A DNA stretch of 64,000 bases from a virus: IMG/VR virus record IMGVR_UViG_3300042691_037870, positions 62,448 to 126,447 of that record; one strand, given 5' to 3'. A model generated the notes under the pieces. The model did not search any database, was not told the DNA's origin, and saw nothing but the letters and a program-made list of their open reading frames with translations. Of the stretch, positions 1 to 64,000 are shown piece by piece (within the stretch, counting starts at the first letter, position 1; each line of letters opens with the position of its first letter). The position numbers were made by a program, and so were the translations under genes.

Positions 1-2864
1 GACACATTTACAAGTGCACCTACTGGAATATTAGGTGCATCACTATAAGGTTTAACTGTGTCGGAATCATTAAAGTAACTTATAGGTGCTGATTCATATT
101 CTTTAACAGTAAGAGTTGCTGTTGGTGTTAAGCCTGTAATACTATCCCATAAGAATTGAATCGTAGGATATGTTGCATATCTTTTACCTAAATCAAAGAG
201 GGTAACTTCTTGTAATTCAAAAGGTATTTCAGTAGCTGCTATTTCAAAACCTATTGCATCGACAGGAATTTCATATTGATTACCTACAGGTCTAACAACT
301 GTTCTTTGAGAAAACGTAGTTGGTAAACTCGTATAATTGCTTCCTTGTTGAGGACCTGCATTAATCTGTATATCAGTGACAGACCCATTAACATCTACAG
401 CGGTTACTTCAATACGAAACGGTATTTCATAGGAACCACCACTTAATGTTATAATATCACCTGCTTGATAATCAGCACCAGCAGGAGTAATTGAATATGA
501 AGCGATTGCCATTGCTTTAACTCGACAACGACCTCTTGCTTGCTGAACAGCTGATCCTGGAAAAGTAACTTGTGGGATTTCTCCATAAAAGTTACCACCC
601 GCCCCTGTTACTATTACATCATTAATATCATAATAAGTGGAATAAGGTAAAAGTGAATTGTCAACTTCAGGTGTAAGTAATCCTCCTAAACGGTCATACG
701 GTCTAAGATCAATAATTTGAGATTTTTTATCATACGTAAAATCAAGTTTCTTACCAGAGTTTACAATTAATCTGTCATTTCGATCACTCCAAGAATTAAT
801 TGCGTATCTTTCATAATAAACACCTTCACCAGTAATATCAACAATTCTTGTATTAAGTGGTAAGAATTTTTCTTTTAAGTAGGCCTTTAAAGCAAATAGC
901 TTAATAAGAACTTCTTCATTGGTGTAGGCAAATGCATCTTCAGTAATTGGGATACCGAATTCATCAGTATCTCCAGAATCACGATTAATGTCATAAAATA
1001 AACCAAAAAGATTTGTTTTCTTATAGTGTTTACTTGGTAAAAGATTAATCTGTTCTGGACTTACCTTTTTATTCTTAAGTTGTAAAGTTATAGGAACTTG
1101 ACGATATCTATTAAAATAAGTATCATCTGCATTTACATTTAACCAATATTCTTTAATACGAATATCATAATAACCAAACCAATTAATGATATTTACAAGA
1201 CCTTTATACGAACCTACATACGGCCATATTTGGTCTCCTTGTAATAGCATTTCTTTTCTTTTCTGGTTTAACAGAATATAATCAGGATTATCTTCATTAA
1301 TATCAGAATCTCTTAATATTAATTCTTGGTCAATTGTGATGTCTCTACCAAAGTTTTCTAAAAGTAATCCTAATCTTTCGTCTTCAGCAATTACTTCACA
1401 TTCAATAGGGATTTCTAATAATATTGGACTGTAATTGCTAAAAGTAGTATCAGAGATTTTTAGATACCCTACGTAAGAGCCTTCCACATCAGCTTGAATC
1501 CCATAGTTAATTTGTAGTAACCTTTTTTCTAAATCTTCAAACACAATACGTATCCATTCATCATTTTGGGCTGTAAATGAATCAGGCATTGTGGCAAGAC
1601 TGGCATCAGTTAACTCAAAACTAATCTCTTTTGACTTTTGAATCGTAGGGTAATCTGTGCCATATTCTACTTCATATAAAAACCATTCTGGGTCAGATGA
1701 TCTATCAAGAGATGCTGTAAATTGTGGAATAACACTATAATATGTAAAATATGATGCTGATGAATTTAAAGTACTACTAAAAGATAATGTATAAGTGCTT
1801 AATGCAGTAATTGTATGAATTCCTGCAAGAGGCCCTGCATTAATGTTAATTTTAGATCCTACTTTTAAATTATGACTAACATAAAAAGTAAAACTAATAT
1901 TTGTGCCTTCAGCAACATCGTTATTTAATGTAACTTCGCCTATAGTAGGTTCAATATTTTTTATAACAGTTCCATCTGGGACACCGTTACCAAAAACTGT
2001 CATACCTACTATAAGATTACCTGTTACTCCTAAATTAAGTTCATTGATCTTATTTAGAGATTTGCCATGTACATTACCTGTAGTTGTGTATGTGGCGATT
2101 GCGACGGTTGCTGATGTGCCATTTGCCGCATAAGAATCGATATAAAAAGGACCGTATTCTTCAACACGAGGGTGTGTATAACCTATTCTATACTTATCTA
2201 TTGGAGTATTTGTTTGCGTAGAAATAGCAGGTTTATTAATTGTAACTGTTTGATTAAGCAAATCGACCTGTGTAATATAAGTATCGTCATTTAAGCTAAT
2301 ACCTGCTATTCTTACACCTACTAAACTTGTGTCAATAAGCGTAAAAGTTGGGGTAATAATGTTTGAATCAATAACAGTATTCCAAGTTGAAGTACCAATA
2401 TATTCCCATACTTTTTCAATTAAAAATAAGCTATCTGACTGAATTAAGCCAGCAGAAACAGGTTCAAGAAAGTAAGCTGAAAACCCTGAAATAGTAGGAT
2501 ACTTAAAGTAAAATTTATTTACCAAAGAAGAAGAAACTATATCAACAGACTGTATGCTTCCACCTGCTGTAAAAGTTATATATGAAGAATCAATCTTAAA
2601 AGTTGTTAAAGTAGTAGCTGTTAAATCAGTATTTAATAATGACATATTTTGTACTTGAATATAAGTATCAGCGCTATATCCAAAACCTCCATCAATAATA
2701 GATAAATGAACTATCTTGCCTTCATAATTTGAATAAACTTTTAAGACAGCATTTTTACCTTCACCTCTGGGATCAATTGCTATTGCAGTTGTCTCATCAA
2801 TAGTTGAAGGATTAATGTTATTTCCTTTCTTATTAAAAAACTTAAATTGATTATTTATTAACAT
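1..2864 (-). CDS. Large baseplate wedge/structural protein (gp7-like), truncated at the window edge
   Basis: Not in the ORF track because no stop lies in the window. ATG at 2862-2864 overlaps the upstream TAA. Reads MLINNQFKFFNKKG... and includes ...YVGSYKGLVNIINWFGYYDIRIKEYW..., resembling wedge/P2-gpI-like segments. Lies downstream of the gp6-like gene. Confidence 0.65.
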   Translation of the reverse strand, partial: MLINNQFKFFNKKGNNINPSTIDETTAIAIDPRGEGKNAVLKVYSNYEGKIVHLSIIDGGFGYSADTYIQVQNMSLLNTDLTATTLTTFKIDSSYITFTAGGSIQSVDIVSSSLVNKFYFKYPTISGFSAYFLEPVSAGLIQSDSLFLIEKVWEYIGTSTWNTVIDSNIITPTFTLIDTSLVGVRIAGISLNDDTYITQVDLLNQTVTINKPAISTQTNTPIDKYRIGYTHPRVEEYGPFYIDSYAANGTSATVAIATYTTTGNVHGKSLNKINELNLGVTGNLIVGMTVFGNGVPDGTVIKNIEPTIGEVTLNNDVAEGTNISFTFYVSHNLKVGSKININAGPLAGIHTITALSTYTLSFSSTLNSSASYFTYYSVIPQFTASLDRSSDPEWFLYEVEYGTDYPTIQKSKEISFELTDASLATMPDSFTAQNDEWIRIVFEDLEKRLLQINYGIQADVEGSYVGYLKISDTTFSNYSPILLEIPIECEVIAEDERLGLLLENFGRDITIDQELILRDSDINEDNPDYILLNQKRKEMLLQGDQIWPYVGSYKGLVNIINWFGYYDIRIKEYWLNVNADDTYFNRYRQVPITLQLKNKKVSPEQINLLPSKHYKKTNLFGLFYDINRDSGDTDEFGIPITEDAFAYTNEEVLIKLFALKAYLKEKFLPLNTRIVDITGEGVYYERYAINSWSDRNDRLIVNSGKKLDFTYDKKSQIIDLRPYDRLGGLLTPEVDNSLLPYSTYYDINDVIVTGAGGNFYGEIPQVTFPGSAVQQARGRCRVKAMAIASYSITPAGADYQAGDIITLSGGSYEIPFRIEVTAVDVNGSVTDIQINAGPQQGSNYTSLPTTFSQRTVVRPVGNQYEIPVDAIGFEIAATEIPFELQEVTLFDLGKRYATYPTIQFLWDSITGLTPTATLTVKEYESAPISYFNDSDTVKPYSDAPNIPVGALVNV

Positions 2865-3133
2865 TAGTTAAGATACTTGTAGTTTTTATCAACTGTGTAA
2901 TTCATTGCTTTTTTTATAAGACTTACACGATCAATCATATAAACCATTAAAATTTTCATTTGGTTTATGAAATTCTCTCTCTTTTTATCAGATAAAAGAT
3001 ATGAAGAAACCGACTTATTAAATAGGTTAGTTCTCCAGTCATAACCCGTGTACTTTAAATTATCTTGTAGATGTATCATATATTGATAATAACTTTGACG
3101 AACTAAATATCTACCTTTTCTTGGATCAGCCAT
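2864..3133 (-). CDS. Small hypothetical protein in baseplate operon
   Basis: 89 aa ORF tightly coupled to both neighbours. Confidence 0.7.
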   Translation of the reverse strand: MADPRKGRYLVRQSYYQYMIHLQDNLKYTGYDWRTNLFNKSVSSYLLSDKKRENFINQMKILMVYMIDRVSLIKKAMNYTVDKNYKYLN

Positions 3134-3136
3134 ATC

Positions 3137-4828
3137 TTATTGATTTTTTATTGCGTCTACATTAATTCTATGCAATTCCATATTTATTGTAAACTCTGAA
3201 TCTTTACCAAAAACAATATTAATACTACCAGGTTTTGACGCATCGGTAGTATCATAATATTCAAATCCTTTACGATCTTTCCAACCACCACGAATAAGTG
3301 CATACTCACCACGACCTATTAATATGTCTCCATATTCATCAAGACCTTTAGGTGGCTCGTTTGCATTTGCTATGTCAGTTTTAAATGCTTCATTCTCTTC
3401 ACTTACAAACCAAACATTTACAGAATCCACACCTTCAACAGATTCTATAATAGAAACTAAGTCAGACTTAGGAATTTTATCACGTCTACGATTCTTTAAG
3501 AAATAGTCAGAACATTTAGAAACTACCGCTTGACGAATGATATCTTTACTATATCCTTCATAAGCAGCAATTTTAATGTTAACTACATACTTCTTAACAA
3601 TAGGATCAACAATTTTTACAACTGTCGTTAAAATCTTTTGCCCACTTTCCTCTATCAGATTATAGATCTTGGTTTTTTCTTCTTCGGATAATAAGAATAA
3701 ATTAAGAGGGGTGTTAAAATAATCAGCATTTGTAGGTTTTCTTTTATTTACGTCAGGTATTAAGAAAAGATAAACTACATTATCATCAGATATGTCATTA
3801 TCGCTAAACGTACTAAATGCATCAATAACACTAAACATATTAAATCTTTCTAAGAAATATACATAGTTATCAGCATTTGCTAAAACATACGCACGACTAG
3901 TTTTAGGAGCAAGAATCCTTGTTAAGAACAATGGTTCACTGTCAGCACCAAAGTTAATAGGCAAACCAATACGAATATTAAGTGCTTGGTTTAAATCAAC
4001 AGTTTCACCTGCAAGATCAAACCCATCATCCAGAAAAGTAAATTTAGGTTGTGAATTATTAAAAATGTTTCCGCCATTACCCGCAGTTGTTAAGTATTCA
4101 ACACGAATTGTAAAACCTAAATTTGGTATATTCCCGAAGTAACCATTTCCAAAGTAAATATCAACACCATCGCTAATTCCTGTCTTAACCACTACGCCTT
4201 TTCCTTCGTAAGGAATGTCATAAAGAGAATCATATACTTTCCATCTTTCATTATTTACAAAAACATTAATTATGTTGTTGTCCATCTGATAACCTTTTTT
4301 AGGTTTAATTGTATATGATTGCATAGGCAACCCTGTAGATGTTACTTGTTGCGATTCAATTTCACCTTGCACAACTTTAACTTCAACAGATTTGTTTCCT
4401 GTAAGTTCAAGACGAGTTTCTTCTGTGTTTAGAACTATTAGATACGGTAACCCAGTGCCTGCATTAACTAATCGGGTATAATTAGGTATAATGACAGTAT
4501 TTCCGTACATATCAATTTCATTACCGCTGTAAGATAATATAGCTGTTCCTGTGGCTGAAATTGCACGTGTAGGATTATGTCCCGCGATTCTTGCAAGACC
4601 TTTAATGGAAACTTCTCGAGATGCAGTGTAAATGTTTAGTTCAGTGATGCTGTCTTCAATGTAATAAAAAATAAGTTTACCCATGTCAAGTATTACGGAC
4701 AGTAACTGTCCATAGGCACTTGCTGGGCTAAACACTTCACCTACTTGTTGAAATTGTGTAGTAAGATAACTTCTAACATCAGTATACAACTGCTCAAAAG
4801 TTATCCTATTAACTTTAAAAATTTCCAT
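3137..4828 (-). CDS. Baseplate wedge subunit (T4 gp6 / baseplate J-like)
   Basis: N-terminal LARIAGHNPTRAISA and IYFGNGYFGNIP...IRVEYLTTAGNGGN motifs typical of gp6-like proteins; next to the gp25-like gene. Confidence 0.85.
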   Translation of the reverse strand: MEIFKVNRITFEQLYTDVRSYLTTQFQQVGEVFSPASAYGQLLSVILDMGKLIFYYIEDSITELNIYTASREVSIKGLARIAGHNPTRAISATGTAILSYSGNEIDMYGNTVIIPNYTRLVNAGTGLPYLIVLNTEETRLELTGNKSVEVKVVQGEIESQQVTSTGLPMQSYTIKPKKGYQMDNNIINVFVNNERWKVYDSLYDIPYEGKGVVVKTGISDGVDIYFGNGYFGNIPNLGFTIRVEYLTTAGNGGNIFNNSQPKFTFLDDGFDLAGETVDLNQALNIRIGLPINFGADSEPLFLTRILAPKTSRAYVLANADNYVYFLERFNMFSVIDAFSTFSDNDISDDNVVYLFLIPDVNKRKPTNADYFNTPLNLFLLSEEEKTKIYNLIEESGQKILTTVVKIVDPIVKKYVVNIKIAAYEGYSKDIIRQAVVSKCSDYFLKNRRRDKIPKSDLVSIIESVEGVDSVNVWFVSEENEAFKTDIANANEPPKGLDEYGDILIGRGEYALIRGGWKDRKGFEYYDTTDASKPGSINIVFGKDSEFTINMELHRINVDAIKNQ

Positions 4829-4838
4829 CTATATCTTT

Positions 4839-5201
4839 TTATTTTGCCATGACTCCGATATACTTTGTCCCGTTAATGTATATATCTATGAAGCAAAAAT
4901 CTCTTACTTCTCCAGGTTGGAAATTTACTTCCACCGTTACATCATATTTTCCGGACTCAGGTACATATGCAGCAAGCTGATCATAAAAAGATCTTTGCAA
5001 CTGTGCAGTATTTGCTTGAAATTCAAATAACTGTTCTTCTAAGTTTAAACCCAAACCAGGGAATCCAAGAACTTCACCACGAGTAGTAAATATAATCATA
5101 CGGATTTTAGTTAAAAGTGCTTCTAATTCACTTGAAGTTTCTAACTGGGTAGGTCTGTAACTGGGGTCATTAATATTTCTACAATAAAGTTCCTTTAACA
5201 T
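4839..5201 (-). CDS. Baseplate wedge/sheath initiator (gp25-like)
   Basis: IRMIIFTTRGEVLGFPGLGLNL..LFE matches the gp25/GPW pattern; 120 aa. Confidence 0.8.
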   Translation of the reverse strand: MLKELYCRNINDPSYRPTQLETSSELEALLTKIRMIIFTTRGEVLGFPGLGLNLEEQLFEFQANTAQLQRSFYDQLAAYVPESGKYDVTVEVNFQPGEVRDFCFIDIYINGTKYIGVMAK

Positions 5202-5204
5202 ATA

Positions 5205-5936
5205 TTAGTGGAAGATGAAGAACCAATCTGGTGAGTTTTCATCATCTATTTTTTGTTTAATTTCATCTAATTCTTCTTTACCTTCATCACGAATAGATGA
5301 AGCATCAATCTGAATCCCACCCGGAAGATTAAAAGTAAATGTTCCAAGAATTCTTGCTAAAGATATTTTTGCTTGAGCTGTCACCCAACGCTGAAAAAAC
5401 CAATCATCGTATAATTTGTTTTCTTCTATCTTAGAGTATGTCTGAATAAAAACATTTCTTTTAGGATCTCTACCTAAAATCTTTAATCTTTTTGTATTAC
5501 GATTAAAGTCAAATGAAATTCTTTCAAGAATAAAGGCTTGTGTTAAATCCCAATAAGAATATTGAGCAGTTCTAAGAACCAAGTCATCGGATTGAAACGG
5601 AGATAAGAATAATTCTGAAGCAAGAAGACGATTATCAGAAAAATCACGGTCAACAGTACCAAGTCTACCACCACCTGTTACTTCTTTAACTTCAAATACA
5701 CTAATTACACAATCAGGTAACAGTATGCTACGATACTTTTTAAACTCAGGATCTGAAAACCATTTTCTTTCAATAATGTAATATTGTGTTTCAACAGCAG
5801 GACCATAATTGGCATAAAACCAATTAAGTGCCTGGTCAATTATACGATTAGCTTCTCTCTCAGGTACAGAATACGGAAGTGCTCCACTACCTGTGATTTC
5901 AGCAGTCATCATATCTATAAGTTCTGCTCTTGTCAT
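5205..5936 (-). CDS. Neck protein (gp13-like head-tail adaptor)
   Basis: C-terminal WVTAQAKISLARILGTFTFNLPGGIQID...EGKEEL resembles the T4 gp13 C-terminus. Confidence 0.75.
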   Translation of the reverse strand: MTRAELIDMMTAEITGSGALPYSVPEREANRIIDQALNWFYANYGPAVETQYYIIERKWFSDPEFKKYRSILLPDCVISVFEVKEVTGGGRLGTVDRDFSDNRLLASELFLSPFQSDDLVLRTAQYSYWDLTQAFILERISFDFNRNTKRLKILGRDPKRNVFIQTYSKIEENKLYDDWFFQRWVTAQAKISLARILGTFTFNLPGGIQIDASSIRDEGKEELDEIKQKIDDENSPDWFFIFH

Positions 5937-5939
5937 ATT

Positions 5940-6188
5940 TTAAGAAAGTACAACAATCTCTGTTGCTCCTATTTTTTTAGCTTCACCCTTTGCCCATTTT
6001 ACAGCATCAGTATACATCATTGCAGAAGGAGTGTAAACATCCATTTCTGTTTGATGACCTTGTAGTTTAAATGCCCACATACCTTTACCACTTGGTTTTT
6101 TGCCATGTGCGCCTTGATACTTATTAGTATTTACTTCTACCCCTTCATTAAGAAATTCTTCAAATAATTGTATATGTTTCATAATCAT
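5940..6188 (-). CDS. Small putative internal head protein with capsid-targeting-like N-terminus
   Basis: MKHIQLFEEFLNE N-terminus (probable start 6182). Confidence 0.65.
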   Translation of the reverse strand: MIMKHIQLFEEFLNEGVEVNTNKYQGAHGKKPSGKGMWAFKLQGHQTEMDVYTPSAMMYTDAVKWAKGEAKKIGATEIVVLS

Positions 6189-6196
6189 TTATTTTT

Positions 6197-6937
6197 TTAA
6201 TCCCAAACTTCTGTATAAGTTCCACCTACAATCATAACACCTTGTTTCCAATCAAAATCTAAACGATCCTTCTTAAAGAAAAAGTGATTCTTAATAATAT
6301 TTTCAGTTTCTTCTTCAGTTTTCCCAAAAGCAATATTAAGATCCTTAATTACATATGCCTTATCATACGATTTTGTAATATGTGTAGATGCATGTCTACC
6401 AATACCTTGATCTCGTGTATTGATTGTTTTATAATTTGCTGTTGAAGGTTTCCAGAATTGTAAGATTCTTCTAATTAAATCATCATTAAGAGGCTGTTTT
6501 TGAGAAAATCTAATCCAATCTTTAATCTCTTTTGAAATATTTGATTTTCTTGGGTTACTTAAGTTAAAACTTTTATAGTTATTGATATAATCAACTCCAG
6601 CAACACCAATACCACCCATTGCTTCTTTAGGAGAAGCATTACTGATAACTTCATAATATGTAACAGATGCTTTTATATACATTCCGCTAATATTACAATT
6701 TTGTAAAATCTTAGCACGTTTAGGATCTAACCAACTCCAGTCATCAGTTTGGTAACGATTAGAAACTCCAACATATCCATTTTTGTAATCATAGTACTTA
6801 TCATTCTTACCATTCATTTGGTAAGAAACGTTTCTGAAATTGGAAAGCATTGCTTTCTCAAGATCATTGGCTAACATCATACCTTCTGGATTTTCAGCCT
6901 CATTAAGAAAATTTTCGTATAACTTTATGTATTTCAT
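6197..6937 (-). CDS. Putative internal head protein with capsid-targeting-like N-terminus
   Basis: MKYIKLYENFLNEA N-terminus; no other motif recognised. Confidence 0.65.
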   Translation of the reverse strand: MKYIKLYENFLNEAENPEGMMLANDLEKAMLSNFRNVSYQMNGKNDKYYDYKNGYVGVSNRYQTDDWSWLDPKRAKILQNCNISGMYIKASVTYYEVISNASPKEAMGGIGVAGVDYINNYKSFNLSNPRKSNISKEIKDWIRFSQKQPLNDDLIRRILQFWKPSTANYKTINTRDQGIGRHASTHITKSYDKAYVIKDLNIAFGKTEEETENIIKNHFFFKKDRLDFDWKQGVMIVGGTYTEVWD

Positions 6938-8328
6938 TATTCTTTATCTTTTTTCTTTTTGTCTTCGTCTTTCTCAATTTCCTGTTCTCCAGGTTTCTTG
7001 ATAGTTTCTACAATTAAGGTTTCTTTGGATATTTTTGCTAACTTACCAATTTCACCATTACGAATAACCCCACGATTAACTTCACAGTTAATCATATCTT
7101 TTTTGTTCTCAATAAAACAATCATTACATACATTTGTAATATGCAAAGGTGTATCAGCAACTTTAGAAAATTCAAACTTGTTTGATTTCATTGCATAACA
7201 GTTTGCAATTCTGGAGTTTAAGATAGTACAATTATAAAACCAACAACCTTCAATTACTCCTTGAACTTCACAGTTAATAAATTCGATATCAGTTGCACGA
7301 CAGTTTACAACTTTGGTATTTTGAACTTGAAAACGTCCTGTTTCTGTGTCATAATTAAATTCACCTTTTGTCATACCTCCAGTAACTATCAAGGCAAATA
7401 ACTTATCTCGTAAAATACCCCATACTGACTGTAAAGTTTGATCATCATTAATTAAATCAATTGAAACTTTAATATCAGGGAAGTGTCTTTTAAATTCACC
7501 ATACTTAATAAATGATTTGTAAATAGGTTCTTGTTTACCCATGATGTCTTTAAATTTAGCACGGTCTGAATCCGACCAATTACCATTAAAGTTAATAGTC
7601 TTATACAAATGAATTAAGTAGTAGTCAATAAGATCCAATATTTTTCGGGTTTTCTTATGATAGTTTTCACCACCCATATATCGATACTCCAAATAACCCT
7701 TTTCAGCTTTGGTAAAGTTTACTCCGTAGTACTTTTCATCAGGCAATCTTAAAGTTGCTTTACTAAAATCTTCAAGTGATGGAGAATAAAACATTACATC
7801 ATTAGGGCGGATTTCCTTAATACTTCTTGCATAAACAGAATCTTTTCTGTTTGGAAACACATCATAAACACGCTTTTCATCAAAGTCAAGAATAAACTTT
7901 GTAATATTCATTTTAGATATGTCAATAGGTAAAGGAATCTTATTACCGTCTAAGCTACAATTTGCATGTATTGAGCATCTTTCATTTGTGTAACCATTAT
8001 CAGCGATCCATTCAAATACTTTAATGATTGTATTACGTGCATCTTTATAAGCCATAGGACCAGTAACAAGTTCACACATATTTTTACCACCTGAATAGTC
8101 AGGTTCAAGTTTAAATACATCAGATGTTGGTGTGATAGGTGAATGATACAAAGGTTTTGGATCAGTGATGTTATTCAAATTCATTGGAATAACAATTCTT
8201 TTCTTAACATATTTTGCTAATTCACGAGCAGTTTCAACAAGTGGTAAATTTGAATAAAATTCAAATTCGATTCCAACTTTACCAGTCTCAAGGATCTCAG
8301 CATCAGTATATGACTTTTTAATTTTCAT
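6937..8328 (-). CDS. Putative amidoligase (COOH-NH2 ligase, Amidoligase_2-like) with C-terminal beta-helix-like repeats
   Basis: GIEFEF, D-x-S...ELVT, CSIH, KYYGVN and LEYR motifs; Cys/Asn-rich pentapeptide-like tail. Confidence 0.8.
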   Translation of the reverse strand: MKIKKSYTDAEILETGKVGIEFEFYSNLPLVETARELAKYVKKRIVIPMNLNNITDPKPLYHSPITPTSDVFKLEPDYSGGKNMCELVTGPMAYKDARNTIIKVFEWIADNGYTNERCSIHANCSLDGNKIPLPIDISKMNITKFILDFDEKRVYDVFPNRKDSVYARSIKEIRPNDVMFYSPSLEDFSKATLRLPDEKYYGVNFTKAEKGYLEYRYMGGENYHKKTRKILDLIDYYLIHLYKTINFNGNWSDSDRAKFKDIMGKQEPIYKSFIKYGEFKRHFPDIKVSIDLINDDQTLQSVWGILRDKLFALIVTGGMTKGEFNYDTETGRFQVQNTKVVNCRATDIEFINCEVQGVIEGCWFYNCTILNSRIANCYAMKSNKFEFSKVADTPLHITNVCNDCFIENKKDMINCEVNRGVIRNGEIGKLAKISKETLIVETIKKPGEQEIEKDEDKKKKDKE

Positions 8329-8359
8329 TGGGATTTGTATCTTTTGTATCTTTGTATAT

Positions 8360-8367
8360 TATTTATC
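8360..8367 (-). promoter_or_regulatory. Late promoter-like motif GATAAATA
   Basis: T4 late-promoter-like octamer 32 nt upstream of the amidoligase start. Confidence 0.55.
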
Positions 8368-8408
8368 TCTAAGAAAGAATTGGTTTTTGGATTTTAAGAA
8401 AAACTTAT

Positions 8409-8441
8409 AAAAAAATGGGACAGCTTTAAACAGTCCCATTT
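8409..8441 (-). terminator. Intrinsic terminator after the bS1-like gene
   Basis: AAATGGGAC/GTCCCATTT stem followed by a U-tract on the minus strand. Confidence 0.75.
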
Positions 8442-8461
8442 ACATTTATTTGTTTTAAGAA

Positions 8462-9667
8462 TTAAGATTCATTAGGCAATGACAAAAACACTTTATCATT
8501 ATGTACACGATCAATTGAAACCATCACTGTATCACCCACATTAAAGAATTTTTTCTTGGTTTTAATTTCTTTCTGTGCAATTAATCCCACGATATCTTTC
8601 TGTAATTTTACAAGTGCTCCAAACGGTTGAATTGAAACAACTTCTCCACCGCGAATAATTCCAATGTTTTGTTCTTTAAACTCTTCAAGTTCTTTTCTTC
8701 TGAAAGAAGGATCTTCATCAGAAAGAATAATTTTCTTATCAGGTGTGATTTCTTTAATCCAAAACTCAATTTCATCACCTGCATTAAATTCAAAGTTCTT
8801 AAACTTATCTTTAAGAACAGATGACATTTTACTACTGTGAAGTAACCCTGTAAAGATTTCATCAAACTCAACAAAGATACCATACTTTGCAAGACCTGTA
8901 ATAGTACCTGTGTATTTTTTCTCAACATCAAGTTCTTCAATTTTTGTAGGAAGAACGTGTGTAAGATATTTCTTATATGAAAATACAAATGTACTACTTT
9001 CAGTTAAGTAATCTTCAACCATCACAGGAACGGTTTTCCCAATCATACTATCAAAATCACGTACAATATTAGCAGCAGCAAGAGATCCTGGTAAGAAACC
9101 GTCAATGCCTTGAACTGAAATAATAAACCCACCTTGATTCTTACCTGTAATTTTTCCATAGTAAGCACTTGTAGGTTTTGCAATTTGTGAAAAGAATTCA
9201 TCTTTAATATGTTTAAGATGTCCTTCATATAGTGAAACCTTTACATAAGGTTTTACCATTTCAACTATTGTACAATAATCTTGAGCAATAAAGTTTCTAC
9301 GCCCTTCTTCATCAGATAAACTTAAGACAAGATCGCCTTCTGTAATTCCTAACATAGAAAAGAATTTCTTTTCTTGTTCTAAATTAATTACAGCATCAAT
9401 AAATCCTGTTAGCGTTACATTAAGATTTCTTTCTTTACCAACTCGTACATCAACGATTTTGTACATTTCGCCATTCTTAGGTTCTTTATTGGCTACTTCA
9501 GTAATATTTTCATAAAGCTTTGCAAGATCTTCTGCATATGCTTCATGACAATATATGTTGGTTTTGTATTTAGAAGATAGTTTTTTGTTGGGAATCAACT
9601 TTCCATTTGTTGCAAGCACGTCCCACTCGAGCTCACTGAAAAAGTCATTTTGTTTTTTTAGTTCCAT
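8462..9667 (-). CDS. rpsA: Ribosomal protein bS1-like protein (3+ S1 OB domains)
   Basis: GKITGKNQGGFIISVQGIDGFLPGS, GTITGLAKYGIFVEF..FTGLLHSS and GEVVSIQPFGALVKL..IVGLI are tandem S1 repeats. Confidence 0.85.
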   Translation of the reverse strand: MELKKQNDFFSELEWDVLATNGKLIPNKKLSSKYKTNIYCHEAYAEDLAKLYENITEVANKEPKNGEMYKIVDVRVGKERNLNVTLTGFIDAVINLEQEKKFFSMLGITEGDLVLSLSDEEGRRNFIAQDYCTIVEMVKPYVKVSLYEGHLKHIKDEFFSQIAKPTSAYYGKITGKNQGGFIISVQGIDGFLPGSLAAANIVRDFDSMIGKTVPVMVEDYLTESSTFVFSYKKYLTHVLPTKIEELDVEKKYTGTITGLAKYGIFVEFDEIFTGLLHSSKMSSVLKDKFKNFEFNAGDEIEFWIKEITPDKKIILSDEDPSFRRKELEEFKEQNIGIIRGGEVVSIQPFGALVKLQKDIVGLIAQKEIKTKKKFFNVGDTVMVSIDRVHNDKVFLSLPNES

Positions 9668-9681
9668 ATATTGAATTTTTG

Positions 9682-9689
9682 TATATATC
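9682..9689 (-). promoter_or_regulatory. Late promoter-like motif GATATATA
   Basis: Recurrent octamer, 15 nt upstream of the bS1-like start. Confidence 0.6.
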
Positions 9690-9709
9690 TGAGATCAAAT
9701 AGGCATTTT

Positions 9710-12424
9710 TTAACTTTCAAAAAATCCCATAGTCTTTTTACCCGCCGCACACCATTTTCCTAAGTAAAGTACATATGCAAGATTTGATAAAGAAAGTCTT
9801 TCATATGAAGGCAAATCATCTTGAATAAATGGAAGTAATGCAGTAACAAAAGGTGCTGCATCAACAGTTACAGGTTGAGTTTTTTCAACACCTTCTATTG
9901 TGTATTTTAATGGAATTGTTATTTTAGGAATTGCGCCAAGAGGTTCAGAAGTAGTTATACCATCCACTATGACAGAACCTCGAATTCCTGTCGTGTGCCA
10001 AGATTCTTTAGAACCAACCATCTTAATTGAAAACGGCCATCCCGGATTAACTATATAAACAAACGGGGCAGGACATAAACCACAAATTGCAATTCCTATT
10101 ACAATTAAACAGATAGGATTAGGAATTACAGCAATAGGTTTCCAAATAATAGGAAGAGGTATTTTAATTAATGTAGTTGGAGTAGGTATTACAATCCCAA
10201 TTGGCCAGTATAAAGGTAATAAGTTAACTATTGTTGCATTGTTACAATATTTTTTCCAATACTTTAAAGAAGTAACTGGCGGTGAATTAGGTCTTGGGTT
10301 TCCTGCGTAATTAATATCTTCAGGAGGTTCAGTTACATCTATTTCATTTTTTACAGGCCACTTAATAAGAGTAACTTTATCACCGTTAATAAATGAGGAA
10401 GTTGGTGAACTACCTTCAGGTAATACACAACCACTTTTAACTATCATATCAAGACGAGCAGGAAAACTATCAATATATGACTCTAACTCTTTAATTTTAC
10501 TTAAGAGGTCATCATATTTTTTTTGTAAAGTATCATAAGCATTAACTGTAGAGATACGTAAAGTCTCTATTTTATTACGGCTTTCAATCGGTAATCTTAA
10601 TGCATGATAACCTAAATTTTTAGAATATTCAACAACTTGCTGATATACATCCTCTGATAAAATTCTTACTGTTTCAGGTAGATTACGATCCTTAGATTTT
10701 AAATCTTCAATTTCTTTTTCTACATTTCCAGCATCAGACTCTGGTTTTATACTTTCGCTTAAAGATAACGCTTTTAACAAAACACCATTTTCAGTATCGG
10801 GTAAACTACCCTCCCATATTCTAATTCCTGTGTCTACGTTAAAAATATAAGTACCTACTTTGTTAGGATTAATTCTTAAAGATGAATAAGTAAATACAGA
10901 ATTAGTATTAACCTCACGATCAATTTTTTGCGAGTTAACGCCATAACCAAATGGTGGGTCAATTTTTTGATCCCATAGACTTAAATAATCGCCTCCACAC
11001 AATATATTATTTGTAAAAGGTTGAATTATGTCTCTCAATTCACTCAGAATTTCTTCTATGGGTTTATATGATTCTTTTTCAATTTTTTCAAAATTAATAA
11101 ACACATATTTTTTAGCATCACCTTCTTTTGTTTTAATATCTGATACATCCACTCTTGCAAGGGCTGCTGTATCTTCTTCTTTAACATAAACACCGCCTTT
11201 TCCTTCTGCTAAAGATTGTAATTGTGCATTAATGTCTAATATTTGATTTGCAATTTTAACTTGTTGTGTTATTAAATCAGTGGCTTGTTTTTTTACCTTG
11301 TCTGATAGCTTATCATTAACAATAACAGCGCCTTCCTTAGTTATCTTATCAAGAAAACTTTTGTTTTTATTATAAGTCTCAAAAAGTTTATCCTTTTGTT
11401 TTGCAAGTTCTGAAAAAATACCTGTGTATTTAGAAACCCCCATATACTGGCCTACATAAATTCCTGAGATAATTTTTCTTACATATACTTCAGGTTCAAG
11501 CTTACCAATTTTATCTTTAAGATCACTAAGTTCAGCAATTTTTTGTTTTAGAATTTCTGACTCTGCAAAAACTTTTGTAACTGTTTCATCCGGTGAAGGC
11601 TCTTCAATCATTATAAGATTATCACCTTTCTTTGTTGTGGACTTAACATATATCTTTTTAATTACACCTTCCTTAACAGGTGAAGTTAAAACTTTTCCAC
11701 CTACTTCTAAAATAGGTTCTCCACAGTTAACGCTATCTCCTTCATTTTTTAAAATCTTAACGGTTGCTGTTTTAGTTTTTTTGTCAAGTAAATCTTTAGC
11801 ACCTGAAAAAACTACAACAGTTTTAGGAGGTTTTTGTAAAGCATCTGCAGGTTCTACTTGAGGTGGTGGAGTAATAACCAATTCATCTGTAAAATCTAAT
11901 TGCTCTACAGGTTGTGGTAATTGAATGTCACATTTTGCATCAATCGCCTCAGTAAGAGAAACGTCAGAAAGTATGTTTGGTGTTTCTTTTCTTATTTCAC
12001 ATTCTACTGAAACGTCTTGAATAACCTTTTCAATTTCTTCTGGGGAGTAGTTCGGTAAAATTGTAGTTGTATCAGCAGGACAAGCAGTAATGTCAATATC
12101 TTCTATAACAGAACTTCTTTCTGTAAAAGAAATAGATTCTTTATCTTCATCATCAAAATTAGATAACGATCCTCCAGTATTCCCTACTGCATTATCTTTT
12201 GTTGTAAATGAAATGTTTGCAAGAGGGCCGTACTTTTCAGCTACAATAGACATTAATTCATTAATATTTTTACCTTCTTCACCTGTAGGTATAAAAGGTA
12301 CTCCGTCTATTCTTTTTGCTTTTTGCTTAATTTCATTAACTATCGCATCTGCAACAGCCTTTTTACCACTTAAAGAACTAAGTAGTTGTTGAATATATGC
12401 TGCTCCTGCTGTTGGGTTTGCCAT
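9710..12424 (-). CDS. Large virion-associated protein with biotinyl/lipoyl-like domain, coiled coils and Pro/Cys-rich C-terminus
   Basis: VKILKNEGDSVNCGEPILEV...TSPVKEGVIKKIYV..KKGDNLIMIE barrel-sandwich-hybrid pattern; directly downstream of the gp5-like gene. Confidence 0.6.
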   Translation of the reverse strand: MANPTAGAAYIQQLLSSLSGKKAVADAIVNEIKQKAKRIDGVPFIPTGEEGKNINELMSIVAEKYGPLANISFTTKDNAVGNTGGSLSNFDDEDKESISFTERSSVIEDIDITACPADTTTILPNYSPEEIEKVIQDVSVECEIRKETPNILSDVSLTEAIDAKCDIQLPQPVEQLDFTDELVITPPPQVEPADALQKPPKTVVVFSGAKDLLDKKTKTATVKILKNEGDSVNCGEPILEVGGKVLTSPVKEGVIKKIYVKSTTKKGDNLIMIEEPSPDETVTKVFAESEILKQKIAELSDLKDKIGKLEPEVYVRKIISGIYVGQYMGVSKYTGIFSELAKQKDKLFETYNKNKSFLDKITKEGAVIVNDKLSDKVKKQATDLITQQVKIANQILDINAQLQSLAEGKGGVYVKEEDTAALARVDVSDIKTKEGDAKKYVFINFEKIEKESYKPIEEILSELRDIIQPFTNNILCGGDYLSLWDQKIDPPFGYGVNSQKIDREVNTNSVFTYSSLRINPNKVGTYIFNVDTGIRIWEGSLPDTENGVLLKALSLSESIKPESDAGNVEKEIEDLKSKDRNLPETVRILSEDVYQQVVEYSKNLGYHALRLPIESRNKIETLRISTVNAYDTLQKKYDDLLSKIKELESYIDSFPARLDMIVKSGCVLPEGSSPTSSFINGDKVTLIKWPVKNEIDVTEPPEDINYAGNPRPNSPPVTSLKYWKKYCNNATIVNLLPLYWPIGIVIPTPTTLIKIPLPIIWKPIAVIPNPICLIVIGIAICGLCPAPFVYIVNPGWPFSIKMVGSKESWHTTGIRGSVIVDGITTSEPLGAIPKITIPLKYTIEGVEKTQPVTVDAAPFVTALLPFIQDDLPSYERLSLSNLAYVLYLGKWCAAGKKTMGFFES

Positions 12425-12435
12425 ATCATATTTTA

Positions 12436-13215
12436 TTAAGGAACTGTTACTGTTACGTTATTTGATGTAGATGCAGTTTCTGCCGCTGCCGCTGCCGACG
12501 CATTAGCGCCTGGACTTGGTGGCCATTTTAAATCAACTGCTGCAGATAAAGATTTTAAGAATGCCCATAGTGGTTCTGCGCCTACTGCACTAAAATTACC
12601 AACTGGCCCTAATTGTGTTAACGTAGTTCCGTTATAGATACAAGTTTGTGCAGTTGCTTCAATCTTATTTGCAGCTGTAATATTAATGTTATTTTGTGTT
12701 GTGATATTGCAGTCAGGACCTACAAGTTCAATAATACTTTGTGAGTCAGCGTGTTCAATTGTAATACTTACATCAGGATTAATTGTAATGTGCGATTTTT
12801 TAAAGTAAATTTCAAATCCCTTAGATGGTGTATAAAAAACTCTCATATCTTCATCAACATCATACATAATTACATGTGAATTAAGATATGAATCTGCTAT
12901 TTCATCTTTTACAGCTTGATTAATGTAAGCAAGTGAGTGCCATTCAGGGTTATACATTTCTCCTTCTGAAAATGTTACTCTTACAATAGCTTTGTTCTTT
13001 GGTATTGAAATATCACCAAATCCACCATCAGCTCCACCACCAAACATTTTTGAAGATCCAGGTGAAGCCCAAGGTAAATCTTGGGTTGGTATATCATTAA
13101 AGATACCAAAAACATTTACTTTACAACGCCCTTCTTGTAATGGGTCATTATTATCAACAACTTCACCGTAGAAAATTCTACCTACAAGTTCATCTTTATT
13201 TAATCCTTTTATCAT
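12436..13215 (-). CDS. Baseplate central spike (gp5/VgrG-like OB-fold, no lysozyme domain)
   Basis: GEVVDNNDPLQEGRCKVNVFG...LPWA...IP...VRVTF..G....P Gp5_OB motif followed by beta-repeats. Confidence 0.85.
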   Translation of the reverse strand: MIKGLNKDELVGRIFYGEVVDNNDPLQEGRCKVNVFGIFNDIPTQDLPWASPGSSKMFGGGADGGFGDISIPKNKAIVRVTFSEGEMYNPEWHSLAYINQAVKDEIADSYLNSHVIMYDVDEDMRVFYTPSKGFEIYFKKSHITINPDVSITIEHADSQSIIELVGPDCNITTQNNINITAANKIEATAQTCIYNGTTLTQLGPVGNFSAVGAEPLWAFLKSLSAAVDLKWPPSPGANASAAAAAETASTSNNVTVTVP

Positions 13216-14975
13216 TATAAATCTGCTTTACCTAATGTTGTTTTTGGAATAAATGGAGCGGTTAAATCCGCTTTACCAGGATTGGTACCTGCTTGCGCAA
13301 ATGCTGTTAAATTTGTTTTTTGTGGAGATGATCTATTTACATTAGGTGCCTCTAAACTTGCATTTCCAATATTTGAGGAATCTGTAGTTATATCATTACC
13401 GCTATCAGCAATTGTACCAGCTCTACCTGCTACGCCTGGGTTAACAGGCACTGTTGTTAAATTTGCATTTCCTAAAGGCCCTCCAGCATTTGCATTGCTT
13501 TCAAAAGAAACTGATCCTAAATTTCCTGGAATTGGTATATTTCCTTGCATATTTCCTTGACCAATAATGTTTTGTACTAATTCTATTTCAGCTCCGGTGA
13601 GTTCAACTTTTTTTGCTATCTCAGAACCTATTGTAGGACTACTGTGTTTTCTTAATAGATTTTCTATAGCGCCTGCAGGGTTATTTAGTATATCTTGAGC
13701 TGAACCCAATAAACTTGTAGGAGATACTCCAAATGCATTTCCTAAAAGAAAGCTATTTACCTGATTTTTTACAAAGTCTGTTGCTGCTGCTTCTAATCCT
13801 TTAAGTGCTCGGCCGGCTAGTTGACCCAATAATCCACTACTATTGGGTAAACCATTATCAGAATTAAATTGTTTTTGAGATTGGTCGCGCTGAAGTAACC
13901 CACTTCCAAAATCATCTTTTGCAGAAGCTTCATTTGCAACAGATTCAGGTATTACTCCGTTTTCATTAGGAATTGGACTTGGGGTATAAATTGTTTTATT
14001 TGCGGCATCTTTACCATAATCACTATATGTGGCAGTGTCTTCAAGAATAGCACCTAATAAACCATAAACATTTCTTTCACGAATTACATTTGTTTTAATT
14101 ATAAGTTTATTTGTTGCCATTACATCAGGCGAAATCCCAACACTTTCTAAAAAAGGAGGTGCTTCAGTAAAAAAATCAATTTCGCATTGCTCAAAAGAAA
14201 ATTTAACAAATGTAGCTGTAGACCACGGAACCGTAGGATCGTATAAACCATATTGCTCTCTTTGATTTGCATTAGATAATCCAACGCTTGCTTTAAAAGA
14301 ATCTATACGATTATTTACTCCATCAACAATTTTTTCTTTTGCTTTTGCAAATTTTGATTGTGGTTCATTTTTTGGCTGACCTGGTGAATTTGTAGTTTCA
14401 CTTTTCTTTACCCCAAACTTCATAGGTCTAACTTCACTTACCACAATATTCATTTTAAAATATCTCATGTGGTCAGGAACTGCCCATCTCATCCAATTTG
14501 CATCCCAAACAGCTTTACGATATAAGTCAATAATGTAATTCATTTTTAAATCAATTGACTCTAAAGTTTCAATGGTTAACTTTTTATCTTTACCTCTCCA
14601 ATTTTGAGCAGGGTCCATTTTCCAAGCATCTGCTAATCCACTTACTTTAACAAAATACCACGGGCATTCATTAATTAGTTGTTTAAAATGTTTTTCAAAA
14701 AGTAATATGTAATTAGCTCTTTTATATTCACCTCTATTTTTTAAGTAATTATATGTAGAATAGATGTCTTTTTCAGGGTCTTGAGAAAATAGACCATGAG
14801 GTAAATCATTCATATCGTATAAATTATTTACGCTTCTTGTTGGAATCTCTACAAGCTGTATCTGAAACCCTACATAAGTAGGATCTTGATAGTCACTCAT
14901 TGGACTCGGTGCTGTTTGATCCAAACTATTTCCATAGTTATGAAACTGCTTAGTAACTTTATCAGCGTAAAACAT
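13215..14975 (-). CDS. Putative tail tube/baseplate junction protein with repetitive C-terminus
   Basis: Position in the hub operon; tube-like core (LESIDLKM...YRKAVWD...FEQCE); C-terminal G(N/K)A(N/S/D)L repeats. Confidence 0.5.
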   Translation of the reverse strand: MFYADKVTKQFHNYGNSLDQTAPSPMSDYQDPTYVGFQIQLVEIPTRSVNNLYDMNDLPHGLFSQDPEKDIYSTYNYLKNRGEYKRANYILLFEKHFKQLINECPWYFVKVSGLADAWKMDPAQNWRGKDKKLTIETLESIDLKMNYIIDLYRKAVWDANWMRWAVPDHMRYFKMNIVVSEVRPMKFGVKKSETTNSPGQPKNEPQSKFAKAKEKIVDGVNNRIDSFKASVGLSNANQREQYGLYDPTVPWSTATFVKFSFEQCEIDFFTEAPPFLESVGISPDVMATNKLIIKTNVIRERNVYGLLGAILEDTATYSDYGKDAANKTIYTPSPIPNENGVIPESVANEASAKDDFGSGLLQRDQSQKQFNSDNGLPNSSGLLGQLAGRALKGLEAAATDFVKNQVNSFLLGNAFGVSPTSLLGSAQDILNNPAGAIENLLRKHSSPTIGSEIAKKVELTGAEIELVQNIIGQGNMQGNIPIPGNLGSVSFESNANAGGPLGNANLTTVPVNPGVAGRAGTIADSGNDITTDSSNIGNASLEAPNVNRSSPQKTNLTAFAQAGTNPGKADLTAPFIPKTTLGKADL

Positions 14976-14984
14976 ATTCTAAAT

Positions 14985-14992
14985 TATATATC
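14985..14992 (-). promoter_or_regulatory. Late promoter-like motif GATATATA
   Basis: Recurrent octamer 10 nt upstream of the start at 14975. Confidence 0.55.
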
Positions 14993-14996
14993 TTTT

Positions 14997-16541
14997 TTAT
15001 CCCAACGGAGTCGGCCATTCACGTCTTGTCATAATAAATGTTTGAAACATGGTTGGGCCTGCATTTTCACCAGAGTTAACAGGTGAATAACTTGTACCTT
15101 CACCTGTGTATGTAAGTTTCATACCGTTTATCATATAATACCCACTATAAAATTGATCCATCACAATAAAATCCTGATAAGAAGAAGCTTCTGTAACTTT
15201 TGCATCTTCTCCAGTAGCATCAGCCATTGCTTTCATTTTATCAGTTTGTGAAATAAGAACAATGGGTATTTTTTCACCCATATAAATGTTAGGATTCCAT
15301 CTTGTAACATTTACTTCAAGATATAACTTACGAGTTTCCAATAAGTTTCTTTCATTATGTGCTTTTGCATAAATAAATTTATCGTGAACATTTGTACTTT
15401 GAATTCCTTTCCATACAAAACGATTTTGAGTTTTCCAATATTCTTCTTGAGACGGTGATTTTCCACTTGCGTCCTTTTCATCTTCTTTCTTAGGAAATGT
15501 TCTACCTTTAAGAATGATTTTTTTATTCTCAGCTCCATCTGAAGTTTTTGGGTCAATAAAAATATCCCAATACTTTAAGCTTTTCATATCAAAGAATTGT
15601 ACATGATACTTATATCCATACTGCTCATGTATTTTAGTACTTTCGTTAATCGTTTTATACTGGCGAACAAACATATTAGTTCCTTTTAAACTTCCAATGT
15701 TTGTTAGCATTTTAGCTGACTGTGTTTGCGATCTTTCAACTTTGCCTACATCATTAGAATAAAAATCTCTAAAGAGAGTAGAATCTAAAATGCCTGCCGC
15801 TAATTGCCCATCACCTTCAAGCTGATTATTTACATTTATAAAGTTTAAGTGATAATATACATCAATAAATACTTTATAAAAACTACGTTCATCTTTCCAA
15901 GATGCGCTTACAATGTCTTCAATATATTGTTCCCATGTACTACCCGGACAAATCCAGGCTTGTGAATCTGCAGTAGAAGTTTCATTTGTGGCAAAACCTA
16001 ATTCTAATTCTTTTGCAATATCTTGCAATACATTAAATGAATTTCCGTTATATGATGTAATAATTTCATCTTTAATATGTGGTATGAATAATTCTCCAGT
16101 AATTGTAGTTGTACCACCACGATTCTCAATTCCACCACCACCAGATTGAACCTGTTTAATTATGTAATCATTACGAATAGGTTTAAAAGCATCATTCTTA
16201 GCACGAATAAAAACACTTAAGATATCACCGTCTTTAGGATATGATTGTGAACGAAACGCATCAGTTTTAACTAATGTAAATACTAGGGTGCATGTAGGGA
16301 CAAACCCTGTTGCATCAATCCTAAAAGATTGAATTTCATCCGCATCAAAAACATAGTTATTAATTGTAAGAAATGGGTAATCAACTCCAAGTTGGTTTTG
16401 ATGCTGTTCACCAGTAGTTATACCTTTTTGTGTTTTAAGTTTATCACTTGTTCCTGTAAACACATCTTCTACTTCAAGACGGTCAATCTTGATTTTAGGA
16501 TCAAATAGCGATCTTACAATGGTATTTTCGTCTTGTGCCAT
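14997..16541 (-). CDS. Baseplate hub protein (gp27/late control D-like)
   Basis: Position between gp53-like and gp5-like genes; LQDIAKELELGF and YSGYYMI motifs typical of hub proteins. Confidence 0.65.
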   Translation of the reverse strand: MAQDENTIVRSLFDPKIKIDRLEVEDVFTGTSDKLKTQKGITTGEQHQNQLGVDYPFLTINNYVFDADEIQSFRIDATGFVPTCTLVFTLVKTDAFRSQSYPKDGDILSVFIRAKNDAFKPIRNDYIIKQVQSGGGGIENRGGTTTITGELFIPHIKDEIITSYNGNSFNVLQDIAKELELGFATNETSTADSQAWICPGSTWEQYIEDIVSASWKDERSFYKVFIDVYYHLNFINVNNQLEGDGQLAAGILDSTLFRDFYSNDVGKVERSQTQSAKMLTNIGSLKGTNMFVRQYKTINESTKIHEQYGYKYHVQFFDMKSLKYWDIFIDPKTSDGAENKKIILKGRTFPKKEDEKDASGKSPSQEEYWKTQNRFVWKGIQSTNVHDKFIYAKAHNERNLLETRKLYLEVNVTRWNPNIYMGEKIPIVLISQTDKMKAMADATGEDAKVTEASSYQDFIVMDQFYSGYYMINGMKLTYTGEGTSYSPVNSGENAGPTMFQTFIMTRREWPTPLG

Positions 16542-17164
16542 TATTTAGTATTTAATCTATTCTTAATAAGTCTTGAAATAAATTCACTTTTAGATAGCGG
16601 CTTATCGCAGTCTTCATCTTGTTTTGTAACATTAGGTCCAAAAATAATCTTACCATTTCTAACTTGTAATTCAGTATCTCCAAACCCAGCATAGTTAGGT
16701 GGTAATGCAGGCTGATTACCTTTAGATGGATCAGGTTTTCTTGGCGTGTCACGTTTATCAAATGTTCTAAAGTTAGGATCAACTGTTGATTTTTTCTCTG
16801 GGGTAATATATTGATCACGGATATCAGCCCTATCAATTTTTGATTCATTACCGGATCTCATGTTTCTTTCCATACTAGGTATATCAAACGTATATAAAGT
16901 TTCCCCTTCATCAATCGCAAAAGGGTTTGAGATTCCGTTAAATTTAAGAACACCTTCCATTGAGTCGAGATAACCGTACATTTTTTGTGTAATTAAATCA
17001 GGCCTCATAACATCATCAGCGGTAACTAAATAATAAGAAATTACACTCGGATAAACACCCTCCTCGGATTTTACTAAATCTTTTTTTAGTAAGTCAACTA
17101 TATCGTTACCTTTTTTATCTTTAATAAGAGGTTTACTGTCTACGGTTTTTGTAAAACTTAACAT
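16541..17164 (-). CDS. Baseplate wedge protein (gp53/LysM-like)
   Basis: YLVTADDVMRPDLITQKMYG...LKFNGISNPFAIDEGETL. Confidence 0.8.
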   Translation of the reverse strand: MLSFTKTVDSKPLIKDKKGNDIVDLLKKDLVKSEEGVYPSVISYYLVTADDVMRPDLITQKMYGYLDSMEGVLKFNGISNPFAIDEGETLYTFDIPSMERNMRSGNESKIDRADIRDQYITPEKKSTVDPNFRTFDKRDTPRKPDPSKGNQPALPPNYAGFGDTELQVRNGKIIFGPNVTKQDEDCDKPLSKSEFISRLIKNRLNTK

Positions 17165-19266
17165 TATTTCTTAGCATTATTTTCATTAGCAGCGGCTACT
17201 TTTCCTGCTTCGGGGTTATAACCATATCCTTGAGCATATAAAGCACCAAACTTATTAGCTACTACAGGCTGACTTGCAGTATTCCCAGGATCGTTTTGCT
17301 GTTCACGCTGTACATCTGGATTACTTGCCGTAGCTTCTTTTTCAGAACCTTTAGGATCATTTGAGTAATACTTATATCTACTTGGAATTGATGTATCAAC
17401 TGGTGATTGAGTTGTAGATGCTAAGTTTTCTTCATATCCTTTAGGAAGTGCATAAATTCGTCCACGACCTTTGTTAAACATGGATTCAATTGCAGGTTTA
17501 TCTCGAGGCATACCGTGCTCAAGAGTTATTGTTGCTTTAATCTCTGTTGGAAAATCATCAGGACCAAGCTCATCACTAAATTCAAGTTTGCAATTAGTAC
17601 ATATCATATTACCCATCATCATAATCGGATTTTGAGGAGGTCCTATCATTAAGTGCCATTCACCCACAGGTGCTCCAGTTAATAAAGAGTGAATACCCGT
17701 AACACGTGTTCTTGCTTGTGAAGATGTCAAGTTCATAAATTGTTTCATACCGCCAGATGCAATTTGTTGTAATCCTTCTTCAGGACTACCACCTAATAAC
17801 TTATTAAATAAATCACTCATGTTCTGAAACACTTTTGTGAATTGATCTGAAAGAGCGGAAAAGAATGCTTCAGGATTGCCTTGCATCCAAGCAGCTTTAC
17901 CTGCCGCGCCTCCTAAGAAAGGGTCAGCCGTACCGAAACCAGCATTAGGCATATGACGGTTAGCACCACCCCAGAATGGAGCTGTTGCCGAACACATTAA
18001 CATAATGTTACCAATAATATCTAATCCAGCTGCTTTAGTGTTTATCCCACCAATTGCTCTAAGACTATATTCAAATTGTAGATTAATCGTATGTTTAAAT
18101 TCTAAACCTCTTTCTCTACCTTTAGTTTTATCAATTACATTTACAGGTCCAATAATCTTATTAGCATAAGGACCGTTGTTATAAGGATCAACTGGCTCAG
18201 GACCTGGAGTTTTTGTTTTTGCACCAGCAGCACCACTTGTTAAGAATCCTAAAACTTTTGATAAACCTGGAGCAGGATTATTTACAGATCCTCCATCACT
18301 ATCAGTATTTACTTCCCAAACAGCAGCTTCAATATCTTTCCATTTAAGTGCAGTTTCAATAGGCCCTAAAATAGTAGACATTTTATTTCCCGTATCTTCA
18401 CCTAAGAAAGTAAGCATTGTTGCTACGGGTTTTAGTTTTTCTCCCTTAACTTCGTTACGGACTTCTTCAGCGCTGGAAACCGCATCATTTACAGGGAATG
18501 CATATCTTCTTAAAGTAATAAGATAGTTATTAGGAATTTTGTTCCACCATTTTAAAAATGCAAAGTCTGTAAACTTATAAGGAAATTTATTTACATTAAG
18601 AGGAGTTCTTGACCAATTTACAATTTCTTGCGTTGTAGGTGCAGTTGATGGCTGAACACCAGCACCACCGTCAACTGTAGGCTCAGAAACATTATACCAA
18701 CGTATTTGATTCTCGCGATCAATTAAATACTTATTATTTACTTTACCACCCGCCGCTTGTAGGTTAATATATGAGTTAGGGTTAATTAAAGCAGGTACAC
18801 CAAAGAATTCTGTAAACTTATTTGCCACTTCAGGAGGAGCATTTTGTCCAGCAACTTTAGCTGATTTTTCATCATTAGGGTCGCTGGGGAACGCCATACC
18901 ATCAATAAGAGGGTGCTCATTTGCAGCGCTCATTGAATATACAACTGCTCCAGTATCGCTATTTACAGCAAACACAAGTCGTGGATCTTGAGGACTAAGA
19001 TCGTCAATACTAGGTGGTGGCGCTGCTGGAGTTGTATTTGTCTGTGGTGGTTCTGCAGGCGGTGGCGTAATAGGATAATCTATGATTACAGTATTTGGTG
19101 GATAGTTTGTTTCAGGGGCTGTTTTCCAAGTACCTTTAGTTTCATCCACAGCACTACGAATCATCATCACATCTTCTGTAGCTGATAACTCTGGATTTTC
19201 AGTATCAATGTTTCTATAATAAAAGATTGGACCTTGTTTTCTAATAAACTTTTCTGCTTCTGCCAT
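17164..19266 (-). CDS. Putative baseplate/tail-tube initiator (gp48/gp54-like)
   Basis: GEWHLMIG..NPIMMMGNMIC...DDFPTEIKATITL tube-fold-like C-terminus; first gene of the hub operon. Confidence 0.55.
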   Translation of the reverse strand: MAEAEKFIRKQGPIFYYRNIDTENPELSATEDVMMIRSAVDETKGTWKTAPETNYPPNTVIIDYPITPPPAEPPQTNTTPAAPPPSIDDLSPQDPRLVFAVNSDTGAVVYSMSAANEHPLIDGMAFPSDPNDEKSAKVAGQNAPPEVANKFTEFFGVPALINPNSYINLQAAGGKVNNKYLIDRENQIRWYNVSEPTVDGGAGVQPSTAPTTQEIVNWSRTPLNVNKFPYKFTDFAFLKWWNKIPNNYLITLRRYAFPVNDAVSSAEEVRNEVKGEKLKPVATMLTFLGEDTGNKMSTILGPIETALKWKDIEAAVWEVNTDSDGGSVNNPAPGLSKVLGFLTSGAAGAKTKTPGPEPVDPYNNGPYANKIIGPVNVIDKTKGRERGLEFKHTINLQFEYSLRAIGGINTKAAGLDIIGNIMLMCSATAPFWGGANRHMPNAGFGTADPFLGGAAGKAAWMQGNPEAFFSALSDQFTKVFQNMSDLFNKLLGGSPEEGLQQIASGGMKQFMNLTSSQARTRVTGIHSLLTGAPVGEWHLMIGPPQNPIMMMGNMICTNCKLEFSDELGPDDFPTEIKATITLEHGMPRDKPAIESMFNKGRGRIYALPKGYEENLASTTQSPVDTSIPSRYKYYSNDPKGSEKEATASNPDVQREQQNDPGNTASQPVVANKFGALYAQGYGYNPEAGKVAAANENNAKK

Positions 19267-19288
19267 TTATAGAATATCTTATTTTTTC

Positions 19289-19296
19289 TATATATC
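19289..19296 (-). promoter_or_regulatory. Late promoter-like motif GATATATA driving the baseplate hub operon
   Basis: Recurrent octamer 23 nt upstream of the start at 19266. Confidence 0.65.
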
Positions 19297-19322
19297 ATAG
19301 AATCAATTATACATAAGATTGG

Positions 19323-19330
19323 GATATATA
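19323..19330 (+). promoter_or_regulatory. Late promoter-like motif GATATATA (divergent, plus strand)
   Basis: GATATATAGAAAA, the same context as the minus-strand copy, 20 nt upstream of ATG 19350. Confidence 0.55.
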
Positions 19331-19349
19331 GAAAAACTAGTTATACATT

Positions 19350-19538
19350 ATGAAACAGTCTTCACAAAGAGAATTTACTAAAAATCTTATACCACCTAAG
19401 AAAAAACAAAAAGATTCTGTTTATACGCTAAAGCCGCGTTTAAATAAAAGATTGATATTGAGAATGCGTAGTCAGCAGTGGGAAGTTATTAAAGAAGAAA
19501 ACTATTCTTCTACTTCGGAATCCATCCAACAAACTTGA
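19350..19538 (+). CDS. Small basic hypothetical protein, the only supported plus-strand gene
   Basis: 62 aa, mostly fills an otherwise empty gap, has its own late-type promoter. Confidence 0.55.
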   Translation: MKQSSQREFTKNLIPPKKKQKDSVYTLKPRLNKRLILRMRSQQWEVIKEENYSSTSESIQQT

Positions 19539-19939
19539 ATAGGTGTGCATTCAATAATATGCACTTTTTTAATACTAGGAAAGAATAAGACTTCTTCAAA
19601 GAGTTCGTAATATTCTTCATTCTTTCCTTTTTCTGTTAAGAAGATTACTTTTTGAACTTGTGTCTGTTCTTGACAAAAGTGAATTAAACCACGAATAATT
19701 TCATCATTAAGATTTTCATTAACATAAATAATCGACTGCATCTTTTTACTTGACGCAGTCGATGTAATGATTTTCTTAATCTTTTGGTTTACAATATAAG
19801 ATGAATAAGAATCAATATTTTCTATAGAATACCCTAAGTCAACGACCACTTCGTCAACCGCAATAATTTGTTGCTTTCTTAAATTAAGAAAGGCTTTTTT
19901 AAGTTTTGCTCGGTTTTCTATAGTTATGTATAGATTCAT
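19502..19939 (-). CDS. Hypothetical protein
   Basis: 145 aa, coupled to the upstream gene. Confidence 0.7.
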   Translation of the reverse strand: MNLYITIENRAKLKKAFLNLRKQQIIAVDEVVVDLGYSIENIDSYSSYIVNQKIKKIITSTASSKKMQSIIYVNENLNDEIIRGLIHFCQEQTQVQKVIFLTEKGKNEEYYELFEEVLFFPSIKKVHIIECTPIQVCWMDSEVEE

Positions 19940-20274
19940 TATTCAGTAGGGTGTACGTGTGCCGTTGTAATTTTTTTCATATGACGCTTTTCCCATTTAG
20001 CATTTTCCAAAGCATATAACTCATCTACATGAGCGGTTGCTTCTTCAATCGTCATACCTGTTTCTTGAAAAGAAGTAATTCTCTTTTGATACACTTCTGC
20101 TTCAAAAGCTTGTTCATACTGCTCGCGTGCTTGAACATTTTGCAAGTGAATTTGTTTTCCACTTTCCATTCTTCTTTTACGCATTTCAGCTTTTTCAGAG
20201 GCTGACATATTTGCAAATTGTTTACGCAGACCTAACTGCTTTTCCATTTTTCGTCTTTGTTGTCTGTTATACAT
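19939..20274 (-). CDS. Hypothetical basic helical protein
   Basis: 111 aa with NRQQRR N-terminus. Confidence 0.7.
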   Translation of the reverse strand: MYNRQQRRKMEKQLGLRKQFANMSASEKAEMRKRRMESGKQIHLQNVQAREQYEQAFEAEVYQKRITSFQETGMTIEEATAHVDELYALENAKWEKRHMKKITTAHVHPTE

Positions 20275-20809
20275 GTCCTATAGTTTTTAAGTAGTAATAA
20301 TTAAATAGTCTTAAGAAAGCGCCTAATGGTAATAGTTCTTCAGTTATCATAATATCATTAGACGGAATAAATTCCAATTGTGATAGTTTTTCTTTTTTGG
20401 ATCCATCACCTTTTACTTCACCAGCAGTTAACCCTGTTACATCCACAGCAAATGTAGGCACTTGTCGATCACTATCTTTATAGGGGTAAAAATTACCTAA
20501 ATATAACCATCTTTCGGTTTCATTAGCGGGTATCTCAAAGCCTCCTTCTTCCTGAAGTTCACGATTAGCTGTATACAAAAGAGTATCATCTTCATAATCA
20601 ATAGTACCTGTGATTAATGTATGACAGTAGTCGCCTTCACGAAGAGGGTTATATTCTTTAAGTAAGCCTACGTTGTGAATCATTCCATGTTCATCAACGG
20701 TATACGGCATCACAGCAACCGAAACACGATTCATTTTAATTTTTTCGTGACCTTCAATTTCAATGATGTCAAAGTTTTTATACTTTTGTAATGTTTTATA
20801 CTCTTTCAT
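20267..20809 (-). CDS. NUDIX hydrolase
   Basis: GTIDYEDDTLLYTANRELQEEGG Nudix box. Confidence 0.85.
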   Translation of the reverse strand: MKEYKTLQKYKNFDIIEIEGHEKIKMNRVSVAVMPYTVDEHGMIHNVGLLKEYNPLREGDYCHTLITGTIDYEDDTLLYTANRELQEEGGFEIPANETERWLYLGNFYPYKDSDRQVPTFAVDVTGLTAGEVKGDGSKKEKLSQLEFIPSNDIMITEELLPLGAFLRLFNYYYLKTIGHV

Positions 20810-21341
20810 ATTTTTCTAAATTTTCTTTTTCTTCCAAAATATCAGCCATAATATCAAGCGCAGCTTTTCTTGTTATTTCATCGATCGCTTCTGGAGTAAA
20901 AGTACTAATTAAGTAATTTAAAATTTGTTCATTCCCATCTTCAAAAGATCCTGCTAATACACGAATAAGATCATAAGGTGGTACATCGATCGTTAATTCA
21001 ATTTTAACTGTCTTAGGGTTTTTCTTTGCTGTTGACAACAAAGAAACTAATGGGCTATCTACTTTCTTAACAGGATTAGATTTTTCCGTTGGTTTTGCTT
21101 CAGGTTTTGGTTTATTAACTACTTGTAAAGGTTGCGGAGCAATTTCATTTAAAAGAATTAAGTCTTCTTCATTTTCACTTGCAACTGACATAATAAAATC
21201 ACCAAGAAGATTTTCGTTACATCGAGTCCCGTCAGTGAATACTAAGAAATTGATGTCTCCTTCTTGTAAGATAGTTCCGTCAGATTTCACTACATCACCA
21301 GCGCGATCACCTTTAATCCATTGATATGTGGTTAAACTCAT
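20796..21341 (-). CDS. Hypothetical protein
   Basis: Start moved to MSLTTYQW (21341) to avoid overlap with the 21367-21693 gene. Confidence 0.7.
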   Translation of the reverse strand: MSLTTYQWIKGDRAGDVVKSDGTILQEGDINFLVFTDGTRCNENLLGDFIMSVASENEEDLILLNEIAPQPLQVVNKPKPEAKPTEKSNPVKKVDSPLVSLLSTAKKNPKTVKIELTIDVPPYDLIRVLAGSFEDGNEQILNYLISTFTPEAIDEITRKAALDIMADILEEKENLEKYERV

Positions 21342-21366
21342 TTTGTTTGTTTTAGTATATATTGAG

Positions 21367-21693
21367 TTAGATTTCGAGGAAGTTTTTGTATTCGTGGTGG
21401 TATTCAACCATCCATTCAACTGGGAATCCTTGGGCTGCCCATGATAAGTATTCCTGTCGAAAATTTTCAAGAACGTATTGAATATGTTCTTCATAGTTAC
21501 CTTTTGACATTTCATTTAGTGTTACTAAGGGTATTCTAAAAGTATGTCGAGTTTCTTTAACTCTCCAAAAGAAATTTTGAACATCACCTACGTAACCGTA
21601 CCCATATTCAATTACAAGTTTTTTCCAGCCATACGGATGCACATTAATTTCTCCTATGCTATATAATTCAGAAAAGTCTTGATGAAATGGCAT
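21367..21693 (-). CDS. Hypothetical protein
   Basis: 108 aa ORF in operon. Confidence 0.7.
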   Translation of the reverse strand: MPFHQDFSELYSIGEINVHPYGWKKLVIEYGYGYVGDVQNFFWRVKETRHTFRIPLVTLNEMSKGNYEEHIQYVLENFRQEYLSWAAQGFPVEWMVEYHHEYKNFLEI

Positions 21694-21699
21694 AACACA

Positions 21700-21897
21700 T
21701 TACTCAGTAAGTTCTTTCTTAGGAGTAGTTTCTAAAGCACCGAGTAACATATCAATTACTTGCCCTCTTGACATATTATGAAAAACGCAAAGATTATCAA
21801 TATCATCTTTCATCATAGTTGCTTTTCCACCATATTCTTCACCCAGTTCAATTTGAATAGTAAGTCTATCCCAAGGGTTTACAATTTGTTCTTCCAT
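21700..21897 (-). CDS. Hypothetical protein
   Basis: 65 aa, downstream of an AACT-N17-TATAA promoter. Confidence 0.65.
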   Translation of the reverse strand: MEEQIVNPWDRLTIQIELGEEYGGKATMMKDDIDNLCVFHNMSRGQVIDMLLGALETTPKKELTE

Positions 21898-21917
21898 AAG
21901 TGTTTATTTTGTTTTAT

Positions 21918-21943
21918 TTATATTCAATCTTTTTTACATAGTT
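21918..21943 (-). promoter_or_regulatory. Class II (middle) promoter AACT-N17-TATAA
   Basis: Fixed-spacing bipartite motif recurring at 8 or more intergenic sites. Confidence 0.65.
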
Positions 21944-21950
21944 TTGGGAC

Positions 21951-21980
21951 AAAAAAATTGGGTTCTGGACCCAATTTTTT
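21951..21980. terminator. Bidirectional intrinsic terminator
   Basis: AAAAAATTGGGT-TCTGG-ACCCAATTTTTT. Confidence 0.75.
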
Positions 21981-22000
21981 AATATGCAGTTTTCTTATTT

Positions 22001-23443
22001 CTAAATCTTTTTCTTCAAACGTCTTTTTCTTTCAGCTTCTCTTTGCTTTTCTCGATGAGCAGCATAACGAACAGGATCCGCTTTTAATCTTTCAAGAGCA
22101 GCACGAGATTGTTCACGCTGTTTTCTTTTATATTCAGCATATCGCACAGGATCCGCTTTAATCTTTTCCATTAATGCTTTTGATTGTTCACGCTGTTTTT
22201 TGCGATATTCTTCATAACGAGCAGGATCCGCTTTAATCTTTTCCATTTGTGCTCTTGACTGTTCACGGCTTTTCTCTCTTTGTGTTATTATAGACTGTTC
22301 TAATTCAGCAGAATACTCAAGCATCTCAGGATTTTCTTGAATGTATTCTTCTCGTTCAGCAACGGTCATTCTTCCATACTTATTAATCTCAATTTGTAAC
22401 CAATCAGATTTCTTAAGAGCAACACCTATTGAAGATGATTGACCAAACGACCACCCAGAATAAGATATTTGCTTACCGTACTCAAAGATTTCTTCTATCG
22501 TAGCACCTGTTATCTTAAATAGTTTACATTTTGGATATTCATCTTTACCGTCAGAGAATAACAATAAATCATCAAATTTGGAAGCATCATAATAACTCAT
22601 GATTTGAATTGCTAAGAAAACTTCCATTATTTCACGCTCATTCTTAAATCCTTTATGAACCTTTTGAATAATCTCATGTTTATGAGTAGTAAAAGTATCA
22701 GGATGCTGTGAAAGCGCATTTACAAAAACTGTTGCGTCAGGATACGATAATCCATTTTTAACAAGAGGGTATACATAACGCTTTAAGTAAGTAGATGAAA
22801 TGCCTGGCCACTCATAGTTTATTCCAAGCAAGCGGTTAATCGTTTCACGAGCATCATTACCGTTAGCAACTTTACTAATTGCTACTAAGCGGCCGTCTTT
22901 GCCTTTTACTTCAATCGCACGATCAGAATACTCATCATAAAGATCACCTTTACTACCTTTTCTTAAAGTAGTAAATGAAGCAAGCATTAACTCGGCTGGT
23001 CCCATATCACCAGGTTGCTCTTTAATGATTTCTTCAAAGAATATGGGTGACAAGTAATTATAATGATTAGAGAGTGTTTGGATTAAATCCATCTGTTCAT
23101 CATAAAGATTACCAGCTACCAAATAGAAAGGATTTTCTACCATGTTTTCTACAAGATCCAACATTTCAGGTCCACCTTGATAGTGAGTTTTAAATAATCT
23201 GCCAATTTTCTTAATAGCGGATTCTCTTACATTTGAAGGTAATCTTTCGGCAATGATTTTCAGAATTGTATCAATTCTATCTTCATGTAAGATGTTTTTG
23301 ATAGCGTTAATTTTCTTTTCATACATTGGATCATTAGCATCAATAGTGCCGATAACCTTAAAAGTGTTTAGAAAATTTAAAGTAATCTGGTGTAATACAT
23401 TTTCACCCATTAGATAATAATTTACAATATAGATAGGATTCAT
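22001..23443 (-). CDS. PD-(D/E)xK-type nuclease with C-terminal 25-aa tandem repeats (homing-endonuclease-like)
   Basis: GPAE...KGDL.....IEVKG motif; QREQS..MEKIKADP.RY repeated three times. Confidence 0.7.
   Translation of the reverse strand: MNPIYIVNYYLMGENVLHQITLNFLNTFKVIGTIDANDPMYEKKINAIKNILHEDRIDTILKIIAERLPSNVRESAIKKIGRLFKTHYQGGPEMLDLVENMVENPFYLVAGNLYDEQMDLIQTLSNHYNYLSPIFFEEIIKEQPGDMGPAELMLASFTTLRKGSKGDLYDEYSDRAIEVKGKDGRLVAISKVANGNDARETINRLLGINYEWPGISSTYLKRYVYPLVKNGLSYPDATVFVNALSQHPDTFTTHKHEIIQKVHKGFKNEREIMEVFLAIQIMSYYDASKFDDLLLFSDGKDEYPKCKLFKITGATIEEIFEYGKQISYSGWSFGQSSSIGVALKKSDWLQIEINKYGRMTVAEREEYIQENPEMLEYSAELEQSIITQREKSREQSRAQMEKIKADPARYEEYRKKQREQSKALMEKIKADPVRYAEYKRKQREQSRAALERLKADPVRYAAHREKQREAERKRRLKKKI
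22040..22270 (-). repeat. 75-bp coding tandem repeat (about 3 copies)
   Basis: CAGGATCCGCTTT at 22072, 22147 and 22222, an exact 75-nt period. Confidence 0.9.
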
Positions 23444-23488
23444 CTAAAGTCATATTTGATAATCCTATGTATACTTGATTAGTTAGTA

Positions 23489-23543
23489 TAAAAATATACA
23501 ATTTTATTTAAGATAGCAAAAAGATAACCAAAAAGATATTAAC
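23489..23543 (-). promoter_or_regulatory. Class I (early, Bacteroidota sigma-type) promoter with upstream box
   Basis: TTTG-N20-TATTTTTA plus a GTTAATATC box 38 nt upstream of the -7 element. Confidence 0.65.
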
Positions 23544-23865
23544 AATTTGGTGCTACTCTTAAGTATTTGTTGAAGAGGTTTTTAGCGTGCTTCCAGTCAA
23601 CAGGCTGTTTATCCATTACCCAATGAGGTATGTAAACTTTGCGTTCAGCTCCATTAGAAAACTGAATAATCCAACCAACATATTTAGCATTTGAAACTTC
23701 GGAAACATCATCAATATTATGATTTGCCCATTGATAAACTCCGTCAATAAATCCACCACAGATTTCAGCATATACAGAATCACCAATTGTGGAGAAACGA
23801 TTATAGATTGCAAGGTTAAACCCAATGTTTCCATCCATTTCTAAAAATTGTTGCATGGTTGCCAT
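23539..23865 (-). CDS. Hypothetical early protein
   Basis: 108 aa behind a class I promoter. Confidence 0.7.
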   Translation of the reverse strand: MATMQQFLEMDGNIGFNLAIYNRFSTIGDSVYAEICGGFIDGVYQWANHNIDDVSEVSNAKYVGWIIQFSNGAERKVYIPHWVMDKQPVDWKHAKNLFNKYLRVAPNC

Positions 23866-23890
23866 AAGTAATTGTTTTTGAATTATAGTA

Positions 23891-23945
23891 TAAAATTAAA
23901 CTAAAAGTCCCACAAATAAAAATTTATGGGACTAAAGTTATTAAC
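23891..23945 (-). promoter_or_regulatory. Class I promoter with GTTAATAAC box and embedded terminator hairpin
   Basis: TAATTTTA -7 element, box at fixed 38-nt gap, AGTCCCA/TGGGACT hairpin between them. Confidence 0.75.
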
Positions 23946-23953
23946 AATTTTCA

Positions 23954-24796
23954 CTATTTAATGTGATACTCAGTAGCAATATCGCGTAAATCGTTTGTAG
24001 GTAAATTTTCAATAGCTTTAAGAATGATTTTTCTTTCGTCAGCTAGTTTTTGAATATCGCTTCCGCTAATTCCTTTTATGATAAATGTATTAGCAGGCTT
24101 AAATCCTAAAATACTTTGAATATCATTTGCAGCTGATAATCTACCTTTTGCGTCTCCATGTAATTTGTCAACATTCTTAATGAATGTGTCAAGTAAATCA
24201 ACACCGCTTACTGCAACAGTTTTTTCAATTACAAAATCATTTCCACTTTTATAACATGCTGCAATTGAATATAGACCAGCAGGTTTAACAGCAGGTCCTT
24301 TACCTTCTTTTAACTCTGCAAAGTACTGCTCTTTTTGTTTATCACTGATTGGAGATAATCCTCCACTATAAATGATACTTAAAATTTGATTAACTTTAAT
24401 TCTTGAACTTGTCAGAACCTTGTTAAATCCTATTTGCTTTGATGATTTGACAGACACCTTTTCTCCATTTGACATAGTCACATCTGAAAAGATAGTATCA
24501 GCTTCACCGTAAGTATTTGAATTATCACCTTTAAGAATAATAGCAACAAGATCTTCGGTATACTTTGATACTTCGCGTGCATCTTTATCAAGAACATTAA
24601 GTAAGTTCTCAAAGAAATTAATTTCATTTAAGACAGCACCTTCATTCTTAGCATTTGCTTTATCATTTAAGATATCACCATAGTTAATAACTTTAGTATT
24701 ACCACCACTATTAACATATGCCTCTAAATATTGAAATGATTTTGTGGCAGTACCTTCATTTACTGACATCCAGCTATTATAATCTTTTAAACTCAT
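23954..24796 (-). CDS. Putative PD-(D/E)xK-like nuclease with capsid-targeting-like N-terminus
   Basis: MSLKDYNSWMSVNEG N-terminus; E...SDV......VSVKSS resembles a restriction-endonuclease-fold active site. Confidence 0.5.
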   Translation of the reverse strand: MSLKDYNSWMSVNEGTATKSFQYLEAYVNSGGNTKVINYGDILNDKANAKNEGAVLNEINFFENLLNVLDKDAREVSKYTEDLVAIILKGDNSNTYGEADTIFSDVTMSNGEKVSVKSSKQIGFNKVLTSSRIKVNQILSIIYSGGLSPISDKQKEQYFAELKEGKGPAVKPAGLYSIAACYKSGNDFVIEKTVAVSGVDLLDTFIKNVDKLHGDAKGRLSAANDIQSILGFKPANTFIIKGISGSDIQKLADERKIILKAIENLPTNDLRDIATEYHIK

Positions 24797-24808
24797 GTTT
24801 ATTTGTTA

Positions 24809-25030
24809 TTATTTACTTAACGATTCAGCAGAAATATATTCTGTGATACCGCTTTTGCTAATTCCGCGAATTTCATGGTCAATAGTTAACCCTCTAAAAT
24901 ACTCACGAATTAATGTTTGCGCAGCTTCAATCGTTTCTGCTTCAATAAGGTAATTTTCCATTTTACCTCTAATTTTACCTGTGTCAAGGTCTTCTGTCGT
25001 TACTCTAACTCTAACGTTCCAATGATTCAT
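24809..25030 (-). CDS. DUF4494-like small protein
   Basis: V....D..GK.....E.YLIEAETIE.A pattern of the Bacteroidota DUF4494 family, recalled rather than searched. Confidence 0.65.
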   Translation of the reverse strand: MNHWNVRVRVTTEDLDTGKIRGKMENYLIEAETIEAAQTLIREYFRGLTIDHEIRGISKSGITEYISAESLSK

Positions 25031-25041
25031 ATAATTTGATT

Positions 25042-25155
25042 TTAGTTAATACTCAATCTTGATAGAATCTCATTATTAATTGCTAACCTTTTAAGTTGCT
25101 TTAAAGCACTTTTTCTACTTTTAGGTTTCTTTTGAGATTTCTTAGCTCTTGCCAT
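25042..25155 (-). CDS. Small basic protein (37 aa)
   Basis: Below the track cutoff: MARAKKSQKKPKSRKSALKQLKRLAINNEILSRLSIN; fills the intergenic gap. Confidence 0.55.
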   Translation of the reverse strand: MARAKKSQKKPKSRKSALKQLKRLAINNEILSRLSIN

Positions 25156-25172
25156 TTTTATTACACATATTT

Positions 25173-25514
25173 TTAACGAACTGCACCGCTCATAACTGGT
25201 ACATCTTGTACAGTGCCTTGTCTCATATCGCCATCAGTGCGATTAAAACCAGCAATGTTTGAAAATTGCTCACGAATCTTATTCATAGATTCTTTAATGT
25301 AATTTTCACAAGCATTCATATAACCTTCAGCTGTATGTTCTTTATGCTCATCTTCATTCCAAGCAATAGCTTCATTCATTGCCATTTCCATACATTTGTC
25401 TACAGCTTCACACATTTCTTCAGAAAGTGCGGTTGGTTTTGTTGCAGTGATTTCATCGTGTCCGACTACATCAGTTTCATTTATAAATTGTTCGTACGTA
25501 GGAATGTGTTTCAT
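25173..25514 (-). CDS. Putative internal head protein
   Basis: MKHIPTYEQFINE N-terminus. Confidence 0.65.
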   Translation of the reverse strand: MKHIPTYEQFINETDVVGHDEITATKPTALSEEMCEAVDKCMEMAMNEAIAWNEDEHKEHTAEGYMNACENYIKESMNKIREQFSNIAGFNRTDGDMRQGTVQDVPVMSGAVR

Positions 25515-25556
25515 TTATATTTTGTTATTTTTATATTCAATTCTTATGTATTTGTT

Positions 25557-26708
25557 TTATACAGTTTCTTCTTTCTTTTCTTCTTTGTCTTCTTTGCCTT
25601 CACCACCCACAATTTCATTAATCACCCCATGAATTACAAGTGCAAGACCGCCGTATTTAAGAACTTTAATTATGATACCAAAACCAGGTATAACAATTCC
25701 TAATGATTTTTCAGCAACAGACTGTAAATCGAGTAAGCCTTTTTTGAATTGGGTTTCTGCTAAATAACCTGCAGCAATACCTACAAGTCCCGCAATTACA
25801 GGAAATTCAAAAGGGCCAGGTGCTGATGCAACTTTTGTCATAAATACTGAAAACGCATTTAATCCTTTTTCAGCCTTAGCGGCTACAGCATCTTCAATTT
25901 TGTGAAATGCTGAAAACGGTGGAGTATGAGCTAATTTAGAAAGAACAGATGAAATAAAAGGAATATGAATACCGCCTTTAGCTTTTCCATGTTCTTCTTC
26001 AAAAAGTGCAAGTTCTTCTAATACAGATTCCAATGTATATCCTTCATAAAGAGTTTCAGCAGCTGCATAATAAAATGCGGATTCAAAAGCTTTAAAGTAA
26101 TCCTCTGATTCCTCAGTAATTGCAGCCTTTTCTCCAGATTTTTCAATTGCGTCAATAAAACCACCACCTAACCATTTTACAGAAGAACTTGCCATTGCTT
26201 GTAAGTTTTTAAGTTCTTCAATAATTCTCTTTCTTTTATCAGAATCTTGAAGAAGAGGTTTTATTTTTTCACGAATCTTTTCTTTTGCTTTTTCAACAGC
26301 TGCTTTAGTTTGATCTTTTGCAATATCCCAGGCTTTTTTGATAACCTCTTTAATTTTACCTAAAACCATTTTAAGAGGTGCTAAAAGATTTCCTCCAAAT
26401 TTTAAAGCTGCTTGTGTTTTATCACCGAGTTTCTTTACGTAATCTTTTCCCTTTTCTTTAATCTTTTCTTTTGCATTAATTGCAAGCTGTTTAAACTTTT
26501 CAGCAAAAGAACTTTCATTAATGTCACTTGCTAAATCAAAAAGTTCATTAACATATCCTTCATTAATAAAATATGATAAAGACTCCTTTTCTTCGATTGA
26601 AGCACCTGCAACATCAGCACAAGCAATTAGTAAGGCTTTCTTACTTTCTTGCTCATGATGAACCGAGTAACCTTCAAGAAGAAAGTCGTTATAAGTTAAT
26701 AAAGACAT
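25557..26708 (-). CDS. Putative internal/ejection protein with C-terminal hydrophobic helices
   Basis: MSLLTYNDFLLE N-terminus, Lys-rich amphipathic middle, Gly-rich hydrophobic hairpin, late promoter. Confidence 0.6.
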   Translation of the reverse strand: MSLLTYNDFLLEGYSVHHEQESKKALLIACADVAGASIEEKESLSYFINEGYVNELFDLASDINESSFAEKFKQLAINAKEKIKEKGKDYVKKLGDKTQAALKFGGNLLAPLKMVLGKIKEVIKKAWDIAKDQTKAAVEKAKEKIREKIKPLLQDSDKRKRIIEELKNLQAMASSSVKWLGGGFIDAIEKSGEKAAITEESEDYFKAFESAFYYAAAETLYEGYTLESVLEELALFEEEHGKAKGGIHIPFISSVLSKLAHTPPFSAFHKIEDAVAAKAEKGLNAFSVFMTKVASAPGPFEFPVIAGLVGIAAGYLAETQFKKGLLDLQSVAEKSLGIVIPGFGIIIKVLKYGGLALVIHGVINEIVGGEGKEDKEEKKEETV

Positions 26709-26725
26709 TCAAAATCCTTTTTCTT

Positions 26726-26733
26726 TATATATC
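26726..26733 (-). promoter_or_regulatory. Late promoter-like motif GATATATA
   Basis: 18 nt upstream of the start at 26708. Confidence 0.6.
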
Positions 26734-26750
26734 TACTTTCTTTTAAACAT

Positions 26751-26779
26751 AAAAAGACCCCTCCTTTGACAGAGGGGTC
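26751..26779 (-). terminator. Intrinsic terminator
   Basis: GACCCCTC/GAGGGGTC stem plus U-tract. Confidence 0.8.
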
Positions 26780-26820
26780 CTGACCACACACAAATCTCAA
26801 TGAAAAAATTCTTTGAGATA

Positions 26821-27957
26821 TTAGTTCATTATAGCAAGTTTCGGATAATCGATTTTTGCAACACCGGCAACATCTTCAAGGTCAAGTTCTTTCTTAAACA
26901 AGAATGAAGAAGCCTTAATTTGTAACTCAATACGATCTTCAGAATCTACCTTGATTTCGTCCGGGTGACTTGCGATATAAGTTAACAAGTTAAAGAAATC
27001 ATATGCGTTAATCCCGGTATTGGCAGTAGACTTCCATTTTCTACTTTTTTCTGTTATGTTAACTCCATAACCTTTGTAGAATGGCTGATCATTAAAGTAT
27101 TGATCAACGATCTTGTCATATTTACCATTTTCATTTTTCTTTTCAAAGAAATCACGGTATTGATAAAACTCAAGAAGAGATACTTGGTTTCTGCTTAAAT
27201 GCTGAGCTGCTTGTTGCACAATCTCTGACAAATTATCTGAACCAAATTCAATAGCTTTCTTGATGACAGATTGAATTCTTTTATTATTAAAAGTGGTTTT
27301 TGAGATATCAGCACCAAAACCAAATTCTGCAGCAGTAGCACCATTCGCGCAGGAAAGTCTTTGTAAGAAAGGCGCATGATTAAAACGCAAACCATTGAAG
27401 TAAAAACGTTCTCCGCCTTTCCACATATCAGTACCTGTACCGAATACGTCGATTTCATTGGTTTCGTTAAGTAAAATGATTTCAGTCATTTCATTTTGAT
27501 CGTTAAATGAAAGACTCTTTAGTGAATAATCAATCTCTGAAGCACTTAATGCATCATACATCCAGTCAAGATATTGCTGGTAACTTGCATCATCAGATTG
27601 TTTTTTGTTTTCACGATGAAGGTGTGCATCGGTAACAGTAGGATTACCTTGAGGATCTTTGCTGATTGTGGCATAAAGTTTAACATTGCCTTCAGCATTT
27701 TTAATTTTTTCTGAGACAGATAACCAATCCTCAGCGGTCATTTTGTCAGCAAATTTTGTAAAGTCTTTCTTTACACGCAAGATACTTAGGACTTTTGACA
27801 AAGCAATGCCGTCAATTGGCATGTCATTTAAAAATAATCCTTTTTCTGTGATGGATAAGTCTTTTAACTTAAATTCACGAGTTTCACGGTCTGTTAGTTT
27901 TTCAATAAATTGAGCAACTCCAGACTTAATTTGCTCAATTACCAATTGATTGTTCAT
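26821..27957 (-). CDS. DUF932-like protein
   Basis: RLSCANG resembles the RLVCxNG motif of the DUF932 family. Confidence 0.5.
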   Translation of the reverse strand: MNNQLVIEQIKSGVAQFIEKLTDRETREFKLKDLSITEKGLFLNDMPIDGIALSKVLSILRVKKDFTKFADKMTAEDWLSVSEKIKNAEGNVKLYATISKDPQGNPTVTDAHLHRENKKQSDDASYQQYLDWMYDALSASEIDYSLKSLSFNDQNEMTEIILLNETNEIDVFGTGTDMWKGGERFYFNGLRFNHAPFLQRLSCANGATAAEFGFGADISKTTFNNKRIQSVIKKAIEFGSDNLSEIVQQAAQHLSRNQVSLLEFYQYRDFFEKKNENGKYDKIVDQYFNDQPFYKGYGVNITEKSRKWKSTANTGINAYDFFNLLTYIASHPDEIKVDSEDRIELQIKASSFLFKKELDLEDVAGVAKIDYPKLAIMN

Positions 27958-27978
27958 AGAATAAGTATTTAGTAATGT

Positions 27979-28003
27979 TTATATTCCTGTCTTTAAAATA
28001 GTT
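27979..28003 (-). promoter_or_regulatory. Class II promoter (16-nt spacer variant)
   Basis: GAACTAT...AATATAA. Confidence 0.5.
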
Positions 28004-28004
28004 C

Positions 28005-28253
28005 TTAATTTATGTAATAAGTTAATTCATAAGAACCGCTATCCATTCTGTAAAGAGAAACGTGTAAATGACGTTTAACCATATTTCCTGTCTTTATCCA
28101 TTTAAGTGAAAATGTATACTTAACCGTTTTGCCGTACGCAACATGTTCAGTCCATAAATTATCAGGGTAAACTATTTCATAACCTTTACGGTTAACTTTT
28201 TCATTAACATGTATTAAAGCACCAGCTTGTGTAGAAAAATAAGTGTCAGACAT
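28005..28253 (-). CDS. Hypothetical phage protein
   Basis: 82 aa with C-terminal YRMDSGSYEL. Confidence 0.7.
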   Translation of the reverse strand: MSDTYFSTQAGALIHVNEKVNRKGYEIVYPDNLWTEHVAYGKTVKYTFSLKWIKTGNMVKRHLHVSLYRMDSGSYELTYYIN

Positions 28254-28255
28254 AA

Positions 28256-28528
28256 TTAAGCAAATGTTTCAGTTGGATACTTTTTAATAATTCCGCAGAT
28301 AGTAGAAATCTTTGCACCTAATTCTGCATTTTCATGAGTAACTTGTGCAAGTTCTGTTGAAAGGATTATCTTTTCAGAATAATCATAACCGTCAAATAAA
28401 CCCCAAAGCATGTTTTCCAAATGACAAACATTTGTTTTTAAATCGCCAACTTCAATGATTGTGTCAAGAATCATTCCGCGTGTTTCGGAATCCATGTTCT
28501 CATGTCGGTTAAATCTACGAATTTCCAT
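28256..28528 (-). CDS. Hypothetical early protein
   Basis: 90 aa behind a class I promoter. Confidence 0.7.
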   Translation of the reverse strand: MEIRRFNRHENMDSETRGMILDTIIEVGDLKTNVCHLENMLWGLFDGYDYSEKIILSTELAQVTHENAELGAKISTICGIIKKYPTETFA

Positions 28529-28554
28529 ATTGATATTGTTTTAATTTGATAGTA

Positions 28555-28609
28555 TAAAATTAAACTAAAAAAATAACAAATGCAAATATTTAAGAAAAAA
28601 GTTATTAAC
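28555..28609 (-). promoter_or_regulatory. Class I promoter
   Basis: GTTAATAAC box, TTTG-N20-TAATTTTA. Confidence 0.8.
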
Positions 28610-28611
28610 AA

Positions 28612-28986
28612 CTATGAAAGTTTAAATCCGCCTGATAATCCACAAAAATGAGCAAACTTACTTAACTCATCAACAGAAAAAGTAAAGTCACCGTTAGGGA
28701 ATGTACTTTCACCAAAGGCTTTTGCATTTCCATTTTCTATTTCAGAAAATAAAGCTCTTGCCATTTTAATTGAAATATCTTGTGGGATTTGGGATCTTAA
28801 TTGTTTAGGATAGAATCCAATTTGTTCTTCATCTTCAGATAAAAAGTCTTCGCAAACTATTGTAATATAAGACCAAAGTGGAAACCAAGAATCTGTAGTT
28901 GTTGTAAAATATTCTCCGTCTATTGATATAGGATTTAAGCCGGTTGCAAAAATTTCAACCGGCTGTATAGATTTATGTTCTTTCAT
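28612..28986 (-). CDS. Hypothetical protein
   Basis: 124 aa, coupled to the SLT gene. Confidence 0.7.
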   Translation of the reverse strand: MKEHKSIQPVEIFATGLNPISIDGEYFTTTTDSWFPLWSYITIVCEDFLSEDEEQIGFYPKQLRSQIPQDISIKMARALFSEIENGNAKAFGESTFPNGDFTFSVDELSKFAHFCGLSGGFKLS

Positions 28987-29501
28987 TAAAAAGGAATTTT
29001 GTAGTTATACACATTAAGTGCATATCCGTTGATCATAGGTCTACCCGTATTATAATAACCAAATACGATTTTCCAATTGTGATAACGATTATGTAAATGT
29101 CTTAAGAATTTCATACTCGTCTCAACATTAAGCGCAATGTTATCACGCAGTTCAGTTTTCGTAAACTTTTTACCAGGCCACATATACTTTGCAGTAGGAT
29201 ACATAATTTGCATAGGTCCAACCGCTCCAGCAAAAGATGTTTGTTTGTGATAATAAGTCCATTGAAAAGGGTTACGATATCGTGTTTCACAGTAAGCTAT
29301 ACCGTATGCATATCTTTTAGGAATGTTATACTGTTCAGCATATTTCTCAATAAGATAATACATTTGTAAGCAAGGCGGTGAATCTTGCGATATGATAGGC
29401 GCATCTGAAGATGTGAACTCAATAGGGTTCTTAATGTAAATCCAGAAGGCCGTTAATCCTACGATGATAGAAATCATCAGGGTTTTAAACATGTCCTTCA
29501 T
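28986..29501 (-). CDS. Lytic transglycosylase (SLT domain) with N-terminal membrane anchor
   Basis: CET catalytic Glu, SFAGAVGPMQIM, N...S..FL and YYNTG motifs. Confidence 0.9.
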   Translation of the reverse strand: MKDMFKTLMISIIVGLTAFWIYIKNPIEFTSSDAPIISQDSPPCLQMYYLIEKYAEQYNIPKRYAYGIAYCETRYRNPFQWTYYHKQTSFAGAVGPMQIMYPTAKYMWPGKKFTKTELRDNIALNVETSMKFLRHLHNRYHNWKIVFGYYNTGRPMINGYALNVYNYKIPF

Positions 29502-29512
29502 ATTACATTATT

Positions 29513-29839
29513 TTAGTTACCTGTCTTGGTTTGATAGATCTTATTTGCGTAAAGGCTAAAGATCATATTACCAACTTGCTTATCATAAAGCGTGTAAGTA
29601 CCTCTTTGACGATTAATAATCATCAATTCACCACGTTCATTAATTGCAACTGATGTTTGCTCTGGAGTTTTGCTTTCCTGCATACTCAAGTTTCGTGTGT
29701 GCGTTTGATAATTATGATAGATTTCTCCACCAATAAAACCAACAGCAATTGATACTATAATGATTGTTGCACGCCCAATACTTTTAAGAGTTGTTGAAAT
29801 TTTCTCCCAATTAGGTTTAAGATTCATTTTTGTAATCAT
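29513..29839 (-). CDS. Single-pass membrane protein
   Basis: Hydrophobic ATIIIVSIAVGFIGG segment; next to the SLT gene. Confidence 0.65.
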   Translation of the reverse strand: MITKMNLKPNWEKISTTLKSIGRATIIIVSIAVGFIGGEIYHNYQTHTRNLSMQESKTPEQTSVAINERGELMIINRQRGTYTLYDKQVGNMIFSLYANKIYQTKTGN

Positions 29840-29855
29840 AACTAAAAAATTTAGG

Positions 29856-30194
29856 TTAAACTAGATTTGCTTGTGTTCTTACAAGATGACCTAATTGTTG
29901 GTCATTTGGTAAATCAATAATATCTTGACGATATGTAAGAACACTATGAGGAACTTCCTCGGTTGTAATATCAAAACCAAATTTTTCAAGAATCTGATTT
30001 GTGTCAAGATATAAGTAGTCTGTTTGCTCCATATCACCCCACTCAATAATCACATGATATGTTGCAGGGGATACTTGCCAACCTGTCTTAATGAAATATA
30101 CACAGATAGGTTCATCATTGAGGTCATAAAGAGTTCTTGCTCTTACACCTCTGCCTTCTTTAAAGGCATAAGGAATTGTTTTATTTGCTTCCAT
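29856..30194 (-). CDS. Hypothetical protein
   Basis: Probable start MEANK at 30194. Confidence 0.65.
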   Translation of the reverse strand: MEANKTIPYAFKEGRGVRARTLYDLNDEPICVYFIKTGWQVSPATYHVIIEWGDMEQTDYLYLDTNQILEKFGFDITTEEVPHSVLTYRQDIIDLPNDQQLGHLVRTQANLV

Positions 30195-30531
30195 GTTCAA
30201 ATTTTACAATATTAGGGTACATACTCAAGAAACCGCTACGATATCCGATAGTATGAAATGTATAAGTAGAATCTTTTTGGATTTGACCGTACCAATCGCT
30301 GGAGTTAAAATTTCCGTAGAAAAGGTCATCCTCAAGTTTAAAAGTTCCTTTATCTGTAAAGATTAAGTAATATGAATTTACAGTTTTTCCTGATTGATCT
30401 GTAATTCTTTCTTTATCCGTTACTTTTGCGATAAAAGTTTGCTTATTTTGTCTACCTGTACAAGTATATACAAGTCCACCAAAAAATAAGATCACAAAGA
30501 TACCAATAAAAATACTTGATGCGTTTCTCAT
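30181..30531 (-). CDS. Membrane-anchored/secreted OB-fold-like protein
   Basis: Probable start MRNASS; TM segment; VTDKER...YLIFTD..F.LED...G.R..FLS.YPNI phage family pattern. Confidence 0.65.
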   Translation of the reverse strand: MRNASSIFIGIFVILFFGGLVYTCTGRQNKQTFIAKVTDKERITDQSGKTVNSYYLIFTDKGTFKLEDDLFYGNFNSSDWYGQIQKDSTYTFHTIGYRSGFLSMYPNIVKFEHGSK

Positions 30532-30535
30532 ATGT

Positions 30536-30757
30536 TTAAGAATTAGAATTAGACGATTTTGAACCTGATGGTAAAATAAACCAAGCAAGCATCATTAGCC
30601 CTACCGCTTGTAAGAAGTTAATTTCTGGTAGTTTAAAGATCACGGGCATTAGCCAGTTCCATAACCACATAGTTGGTAATCCTAAGATAAGAATTAGTAA
30701 AAAGGCAACACCTGATGCAAGAAAAATTGCCATTACGGCTTTCATTAAAGTTTCCAT
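30536..30757 (-). CDS. Small membrane protein
   Basis: Two hydrophobic helices, WLWNWLMP..F.LPEI motif. Confidence 0.7.
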   Translation of the reverse strand: METLMKAVMAIFLASGVAFLLILILGLPTMWLWNWLMPVIFKLPEINFLQAVGLMMLAWFILPSGSKSSNSNS

Positions 30758-30778
30758 ATTTGTTTTAATTTGATAGAA

Positions 30779-30833
30779 TAAAATTAAACTAAAAAAATAA
30801 CATAAGCAAATAATTACCTAATAAGTTATTAAC
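30779..30833 (-). promoter_or_regulatory. Class I promoter
   Basis: GTTAATAAC box, TTTG-N20-TAATTTTA. Confidence 0.8.
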
Positions 30834-30836
30834 AAA

Positions 30837-31328
30837 TTAGATAATCATTCCTTTATATTGCTTATGATACCAATCTAACCAAGAAGGCGTGTTTTTATCC
30901 AAAGCTTTGAAAGTTTTCCAGTAATGAAAGAATTTCTTTTCAGAACCTTCTTCGTATTTCTTAATTAAAGCATCTTCTTCCGCCATAATTGTTTTTTCTT
31001 TTTCAATTACATTGGCAAGTTCAAGTATTTTTTCTTCTAAGTCTTTAAACTTCCTAACAGCGTCAGTAGTGTCAATACCACTAACAGCAAGATCAACAAT
31101 AAGATCACGCACTTTTGTTCGTTGAGCAATTAAATCATTAATCTCAGGTATGATTTTATTATGACGTTCTTTTGCCGCTTCACGAGTTCTTTTAAATCTG
31201 TCATATCTTTCTTGAAGTTCTTTATCATTCAAGTCAGACTGAAATTCAGCATAGATTAATTCATAAGCACTAAGTTCTGGCTTAGGCGTTTTCTTTCTTG
31301 TTGCTTTAGGTTTTAGTTCTTTTTCCAT
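30837..31328 (-). CDS. Coiled-coil hypothetical protein
   Basis: 163 aa, heptad-rich. Confidence 0.7.
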   Translation of the reverse strand: MEKELKPKATRKKTPKPELSAYELIYAEFQSDLNDKELQERYDRFKRTREAAKERHNKIIPEINDLIAQRTKVRDLIVDLAVSGIDTTDAVRKFKDLEEKILELANVIEKEKTIMAEEDALIKKYEEGSEKKFFHYWKTFKALDKNTPSWLDWYHKQYKGMII

Positions 31329-31696
31329 TAAGATAAATGTTTAGATGCATTATTTAATAAGCCTGTGATATTTGCAGCACCTACTGGGTTTGCACTTTGG
31401 ATTCTAAATGCAGGAATCTGTTTGTGATTGTCCATACAATACTCTACCAACCACTGTGCACAGGTAAAACCTGTCTTTTCTTTGTAAGTACTTTTATAAC
31501 AATGAATGTCAGACAAATCGTGATCAAAGCAGATTAAATCGGGTAACCCATTTTCTGTGATCCATTCAACAAATTGATTATAACTTTTTACCCAATGTAC
31601 TTCACCTTCTCCGTAAGCAAACTCAGGAGCATAGCGCATTAACCAATCAGCTATGTATGGATTACGAATATCGTCTAACCAAAGTAATCTTTTCAT
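31328..31696 (-). CDS. Cyclic-phosphate-processing receiver domain protein
   Basis: LWLDDIR, ICFDHDL, KTG and SANPVG motifs. Confidence 0.8.
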   Translation of the reverse strand: MKRLLWLDDIRNPYIADWLMRYAPEFAYGEGEVHWVKSYNQFVEWITENGLPDLICFDHDLSDIHCYKSTYKEKTGFTCAQWLVEYCMDNHKQIPAFRIQSANPVGAANITGLLNNASKHLS

Positions 31697-31715
31697 ATTA
31701 TTTGTATTTAAAGTA

Positions 31716-31770
31716 TAAAATTAAACTAAAAATCCTACAAATAAAAATTTGTAGGACTAAAGTTATTAAC
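31716..31770 (-). promoter_or_regulatory. Class I promoter with embedded terminator hairpin
   Basis: GTTAATAAC box, TAATTTTA, TCCTACAAAT/ATTTGTAGGA hairpin. Confidence 0.8.
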
Positions 31771-32257
31771 AATTTTTACTTTTCAAATCTTTTCGTAGTA
31801 TTGACATTATAATTGAATCAACCCAAACACCATTTTTATAAACTTCTTGTCTTTTAATACCTTCTTGAATAAACCCAAGTTTATCATATAAACCTATAGC
31901 TATATGATTAGTATGTAAAACTTCTAAAGAAACCTTATGTAAATCATATTTTTGAAATAGAAAAGGCAAAAAAGCTTTATATGCTTGATAACCGTATCCT
32001 TTACCTGTATAGTCAGGATGTATATCAGCTCCTATATAAATATTACGATTTTCTACAGAATGATTAGATAGCCTAAAATATCCTATCGGTTTATCATCAA
32101 CCAAAATCATATAAAAGTCTGGTTTATTTTGTACAAACCAAACTTGGGTTTCGCTTAATGTAAAAGTTCTTGAGTCGTGTAAGAATTCTTTTGCATATTG
32201 ATTTCTTACCTCATTTAAGAATGGCAAATCATCAAGAATTAAATTTCTAAATTTCAT
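31766..32257 (-). CDS. GNAT N-acetyltransferase (PseH/RimJ-like)
   Basis: YTGKGYG acetyl-CoA loop and N..AI.LY.KLGF..EG motif; coupled to the aminotransferase. Confidence 0.85.
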   Translation of the reverse strand: MKFRNLILDDLPFLNEVRNQYAKEFLHDSRTFTLSETQVWFVQNKPDFYMILVDDKPIGYFRLSNHSVENRNIYIGADIHPDYTGKGYGYQAYKAFLPFLFQKYDLHKVSLEVLHTNHIAIGLYDKLGFIQEGIKRQEVYKNGVWVDSIIMSILRKDLKSKNC

Positions 32258-33444
32258 TACCAGCCTTTCTTAATACATTCTACAATATATTCACGGTCTT
32301 CATCAGTCACCCACCATCCAACAGGAATAGAAACCACTTTACCAATAGTTTTCTCAAGTGTTGGTAAATTAGAAACAAATTCTTTTACACACGTATGTTT
32401 GTCATTTCTTTCATGAACTTGTGAAACTGAAATTTTGCATTCTTTCATCCACTTATAAAACCCATCACGATTTTCAACTAACATACTATAAATCCAAAAA
32501 GCTGAATCGTGGTTTGGGTTTCTTTCAAGAAGAGTAACTCCTTTAACATTTTTTAGGTGTTCATCATAATACTTAGCGTTTTCACGATGTCTGCTAATAA
32601 TCTTTTCAGCATCTTTTAAATTTTCAATACCTACTGTTGCACATACATCATTCATATGAAACTTAAATCCCCACTCGTCAATGTTTGCTTCACAACGAAA
32701 ATCCTTACGGTTAGAATCACGATCAATACCATACCATCTTGTAAGTTTTGCACGATTATACAATTCTTGGTGTGGCAATATGAGTAAACCGCCATCAATC
32801 GATGTAATGTGTTTAATTGCTTGTAATGAATACATTACAATGTTTCCGTGATTTCCTAATTTTTTTCCTTTATATTCTGAACCAAACGAATGTGCTCCAT
32901 CTTCAATGATTACTGGCTTAAACCCATAAAGTTTTTGTGACTTTTGTTGAATTTCTTTTAATCTATCAAGATCTAAAGGATACCCACCCCAATGAACAGC
33001 AATAATTGCTTTTGTTTTAGGTGTGATTTTTCTTTCAAGATCATCAAGATCCATATTAAGAGTTTTTTCATCAATATCAACCCACTTAATCTTTAAACCG
33101 TTTGCAAGAATTGGCCAGTTTGAAGCTGTGCATGTAAGTGGTGTTGCTAGGATTTCGTCACCTTCATGTAATCCTGTCCAACCACCTTCAAATATACTAT
33201 ACCCATCAGCCGCGGTTACCTTTGAAGACTTTTTTAATAAATGTAATGCTAAATGTAATCCTGAGGTTCCACTATTTAAAGTAACAATTCGGTCATTATC
33301 AAAATATGTTTTTAGGTCTTTTTCAAAATCTTCAACTTTTGGACCTTGCCCGATATAACCGCTATTTAAAACTTTTGTAACTGCAGGTGCAGCGTTTTCT
33401 GACATATAAACTTTAAACAGTGGAATTTCATGTGTTCTTTTCAT
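32257..33444 (-). CDS. DegT/DnrJ/EryC1/StrS sugar aminotransferase
   Basis: NSGTSGLHLAL, VHWGG, IEDGAHS and SLQAIKHITSIDGG (PLP lysine). Confidence 0.92.
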   Translation of the reverse strand: MKRTHEIPLFKVYMSENAAPAVTKVLNSGYIGQGPKVEDFEKDLKTYFDNDRIVTLNSGTSGLHLALHLLKKSSKVTAADGYSIFEGGWTGLHEGDEILATPLTCTASNWPILANGLKIKWVDIDEKTLNMDLDDLERKITPKTKAIIAVHWGGYPLDLDRLKEIQQKSQKLYGFKPVIIEDGAHSFGSEYKGKKLGNHGNIVMYSLQAIKHITSIDGGLLILPHQELYNRAKLTRWYGIDRDSNRKDFRCEANIDEWGFKFHMNDVCATVGIENLKDAEKIISRHRENAKYYDEHLKNVKGVTLLERNPNHDSAFWIYSMLVENRDGFYKWMKECKISVSQVHERNDKHTCVKEFVSNLPTLEKTIGKVVSIPVGWWVTDEDREYIVECIKKGW

Positions 33445-33458
33445 AAGATACTTTTAAT

Positions 33459-33484
33459 TTATATTCTTATTTTTTATTATAGTT
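33459..33484 (-). promoter_or_regulatory. Class II promoter
   Basis: AACT-N17-TATAA. Confidence 0.65.
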
Positions 33485-33487
33485 TTA

Positions 33488-34165
33488 TTAGCTATCTTCC
33501 CAAACTCCTGACGTTGAAACAAAAAGTGAAACCCCTGATATTGTATTAGGTTCTAATCCTTCAAGTGGCACAACATTATATTGATAAAACCCGTGTTCAA
33601 TATCTATAATTGATTCGTCTTTATTGTAATCTTCATATAACTTTTTTAGTTGTGTATAAAAATGATTGAAATGCTTAATTGGTATTTTCCAATATCTTCC
33701 TGAACATGCGCCTTTTCCGCTCCAAACTAAATGTGAAAAATTCATAACACAGATATCTTCAGATGTAAAAATAAACTTATCATTTAATAAAATTCTACCT
33801 CCTGCTTTACTAATACTTAATAAGCTATCCTTTATTTGAAAAAATTCATTTGTAGAAAAATACTCTAAAAATAATGTCATTTCACCGTAAGATTTGCTGC
33901 GGTTGTGATTTGGTAATCTTTTACCATTTTCTACTAAATCATAATTAAAAACTTCATTAGCGCCTGCATTAAGCATACAATTTTTATCTTCTTGATTATA
34001 AGTACCACCTTCTAATACAACTATGTAATAATTTGGAATCTTAGAAACACAAGACTTAATTGTATTAAGTAATTGATTAAGTCTTTCTTGTTCAGACATA
34101 TGAAATGATAACACAGGGTTTCTAATAACCGAAGGTATTAAGATAAGATTAAATTGATTTTTCAT
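33488..34165 (-). CDS. Hypothetical glycosyltransferase-like protein
   Basis: ER..Q...TI.S, KSYGE, K..GR and DIEH motifs; glycan island context. Confidence 0.5.
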   Translation of the reverse strand: MKNQFNLILIPSVIRNPVLSFHMSEQERLNQLLNTIKSCVSKIPNYYIVVLEGGTYNQEDKNCMLNAGANEVFNYDLVENGKRLPNHNRSKSYGEMTLFLEYFSTNEFFQIKDSLLSISKAGGRILLNDKFIFTSEDICVMNFSHLVWSGKGACSGRYWKIPIKHFNHFYTQLKKLYEDYNKDESIIDIEHGFYQYNVVPLEGLEPNTISGVSLFVSTSGVWEDS

Positions 34166-34169
34166 ATGC

Positions 34170-34730
34170 TTATTTTTTTATTAGAATACCTAATCCATAA
34201 CTACCTTCATAATTATAAAATTCAAGATTATAGTTTTTAGCTAAATCTTTACAAGCTTGTAACACTTCAGGAAAAGACATAGTATCATGAAATACTATAA
34301 CATCAGCATGATTAACACACCATTCACCACATGCATAAGTATCTTCATACGTATGAACAATATCAACATGTGCAAAGTCATAATAATTAGTATGTTTTTT
34401 ACAAAAGTCTTGATACTTAGTTTGTACAAGATTAATGTTAGGGTATGAGGAAAGATAATTAAGAGTTTCTCTATATATGTCACCTTTAAATCCTGCATGT
34501 ATATCACCCGTAAAGGTGTCAACTCCAGTAACGTTGGTAAAAATATTTGCAAGTGCTGATGTAGAATAACCGTACTCAACACCAAATTCTATAGCACTAT
34601 TTGTCTTTATGTTAAACTTTTTAATTAAACCTGGTAAAATTGAAGGTATGTCACCCCAAGCACTAGGTTTTTGAGTTGCTAATCTTAAACTAAAATCTTT
34701 ATATTCTGGGATGTATTTAATTGGATTCAT
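34170..34730 (-). CDS. Class I SAM methyltransferase (Methyltransf_24-like)
   Basis: IEFGVEYGYST, GVDTF, HVD..HTYE and FHD motifs. Confidence 0.85.
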   Translation of the reverse strand: MNPIKYIPEYKDFSLRLATQKPSAWGDIPSILPGLIKKFNIKTNSAIEFGVEYGYSTSALANIFTNVTGVDTFTGDIHAGFKGDIYRETLNYLSSYPNINLVQTKYQDFCKKHTNYYDFAHVDIVHTYEDTYACGEWCVNHADVIVFHDTMSFPEVLQACKDLAKNYNLEFYNYEGSYGLGILIKK

Positions 34731-35403
34731 TTTGTATGTATTTATTTATTGTAGATTCTATAACGTATGGAGCTTCATTACCACATTCAAAAGTGGACCC
34801 TAATTTAGGTGAATTACCAGATCCTATCCAAAATTCAACTAAAAATCTATTAGAGGTTTCTTTAAGCCAATCATCTTTAAGAGTTTTTAAATACTTATCA
34901 GTTGCCCAAAAGTAAGTTCCACTAAAATGTGGAAAGTATCCTAAATGTGTATGATATCTTAAATTAGGACCTACTGCATCATAACCATCTTGAAGCATTT
35001 TAATGTTTTTTTCCCATTCATATATAGTTACATAGTCTGAACTATGTCTCCAAAGTTCAACATAATAGTTTCTATTTGAAATTCCTTTTGTATGAATATA
35101 GCAATAGTATCCAGGAATTTCATCAGCCATTTGTTTTAAATGAAGCATTGTGATTTTTTCTTCACGCCAGTCAGATGGGTATTGCGAACGATTAACATTA
35201 ATAACTATTGGGTTAATCTTTTTATAGTCTTTTATAAGTTCAAGAACCCAATCAATTCTATCTTGAGCGGGAGAAGCAATTCTCATTTCAATACTATCAC
35301 AGTTTTTATATAATCCTGAAGTAAAGATTTTTGTTAATTGCTCTTGAATAACCAAGCGATAAGGCTCATCTAAATAAGCATGATAAAAAACTATTTTTTT
35401 CAT
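34717..35403 (-). CDS. Putative glycosyltransferase
   Basis: YIHTKG, WR, HFSGTYFW and EFWIG motifs typical of viral GT-like proteins. Confidence 0.6.
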   Translation of the reverse strand: MKKIVFYHAYLDEPYRLVIQEQLTKIFTSGLYKNCDSIEMRIASPAQDRIDWVLELIKDYKKINPIVINVNRSQYPSDWREEKITMLHLKQMADEIPGYYCYIHTKGISNRNYYVELWRHSSDYVTIYEWEKNIKMLQDGYDAVGPNLRYHTHLGYFPHFSGTYFWATDKYLKTLKDDWLKETSNRFLVEFWIGSGNSPKLGSTFECGNEAPYVIESTINKYIQNESN

Positions 35404-36140
35404 TATCTATAATTTTCGTTTTTCTTATAATACTTTTTGAAGTTATGAATAATTGGGTAAGATGCAGTTTCATCACCATTTTCAATAATAGGTAATTCTG
35501 TTGATATTTTTGCATTTTCAGCATACATAAGTACACATATAATTGAATCATTCCATCCCCAACCGCCAATACCGTGTTTCATAGAATCTTCATAGATTCT
35601 TTCATAATTTTCTGTAAAAGAATCTATATGATTTTCGTATGCCTGAATAAACTTTTGACGATTTATGATACTACCACCGCCTGCAGAATACCAAGGATAA
35701 CTTATATCTCCACCCCGTTCTTTTATCCATTTAATACCTGCCAAACAAATTGCATTTTTTATATTAGGTATCATAATAAGATCAACAGCAGGAAACTTAA
35801 AACGTTCTTTTATAAGAACATCTTCTTCCATTAGCATAACCCAATTATTAGTTATTAACTTACAAGCTTCGTAAACTCTATCCAACCAAAGTTTAGCTTC
35901 GTTAACAGTCCAACCATATCTGTTACCTTCTAATGATTTATGACAAGGGCCGTGTGATTGATTACCGTGTATGTATTGTATAGCATTGTGTTTAACAGCA
36001 ATACTTTTCATATCAGAACCATTATCAGAAGAAAGAACCAAATCACTATCAGGGTACGATTCTCTTAATTTACCTAAAACATAATCAATACTTTCTGTGT
36101 TAGCGTAACCCCAAAGATAAAATCCTAATTGTGATTTCAT
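35403..36140 (-). CDS. Putative GT-A glycosyltransferase
   Basis: SDNGSD, LMEEDV (DxD-like) and GGGS motifs. Confidence 0.65.
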   Translation of the reverse strand: MKSQLGFYLWGYANTESIDYVLGKLRESYPDSDLVLSSDNGSDMKSIAVKHNAIQYIHGNQSHGPCHKSLEGNRYGWTVNEAKLWLDRVYEACKLITNNWVMLMEEDVLIKERFKFPAVDLIMIPNIKNAICLAGIKWIKERGGDISYPWYSAGGGSIINRQKFIQAYENHIDSFTENYERIYEDSMKHGIGGWGWNDSIICVLMYAENAKISTELPIIENGDETASYPIIHNFKKYYKKNENYR

Positions 36141-36781
36141 ATTTTTGCTTTTTCAAAATAACCACCTATATCAAATGGAGTTTTCATATTAATTGAGCCT
36201 TCCGTATTTGCTATAAATTTTTCAGGTTCTACTAACCTAAAATCAATTGATAAACGAGAATCCGGGGTTTCATTAATTTGATTACCGTGCGTTAAATTTG
36301 CCCCACTAAATACTAAGATTTCTCCGTATTTTACAGAGTATGGAGAGTAATCTCCTTTATCTTCTTTACTTTCACACCAGATTGTATTAGTATCATAAGT
36401 ATCTGTAAAAGGTAACCAAAAATTTACTTCAGATACTCCATGATTATAGTTACGATCTTTATGCCATTCACCTACTCCTAAATTATTTACCAAGTGAACT
36501 CTAAAAGTGGGTATTTTTTGATAAATTAATTCATCATAATTAAAAGAATTTGCAAGATGATGTATAAATTTTAAATAAAGAGGATAAAATTCTTTTTGAA
36601 AATTTTCGTAGTAAAGTTTATGCCACTTTGTGTACTGATCATTTTCACGAACTAAAAGATCAATTTTTTCTAATTCATGAATTTTTTCTAAATCTTTAAC
36701 ACCTAATATTTGTTGAATTACTTCACGAAAAGGAAATTCATTGGTGTCATATTTAATTTTATAAGGTAAGTTTAAGTACAT
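36137..36781 (-). CDS. StrG-like Fe(II)/2OG-type dioxygenase
   Basis: YQKIPTFRVH, WHKD, NFWLP, LTHGN and R.SIDFR motifs; probable start MYLNL at 36781. Confidence 0.75.
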   Translation of the reverse strand: MYLNLPYKIKYDTNEFPFREVIQQILGVKDLEKIHELEKIDLLVRENDQYTKWHKLYYENFQKEFYPLYLKFIHHLANSFNYDELIYQKIPTFRVHLVNNLGVGEWHKDRNYNHGVSEVNFWLPFTDTYDTNTIWCESKEDKGDYSPYSVKYGEILVFSGANLTHGNQINETPDSRLSIDFRLVEPEKFIANTEGSINMKTPFDIGGYFEKAKI

Positions 36782-36792
36782 ATTTTTGTTTT

Positions 36793-37698
36793 TTAAGAAA
36801 CGTATTGAACACCAGAATATTTTTGTAAAAGAATTTCTTTCCAAGGTTGATATCTATCATACTGATGAACTATTGCAAAAGGTTTTCCATTATCAGCATA
36901 AATTTTGCCGTCTTTCATTTGTGGTACTTTACATTTCATTGCTTCCACAAAAGTTTTATTCTTGCGATTTCTTTCAAAAGAATTATAAGCTGATCTTGAA
37001 GCGGTTGACCATTCAGGCTGGTTTTCAGGTATTGCTTTTAAAGTACCTAAATTTGCGCACCAGTTTTGAGATGCTGGAACAATCTTAGTAATTTCTGAAT
37101 AGATTTCATAGATTGCAATGTTATAAAAAATTTGGTCTATAAATGCATGTGGGTCATTTGAAAAGAAAGCTAATTCGTAGACAGTTTTAAATAGCTGAAT
37201 AATAGGTTCACGTCTACCAGCAATAATTCCAGAGCAAAGAGTTTCATAGTCAGCAAATTTTAAGAAACGTGTTTTTCCAAAATGAGCTTCTAAATTATCA
37301 CCATTCCAATCTTCGTGTCGAAAACATATTCCTTCGCTGGTTGCCATTAATCCATAATCCTCAATGTTATGTTTAAACCAAACACCAGGATCAGATTGAA
37401 AAACTACATCACGAATATCTGTTGTGATAATTCCTTCAACATCTTTTGCAAATTCCGAGTTTAAAATTTCTACATAATCCATGAATCTTTGTGTTGCCAT
37501 ATTAGTTTCACCATTTAGGCGCCCTATCATAACAAAGATATCATTTTCTTTAAGGTAATTTAATAGACTTTCTTCTTGTGGGTTATAAACAAGAACAAAA
37601 ACCTTTCCACCAAATTTGGTTCTTTTTAAACTTTCAACCCAGGGTTTAACTTGTTCAATATTATAGCCGTATGCTGATGCAATAATTGCTAAATTCAT
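36793..37698 (-). CDS. Putative GT-A glycosyltransferase
   Basis: RF, TDIRDVVFQSDP, CSG, DQ..YN and HQYDR motifs. Confidence 0.75.
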   Translation of the reverse strand: MNLAIIASAYGYNIEQVKPWVESLKRTKFGGKVFVLVYNPQEESLLNYLKENDIFVMIGRLNGETNMATQRFMDYVEILNSEFAKDVEGIITTDIRDVVFQSDPGVWFKHNIEDYGLMATSEGICFRHEDWNGDNLEAHFGKTRFLKFADYETLCSGIIAGRREPIIQLFKTVYELAFFSNDPHAFIDQIFYNIAIYEIYSEITKIVPASQNWCANLGTLKAIPENQPEWSTASRSAYNSFERNRKNKTFVEAMKCKVPQMKDGKIYADNGKPFAIVHQYDRYQPWKEILLQKYSGVQYVS

Positions 37699-38846
37699 AT
37701 TTGATTGCGTTTTTCGTTAATAAATTCTTCAAGAGCTGTTTCTGAAAAGTGGCCTAATGATTTTCTTGCGTACCAAATATTTTTCTTAATTCTTGGAATC
37801 TCAGATTGAGGTAAATCTGGATGTTGAAGCAATCTTAAACCAGACTGTAAAGACTCGTCATATTGTCCTACCCAATAAGAAGAAACATTAAATTCGTCAA
37901 GAGCGGAAAAACCGTGAGCGGCTTTTGTAATAAAAAGAACATCATGAATTGGCCACGGCATTGTTGCAGCAATTTTTGATAACTGATATGCATGATGCCA
38001 CATTTCTTTTTCTCTTGCGTATCTTGCAAGAGCCCACACAGGTTCAGCTCTCCAAGGGCGAAGCATCCAAGCATTAAACATAACAGGATAAAAGTCTTCC
38101 CATTTATCATTTCGGTTAATCATACAATATCCTACCATGTAAAGGGCAAACCATCTTTCTTCTTCCCAATCACCAGCGTCAACTCTTTTTTGGTACCATT
38201 CAATAGCCTTATCATATTGCCCAATATCACGGTACGATTGTGCAAGATAAAACATATAGCGAGAATTATTAGGTTCATCAATTAATCCTTGTTCTAAAAG
38301 ACGAATATCACGTTCAAATTTATCACCTTTTGATCCACCATCAGAAACATCGTTAAACCAAAGGCTGTCTAATTTATCACGAAGTTTAACGCCTCCGGTA
38401 CAATCATAATATTCATGCGTAACACCTATACATTTCCATTCACGCTTTGTGTTAAGTAAACGCATGTTATTATAAACTGTTCCAGCGTTATCTTGAACTA
38501 AATCGTAAACGTCAAAATTAGGATTTAGCTGATTTTTATCAAACCCATTATTTATGAGTATCATATCAGCATCAATAAGAAGAATCCATTCTCCCCATTC
38601 TCTTCCTAACTGTAATGCTTCATTACGATTATGTCCAAAGTTAATCCACGGTTTTTCATGTAGGATACCTGGTTTATCTTTAAGAACTTCTTTAATAATA
38701 TCTTGAGTGCCATCTGTTGAACCAGTGTCAACAATACACCAACTGTCTATGATATCAATTACAGAATCCAAACATCTTTTAATGATCTTGGACTCGTTCT
38801 TAACGATCATATTAAGACATATTCTGGGAGTTTTTATTTTTGACAT
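37695..38846 (-). CDS. GT2 glycosyltransferase with TPR repeats
   Basis: MIVKNE, VDTGSTDGT, NFGHNRN, IDAD and HE motifs, then FYLAQSYRD TPR. Confidence 0.9.
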   Translation of the reverse strand: MSKIKTPRICLNMIVKNESKIIKRCLDSVIDIIDSWCIVDTGSTDGTQDIIKEVLKDKPGILHEKPWINFGHNRNEALQLGREWGEWILLIDADMILINNGFDKNQLNPNFDVYDLVQDNAGTVYNNMRLLNTKREWKCIGVTHEYYDCTGGVKLRDKLDSLWFNDVSDGGSKGDKFERDIRLLEQGLIDEPNNSRYMFYLAQSYRDIGQYDKAIEWYQKRVDAGDWEEERWFALYMVGYCMINRNDKWEDFYPVMFNAWMLRPWRAEPVWALARYAREKEMWHHAYQLSKIAATMPWPIHDVLFITKAAHGFSALDEFNVSSYWVGQYDESLQSGLRLLQHPDLPQSEIPRIKKNIWYARKSLGHFSETALEEFINEKRNQI

Positions 38847-38869
38847 ATATTCTATTATCGGAATTGATA

Positions 38870-39232
38870 TTATGAATTAGTAGTCGTTGTAGTATCAGTT
38901 TTTTTCTTACGAGGTTTGTAAGTTCTTTTCTTTTTTGGTTTTTCTTCGGATGCAGAAACAACCTCTTTTGTTAATTCTTTAGATTCTTTATAAACTTTAT
39001 CAGCAGATGTAAGTTCATTATGAATAAATGTTGAAATTAGTTTACCTTGTTTTCTGTCTACATAAATAGTGCATTCACAAGCAGAATCTGTAAAAAGATC
39101 AAAAAATCTTTCTTTAAAAGACTTTTTCTTAGTGTACATTGTAATCTTAAATTCAGCATCAAATGGATTTTCACTAACATTCTTGATGTTTAAATCACCA
39201 TTTTTTGCTAACACTTTAATACTTGGTTTCAT
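38870..39232 (-). CDS. Hypothetical protein with basic tail
   Basis: 120 aa. Confidence 0.65.
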   Translation of the reverse strand: MKPSIKVLAKNGDLNIKNVSENPFDAEFKITMYTKKKSFKERFFDLFTDSACECTIYVDRKQGKLISTFIHNELTSADKVYKESKELTKEVVSASEEKPKKKRTYKPRKKKTDTTTTTNS

Positions 39233-39247
39233 AGTTAAAAATTTAAT

Positions 39248-39658
39248 TTAGTTAGTTCTTCCCCAAGAATAGTTTATTACTTTTCCGTTTATGTATTCTT
39301 TCCAATACTTTTGCCACGGTCCTGATAATAGAATAGTACAACACCCAGTGCTATTTCCTATTTTATGATAACTATTTCTGGGAAAATATTTAAAAGTTTG
39401 GTTTCTTTTTTCAATTCTATAGTTTCCTGTTTTTTCATCTTCAAGTATGTATTCATCATATTCACCAAATAGTTTAATTGAAATTGCATTAAATGCGTGA
39501 GTATGAAATCTATCTTGCGATGAATTTGATTTGTGAAAGTAAAAGATAATTAAACTAAAAAGGTACTTACACTCAAAGATAACGAATTGTGATACGATTT
39601 GTTTACCAAAAGTAAACTTGTTGTATTTTAAAAACGAAAAGATTTTTGTCTTAAACAT
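39248..39658 (-). CDS. Cupin-fold protein
   Basis: FHTHAF...G.Y.E...YHKI metal-binding pattern. Confidence 0.65.
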   Translation of the reverse strand: MFKTKIFSFLKYNKFTFGKQIVSQFVIFECKYLFSLIIFYFHKSNSSQDRFHTHAFNAISIKLFGEYDEYILEDEKTGNYRIEKRNQTFKYFPRNSYHKIGNSTGCCTILLSGPWQKYWKEYINGKVINYSWGRTN

Positions 39659-39691
39659 AATTCAAAAGTTTTTAAAAAAACAAATCGAAGT

Positions 39692-39717
39692 TTATATACA
39701 CAAATGATATAAAAGTT
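39692..39717 (-). promoter_or_regulatory. Class II promoter
   Basis: AACT-N17-TATAA. Confidence 0.65.
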
Positions 39718-40773
39718 TTATCCTAGAATAGAATTAACCTCTTTTTCAGCATCCATTGATGTTTTAAAAATCTTATCACGAGCAGCGATTGCCATTGGAT
39801 CTTCTGCTTTTTGGAATTTACTGTCATTTCTCAATTCAGCCATTTTCTTTGCATAATTAACAGCAACAGCTTTCTTTAATTCTTTTGCGCTTTTAAAAGA
39901 AACTGTGTTTCCATCAAGAACGCCGTTACGTTCAAGAACTTCAGCAAGTGAAGCAATTCCTTGCGCAATACCTGCAAGACTAAGATTCTTAGAATCTATA
40001 CCTGCAATATCATTTTGTAAAAACGCAGGGTTTTGTGTATTATCTTTTAAAGAAACGAAAAAGTTAACAATGTCGGTAAACAGCGTTTTAAAGTTTAATG
40101 AAATGGCAATTTCTTCCACATCTTTTCTCATACGAAATGGTACAAGTGCTCCTGCTTGAAGTTTTGCTCTGGCACCACGGTCGCCCATTGATATTGAAAG
40201 AGCATCAGCAAGTGATGAATAAAGATTGCCTGAAACAAATCCTTTAATGTTATGTATAGGTGTAAATCTGTCAAGAGCCCAATCAACATATTTTGCATGT
40301 GTTACAACAAAGTCAACTTGGATGTACACGTTAGGTTGAACTTCAGCAATAAGAACCGCTCCGCTACCATCAGCACCTCGTGAATCTTTAAGATCAATCC
40401 CTTTATATTTAGTTTCATTAAAAAATCTAAACAATTCACGATTATAAAAACGAATAGCTTCTGTTTCAGTTTTTCGTTCATCCGTAGAATCACCGTACAC
40501 AGGATATTCTATAAGATAATCTATATCTCCGTATATCTTTTCAGGCTCATTTTTTAAATCTTCTTCATAATAGATACCTGAACCTACTGGTCGAATTCCT
40601 TTAAGTGGTAAAGTATTAGGATGGTTTTTTTTCATCCACTTTTCAAAATCAGCAAATAATTGCTTTACGTAATCATCAGCAATTTTTAAAATAGCAGGTG
40701 TGATTTTAATCCCTTGTGTTTTAACAGAAGACCACCCACCTTCATTAAGAACCCATTCTTTGTAAGATAACAT
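39718..40773 (-). CDS. Pol-beta-type nucleotidyltransferase with capsid-targeting-like N-terminus
   Basis: VGSG...GDIDYL...QVDF catalytic triad pattern; MLSYKEWVLNEG N-terminus; GATAAATA at 40791-40798. Confidence 0.7.
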   Translation of the reverse strand: MLSYKEWVLNEGGWSSVKTQGIKITPAILKIADDYVKQLFADFEKWMKKNHPNTLPLKGIRPVGSGIYYEEDLKNEPEKIYGDIDYLIEYPVYGDSTDERKTETEAIRFYNRELFRFFNETKYKGIDLKDSRGADGSGAVLIAEVQPNVYIQVDFVVTHAKYVDWALDRFTPIHNIKGFVSGNLYSSLADALSISMGDRGARAKLQAGALVPFRMRKDVEEIAISLNFKTLFTDIVNFFVSLKDNTQNPAFLQNDIAGIDSKNLSLAGIAQGIASLAEVLERNGVLDGNTVSFKSAKELKKAVAVNYAKKMAELRNDSKFQKAEDPMAIAARDKIFKTSMDAEKEVNSILG

Positions 40774-40789
40774 AACAGTTAGATTTTTG

Positions 40790-41476
40790 TTATTTATCTT
40801 TCATTTTTTCTGCGGGGTAATGACCGTCAGTTGGAGTAAAAGATTTGGTTTTCATTATTTCCAAAATTTCAGTATGACTATAAGGTCTAAACTGTGGGTG
40901 TGTATCTAACCCCACATCAAGAGATCTACCATTAGGACAATAACCGTCAACTTCTTCATTATTTGCAAGTGCCCATAAAACATCCATTTGGTTTTCTTCA
41001 AGCAATCTTTTAAGTAATGAAGCTGGTATTTGATGTTGTAATTTACCGTGACAGTGACCATGTAACATAAAACTACCGTGATGCCATTTATTCCAAGTTC
41101 TAAGTGGGTAATGACACAATACTATCTTTTGTCCATTTATGTTAATCTCACGATAAAAATCAACAGTTGTAAACATTTGTTGAAGTTCAACCATTTTGTG
41201 AATGTCAACATCATGATTGCCTAAAATTAGGTGAACGGTTTTACAACGAATACGATTACGAAATTCAATAATTTTTTCAGGGCCTTGGAATGCAACATCA
41301 CCAAGATGAAAAAGAACGTCATCGCGCTTTACGCAATCGTTAATATTTTTTATGACAGTTTCGTCATGTTCTTCTTTAGTTTTAAAATCTCGACAACCGC
41401 TTTTGTCTTCCCATCGAGATACTCCACTTACAATGTTTTTATGATTGTAGTGACTGTCAGATGTGTAATAAATCAT
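40790..41476 (-). CDS. Calcineurin-like metallophosphoesterase
   Basis: SDSH, LGD, GNHD, HYP and HGHCH motifs. Confidence 0.9.
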   Translation of the reverse strand: MIYYTSDSHYNHKNIVSGVSRWEDKSGCRDFKTKEEHDETVIKNINDCVKRDDVLFHLGDVAFQGPEKIIEFRNRIRCKTVHLILGNHDVDIHKMVELQQMFTTVDFYREININGQKIVLCHYPLRTWNKWHHGSFMLHGHCHGKLQHQIPASLLKRLLEENQMDVLWALANNEEVDGYCPNGRSLDVGLDTHPQFRPYSHTEILEIMKTKSFTPTDGHYPAEKMKDK

Positions 41477-41478
41477 TT

Positions 41479-42348
41479 TTAATCTAAGTTAATTTTTGAG
41501 ATCCAATATTCTAAACTGTGGGTAGGTTTCCAGCCAAGAATACTTTCTGTTTGTGTTTCTATTTTTGCGGAACTTAAACGTTCTCCGCGACGTTCTGGTA
41601 CTATTTCATAAGGATGTTGAAACATTTCAGCTACCTGTAAAATTGAATATTCCTTCCCAGATCTTAAATGCCATTCTCCGTTATATGAAACTTTACTTGC
41701 AGCTATAAGTCCGGAAACAATATCATTTATGTGAGTAAAGTCACGTGTTTGTGTTCCAGGATATACTACAGTAAGTGGAACACCTTCAGATTTTTGTCTT
41801 TCAAAAATTCCGATAACAGTTGCATAGTCTCCAGCTGTGATTTGGCCTGGTCCATATACATTAAAGAAATAGCAAATTTCATAATCAAGATCAAACCACT
41901 CTCCATAGTTTTTAATGAGCTCAACCATTTTTGCTTTTGCCCATGAATATGGAGAAAGATTTTCATCTTTGCCATTATTACCAAATTTTGATGAACTTGC
42001 TGAATAAATTAATTTAGCGCCCCATCTTCTGCAAAGTTCAAGAACTTTAGGTGTACCTCCAAGAATGGTTTGGTTTACATATGCAACATCATCAAAAGAT
42101 TTTACAATTCTTGAATATTCTCCAAAATGATAAACTAAATCAAATGTTCCTTTATCGTTAGAGAACGCGTATGTAATATCCCAAGTATCTCCAGTTAAGT
42201 ATTTTACGCCTTCTACGTGATTTTCTTTCTTACCTGTAAAATAATTATCGTATGATGTTATTTCTGCATCTGGATAGTCTATTCTTAATCTTTTAATTAG
42301 GTTTGAACCAACAAATCCAGCTCCACCCGTAACTAATATTTTCTTCAT
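41479..42348 (-). CDS. NAD-dependent sugar epimerase/dehydratase
   Basis: TGGAGFVGS, SSS, YSWAK (YxxxK), FNVYGP and RDFTH motifs. Confidence 0.9.
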   Translation of the reverse strand: MKKILVTGGAGFVGSNLIKRLRIDYPDAEITSYDNYFTGKKENHVEGVKYLTGDTWDITYAFSNDKGTFDLVYHFGEYSRIVKSFDDVAYVNQTILGGTPKVLELCRRWGAKLIYSASSSKFGNNGKDENLSPYSWAKAKMVELIKNYGEWFDLDYEICYFFNVYGPGQITAGDYATVIGIFERQKSEGVPLTVVYPGTQTRDFTHINDIVSGLIAASKVSYNGEWHLRSGKEYSILQVAEMFQHPYEIVPERRGERLSSAKIETQTESILGWKPTHSLEYWISKINLD

Positions 42349-42609
42349 TTACTTATTTTCAAAATTCCACCCATTGTTTAAATCATAATCTAACCAAGTG
42401 CATAGGTGAGTATCAACTATCATTGAGGAACTTGTCCATTCCCCACTTTTTTTTCTTTTAACAATTACGTGTATGTATTCAGGATCTTGCGGATCTTCAA
42501 TGTACTCACGAACGATAGGACTTCTTGGTTTAATCATTCTATGAATTACTCTTGCTGTTGCAAGATATGCCTGTTCGTCTTCTTGTGAATAGTTACCCCA
42601 TTTCGCCAT
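42349..42609 (-). CDS. Hypothetical protein
   Basis: 86 aa. Confidence 0.65.
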   Translation of the reverse strand: MAKWGNYSQEDEQAYLATARVIHRMIKPRSPIVREYIEDPQDPEYIHVIVKRKKSGEWTSSSMIVDTHLCTWLDYDLNNGWNFENK

Positions 42610-43033
42610 CGATCTTTCTTAAAAATTTTTGATATTGTGCAATTAGTTTTTCAAGATTTTCACGCCCTTTAGGATTTGCACTATGAACATAACATTCAGG
42701 AAACGGCATTTTAGTAGCTTCACAATGTGAAATTAACCAAAATAGACAATCCTCTCCTGTCTTATTAACAAAATGAGCATCATTTGGATTAGGCGGATTA
42801 TCGTGACCACCATTTTCAAAATACCATTTTGTGTGTTCTACATGCAAGTCATGGTCAAATGAAATCACAGATGGGAATTCTGAATGCTCCCAATTATATC
42901 TGATGATTCTGGTAAATTCATCAAAACTTGAAACCATTATCCAATCTTTACACTCATAAAGATGAGCCAATTCAGGAAACTTTTTTGCGCTGTCAGCGGG
43001 CTTACGATGATCGTCTAAATAAAGTTTATACAT
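42593..43033 (-). CDS. Cyclic-phosphate-processing receiver domain protein (second paralog)
   Basis: LYLDDHR, ISFDHDL, KTG and HSANPKG motifs; start moved to MYKLY (43033), downstream of the promoter. Confidence 0.8.
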   Translation of the reverse strand: MYKLYLDDHRKPADSAKKFPELAHLYECKDWIMVSSFDEFTRIIRYNWEHSEFPSVISFDHDLHVEHTKWYFENGGHDNPPNPNDAHFVNKTGEDCLFWLISHCEATKMPFPECYVHSANPKGRENLEKLIAQYQKFLRKIDGEMG

Positions 43034-43056
43034 ATCTTCTCCTTTATTATTATATG

Positions 43057-43111
43057 TAAATATAAACAAAAAGTTCTGAAGATAAGTATCCCAGAACTAA
43101 AAGTTATTAAC
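43057..43111 (-). promoter_or_regulatory. Class I promoter with embedded terminator hairpin
   Basis: GTTAATAAC box, TATATTTA, AGTTCTG/CAGAACT hairpin. Confidence 0.75.
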
Positions 43112-43118
43112 AATTTAA

Positions 43119-44057
43119 CTACTTGGTAACACTCCACTCAGGATTATCTTTTAAAGTTTCTTTAATATCATTATTGCGATACTCATTTAAAAGATCAATT
43201 GTTTCATCTGTTAATTTTTCTTTAAACCAATCTTCATATATTTTACGATACACAAGAGCCATAACACCAAAAATTGGTCCAGGTTCTGTGTTCATCTCAA
43301 ATACATAAAGTTTCCCATCTTTGGATTCTGCTACATCAACAGCATAAAAATCTAATCCTTTATGAGCATCAGAAAAATAACTACAAAGTTTAATTATGTT
43401 TTCTGCAGGTTTACCGTGTGTAAGAATGTAAGCAAAGTTTGTTTCTTCATTAGCTTTCTTTTTTGAAATATCTTTAGTGGATTCATCAAGAGGTTCTCGT
43501 TTACACCACTGAAGTATTTCTCCTCTCCATACAAAAAATCTATGTTCACTCTTAATGTCAATCTTTTCAGAAAACAAGGAAAACTTACTCAAATCAGCTT
43601 CATCAAGTTCTTTCTTATCTTTAAAAACTTGAATACCTAAACCGCTATGACGATTGTCAGGCTTAGCAACAATAGGAAAATTAAGTTTGCTAATTTCTTT
43701 AGGATTAGATACCGAAGGCACCATGTAATTGCTGTCTTTGTGTTTTTCGGTAAATGCTGATTTTGAAGAAACATTTTCACGAGCGTCCGGCTTATTATAA
43801 ACTTGCTTTAAATCAATTTCACCGCTTTTAATTAATTGCTCAAGCGCTGTTACATCATAATTAAGAACAGGAAATTCGTGAGAAATGTTTTTTGTTTTTC
43901 TTGTGATTATTTTCCAATAATCTTTTGCTTTAAACTCGGAACCCGTGATATGCGAATCTTCAAGCTTTTCTGCTCGAGTAATCATCACTTTTTTTAGTTG
44001 TGATTTTGTAGATTCATTTAAAAAATCCTGAAAAGGAAGTAGGTTCTTGGTAAACAT
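43119..44057 (-). CDS. ATP-grasp ligase (RimK-like) with capsid-targeting-like N-terminus
   Basis: FPIVAKP...SGLGI, EHR and YAVDV...YVFEMNTEPG motifs; N-terminus LLPFQDFLNES. Confidence 0.8.
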   Translation of the reverse strand: MFTKNLLPFQDFLNESTKSQLKKVMITRAEKLEDSHITGSEFKAKDYWKIITRKTKNISHEFPVLNYDVTALEQLIKSGEIDLKQVYNKPDARENVSSKSAFTEKHKDSNYMVPSVSNPKEISKLNFPIVAKPDNRHSGLGIQVFKDKKELDEADLSKFSLFSEKIDIKSEHRFFVWRGEILQWCKREPLDESTKDISKKKANEETNFAYILTHGKPAENIIKLCSYFSDAHKGLDFYAVDVAESKDGKLYVFEMNTEPGPIFGVMALVYRKIYEDWFKEKLTDETIDLLNEYRNNDIKETLKDNPEWSVTK

Positions 44058-44073
44058 TGATGTGTTTATGTTT

Positions 44074-44508
44074 TTATACAGTTTCTGCTGAACTCATATA
44101 TGAAATAACATTCTTAGGATTTTCAAGTTTATTCATACATGTGCTAATCATTCCTTCGTAATCAGTTGGCACAGAGTAATCAGAGATTAAAGAAGATTTT
44201 CTGTAAACTGGGATAATGCTTGCAGTGTTTTCCATTGGAGAAATTTCCACAATTTTAAATACTGATAGTGCTAATCCGTGTTTATCTTCAAAAACCTTTG
44301 CAATATGATCTCCTGGTACGATTGGAACCAGCGCTTGTTTTTCTTTTTCTTTATTTAAGAAAACTGCAGGTTTTGATTCACCTTCATTTCCTAATATAGC
44401 GGTAGCTCTTCTAAGATCCGCGAATTTCATTGTGCTTTCCCATAGACAAGGTACTCCTGATCTTGTTCTTGCAATTTTAATTTTCTTCTCTTTAATTTCG
44501 GTTTCCAT
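44074..44508 (-). CDS. Hypothetical protein
   Basis: 144 aa, last gene of the modification operon. Confidence 0.7.
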   Translation of the reverse strand: METEIKEKKIKIARTRSGVPCLWESTMKFADLRRATAILGNEGESKPAVFLNKEKEKQALVPIVPGDHIAKVFEDKHGLALSVFKIVEISPMENTASIIPVYRKSSLISDYSVPTDYEGMISTCMNKLENPKNVISYMSSAETV

Positions 44509-44510
44509 AG

Positions 44511-45362
44511 TTATTGAATAAAAAAGTATTTGGTTAATATTTGTTTTGAAATTTCTTGTGTTATTTTTTCACCAGATTCTACTAAAGAATCTACATCGGA
44601 AATAAATTGTTTGCCTGCTGATGTTAATTCCATTTCATTATTACTTAATGTAAATAGAGGTTCACGAAGCAAAAACATAATTGGCTCTTTAACTTTTTCT
44701 TTTACGATCTGATCCGCTAATTCAAAATGTCTTTCATAAAAATGAATGTTATCAGCACAATGATAATAAGTACCAAGTTCCAATTCAGTATATTTATCTC
44801 TAAGCAATTTCCACATAGTTTGCTGTACAAATGCAAAGAAAGGAGCGTCATAAGATAACCCATAAAAAATATCGTTAGATCTCATTTGTACTTTCATATT
44901 AAGTTTATCATTCTTAATCCAAAAGTTAAGATATATTGTACAAACGAAATCTTTATTACCTTTATACTGAACTGAAGGTCTACTTACAAAAGCGATTGCT
45001 TGCCTAGTATTCTTATCATTCAGTAATGAATCAAGCGCCCATTGTAATTGCTCACCAAATAACATAAATCCATAGTTAGAATTGATTTCATTATTTTCAT
45101 CAGCAATATTTTTCCAAAAAGATGAAAAATGATTAATGTAGTCAATGTTTCTGTCTCGCTTTAAATACCAAGACATTTCACCAAGAAAATATTTAAAGTT
45201 AAAAGGTCTAACCTCAAAGTCAGGAATTGCAAACAGTGGATTAATCGTTAATCTTTCCATTTCCAATTCTTTAACCTTTAATCCTCTGGGTGCAGAAACT
45301 GAGCCTTGTGTTTCAATCTTATTAATTAATTTGTGGTATTCTGTATTAAGATTATTATTCAT
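44511..45362 (-). CDS. dCMP hydroxymethylase-like thymidylate synthase homolog (T4 gp42-like)
   Basis: TRQA, DFVCT (catalytic Cys) and MRSNDIFYGLSYD, with Asp at the position that is Asn in dUMP-specific ThyA. Confidence 0.8.
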   Translation of the reverse strand: MNNNLNTEYHKLINKIETQGSVSAPRGLKVKELEMERLTINPLFAIPDFEVRPFNFKYFLGEMSWYLKRDRNIDYINHFSSFWKNIADENNEINSNYGFMLFGEQLQWALDSLLNDKNTRQAIAFVSRPSVQYKGNKDFVCTIYLNFWIKNDKLNMKVQMRSNDIFYGLSYDAPFFAFVQQTMWKLLRDKYTELELGTYYHCADNIHFYERHFELADQIVKEKVKEPIMFLLREPLFTLSNNEMELTSAGKQFISDVDSLVESGEKITQEISKQILTKYFFIQ

Positions 45363-45918
45363 TTAGTAGTTGTTTTACTTGATTAATGATACTTTCTTTA
45401 GACACATACGAATCACCTTCATTTACTTTAATTGCGAGTTTATGTATAATTTTTGAATCTTTAAAAGCTTTCATAAAAACTTCTAATTCAGCTCGCTTAT
45501 CATCAAGTTTTGCAGAGTATGATTCTCCGTCATCTTTCTTTACAATAAATTCAGGATCTGCATAAAGATAAACAAGATACACATCAGGATCTTTATGAAA
45601 TTCATATTCTTCTTCAAGTTGCATAACCCAATTTTCAGGGTTTGAGTTACGATACAGGGAACCGTAAACCAACTCTCCAAGGTGTGCACGATTCCATATC
45701 ATAAGATTATTTTGTTGATAACGACGGGACTTTGTTACACGGTAATTTTCAAATTCCCAATTAAACGAATCTTTTTGATATGTGGTTTTATCTTCATTAG
45801 TGCTTCCTTTGGGAAATGACCAATGTCTTTTAATTATGTTAGGATATTCAGCAGAAATAGCATTGATTAAAGAATCTTTACCACAACGATCTTGTCCTTC
45901 TATTATAAGTAATTTCAT
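45355..45918 (-). CDS. dNMP (thymidylate-like) kinase
   Basis: IIEGQDRCGKDS P-loop and NR.HLGELVYG..YR motif. Confidence 0.85.
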   Translation of the reverse strand: MKLLIIEGQDRCGKDSLINAISAEYPNIIKRHWSFPKGSTNEDKTTYQKDSFNWEFENYRVTKSRRYQQNNLMIWNRAHLGELVYGSLYRNSNPENWVMQLEEEYEFHKDPDVYLVYLYADPEFIVKKDDGESYSAKLDDKRAELEVFMKAFKDSKIIHKLAIKVNEGDSYVSKESIINQVKQLLNE

Positions 45919-45923
45919 ATAAA

Positions 45924-45949
45924 TTATATCATAAAAAGTTAATAAAGTT
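45924..45949 (-). promoter_or_regulatory. Class II promoter
   Basis: AACT-N17-TATAA. Confidence 0.6.
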
Positions 45950-45952
45950 TCA

Positions 45953-47167
45953 TTAAAATAAAACTTTTGATCGCATTTTATTTTCAGCGTAATCGACTTT
46001 TTGTGTTACATTATTCTGTTTTACAAAGTCACCACCAAATTCAGTAATTTCACCTTTAATAAAACGTATAACTTCAGTAGTCCAATCACTTGCGGTTTTT
46101 ACAGGAACATTTTGGCAAATGTGATTCCAATGACCACCTTGTAAATCAAAATCATGAGGTAATCCCATTAAGTGCATTGCTTCACGAACAGTTATACCTC
46201 TTTCACCATTAGGGTGTACAATCCCAGAGTTCTTAGCAATAATTGCATTTGTTGCTTCATTAAAAAGTAAAGGACTTGCATCCCATACACCTTTACCATC
46301 TTTAGCTTTTGCTTCTGCTCTTTCACATAATCTCCAAACATCACGTTTTTCGTTTTCTTTACCCCATATAATAGCATCATTTATCCAGCCTTCACGCCAA
46401 ATTAATTGTAAAACTGTCATTGCTGGAGATGCAATAGCATCTTTAATATCGTAGTTTTTATGTTTTAAGAACTGAATCCATTGATTATCTTCCAATGCGC
46501 CTAAACCAAACCCTTTATCCATTAAAGTACAACCTTCAGGTATTTCTTCAAGATAATCTTTTAGTAAAGGTGCTTCGCGTTTATGATAACCTAAAATAGG
46601 AGCTTCACTGTCTTTCCAGAAAAAGTAAAAAGAACGGTGTCTGTGTTGTGGGATACCGTGAACGAATGTATCAGTTTTAATTAAAGACAATGAATAACCA
46701 TTTCTTTTACCAATTTCTTTCAATCTTTCAACCACTCCAGCACCCATAGAAGTATAAAGTCCTGGTGCATTTTCGCCCCAGAATACTTTAGGTTTAACAT
46801 GTTCTAAAACCAATTCAGCTGATTTGTACATCCATTCATTTTGAGCAGCATCAGAACCTCTTGCTTTTTCGCTTGATCCGTTATTTGAATTAAGCATTGA
46901 AAGACCTGCACAAGGACAAACAGCAGATACAAAATCCACATCTTCAAAAAGAGCTTTTTGATCTTCGGGTAATACGTTTTCTTCGCCTTCAATTACAATG
47001 TATGGTGTTTTCTTAAAATAGTTTGTAGCGTGAGAATCATTTCCTGCGAATGGCGGATATGATAAAAAGAATGCAGGATCATGTCCTACTATTTTTGAGT
47101 TAGCCACTGTCATCCCACCTATAAGAGGTACGATTGATCCAAATTTAATTTTGTTTTTCTTTGCCAT
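45953..47167 (-). CDS. DNA cytosine-C5 methyltransferase-like protein with atypical motif I
   Basis: PCAGLS (IV), GENAP (VI), PQHRHR (VIII), R.ITVREAMHLMGLP (IX) and QNVP (X); motif I reads PLIGG rather than FxGxG. Confidence 0.8.
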   Translation of the reverse strand: MAKKNKIKFGSIVPLIGGMTVANSKIVGHDPAFFLSYPPFAGNDSHATNYFKKTPYIVIEGEENVLPEDQKALFEDVDFVSAVCPCAGLSMLNSNNGSSEKARGSDAAQNEWMYKSAELVLEHVKPKVFWGENAPGLYTSMGAGVVERLKEIGKRNGYSLSLIKTDTFVHGIPQHRHRSFYFFWKDSEAPILGYHKREAPLLKDYLEEIPEGCTLMDKGFGLGALEDNQWIQFLKHKNYDIKDAIASPAMTVLQLIWREGWINDAIIWGKENEKRDVWRLCERAEAKAKDGKGVWDASPLLFNEATNAIIAKNSGIVHPNGERGITVREAMHLMGLPHDFDLQGGHWNHICQNVPVKTASDWTTEVIRFIKGEITEFGGDFVKQNNVTQKVDYAENKMRSKVLF

Positions 47168-47169
47168 TT

Positions 47170-48564
47170 TTAAAATAATGATTTTGCTTGTAGTTCGGGT
47201 TTTTTTGGTGTTTTGCCTGAAAGATCTGCTAAGTCAGGTACTCGTGCAATTTCTTCACTAAACCCTTTTATCATTCTAACATTTATGCCTGCTCGCTCTA
47301 AGAATGGGTTAATTACATCACATAAGAATTCACCTTTGCGAACACCAAGTAAGAACTTTAATTGTAATTCTTTTACAAGTTTAATTCTTAATTGAGGGTT
47401 TGCCTCCATTTCTTCAATTTTAGCAAACATTTCTTGTGGAGTTTTTACTCTTAAGTAGTGATCTTTTGGTAATGTAGAAAATTGAGTATCATAATCAGGA
47501 TGAAAGAAAGGAACTACTCCGATCTTTAACATTTCTGCGTATTTACTTGTTACCCAATCAGGGCGAATAGGAATAATTAATGTATAGCGTGTATCTTTAA
47601 ATGTAGCATCAATTACGTCAGGTGTTTTATACCCTTGAAATTGTGTATAACCTTTAGTGAATCTTTCATCCCACTTACCATAAATTTTAAAGTTATCGCT
47701 GCCTGGTTGTGATAAGATCCATTTTTTAAGAGCTTCTAAACGGTAATCAACTTCAGCTTTTCCATAAGCTGATTGCATTGCTACGATTGCAAACTTAGTA
47801 TTACGTTCAGTATCAGGTGGGATGATAGTTTCACCTATCATATTTAATCTTTCAATACCAGAGTATGTAAGTTTAAGTGTTTCACTGATTTCTTTACCCT
47901 TTGAAGGTTCTGGGTAAGTATCATAATGTATAAACTCAATTGTGTCATTATATTGAGCAATACATTCACGAGGTCCATTTACAAGATCTCTCCATTTTTG
48001 TTTTTTCTTGATGTAACGTGGGTCTGTCATTACCATAAAGTATGGCAGTTTTGACATATTTAAGTAGTGAACCATTGGAGCGCTGTAGATTTGTGTCATA
48101 TCCAATGCGCCTGTCATTCTACTTGGATCTTTAATACTTGGAACAATTCCAGGTATGTTAACTAAGGTTAAACCTTGTGAAGCAAAACAGATACCAAAGT
48201 CAGGTTGTTCTAAGTGTTGAATTTTATCCCACAAATCTTTGTATCTACCTTGCTCTTCTGGAGTATGAGGTAATAGTTCGCCGTCTTCACCAGCACGACG
48301 CCCAGGCGGTACTTGTACATTAAATTCAGTATAGATATCTCTTAAAACTCCTCGAGGATCAAAAGCAACTTTTTCATCAAAGGTTAACTTTTTCCAATCA
48401 CTTCTTTGCATAATCCAAACTTCTGAGATATTTGGATTTCTTACTAAACCGTAAAAAAGTTTGTAATATTCCGAAGTACCATCGGAACGTTTTACATTTT
48501 CTTTACGAAATTTCATTGCAGATCCTAAAGGTGAAACTGCGATTTTTAAATTTTCAGTTTTCAT
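47170..48564 (-). CDS. T4 beta-glucosyltransferase-like (GT-B) DNA glycosyltransferase
   Basis: IYGKW...F.G...WVTSKYAEML..GVVPFFHPDYD aligns by eye with the BGT C-terminal donor-binding segment. Confidence 0.65.
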   Translation of the reverse strand: MKTENLKIAVSPLGSAMKFRKENVKRSDGTSEYYKLFYGLVRNPNISEVWIMQRSDWKKLTFDEKVAFDPRGVLRDIYTEFNVQVPPGRRAGEDGELLPHTPEEQGRYKDLWDKIQHLEQPDFGICFASQGLTLVNIPGIVPSIKDPSRMTGALDMTQIYSAPMVHYLNMSKLPYFMVMTDPRYIKKKQKWRDLVNGPRECIAQYNDTIEFIHYDTYPEPSKGKEISETLKLTYSGIERLNMIGETIIPPDTERNTKFAIVAMQSAYGKAEVDYRLEALKKWILSQPGSDNFKIYGKWDERFTKGYTQFQGYKTPDVIDATFKDTRYTLIIPIRPDWVTSKYAEMLKIGVVPFFHPDYDTQFSTLPKDHYLRVKTPQEMFAKIEEMEANPQLRIKLVKELQLKFLLGVRKGEFLCDVINPFLERAGINVRMIKGFSEEIARVPDLADLSGKTPKKPELQAKSLF

Positions 48565-48611
48565 TATTAACTTTTATTATTTATTTTCTATACATTTTTG
48601 TGAAAAAAGTT

Positions 48612-49286
48612 TTATTTAACTTTGCTATTAATATCAGAATAACTTTTTCTTTGTATTATCAAATAAGGGTTAGTAATTAAGTATCTGTTCTTATTCTTTT
48701 TGTCATCACGAATAAGTTTACGAAGAGCACGATCAGCAAAATACCCACGTTCAAATAGATTTTTCATTCTATCATAGATATCTTGAGTATTGCGAATGAT
48801 GTATGATTGAGAATTCCAAACGCTGACAGCAATATCTAAACCAGGCAAATATTCTTCTTTTTTATCATTTTTTGGATTTCTTAATCCACCTAAATAAATA
48901 AGATCCCAATCATCGGTTGTATTAATTGCTTTACTTATTGCTTCGTTAAAACTTTTAGGGTCTTTAATTTGAAAGTCATCTTCAAGCATGATAGCAATTT
49001 TAGTACCATCTGTTCCATATTCTTTTAAGAATTGTTCAATACAACGGACATGAGTAATACCACAACCAAATAATCCTTTTTGTGCTACTTCATCTTTTGT
49101 CACATGTCGATACTCACGATTAAGATAAGATTCCAATTCATCTTTTGGGTAATCTTTCCAATGAGTTGACATAAAGTATTCATAATTTTTTATATCAGCT
49201 GCTTGTAATTCTATATCGCATTCATCTCTACGGTCTTGACGAGACGCAAGATTCATTATGTAATATTTACTTACTTCTTTTAACAT
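48612..49286 (-). CDS. GT25-family glycosyltransferase
   Basis: MNL..RQDRR, GC..TH, MLEDD and WDLIYLGG motifs; probable start MLKEV at 49286. Confidence 0.85.
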   Translation of the reverse strand: MLKEVSKYYIMNLASRQDRRDECDIELQAADIKNYEYFMSTHWKDYPKDELESYLNREYRHVTKDEVAQKGLFGCGITHVRCIEQFLKEYGTDGTKIAIMLEDDFQIKDPKSFNEAISKAINTTDDWDLIYLGGLRNPKNDKKEEYLPGLDIAVSVWNSQSYIIRNTQDIYDRMKNLFERGYFADRALRKLIRDDKKNKNRYLITNPYLIIQRKSYSDINSKVK

Positions 49287-50680
49287 AATTCTTTTATTAA
49301 GTTTGTTTCTTTTAATTTGTTTCTCCAGTTGGTTACCCACCCGTTAACATCAAAATGTTCTTGCATTTCTTTCAAGATAGCAAGTCTTTCTTTTTCATTC
49401 TTATCGTAGTATTCAACTCGCTCACGTAATTCATCGGCATTCTTAACGGTTAGCTTTTCTTGAAATTTAAGAGGGATCCAAATACCTTCAGGGTCATACA
49501 TAAAATCAAAAATGGGTAATACTCCAAAATAAAGGTATTGAATATGACGATAAGTTAATCCGCCATTTGCTGAAACGTTTCTTGAAATAAAAGCAGTTTT
49601 ACATTTCTTAAGAACATTCATATATTCACCGTTTGGCATAAAGTCGCCACGGAAATTAGGATGTGCTTCAACTTCTTTACCTAAAGCATCAAAAGTTTCT
49701 TTATCCATTCCATAGATTAAACTTAACTTAAAATAAAGTTCTGCGCCTGGGTATGAAAAATCTTTAAAGAAATCTCTCCAAATCCACTTTCTTGCACCTT
49801 TATCATTTAATAAAGATCCTGCAAAGAAAAACGGAATTTTACCTCGTGAATCAAATTCATCAAGTAAGTTTTTCTTTTCAGGTTTAATGTTTTGCCAATG
49901 TGGTTCATAAACAAGATGTTGTAATTCACTGATTGGAGATGCATGAAGATTTCTTAAATGCCTTTTATCATCAGTAAAGTACCAAAATTTATGATTAACT
50001 TTTTTGTACTCAAAAAATGGTATTGCAGCAGAAGGATCCATAATCATAATATGAACTTTTGCATTATACATTTTTGAAACATGCTCCACGGTTGATAGCA
50101 TGATATTCTTATACATGTATCTAAATGCAAGTGGGGAAAATCCTTTTGCAGTGATACTAAATAATCTGTCATTAGTTTCACGAATTGCTTCAAGGACTTC
50201 TAAATCATCATCATCAAATGAATCAAAATAATCGTTAAATAAACCTTTAAGTTTTGGGTGTGTTGATAGCGGATTAAAAGGTAACATCAAGTTGTGATTA
50301 TCAATTATAATGATAGCATCAAATTGAGGTTCTTCTTTAAAGAAATCAATAATACATTCATCAATTTTGTTTTGATTATGTTCGTCTGATGTTTCTAATT
50401 CTTTCTTGCGAAATAGGTTACCTGATGCAGGATCTTTAAATATGCTATATTCACCTTTGTTTAAACGATAAACATTGGTTAAACCAAAAGCTTCTATTGA
50501 TTTTAACCCACCTTCAAAAAAGTAATAGATGTTATACTTTTCTTTCAGAATTTCCACAAGAGGAAAAACATATCCGTATGTATATTCACGTGTTTCAATT
50601 TGTGAAAGTGTAATTAAAAGATTCTTTTTGTTAGGATCGTTTTCAACAAAGTTTCTTTTTTCAAATTTGAATTTTTTCAT
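49280..50680 (-). CDS. Second BGT-like (GT-B) glycosyltransferase
   Basis: FFFAGS...LTYRH......VLPIFD..YDP...L.V.NADEL parallels the 47170 gene and T4 BGT. Confidence 0.55.
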   Translation of the reverse strand: MKKFKFEKRNFVENDPNKKNLLITLSQIETREYTYGYVFPLVEILKEKYNIYYFFEGGLKSIEAFGLTNVYRLNKGEYSIFKDPASGNLFRKKELETSDEHNQNKIDECIIDFFKEEPQFDAIIIIDNHNLMLPFNPLSTHPKLKGLFNDYFDSFDDDDLEVLEAIRETNDRLFSITAKGFSPLAFRYMYKNIMLSTVEHVSKMYNAKVHIMIMDPSAAIPFFEYKKVNHKFWYFTDDKRHLRNLHASPISELQHLVYEPHWQNIKPEKKNLLDEFDSRGKIPFFFAGSLLNDKGARKWIWRDFFKDFSYPGAELYFKLSLIYGMDKETFDALGKEVEAHPNFRGDFMPNGEYMNVLKKCKTAFISRNVSANGGLTYRHIQYLYFGVLPIFDFMYDPEGIWIPLKFQEKLTVKNADELRERVEYYDKNEKERLAILKEMQEHFDVNGWVTNWRNKLKETNLIKELC

Positions 50681-51471
50681 AAGTACTGACTAATTAACCA
50701 AGTATGTGAACTTTTTTGTGGGTTTTCTAAAATTTCTTTTTCAGTATACAGGTTTACATCTTTAAGATTTTGGGAATCGTATAAATGAACACTGTATGTA
50801 TTAAGTGTAATCTTATCAGGTCTAAATTGATGAAACAGTTCTTCTATTTTATAATGACTATATGGGTAAAAGAAATCCGACTTTACAATTTCAAAAGTAC
50901 CTGCAAGTTCTGGATCTTTACTTAAAGTTCTATGTACTCTTACACTTAATTCATCCCAGTATTTATCTCTACCTTTAGAACGAAAGTCTTTCCACATACC
51001 CAACCAAGTCTTTAAGTATTTTGAGTTAGGCGGCGCTACTATTACACCATTACCCATTGTCATTTTACGATTACTTAAATCACCTACAATATGAACATTG
51101 CGTTTAAGTAATGGGTCAAAATTCTTAACAGTAATTGTATCAAAATCACAATATACACCGCCTTGTGAAAGTAAAAGCTGTATACGAAACACATCAGAAA
51201 TATGTGCTGGGTGATGTAATGTATTTCCAAAAATGCTTTCTTGAGGTTGTACTATATGAAGTTTACAGTACTTACTTGCTCTTTCCCAATATTCACCAGT
51301 AGGCATTTCATTGGTAAAAAAGTTAATTTCATAATCAGGGTTATGAAACGCAAAAGACTTTACAGCTATATACCGCATAAGATCCCACTCAGTAGATCTT
51401 TTGCTTTTTTGATTATAGAAGTAAATAAAATGTCCTTTTTTCGATATTTTTATATTGTCTGTGAATAACAT
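50677..51471 (-). CDS. GT32/DXD-family glycosyltransferase
   Basis: AVKS...HNPD, AHISDVFR..LL...GGVYCDFD, FYP and HLY motifs. Confidence 0.85.
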   Translation of the reverse strand: MLFTDNIKISKKGHFIYFYNQKSKRSTEWDLMRYIAVKSFAFHNPDYEINFFTNEMPTGEYWERASKYCKLHIVQPQESIFGNTLHHPAHISDVFRIQLLLSQGGVYCDFDTITVKNFDPLLKRNVHIVGDLSNRKMTMGNGVIVAPPNSKYLKTWLGMWKDFRSKGRDKYWDELSVRVHRTLSKDPELAGTFEIVKSDFFYPYSHYKIEELFHQFRPDKITLNTYSVHLYDSQNLKDVNLYTEKEILENPQKSSHTWLISQYL

Positions 51472-51486
51472 AGGTAAGCGGTTTCT

Positions 51487-52083
51487 TTATATATACGAAC
51501 CTAAATTAAAGTAGATAGGTTTATAAACAATTTTAAAGTTTTTTATGATATCACGATGTGCTTCATGAAAACTTAAAGCTGCATTTAATCCAAACTCGCT
51601 ATCTTCATGTATAATTAAAGTATCTTCCTCAGAATTAAACTCATGTTCAATTTGAGAAAAAGCATAGTTGTATAAATCTGGAGAAGGCTTACGACTTACA
51701 CCTTGATAAACATCTGAACCTATAAGTTGAGAAAAATGATCTGACAGTTTGAGTTTTTCTAACATTTCATAAATAACATCATGAGTAGTATTTGATACTA
51801 TGATATGTTTTTCAGAAGGATGAAACTGATTCTTTAAAACTTCAACATCTTTCCAGTATTTGCTTAAATAGATTTCGTTCTTATTTTTTTTAACTTCAAG
51901 AATTTCTTCTGAAGTAAACCCATGTTCAGCCATGTACCCGTTAGAATTTGCATAAAGTTTATCAAATTCTTTAGGTGTTAGTTTAATGTCTTTAACTTGT
52001 TGTAAAGCATACTTGTATGATGAAAATATCGCATATCTTGTTAGTACGATAGTATCATCCCAATCATAAAAATTCCATTTCAT
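51487..52083 (-). CDS. HAD-family phosphatase
   Basis: DWDDT, VSN, RKPSPD and EDS..G motifs. Confidence 0.85.
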   Translation of the reverse strand: MKWNFYDWDDTIVLTRYAIFSSYKYALQQVKDIKLTPKEFDKLYANSNGYMAEHGFTSEEILEVKKNKNEIYLSKYWKDVEVLKNQFHPSEKHIIVSNTTHDVIYEMLEKLKLSDHFSQLIGSDVYQGVSRKPSPDLYNYAFSQIEHEFNSEEDTLIIHEDSEFGLNAALSFHEAHRDIIKNFKIVYKPIYFNLGSYI

Positions 52084-52763
52084 TATACGTATTCCAATTC
52101 TTCTCGGCTTGTGATATCAAACCAATGCATATTAAGTGGATGCACGCCTCGTGATTCGCCAAGGTTAAACAATTCAGTAATTTCATATTCTCCTCTACGA
52201 GAAGGCTGTAATTCTTTTACTTTTTCTATCATATGTTGATTAAACATCATAAAGCCAACAAAGAATCTGCCCTCATCATAAAGATGTGGTTTTTCAATAA
52301 TTGTGTTATCATCTTCTACATATGATAATCTGAGGTTTTCTTTACTCTTGGTAAAAGTTTTATAAGTAGCAACACAATCGTGAGATTCACCTGTAAAGTC
52401 AATTAATCCATCATAGTAATTATCACCAAATAAGACAATAAATTTTTCTTTAACTTTATTTACCCAAGGAAAAAGTGCAACTGCTGTTCCATACTTATCT
52501 TCAGGTTGGTGATCAATTTCAATTGATAGCTTATTAGTTTCATTTAACTGATAGTCTTTAACTAATGTTTGTGAAATTTTTTCTACTTCACGATTAATAT
52601 CAGCACCAAACTTTTCATTGGTTGTAATGTAAATAGTACGAATACCGTTTTCAATACAAAAACGAATATTCCACTCGAGTAAAGATTTTTTCTTAAAGAC
52701 GGTAAGAACCTTATTTCCACCGTATCTTGTTGCGGAGCCGCCGCAGAGAATAATGCCTGTCAT
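52083..52763 (-). CDS. Sugar-phosphate nucleotidyltransferase (RmlA-like)
   Basis: GIILCGGSATR...K, Q....GTA, LFGDN, EKP, PSRRGEYEIT and WFDI motifs. Confidence 0.88.
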   Translation of the reverse strand: MTGIILCGGSATRYGGNKVLTVFKKKSLLEWNIRFCIENGIRTIYITTNEKFGADINREVEKISQTLVKDYQLNETNKLSIEIDHQPEDKYGTAVALFPWVNKVKEKFIVLFGDNYYDGLIDFTGESHDCVATYKTFTKSKENLRLSYVEDDNTIIEKPHLYDEGRFFVGFMMFNQHMIEKVKELQPSRRGEYEITELFNLGESRGVHPLNMHWFDITSREELEYV

Positions 52764-53527
52764 AAAATTTTTAAAAGTATTTGAAATTCAGCGTATCTTT
52801 GATAGTAAACGATAAAGTTTTTCTTTATGTAAGGAAACATACGAATATAATTTGCAATCATCAGTAAATGAATTAACCTAAAGATTTCTGGGTATTCATT
52901 TTTAGGTACTAATTGTGAAAACTCAAAAGTTTTCTTCATATCATTAAAGTATATGTTTTGGTAAAACTTGGCAATGTCTTGTAACCAAGATGACCACATG
53001 CCTTCTTTATAGATAGGATCTATCAGTACTAAACGATCACCAGATACCAAGATGTTTTCCATTGTAAAGTCACCGTGAGATGTACTTTTAAAAAGATCAA
53101 AATCTTGTGTATACTTTTTTAGAGTATCGTAATATTTTTGTAAAAGATCTAATTCGTCTTTCTCAAAAACATCAGTATTCTTGTTAATTACATCTTTAAG
53201 ATAATTAATGTAAGTTGTAAATGAAGGGATTTCTTTATCAGACTGTAGATTTGCGCATACATTAATTAACTCAAAAACTTGTGGTAAATGATAATCTTCA
53301 ATTCTTTCAGCATTATCAATGTATTCCATTAAGTAACCCCATCTGCCAGGTTCTTCATGCCATTCAATATTACGAGGTGCAATTATAGAATCTTTAGAAG
53401 CTATAAGTTTAAGATGATTCATTTGTTCTTTCATAAATGAAATTCTTGCAGAATCATTTGTGTACTTATAAATTCTATCATCTCTCATTACGAATAATTC
53501 AGATGTATAGCCTATATGTTTTTTCAT
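52760..53527 (-). CDS. APH/choline-kinase-like phosphotransferase
   Basis: HGDFTMENIL, LIDP and DIAK motifs. Confidence 0.85.
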   Translation of the reverse strand: MKKHIGYTSELFVMRDDRIYKYTNDSARISFMKEQMNHLKLIASKDSIIAPRNIEWHEEPGRWGYLMEYIDNAERIEDYHLPQVFELINVCANLQSDKEIPSFTTYINYLKDVINKNTDVFEKDELDLLQKYYDTLKKYTQDFDLFKSTSHGDFTMENILVSGDRLVLIDPIYKEGMWSSWLQDIAKFYQNIYFNDMKKTFEFSQLVPKNEYPEIFRLIHLLMIANYIRMFPYIKKNFIVYYQRYAEFQILLKIL

Positions 53528-53544
53528 TTAATAGTAATTTAATT

Positions 53545-53570
53545 TTATATACATTAACTTGGATAAAGTT
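53545..53570 (-). promoter_or_regulatory. Class II promoter heading the modification operon
   Basis: GAACTTT...TATAA with a 17-nt spacer. Confidence 0.65.
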
Positions 53571-53593
53571 CTAAAACAACTAAAGACCTCAAT

Positions 53594-53631
53594 AAAAAGG
53601 ATTAGGCATATATTAATATTTGCCTAATCCT
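53594..53631 (-). terminator. Intrinsic terminator
   Basis: AGGATTAGGCA/TGCCTAATCCT stem plus U-tract. Confidence 0.75.
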
Positions 53632-53656
53632 AAAAACTGAGGTTCATTAGAAGGTT

Positions 53657-54463
53657 TTAATTTACTTCAATATCCACATTGTAGACATCTCCGAGATCTC
53701 CGTATTCTAAACAATCAATATAAGCAACTTTTTCAGTTTCCCATATTGTGCTTTGTGGAGTATGTCCAACGATTTGAAAATAACCATCAATTGCATGATT
53801 ATTTAATATGTGAGGTCTTACCCAAAGCGGGCCTGCCCATCTTTGCCATCCGCCTGAAATACGGTCTACATTATAAATAGAACTTAACTTCATTTCCCAA
53901 CCTAAGTTAAGTTTTTCATCAATCGTTGCTTCTTTATAATGCTGAGCAACATCAAAAAATCTGCCATCAGCTTTGAAAAGTTCTGTTTCAAATTCTTTAT
54001 ACCATTCAGTAGTAACTCCTGCATGCGTCCAAAGATAATTTTCAATTCTATAAGCAAGTTGAAAAAGATTATTGTTCTTTACATACAGTTCATAAAAATC
54101 ATGTTTCATTTCAGCTCTATAACCTGAACATTGTTGATCACTTACTATGTAATGAACATCATGATTACCTAAAAGTAAAACCACTTTATCCGGTAGAACT
54201 GTTTTAAAGAATATGATATCTTCAAGATTCTTTTTCATATCAATATTTTTAATACTAAAAGAATCTACATAATCACCAACAAAAATGATCTTATCGACAT
54301 TTTTAAATCCATAAATTTCAGGATTCCAAGAATCTTCAACAGGACCCCCATTTGCTACAACTCCTTTCCAAGTTTCAAATTCCTCTGGTGAACCGTGTGT
54401 AAAGTACATCCAATCGTTTCTACCGTGAATGTCTCCAATTGACATTGTTTTAATCGTTTTCAT
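53657..54463 (-). CDS. Metallophosphoesterase (Ser/Thr phosphatase-like)
   Basis: GDIHG, GDYVD, GNHD, HAG and GHT motifs. Confidence 0.9.
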   Translation of the reverse strand: MKTIKTMSIGDIHGRNDWMYFTHGSPEEFETWKGVVANGGPVEDSWNPEIYGFKNVDKIIFVGDYVDSFSIKNIDMKKNLEDIIFFKTVLPDKVVLLLGNHDVHYIVSDQQCSGYRAEMKHDFYELYVKNNNLFQLAYRIENYLWTHAGVTTEWYKEFETELFKADGRFFDVAQHYKEATIDEKLNLGWEMKLSSIYNVDRISGGWQRWAGPLWVRPHILNNHAIDGYFQIVGHTPQSTIWETEKVAYIDCLEYGDLGDVYNVDIEVN

Positions 54464-54494
54464 AATTTTCTTATCAAATAGTAGATGTATTTAA

Positions 54495-54589
54495 TTATAT
54501 TACTTAAATACATAAAAGTTTTAATTTGGTAAAACAAAAATAAAACAAAAAACCCAGATTAAAAAATATCTGGGGGTAAAGTTATTAAC
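54495..54589 (-). promoter_or_regulatory. Tandem class II (54495-54520) and class I (54535-54589) promoters
   Basis: AACT-N17-TATAA; GTTAATAAC box plus TATTTTTG with a CCCAGAT/ATCTGGG hairpin. Confidence 0.7.
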
Positions 54590-54610
54590 AAAAACAGTGT
54601 TTTGCGGTAA

Positions 54611-54886
54611 TTACTTTTTAGTTAATACTAATTTGTAGTTAGGGTTTAATTGATAAATTTGATCAAAAACGTCAGTATCAGTATTTGCTTCATTTAATAA
54701 TACTCCTCTTTGCCAAACTTCTTCAGATTTTTTTATGTACTTATCTTCATCTATATTTAGAAAAAGATAACATTGCTCTTTAATTTGCTTAACTGTAAGC
54801 GAGTATTCTGATGTTAGCTTAATAACTTTTTTAAATAAGAGACCTTCTTTTTCTAAGCCAACGGTTGCAGTTATTTGATATTTCAT
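54611..54886 (-). CDS. Hypothetical protein
   Basis: 91 aa. Confidence 0.65.
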   Translation of the reverse strand: MKYQITATVGLEKEGLLFKKVIKLTSEYSLTVKQIKEQCYLFLNIDEDKYIKKSEEVWQRGVLLNEANTDTDVFDQIYQLNPNYKLVLTKK

Positions 54887-54910
54887 ATTTTCATTTTATA
54901 TTTTAATGTA

Positions 54911-57517
54911 TTAGTCCCACCAGACCCATTCATTAATATTATAATCCCAACCATCTTTATTAACTGTCTTTGTAATATAAGTAGTGGGTGTGATTGCGTA
55001 TGTAATTAAATCAGAATTAGATTCTATGCCTAATACAACATAAACTCTATCACCAGAAACTCTCAAGCTATATAAATAGTCAAAGTCGGTTGTAATAGTT
55101 TGAATTAAGCTTCCTTCAATATCATATACATCTATTACATACTTATTATCGTTTTCTGCATCCGGCCAGGCATTATAAAGATGTGTTTTATTTAAGTCAT
55201 ACTCACCCAAGAACCCATTAAGTTGAACTTCTGCAGGAGGTGTCACATCTGAGGATAATATATATGCTTCATCTTGACTTATTATAATAAGAGTATTTCC
55301 ATCTCTATGATAGTCAATATAATTAGTGTTAAAATTTCGATATATATCAATAAAATCAGCAGTTCCGAGCTGAGTGATTGTGTTTCCTAACGATCCTTGT
55401 GCTGAATTCCACCAATATGTTAAATTCTGACTGTAATCAGCCATATAAAAGGTATCATAATTAGTACCCCAAAAATTATTTGTAGTAGTCCAAATCCAAT
55501 CATCATCTATAAACCCCTCTTGTTGAATATCCCAAATTCCCCAGAATTGTGTGTTGGGTGCTTGACTATCATCATTATGCGTTAGTAGAACATATTCATC
55601 TCCAAGTGCAACAGTATTAAAATAAGGACCTGTACTTTCATAATTCGTTACTGTCTCTATTAAATCAATACTACCGTTTTGTTTTAACTTAAGCAATTGT
55701 AATTTAGTAGAATCTGGAAAATTCACATAAAGTAAAAATGGTACAGCAAGTCCATCATCATTTGTAGATAACCCAAATGTTGTAACTTCTTTAATATCTA
55801 TTGTGATATTATCAATAGGAGCAGAACCACCAATCATATCTCCCATGATTATTACCTGATCATCAGGGCTGTATCCGTTACCCATTGTATTTACTGCAAT
55901 TGTGGAAATATTTCGATTAGAATCAGTAACCACATCAAATGTTACCGTATCTCCTGCAAAACCGGTAGGGTTTATTACAGCAACATTTGTGTAAGTCTGA
56001 TTTTCTCCGTATGGCCCAGGATTTGCTGGCAGAGGTAAGATAGGATCAATCTGAAGAACTCCACCAGTTTCAGGTTCATATGAATATAGTTCACCTGTAA
56101 CTGCATTAGACCAAATTATTTTTAGAGGAAAATATCTAGTCATTCTCCCGTCAGACATACTATCTTTATAAATACACACTGCAAAAGATTCATCGCCAAA
56201 TGGTGATGGCGACCAAGAAGAAAAACTTTTAAGCGAATTAGATTGAATTTCTTGATAACTACCGTAGACTTTATTATAATCAAAAGATATAAACCAGCAG
56301 CCAAGATCATCAGGATTAATACTTATAATTGTGTCATCTAAACCGTTAGCATCCGCATGTAGCCATATAATTAATTTATTTGTACCGATTAACCATTCTT
56401 GCTGGACAGTATTAGCATTATATACTGAAATATCAATGTCAGTATATGTGCCATCAGTTTGAATTATTCTTAAGGTTTCTACGCGTTCTCCTTGGAATAC
56501 AACTTCTTGCTCTTCGGAGCTACCCTGGACGTTTTCATTTATAGTAATAGTTGTGCCATCAATATCAATTACATAGGGAGTTAAGCCTGTAAAAGTACTA
56601 ATATCTGGGATTGCATATCCTATTTTAATTTCTGGATTAGGCTCGAGTAATGTTATAAAATTATCACCCTCGTTATAAGATACAGTACTTTCTGTACTAC
56701 TTTCTTCTCCTATTACAATATACATAAAATTACCTACACTTTTCAGCCCATTACCGTAATCAGGACCGAGAATATCCGTAATCTCTGTTATAACTCCTGT
56801 ATGTGCATTAACTAAGTAAGTTCTTGTTTTTTCAAGAACAGTATCGTAATAGTAAATAGAAAATGTTCCATCTATTGTACAGCTATCCCAACTAAACCAA
56901 TCATAGTATACATACTCATCACTAACGTTATTAAAAGTTTCTGTGTAAATCGTATCTCCTCCCCACCATTTAAGGGTTACTAACCCGGATATTGGGTCTG
57001 TGTATGATAATAAAGAAGCAAATCCATCTAAAGAACCATTGTTACGTGATGAATTACCAATATTAACAGTTTCTATAAGATTTCCACCTGCATCTATGAA
57101 GTAAAAAATTCTGTTATTTGAAGAATCAACTTTTTCAAAGATCCAGCCTCGGCCTTCAACCAGTCCTGTAAATTCCAAGTCATTTACAGATGTATAATCA
57201 GGGTCAAGTTCAATCTCTTCGCTAAAAGTTAAATTGTCATAATTAACTATAAAGAATTTAAGAGCACCTGATGAAAGATCTTCATAATAAACAGCTACGT
57301 GTTTTGCACTAATAACTTGTGCTTGCGGATTAACATTAGCAGAACCTCCCCCTCCAGCACCTCCGCTAGAAGATTGTGATTGTGATTGTGATTTCATAGC
57401 AGCCTCCCATAGCGCTTGCATTTCTTCTTCTTCTTGAAGCAATCTCCACTTGCGTTCAAGTTCAGATTGGTTAATACTTAAGTTTCTATGTCTATCAAAG
57501 AATTGATCTTTTCTCAT
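54911..57517 (-). CDS. Large acidic beta-rich putative virion (fibre/decoration) protein
   Basis: Short helical N-terminus, Gly linker, beta-rich body; GATATATA at 57534-57541. Confidence 0.55.
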   Translation of the reverse strand: MRKDQFFDRHRNLSINQSELERKWRLLQEEEEMQALWEAAMKSQSQSQSSSGGAGGGGSANVNPQAQVISAKHVAVYYEDLSSGALKFFIVNYDNLTFSEEIELDPDYTSVNDLEFTGLVEGRGWIFEKVDSSNNRIFYFIDAGGNLIETVNIGNSSRNNGSLDGFASLLSYTDPISGLVTLKWWGGDTIYTETFNNVSDEYVYYDWFSWDSCTIDGTFSIYYYDTVLEKTRTYLVNAHTGVITEITDILGPDYGNGLKSVGNFMYIVIGEESSTESTVSYNEGDNFITLLEPNPEIKIGYAIPDISTFTGLTPYVIDIDGTTITINENVQGSSEEQEVVFQGERVETLRIIQTDGTYTDIDISVYNANTVQQEWLIGTNKLIIWLHADANGLDDTIISINPDDLGCWFISFDYNKVYGSYQEIQSNSLKSFSSWSPSPFGDESFAVCIYKDSMSDGRMTRYFPLKIIWSNAVTGELYSYEPETGGVLQIDPILPLPANPGPYGENQTYTNVAVINPTGFAGDTVTFDVVTDSNRNISTIAVNTMGNGYSPDDQVIIMGDMIGGSAPIDNITIDIKEVTTFGLSTNDDGLAVPFLLYVNFPDSTKLQLLKLKQNGSIDLIETVTNYESTGPYFNTVALGDEYVLLTHNDDSQAPNTQFWGIWDIQQEGFIDDDWIWTTTNNFWGTNYDTFYMADYSQNLTYWWNSAQGSLGNTITQLGTADFIDIYRNFNTNYIDYHRDGNTLIIISQDEAYILSSDVTPPAEVQLNGFLGEYDLNKTHLYNAWPDAENDNKYVIDVYDIEGSLIQTITTDFDYLYSLRVSGDRVYVVLGIESNSDLITYAITPTTYITKTVNKDGWDYNINEWVWWD

Positions 57518-57557
57518 TAGATTTATTTTTTTCTATATATCTTTAACAGTATTACAT

Positions 57558-57583
57558 AAAAAGAGGTCCCAATTGGGACCTCT
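57558..57583 (-). terminator. Intrinsic terminator directly after the tRNA-like RNA
   Basis: Perfect palindrome AGAGGTCCC-AATT-GGGACCTCT plus U-tract. Confidence 0.85.
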
Positions 57584-57584
57584 A

Positions 57585-57702
57585 AGAGGGCGGCCGGACT
57601 TGCATCGGCGGCACGGCTATTTTCCTTCTAAGTACTTTTCTCGAGAACTTTTTCCTATCAATGAAGTACTGGAGCTTGCTCTACTACCTGAGCTACACCC
57701 TC
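57585..57702 (-). ncRNA. tRNA-like RNA (118 nt) with expanded anticodon arm
   Basis: Acceptor GAGGGTG/CGCCCTC, TA linker, D-arm GCTC-AGGTAGTA-GAGC, T-arm GCCGA-TGCAAGT-CCGGC; about 50 nt structured insert in place of the anticodon loop; no encoded CCA. Confidence 0.8.
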
Positions 57703-57876
57703 TTATAATTTAGATCTTAAAATATCAATTTCTTTTTCAAGACGTTTCTTATCACTGTCTGTAAGTGGTATTTTTACATCATGAGTTTTCTTTTGTGTTT
57801 TAACTCCACTTTTGAGTTGGTTCTCAAACATTTCTAATGCTCTTACTTGTCTTGAGCGTTTTTGTGCTGTTGCCAT
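57703..57876 (-). CDS. Small basic protein (57 aa)
   Basis: Below the track cutoff: MATAQKRSRQVRALEMFENQLKSG...EIDILRSKL; its TAA directly precedes nt 1 of the tRNA-like RNA. Confidence 0.7.
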   Translation of the reverse strand: MATAQKRSRQVRALEMFENQLKSGVKTQKKTHDVKIPLTDSDKKRLEKEIDILRSKL

Positions 57877-57895
57877 ATTATTAGTTATTCAGTGA

Positions 57896-57921
57896 TTATA
57901 TTCATGAGACAGGTAATAGTT
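57896..57921 (-). promoter_or_regulatory. Class II promoter for the 57-aa ORF and tRNA-like RNA
   Basis: GAACTAT...AATATAA with a 17-nt spacer. Confidence 0.65.
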
Positions 57922-57960
57922 CTCTAATTGTTAAAAAGTGGGGAGCCTACCCAGTTTTAT

Positions 57961-58683
57961 TTAGATTTTAGTTCCGCAACTTGGACAAAATTTCCAAGTT
58001 GCCTTTTTAGCGCGAGTTCCGCAGTTTGTACAATAATTACGGATCTCGCTTACTTCAACAGGTTTAGCTGAAACAGGAAGAATCTTTAACTTACGAGTCT
58101 CAAATGCCCATGAATTAAATTGATCATTAGAAAAACTTAATGACTGTCCTGTTTCTTTTCCACCCTCTATCATCCCTGTTTCAATTGACTCACAAGCATT
58201 TGTTGAAAAAGAAACTTGTGAAGAGTCAGCAATATGAGAAGATATCGTTGAGGAATAAAAATTGGTAGTTGGCGAATTAAAGTAAGTGTATGTTTGACCG
58301 TTCCACCAATTTCCACCTGTATTAGATAATGTGTTAAACATTTGTTGTGAGTAGTATTCTACTTCAACATCACCATTTAATGCAATAGCTGCTTTAGATT
58401 CAGCAGTGTTGTCAACATCGTATGTGGAAAAGATAAAGCTTTCATCTTTATCAAGAAATCTTTCTAAAAATACTCGTTGACCTGGATTAAGAATTAATCC
58501 GCTAGAAGAAATGTAATAGCCATTAAGTTTAATTTTGGCTAACACTTTGTAAGTGTGAGGATTGTGTAATTCAATTTCGAACTTTTGTCCGTCTTTTAAA
58601 TACACAATTGAACCGTATGTTTTTACGCGATTACGGTTAGTTGTGATGTTTAAATCACAAGTCTTTGAAGTTATAATATTCAT
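57961..58683 (-). CDS. Hypothetical protein with Ig-like N-terminus and C-terminal zinc ribbon
   Basis: CTNCG...CPSCG zinc ribbon. Confidence 0.75.
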   Translation of the reverse strand: MNIITSKTCDLNITTNRNRVKTYGSIVYLKDGQKFEIELHNPHTYKVLAKIKLNGYYISSSGLILNPGQRVFLERFLDKDESFIFSTYDVDNTAESKAAIALNGDVEVEYYSQQMFNTLSNTGGNWWNGQTYTYFNSPTTNFYSSTISSHIADSSQVSFSTNACESIETGMIEGGKETGQSLSFSNDQFNSWAFETRKLKILPVSAKPVEVSEIRNYCTNCGTRAKKATWKFCPSCGTKI

Positions 58684-58691
58684 AATGTCTG

Positions 58692-58786
58692 TCTGGTTGT
58701 TTTTTGTTTATACTTACTTCTTCATATCCGTTTAAGATATTCCAGGGCTATTACACCCGAAGCAAGCCTAAGTTTGGCTCCCCAGA
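58692..58786 (-). promoter_or_regulatory. Candidate structured 5' leader RNA
   Basis: Nested helices TCTGG/CCAGA, GAGCC/GGCTT, CTTC/GAAG, GGGT/GCCC and TATC/GATA in a GC-enriched UTR. Confidence 0.5.
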
Positions 58787-58813
58787 TTTGTTTATATATT
58801 CATCAAATAATAT

Positions 58814-59299
58814 TTAGTTCTTAACAAGAAGCATACTAAATGTTTTTCTTCCTTGCTCATTTGTCTGTATAGAACATCCTACAAGATTTGCATCTGATCT
58901 AATTACCATATAATGACTAGGGCTGTTAATTAAAGCATTAAGCATACTTTGCGGAGTGTAATAGTTGTATCCTACGCATTCACCTACTCTTGAAGCATTA
59001 AGAATGCATTGTATGTTATCAAATCTATCCTGAAACCCTGAATGATTATATGTATTATTTTCTATCATCCATCTTGTATGACGAAAGCATACACTACCAA
59101 TGTGATTATTTGGTATTACATGTGATAAATTATTTTGTATTCGATACGTATTCAATAACATCATTAATTCATACTCTTCTGCAGAATAAGGATGATATAG
59201 TAGGTTATATGTAGAACAATCAGGTTCTGTTCTTTCGGGTTCACTACAAGATAAAAAAAGACTAATCATAACAAAAAATGTATAGATTAGTCTTTTCAT
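58814..59299 (-). CDS. CAP (SCP-like) domain lipoprotein
   Basis: LFLSC lipobox; N.YR, H...M, H, GE and SPSH motifs. Confidence 0.8.
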   Translation of the reverse strand: MKRLIYTFFVMISLFLSCSEPERTEPDCSTYNLLYHPYSAEEYELMMLLNTYRIQNNLSHVIPNNHIGSVCFRHTRWMIENNTYNHSGFQDRFDNIQCILNASRVGECVGYNYYTPQSMLNALINSPSHYMVIRSDANLVGCSIQTNEQGRKTFSMLLVKN

Positions 59300-59326
59300 T
59301 ATTTAAAGGATTTTGTTTATATATTT

Positions 59327-59533
59327 CTAAACATCTTCCCAATTTGCTTCTTGAACAGTTTCACAAAAAACAAAGATTCCATCTTTCTTGAGAACTTTAT
59401 CAGCACCTAAGAAATCTTTCCAGGCATTAAATAACTCTCCTTTAAGAGAGCCATCACGATTACTTAAGGTGCTGACTTTTATCTCACGGAGAATAACATA
59501 AAACTCTCCTCCGTATTGAAAAAGCTGTTTCAT
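59327..59533 (-). CDS. Small hypothetical protein coupled to rsr
   Basis: 68 aa; ATG overlaps the rsr stop. Confidence 0.7.
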   Translation of the reverse strand: MKQLFQYGGEFYVILREIKVSTLSNRDGSLKGELFNAWKDFLGADKVLKKDGIFVFCETVQEANWEDV

Positions 59534-61161
59534 TATTGCTTGTTAGGTTTTTCAACTTCATTCCAAACATCAATGATTGCTTTTGCAAACACCGGTTCTT
59601 TTCCGGTCCAGCCTGTTAACATTGCACCACGGTACAAGTTTTCTGGTAGAACTGTGTTATTGTATCCTGCAACTTGTACAGAGAACACGTTAACTTTAGG
59701 GTTAACTTTTTTACGGTATTCTTCAACAAGTTTGTAAACATCAATGTAAGAACCTCCACCTCCAAAGATATAATCTTGGTAATCACGAGAGTTAGTACCG
59801 TAAAGGCCACCGTGACCCGCTTGTTGGTCAGAATAAATGAATACTGTATCCCAGTGTTCTTTATTCTTAATTGCTTTATCCCAGAATAACCAAATACCAT
59901 TTTCTGTTCCACCACCAATTCCATTACCTTCAGTATTTGATTCTTTTAGTTGAGTTAACAACCCGTTTCTTTTGGAAACCGCACGCGTTTTAAGTCTATC
60001 ACCAAATACACCTACATAACCTTCTTCAGAGCTCAAACCAGTGATAAGAGCTGATAAGTTAGCAATTTCAGCAACAGTTACTGAACCATATTCAGAGTTA
60101 AATGCACCCCAAGCAGAACCTGAGTTATCACAAAGACTCATAACTTTACCTTCAAGTTTTGGCATATTTGCAACCGCAATATCCATACATTCTTCAAGAG
60201 CATCAAGAATCATTTGTGAGTGGTTAACACTTGCGCTTTTTACAGCTTTAAATGCAGACCAATAACGGAATGGAAATTGTTTTCCACCAGGTACACCTGC
60301 TTTAAGTTGCTCAAGAACTTTTGCAGCTACTGCTTTATCGTCAATCTCTGTAAAGATACCACGAAGATTTCTTAAAAGAGCCATGTGTGGGATACGAATT
60401 GTTTCAAGGATTTCAGCCCAAGACTTTCCTTGAGATCTTAAAGATTCCCAAGTTTGCTCAGAATCGTTTACCACAAGAGTACCTGTTTTCATTAACTCGT
60501 TAATATCTTCATTACTTGCGTGTGAAATACGAACTAAGTCAATAAGACTTTTGCCTTTATATTTGTTTAACTGATATCTTGAGAAAGATTCAAGAGTTTC
60601 TGCCCAAGTTCTTTTAAGGATTGATGGCAAACCTTTTTTAGAACCTTTTAAGAATGCGTAATAATCAAATTGATTTGTTACATCATCAGGACGGTTTGCA
60701 ATCGCTTTACCAATAGCCTTCATATAACCAGGATTAGCTTCGTTAAAAGCAATACGGTTTGGGTGTTGAGAAGCTCTAACATAGATCACGGCTGGGTTTA
60801 ATCTCATAAAGTATTCTTTACGTAATTCAACAGCAAGATCTAATGTAGCTTTAAAATCATACTCAAGAGCAGAATCAATTGCAGCAGTAAATACATCAGC
60901 CGCTGATCTTTTATCTTTTATAAGATCTTTAAAGATACTGTAAGTTAATAAGTCAGAGTGGTTACGAATACTTGCTGGAGATTCAATACCATCACGGTAA
61001 TACTGAGGCTCACCGAAGATAGAACTTGCAGCAATCATTTTTAAAGTTGCAAGAGGTGAAAGTGTAAAACTTGTACCACCCATAAAGTTTTCAACAGATG
61101 TTGAATAAACTTCGTTTCTTGTTGTAGTTTCTTTTGTTGCGTACTTTGATAATCTACTCAT
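59533..61161 (-). CDS. rsr: Ro60/Rsr (TROVE + vWA) RNA-binding protein
   Basis: FGEPQYY, RPDD, YQLNKY, MALLRNLR and PFRY TROVE motifs; DNSGS MIDAS, GGT and SD.Q vWA motifs. Confidence 0.93.
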   Translation of the reverse strand: MSRLSKYATKETTTRNEVYSTSVENFMGGTSFTLSPLATLKMIAASSIFGEPQYYRDGIESPASIRNHSDLLTYSIFKDLIKDKRSAADVFTAAIDSALEYDFKATLDLAVELRKEYFMRLNPAVIYVRASQHPNRIAFNEANPGYMKAIGKAIANRPDDVTNQFDYYAFLKGSKKGLPSILKRTWAETLESFSRYQLNKYKGKSLIDLVRISHASNEDINELMKTGTLVVNDSEQTWESLRSQGKSWAEILETIRIPHMALLRNLRGIFTEIDDKAVAAKVLEQLKAGVPGGKQFPFRYWSAFKAVKSASVNHSQMILDALEECMDIAVANMPKLEGKVMSLCDNSGSAWGAFNSEYGSVTVAEIANLSALITGLSSEEGYVGVFGDRLKTRAVSKRNGLLTQLKESNTEGNGIGGGTENGIWLFWDKAIKNKEHWDTVFIYSDQQAGHGGLYGTNSRDYQDYIFGGGGSYIDVYKLVEEYRKKVNPKVNVFSVQVAGYNNTVLPENLYRGAMLTGWTGKEPVFAKAIIDVWNEVEKPNKQ

Positions 61162-61199
61162 GTTAATAGTTTTTGTGTGTTATATTTTTATTTGTATTG

Positions 61200-61254
61200 C
61201 AAATTTATTAATCTTTTATCACAGTAGCAAATTTTGTTAACGTGTGTTATTAAC
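61200..61254 (-). promoter_or_regulatory. Class I promoter of rsr (consensus Bacteroidota -33/-7)
   Basis: TTTG-N20-TAAATTTG plus GTTAATAAC box at the fixed gap. Confidence 0.85.
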
Positions 61255-61286
61255 AAAAAATGCTTCGCGAAATTAATCACGAAGCA
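61255..61286 (-). terminator. Terminator ending the Y-RNA array
   Basis: TGCTTCG/CGAAGCA stem plus U6. Confidence 0.8.
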
Positions 61287-61322
61287 GTCATATATAGACA
61301 GCATATTAATGCTGGTATGTTT

Positions 61323-61405
61323 AATATGACCGAGAATATTGAAAAGGTGTGTTGTTTGAATTTTCCTTAAAATTGATGTAACACCCAATCCCGCTTCGGA
61401 ATATT
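61323..61405 (-). ncRNA. Y-RNA-like ncRNA B (short, about 83 nt)
   Basis: Terminal stem AATATTCCGAAG...TTCTCGGTCATATT, inner GGTGT/ACACC helix, GTTACATCA motif; next to rsr. Confidence 0.75.
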
Positions 61406-61414
61406 TTATAAGTT

Positions 61415-61658
61415 TTGTCGTACCTGAGAATTTCTCATTAGAGGATTGCAAATTACGTTTGCGATTCGACCCTGTTATTAAGCGGGTAGCCGATCTACTA
61501 AAATCTATCAAAGATAGCCCGTCCTGTTTGTAGAAGTAAAAGACGGTAAGATTCTTTAAATGTTTAAGGTTTTACGCTTAACGTCATATTAAAGAAATTG
61601 GCTGCTCTAATTATCAATGTATTTGAAGTAACCCTAACAACCGCTTCAAGCGTGACAA
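61415..61658 (-). ncRNA. Y-RNA-like ncRNA A (long, about 244 nt)
   Basis: TTGTCACGCTTGAAGCGG...TTCTCAGGTACGACAA terminal stem, GGTTACTTCA motif, multi-hairpin interior. Confidence 0.75.
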
Positions 61659-61676
61659 TGTATTGTAAGAACGTAA

Positions 61677-61739
61677 AAACGAAATCCAACTTTATTCTTC
61701 CATTTTTGGATGTAATCAAGTTATACAACTATTTCGTTT
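61677..61739 (-). ncRNA. Possible third, divergent Y-like unit C
   Basis: 9-bp AAACGAAAT/ATTTCGTTT stem, AACTT/AAGTT helix, GATTACATC motif, TCCA/TGGA hairpin. Confidence 0.45.
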
Positions 61740-61776
61740 ATGCTGGTTGTGCAGCTGTTTAAATTAAATTCGGATT

Positions 61777-61802
61777 ATATATACATGCTTAAACTTATAG
61801 TT
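61777..61802 (-). promoter_or_regulatory. Class II-like promoter upstream of the Y-RNA array
   Basis: AACT-N17-TATAT; also resembles the late octamer. Confidence 0.5.
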
Positions 61803-61850
61803 TTTGCATTTTTGCACTTTTTTAAGACTTTTTTCATATTGTTAATAAAG

Positions 61851-63020
61851 TTATTGCTTAAATCCTGTTCTGTAGATGTAAAAATTTGTAGATCCATTAT
61901 TTGCTGGTGAACTAATTGTGAGTAATGAAGTCCCAGGAATAGTATTTCGGAGATCAGTTGTACTTGATAATATTGTTGAATGTTGGGCAGGAGTCATAAT
62001 TCTGTAGTTAGGTGTATATGGCCAAGCAGCGAATCTACCGTTCATTTTTGAATATGTAGTAAAAATATCTGAAACGGATACTTGAGTGTTTTGGTTTACG
62101 TCAAATAAGTAATATGTTTTTGATGAAAATGGATTTTGATTAAGAATAAAAGAAGTCATTGATGATATATCAGACTGTGTAGGGTTTCCTACTGATAAAT
62201 CTCCAATTCTTAATTCAAATTGAAAAGACTGAACATCTAATCCAGAATTTATAACATATCTTCCTGTTGTATCTGTTATATGTGTTGATTTTAACGAAAA
62301 AGAGGTTTCAGCGGATGCTGGTATAAATCTTACTGAATAGTTAGTAACAGACCATAAAGAAGCATTTTTCCCACCTACCGGTACTACGTTTGTATTATCA
62401 ATGTTTACCAAACCTGCTGTTGCATTATTTACTCCACATAATGGTTTGGCTGCATAGTTAATATCAATAATGTTGGTAGTTTCATTAAGTATTATTTGAA
62501 ATGTAAATAAAGTAGTTCTACATCCATAATGAGGTACTGCATTAAAAGAAACAATCAGCTGTCTATTAGGTGCTAAACCTGTTGTTCTATAATAAATGTT
62601 TGCTGCGCCTGGAAATAAGTCTTCCCAATCTGCCATAATTACATTTCTTGGTGAACCCGCATTTGGTATAAATTGTGCAGTGTAACCTGTTGTTTGTCCA
62701 GGAGAAAATCCAATCCAACCATTGGATCCTATATAAAATTGTGTATAGTTATTACCAAAAAAATTAAATGTAAAACCAATGTTAAACGGGCCGTGTGTAA
62801 CATCATCAGAAGAAGGCACAACCGTTCCTGTGTTAAACGATAATCCGCTTGGATATGTAGGAAATGTTATTGCATACGGATCTGTTCTTCTACCAAAAAG
62901 ATTAACGGGTATGTTAGCTATGCCAGTCCCATTTGAATCATAAACAAACCCTGAATGTTTAAACTCTTGTGAGTATAAACATGTGGATAACAGCAAAAAG
63001 ATAAGTATAATTTTTTTCAT
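61851..63020 (-). CDS. Secreted protein with nidogen-like and dockerin-like segments
   Basis: Signal peptide ending in YSQ; DD....IGFTFNFFG..Y...YIGSNGWI.F; DVNQNTQVSVSD Ca-loop. Confidence 0.7.
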   Translation of the reverse strand: MKKIILIFLLLSTCLYSQEFKHSGFVYDSNGTGIANIPVNLFGRRTDPYAITFPTYPSGLSFNTGTVVPSSDDVTHGPFNIGFTFNFFGNNYTQFYIGSNGWIGFSPGQTTGYTAQFIPNAGSPRNVIMADWEDLFPGAANIYYRTTGLAPNRQLIVSFNAVPHYGCRTTLFTFQIILNETTNIIDINYAAKPLCGVNNATAGLVNIDNTNVVPVGGKNASLWSVTNYSVRFIPASAETSFSLKSTHITDTTGRYVINSGLDVQSFQFELRIGDLSVGNPTQSDISSMTSFILNQNPFSSKTYYLFDVNQNTQVSVSDIFTTYSKMNGRFAAWPYTPNYRIMTPAQHSTILSSTTDLRNTIPGTSLLTISSPANNGSTNFYIYRTGFKQ

Positions 63021-63463
63021 TACATTTTAGATACTGCATTTTCAATAGACATCTTTAAAGCACCCGCAAATGATGTCTTATTAAACGGTAGATTTTCATC
63101 GTTAAGATCAATGAATGTAGCACTTACTGAAGTTTTGGTAGTACCTTCTCCAATAAATTCTTCACCGTCTTTAGTTATTTTAACCGTTACTGCTGTTTCT
63201 TTACTCTTTTTCATAAAAGGACCGATTGAAACTCCAACAGATGGTGCCTCAACACTTACAACTTCAACAGTAACAGGTCGCCCATCATTACAAATATCAT
63301 ATTCTTCTGATAGCACTTCTTCAGTAATTTGCTTAATTCCAAATAAAACTCTTTCGGTTTTCATTTCAGGAACATCAACACTGGACTTAACCTCAGTTAC
63401 TTTATAACAAGGTTTAAATGAGGTTAACATAAAAAATGCAATTACTATGATTATCTTTTTCAT
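63020..63463 (-). CDS. Secreted hypothetical protein
   Basis: MKKIIIVIAFFML signal peptide. Confidence 0.7.
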   Translation of the reverse strand: MKKIIIVIAFFMLTSFKPCYKVTEVKSSVDVPEMKTERVLFGIKQITEEVLSEEYDICNDGRPVTVEVVSVEAPSVGVSIGPFMKKSKETAVTVKITKDGEEFIGEGTTKTSVSATFIDLNDENLPFNKTSFAGALKMSIENAVSKM

Positions 63464-63464
63464 A

Positions 63465-64000
63465 TTAAAAAATTATTTTCCCACCTGTCATTACTTGATA
63501 GTTTAACATATTTTTGTTCATTTCATAAACTCCTGAAAAACTAACATTTAATTTAAAGGTTTTTGTAATTGAATAATCCCAAGTACTATAAGGTACAAGA
63601 AGAGTACTACTATCCCACCAACGACCATCAAAAAATTGCGTAAATGGTGAATAGACAGCAATCATTAATGTTGAGCCTGATAGTTTCTTAGTTATTTTGT
63701 ATGAATAAAATCCACCACCCATTAATGAAGCATTCGCAAATCGTGTTTCTCCGTAATTGCCAGCTGTTAAGTTTAAACCTAACATAGTGGTAAGTTTTTT
63801 CCAATTACCTCTATATCTTTTAGATAGTACAAATGTAGATGTATTAAAAAAATCTTTTTCAAAATTCATCATTGAAGAATTTGCTGCAATCGCAGTTAAC
63901 TTGCTTTTCTTAAACACCCAAGCTTTATAGAACGTAACGTTTGTATTATTTATTCCTGTAGTATAGTTTGCAAGAACACCTTTGATTCTAGTATTATTTG
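63465..64000 (-). CDS. Outer-membrane beta-barrel-like protein, start lies beyond the window
   Basis: Frame is open to the window end; alternating beta-strand pattern; C-terminal Phe. Confidence 0.6.
   Translation of the reverse strand, partial: NNTRIKGVLANYTTGINNTNVTFYKAWVFKKSKLTAIAANSSMMNFEKDFFNTSTFVLSKRYRGNWKKLTTMLGLNLTAGNYGETRFANASLMGGGFYSYKITKKLSGSTLMIAVYSPFTQFFDGRWWDSSTLLVPYSTWDYSITKTFKLNVSFSGVYEMNKNMLNYQVMTGGKIIF

What the first reader, a model, noticed from the sequence alone, without database searches (positions are those of the whole stretch)
61415..61658. Y-like RNA A carries a ~170-nt multi-helix domain that is not tRNA-like
Seen on the minus strand, inside the Ro-binding stem: an AGCC/GGCT helix encloses TTCTTTAA/TTAAAGAA (with inner TTAAG/CTTAA), CCGTCTT/AGGACGG and CTATC/GATAG hairpins. 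ACCC/GGGT and GCAAA/TTTGC hairpins follow. Known: the widespread YrlA class has a permuted tRNA-like module with a GTTCGAATC T-loop. Here only a GGTCGAATC remnant exists, and it is not in a T-arm stem. Inference: a possibly new Y-RNA effector domain acting as a protein-recruiting scaffold or a decoy for host defence RNases.
Basis: partly seen in the sequence, partly recalled or inferred. Interest (0 to 1): 0.8.

Follow-up and report, generated by a model that had tools for sequence, protein, structure and literature searches.

The report
Phage Y RNA with new pseudoknotted domain
A large freshwater phage encodes, next to its Ro60-type RNA-binding protein, a roughly 245-base partner RNA whose inner part is a conserved, pseudoknotted, five-hairpin fold in place of the usual tRNA look-alike, and the RNA turns up in lake RNA libraries.

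Summary
The clamp is P0, P1, a conserved internal loop and P2.

I found 59 distinct full-length homologues upstream of related phage rsr genes. On a structure-blind alignment, 79.2% of cells pair against 42-51% in slid controls. The covariation score is 0.399 against at most 0.185.

New here is a pseudoknot between the conserved 13-nt loop of hairpin H2 and a conserved GUAGC strand. It is 96.9% paired, with double-sided changes in 4 of 5 pairs.

No Rfam family matches, including YrlA (RF02553) and tRNA. The GGTCGAATC string occurs in 1 of 53 homologues, so it looks like chance. The AGCC/GGCT helix is unproven.

Contigs from four metatranscriptome studies, each 100% identical, cover only this RNA. 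Three of them end at 61417-61419.

Best reading: a genuine phage Y RNA in which a new structured module replaces the tRNA mimic. Its partner is unknown; tethering Rsr to a host factor is inferred. I class it as a new variant of a known kind.

The scan has noted phage Ro60/Y-RNA arrays on other DNA. None of the eight notes listed names this domain.

The parts
61415..61658 (-). Y-like RNA A, from the 5' to the 3' strand of the terminal stem
   Evidence: RNA-library contig X16 spans 61418-61660.
61654..61658 (-). P0 5' strand UUGUC, pairs with GACAA 61419-61415
   Evidence: In the MFE fold. The outer part of helix 1 is variable in homologues.
61646..61651 (-). P1 5' strand GCUUGA, pairs with UCAGGU 61427-61422
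   Evidence: Helix 1 is 89.8% paired, with 7 of 10 pairs changed on both sides. Columns 14/304 show UA:34 and CG:19.
61641..61647 (-). Invariant clamp motif GAAGCGG; likely Rsr contact (inferred)
   Evidence: Invariant in 53 of 53. Also found next to rsr in most loci with other unit types.
61632..61640 (-). P2 5' strand UUGUUAGGG, pairs with CUCUAAUGA 61443-61435
   Evidence: Helix 2 is 86.8% paired, with 9 of 10 pairs changed on both sides. Own versus cross duplex energy is -7.65 versus -5.48.
61625..61631 (-). Conserved single strand UUACUUC (second clamp motif)
   Evidence: GTTACTTC or a one-to-two-base variant in 57 of 59. Shared by short and tRNA-like units.
61552..61596 (-). H1, long hairpin with an inner UUAAG/CUUAA stem
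   Evidence: A hairpin of at least 5 bp at this place in 41 of 41, with 32 distinct stems.
61519..61546 (-). H2, CCGUCUU/AGGACGG, closing a conserved loop (61539-61526)
   Evidence: At least 3 bp in 36 of 41 and at least 4 bp in 30 of 41, with 22 distinct stems and a conserved loop.
61530..61534 (-). Pseudoknot 5' strand UCUAC in the H2 loop, pairs with GUAGA 61498-61494
   Evidence: 96.9% paired, with 4 of 5 pairs changed on both sides, on model-fitted alignment A3. 83.3% paired on the blind alignment.
61505..61517 (-). H3, CUAUC/GAUAG
   Evidence: At least 3 bp in 41 of 41 and at least 4 bp in 30 of 41, with 16 distinct stems.
61488..61491 (-).
   Evidence: P4 is 81.1% paired with no double-sided change. 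AGCC/GGYU is compatible in about 12 of 41 with no double-sided change. Both are unproven.
61469..61487 (-). H4, ACCC/GGGU
   Evidence: 75.3% paired, with 5 of 6 pairs changed on both sides. The window's close relatives show ACCC/GGGU, AUCC/GGAU and ACUC/GAGU.
61463..61468 (-). Linker CGAAUC (consensus CGAWUM)
   Evidence: The string GGTCGAATC occurs in 1 of 53. The commonest forms are GAACGATTA (12) and GAATGATTA (10).
61448..61462 (-). H5, GCAAA/UUUGC with loop CGUAA
   Evidence: 93.2% paired, with 5 of 5 pairs changed on both sides.
61426..61434 (-). 3' clamp motif GAAAUUCUC
   Evidence: TTCTC is invariant. Variants are listed.
61659..61716 (-). Possible 5' leader of a precursor
   Evidence: RNA-library contigs X11 and X12 reach 61716 and 61701. 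Contigs cannot fix an RNA end.
61323..61405 (-). Y-like RNA B, a short hairpin unit with the same clamp
   Evidence: The second clamp motif in the record.
61261..61286 (-). Terminator-like hairpin plus U-tract after RNA B
59533..61161 (-). rsr, a Ro60-type gene (542 aa)
   Evidence: Pfam TROVE at 2.8e-7. 54% identical to Bacillus phage G gp540.

Best explanation
RNA A is a genuine, expressed phage Y RNA.

Its ends form a clamp made of P0/P1, a conserved internal loop (GAAGCGG on one side, AUUCUC on the other), P2 and the conserved single strand UUACUUC. The same clamp is found in the short RNA B and in the tRNA-carrying units of more distant phages. It is therefore most likely the site held by the phage Ro60-type protein Rsr.

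Inside the clamp, where related phages and bacteria carry a tRNA mimic, this clade carries a different module of about 190 nt. The module has hairpins H1 to H5 and a pseudoknot between the conserved H2 loop and a GUAGC strand.

By analogy with Y RNAs that tether Ro60 to polynucleotide phosphorylase, this module most likely docks a second factor, probably host-encoded, onto the Rsr particle, and it may also gate the ring.

Shown here: the fold, its conservation and covariation, the absence of tRNA or YrlA likeness, its linkage to rsr, and its presence in RNA libraries. Inferred: Rsr binding, and the tethering role and its partner.
For: Linkage to rsr:
- The clamp motif occurs 1 to 4 times beside rsr, on the same strand, in most related loci.
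- Strong A-type hits occur in 29 of 29 viral loci with Rsr at least 63% identical and at least 700 nt of upstream sequence, and in 0 of 14 with lower identity. In metagenome loci the figures are 44 of 62 and 0 of 3.
- Of 10 neighbouring window ORFs, only 2 recur, and only in L001, so rsr is the only constant neighbour.

Structure:
- 59 distinct homologues.
- Blind alignment of 53: 79.2% paired against 42.5-51.1% slid; 448 double-changed cells against 99-224; 0 of 500 shuffles reach the covariation score.
- Pseudoknot 96.9% paired.
- Hairpin tallies.
- z = -2.38.

Not tRNA or YrlA:
- Searches were all negative.
- Positive controls: tRNA hits inside the clamp in distant loci, and the tRNA family rang in 14 of 14 control genomes.

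Expression:
- 7 RNA runs hold 23-40% of the sampled words of a 701-nt stretch, while 10 DNA runs hold 51-100%.
- Four RNA runs from four studies each gave one 100%-identical contig: 61430-61716, 61417-61701, 61418-61660 and 61419-61636. None covers RNA B or rsr.

Precedent from papers (passages read):
- Y RNA tethers Rsr to PNPase (PMC4201824).
- Thermus phage phiLo Ro60, its Yrl RNAs and host PNPase form ternary complexes (PMC12135203).
Against: - No binding data exist, and Rsr contact is inferred from linkage alone.
- The published motif GNCGAAN0-1G is only partly met. The window has UUGAAG, and CGAAG occurs in 21 of 59.
- On alignments, H1 to H3 pair at only 61-72%, because stem lengths vary. 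Their support rests on per-sequence folding.
- P4 and AGCC/GGCU are unproven.
- 18 of 62 metagenome loci of the same Rsr clade gave no strong hit. Some may hold the RNA beyond the 1200 nt fetched.
- The tool warns that RNA libraries can hold DNA, and that contigs cannot give strand, ends or level.
- No DNA run was laid beside the RNA runs.
- The supplements of Chen 2014, which list phage YrlA hits including phage G, were not seen.
Confidence: 0.8

Rival explanations
1. The interior is still a tRNA mimic: a much expanded, degenerate descendant of the tRNA-like module that keeps the L-shape in three dimensions and the same partners.
For: - It sits exactly where distant relatives carry a cloverleaf that the Rfam tRNA model detects.
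- The window has GGTCGAATC.
- Many homologues have GGTTCAATTC just after the GUAGC strand.
Against: - No tRNA or YrlA model match, even at permissive thresholds, and ARAGORN found none.
- The T-loop-like string before H5 is not conserved (1 of 53).
- Five hairpins plus a pseudoknot do not map onto D, anticodon and T arms.
- The two bases before the conserved CGA are mostly AA or AT, not UU.
Confidence: 0.12
2. The module is a decoy or inhibitor aimed at a host defence nuclease or another RNA-binding defence protein, with Rsr serving mainly to stabilise it.
For: - It is phage-specific and cassette-like, with changing neighbours.
- It appears as a discrete species in four RNA libraries.
- The phiLo authors propose that the phage hijacks host PNPase to escape defence (PMC12135203).
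Against: No sequence or structural likeness to a known nuclease substrate was found. Nothing tested here separates a decoy from a tether.
Confidence: 0.15
3. RNA A is not an Rsr partner. It is a cis-acting leader or riboswitch of rsr, or an unrelated small RNA that happens to lie there.
For: - It lies upstream of rsr on the same strand.
- RNA contigs X11 and X12 extend upstream of the stem.
Against: - A second unit and a terminator-like hairpin separate it from rsr.
- RNA contigs stop at 61417-61419 and do not reach rsr.
- It shares the clamp with units placed downstream of rsr in other phages.
- The distance to rsr varies from 162 to 2009 nt.
Confidence: 0.05

Closest known systems
YrlA (Rfam RF02553), the tRNA-mimicking bacterial and phage Y RNA (Chen et al. 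2014, PMC4201824; passages read)
   Same: - Encoded close to the Ro60 gene on the same strand.
- The ends form a stem with a conserved 5' motif of the CGAAG type.
- It is the first, larger RNA of a pair with a short hairpin RNA.
- A module sits inside the stem.
   Different: - The module is not T/AS/D tRNA-like.
- There is no match to the model.
- The RNA is about 245 nt, against a 114-position model.
- The interior has five hairpins and a pseudoknot.
- The 5' motif is YGAAGCGG, and its C pairs and covaries with U.
Deinococcus radiodurans Yrn1, and the clamp-enclosed cloverleaves in loci L028, L029, L032, L033 and L043
   Same: The same clamp motifs as the distant loci. The module lies inside P2 in the same orientation.
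   Different: Those units hit the Rfam tRNA model; RNA A does not. Yrn1 itself was not compared here, so that part is recalled from PMC4201824.
YrlB / Yrn2 type, long-hairpin Y RNAs (PMC4201824)
   Same: RNA B of this window (61405-61323) fits that type and shares the clamp with RNA A.
   Different: RNA A has about 190 nt between the two strands of P2, rather than a small loop.
Thermus phage phiLo Yrl1 and Yrl2 with phage Ro60 (PMC12135203; passages read)
   Same: Phage-encoded Ro60 with two Y-like RNAs upstream and a CGAA-type motif. The Ro60, Yrl RNAs and host PNPase formed ternary complexes in vitro.
   Different: The paper describes those RNAs as stem-bulge-stem. It reports no large structured module. 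Their sequences were not compared here.

Membership tests
Y RNA (Ro60/Rsr-associated RNA), general | Encoded near the Ro60 gene on the same strand | tested here: met
   The 3' end lies 254 nt upstream of rsr in the window. It is upstream on the same strand in 29 of 29 viral and 44 of 62 metagenome loci of the clade.
Y RNA (Ro60/Rsr-associated RNA), general | 5' and 3' ends pair into a stem that carries the Ro-binding site | tested here: met
   P1 is 89.8% paired and P2 86.8% paired, with 7 and 9 pairs changed on both sides.
Y RNA (Ro60/Rsr-associated RNA), general | Conserved 5'-strand motif GNCGAAN0-1G / GGUCCGA | tested here: inconclusive
   The family motif is YGAAGCGG. CGAAG occurs in 21 of 59, and the window has UUGAAG. 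The leading G of the published motif is not seen.
Y RNA (Ro60/Rsr-associated RNA), general | Bound and stabilised by Ro60 | not testable with these tools
   Needs immunoprecipitation or an in vitro binding assay.
Y RNA (Ro60/Rsr-associated RNA), general | Accumulates as a discrete small RNA | tested here: inconclusive
   Four RNA-library contigs from four studies cover only this RNA. Contigs cannot prove transcription, strand or ends.
YrlA (RF02553) | Match to the covariance model | tested here: not met
   0 matches in the window and in the 126-kb record at E<=1.
YrlA (RF02553) | T-arm with a GUUCGAAUC-type loop and a D-arm, in the order T, AS, D | tested here: not met
   The only T-loop-like string is not in a stem and occurs in 1 of 53 homologues.
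tRNA-like element (RF00005, ARAGORN) | Cloverleaf detectable by the tRNA model | tested here: not met
   Searches were negative.
YrlB / Yrn2 hairpin type | One long hairpin with a small loop | tested here: not met
   About 190 nt with five hairpins lie between the P2 strands.

The most novel reading that the evidence does not exclude
This is a new class of Y-RNA effector module: a pseudoknotted fold of about 190 nt that replaced the tRNA mimic in a clade of freshwater large phages. It couples the phage Ro60 ring to a partner other than the tRNA-recognising or PNPase-type partners known so far, for example a host nuclease or a defence protein. It travels with rsr as a self-contained cassette.
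Probability: 0.35. Interest if true: 0.75.

Novelty: new variant of a known kind. Interest (0 to 1): 0.6.

Why it matters
Chen et al. 2014 report that each of the three bacteria they characterised has one tRNA-like Y RNA and one simple hairpin Y RNA. The module is thought to decide what the Ro60 ring is tethered to.

A clade of phages that keeps the clamp and the hairpin RNA but swaps the tRNA mimic for a different conserved fold suggests that the module is exchangeable. It also offers a natural test of what the module does.

The RNA is short and well delimited, has 59 natural variants, and appears to accumulate in lake RNA libraries. It could be followed up by pull-down, chemical probing and structure determination.

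Tried and rejected
- **Whole-length covariance model.** I built a 123-position model of the H1-H3 part instead. No model was built for the 3' part.
- **Alternative pairing of the P2 5' strand with the linker before H1.** This appears in the MFE fold. I rejected it: own versus cross duplex energy is -6.38 versus -6.65, median rank 0.46.
- **AGCC/GGCT and P4.** Neither shows a double-sided change. What looked like a GGGU/ACCC swap in one group reduces to GGU/ACC on inspection.
- **GAAG...CUUC within the clamp as a local hairpin.** I rejected this by eye, because variants are not compensated (listing).
- **blastn of the intergenic region against GenBank phages.** No match.
- **Pattern scan of genome contigs**. 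With 15 specified bases in 596 billion bases, I judged the 120 rows to be chance-level (my own estimate of expected hits, not a tool figure). They say nothing about the host.
- **Pattern scan of viral contigs**. It added no new full-length A-type RNA.
- **Sigma-70 promoter scan.** Only one weak site, inside RNA A. The TGTATAAC idea is untested.
- **Parts without RNA-contig cover.** RNA B and rsr have no contig in the four runs laid. This is no evidence that they are silent.
- **Host.** It was not determined.
- **Papers.** The Annual Review (PMC10870794) is not held. Searches listed no paper describing such a module; I saw listings and abstract openings only. Supplements are closed.
- **Rows dropped.** Six outliers of the 59 (L179, L214, L005, L020, L192, L174) were left out of A1. 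Twelve more (group 2, plus L002 and L176) were left out of A2 and of the hairpin tallies, because their middle part is built differently.

Full report
**Setting.** The window is the second half of a 126,447-base virus record that CheckV rates 49% complete. GC content is 30-36%, and the genes near the finding lie on the minus strand. ORF 59533-61161 (minus strand, 542 aa) has a TROVE domain (Pfam 2.8e-7). It is 54% identical to gp540 of Bacillus phage G, so it is a phage Ro60-type gene, rsr. The 689 bases upstream (61162-61850) are non-coding and hold the finding.

**Observation.** The RNA as delimited (61658-61415) folds at -55.7 kcal/mol with z = -2.38, and 3 of 200 shuffles fold as well. A longer 321-nt stretch gave z = -0.59.

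**Relatives.** A protein-guided scan found 46 viral loci and 80 metagenome loci, kept from 169 relatives.
- A profile of the shared 5' motif showed a conserved clamp signature: YYGAAGCGG, 7-8 variable bases, then GWTACWTC. It occurs one to four times beside rsr, almost always on the rsr strand, in most loci.
- The units come in three kinds: short hairpins of about 83 nt, like the window's RNA B; long first units of 160-293 nt, like RNA A; and, in loci whose Rsr is only 51-54% identical, units with canonical T-arms.
- The Rfam tRNA model hits those T-arm units, for example L033:1956-2027, L032:4745-4817 and L029:4971-5041.
- A profile of the long units found 85 full-length copies, 59 of them distinct.
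- Strong hits occur in 29 of 29 viral loci with Rsr at least 63% identical and enough upstream sequence, and in 0 of 14 below that. In metagenome loci the figures are 44 of 62 and 0 of 3.
- Of 10 neighbouring window ORFs, only two recur, and only in L001. RNA A, RNA B and rsr therefore travel together as a cassette.

**Architecture.** The order in the window is as follows (coordinates):
- P0 UUGUC/GACAA
- P1 GCUUGA/UCAGGU
- an internal loop with invariant GAAGCGG opposite GAAAUUCUC
- P2 UUGUUAGGG/CUCUAAUGA
- single-stranded UUACUUC and a linker
- H1, H2 and H3
- single-stranded UUUUAGUAGAUC
- H4
- CGAAUC
- H5 with loop CGUAA
- back into P2

**Covariation on a blind alignment.** I counted the structure on a MAFFT alignment of 53 sequences made without any structure (A1). 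Six outliers were dropped.
- 79.2% of 2917 cells pair, against 42.5-51.1% when partners are slid by 1 to 3 columns.
- 448 cells are changed on both sides, against 99-224 in the slid controls.
- The covariation score is 0.399, against at most 0.185, and 0 of 500 shuffles reach it.
- Per helix: P1 89.8%, P2 86.8%, H5 93.2%, H4 75.3%, P4 81.1% (no double-sided change), and H1, H2 and H3 61-72%.

**Variable hairpins.** The low figures for H1-H3 reflect stems of different length. I therefore folded the windows sequence by sequence in the 41 sequences that share the window's layout.
- H1 has at least 5 bp in 41 of 41, with 32 distinct stems.
- H2 has at least 3 bp in 36 of 41 and at least 4 bp in 30 of 41, with 22 distinct stems around a conserved 13-nt loop.
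- H3 has at least 3 bp in 41 of 41 and at least 4 bp in 30 of 41.
- Independent RNAalifold runs on eight subgroups recovered the same hairpins.

**Pseudoknot.** The conserved H2 loop (consensus AGUACUGCUAYAGA; UUACUUCUACAAAC in the window) holds five bases complementary to the conserved strand CAGUAGCUCGG. In the window the pairing is UCUAC 61534-61530 with GUAGA 61498-61494.
- On an alignment fitted to a model of H1-H3 only, which did not contain this helix (R1), the helix is 96.9% paired in 40 distinct rows. Four of five pairs are changed on both sides: GC:22 against UA:8, UA:32 against AU:4 and CG:3, and so on.
- On the blind alignment it is 83.3% paired.
- With the H2 stem it forms an H-type pseudoknot. 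The alternative, that the two exclude each other, is not ruled out.
- A shortened natural variant, L020 (174 nt as extracted), appears by eye to keep H2, this pairing, the CGAUUA linker and H5, so these may be the core. This is my reading of the sequence, not a computed result.

**Not tRNA-like and not a known family.**
- Rfam at gathering score: 0 matches in 64 kb.
- At E<=10 on 2 kb: six chance-level hits, none to tRNA, YrlA or Y_RNA.
- YrlA RF02553: 0 matches at E<=1 in the whole record.
- tRNA RF00005: 0 matches in the record, while the control rang in 14 of 14 genomes.
- ARAGORN: 0 tRNAs.
- The string GGTCGAATC occurs in 1 of 53 homologues, where the commonest forms are GAACGATTA and GAATGATTA.

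**Doubtful helices.** AGCC/GGCU is compatible in the window's closest relatives and a second subgroup. Its 3' strand is nearly invariant GGTT, so there is no double-sided change. It competes with P4 (GGYU with RAYC next to P2), which is also only conserved. An MFE-predicted pairing of the P2 5' strand with the linker is not supported.

**Expression.**
- A word index found 10 DNA runs holding 51-100% of the sampled words of 61200-61900. Seven RNA runs held only 23-40%.
- I laid four RNA runs from four studies. Each gave exactly one contig, 100% identical: 61430-61716, 61417-61701, 61418-61660 and 61419-61636.
- Three of them stop within 3 bases of each other, inside the 3' strand of P0. One matches the predicted RNA almost end to end.
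Contigs give no strand, ends or level, RNA libraries can hold DNA, and I could not lay a DNA run beside them.
- It does fit a stable RNA of about 245 nt, possibly cut from a precursor that starts near 61716.
- A terminator-like hairpin follows RNA B at 61286-61261.

**Mechanism.** The fold, its linkage to rsr and its occurrence in RNA libraries are shown. That Rsr holds the clamp is inferred: the clamp is shared by three kinds of unit in many phages, and it resembles the CGAAG-type motif described in PMC4201824. That the interior docks a second factor is inferred from two precedents. One is Y RNA tethering Rsr to PNPase (PMC4201824). The other is the ternary complexes of phiLo Ro60, its Yrl RNAs and host PNPase (PMC12135203). 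Nothing here identifies the partner.

**Comparison and novelty.** Chen et al. 2014 describe one tRNA-like and one hairpin Y RNA in each bacterium they studied (passages read). Here the hairpin RNA is kept and the tRNA-like one is replaced. Four literature searches listed no description of such a module. A jumbo-phage review mentions only a TROVE protein with a 'tRNA-like partner'. A Listeria phage study merely suggests that abundant RNAs near an Rsr-like gene may be Y RNAs. Supplements of Chen 2014 that list phage hits were not available. The scan has noted phage Ro60/Y-RNA arrays on other DNA. None of the eight notes listed names this domain.

**Verdict.** Observation confirmed. Interpretation partly supported. 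This is a new variant of a known kind, with interest 0.6.

Noticed in passing
L033:1956-2027, L032:4745-4817 and 4992-5062, L029:4850-4903 and 4971-5041, L028:5003-5086, L043:5187-5260: In phages whose Rsr is 51-54% identical, the same clamp (GAAGCGG...GTTACTTC and ...TTCTC) encloses a whole tRNA-like cloverleaf in normal D-anticodon-T order. The Rfam tRNA model detects these units. This is unlike the T/AS/D order described for YrlA.
   Followed up: partly
L031:809-1452: A ROOL RNA (RF03087, 284 bits) lies beside a tRNA array upstream of rsr in one related phage contig.
   Followed up: no
window 61539-61526 and 61631-61625 (minus strand): In the window and in two of its three closest relatives (L163, L164), the H2 loop repeats the clamp's UUACUUC. 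L001 has UUACCUC. The GUAG strand could in principle pair with either copy. Because the clamp copy is invariant, covariation cannot test this.
   Followed up: no
window 61659-61727 (minus strand): Two RNA-library contigs extend 40-58 nt 5' of the stem, to 61716 and 61701. TGTATAAC at 61727-61720 could be an extended -10 element, which would fit a precursor with a leader. No clamp motif was found there.
   Followed up: partly
window 53657-63917 versus loci L001-L046: rsr and its RNAs move as a cassette. Of 10 neighbouring ORFs, only the zinc-ribbon gene (57961-58683) and the 68-aa ORF (59327-59533) recur, and only in L001.
   Followed up: yes
whole record G000 (126,447 bases): No tRNA gene is detected in the held half of this phage genome. 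Several related loci carry many tRNA genes within 3 kb of rsr.
   Followed up: partly
L003, L007, L008, L011, L021, L037, L040, L190, L193, L194: A subgroup keeps the clamp, H1, an H4-like hairpin with loop UAGAAA, and H5. It has a differently built middle part and an extra hairpin before the linker. The pseudoknot was not assessed in this subgroup.
   Followed up: partly
L166, L167, L179, L180, L182, L183, L185, L189, L195, L211-L214, L222, L225, L227, L235, L236: Eighteen metagenome loci of the same Rsr clade gave no strong A-type hit within the 1200 nt fetched. In some viral loci the RNA lies 1.6-2.4 kb upstream, so it may be out of range or replaced.
   Followed up: no
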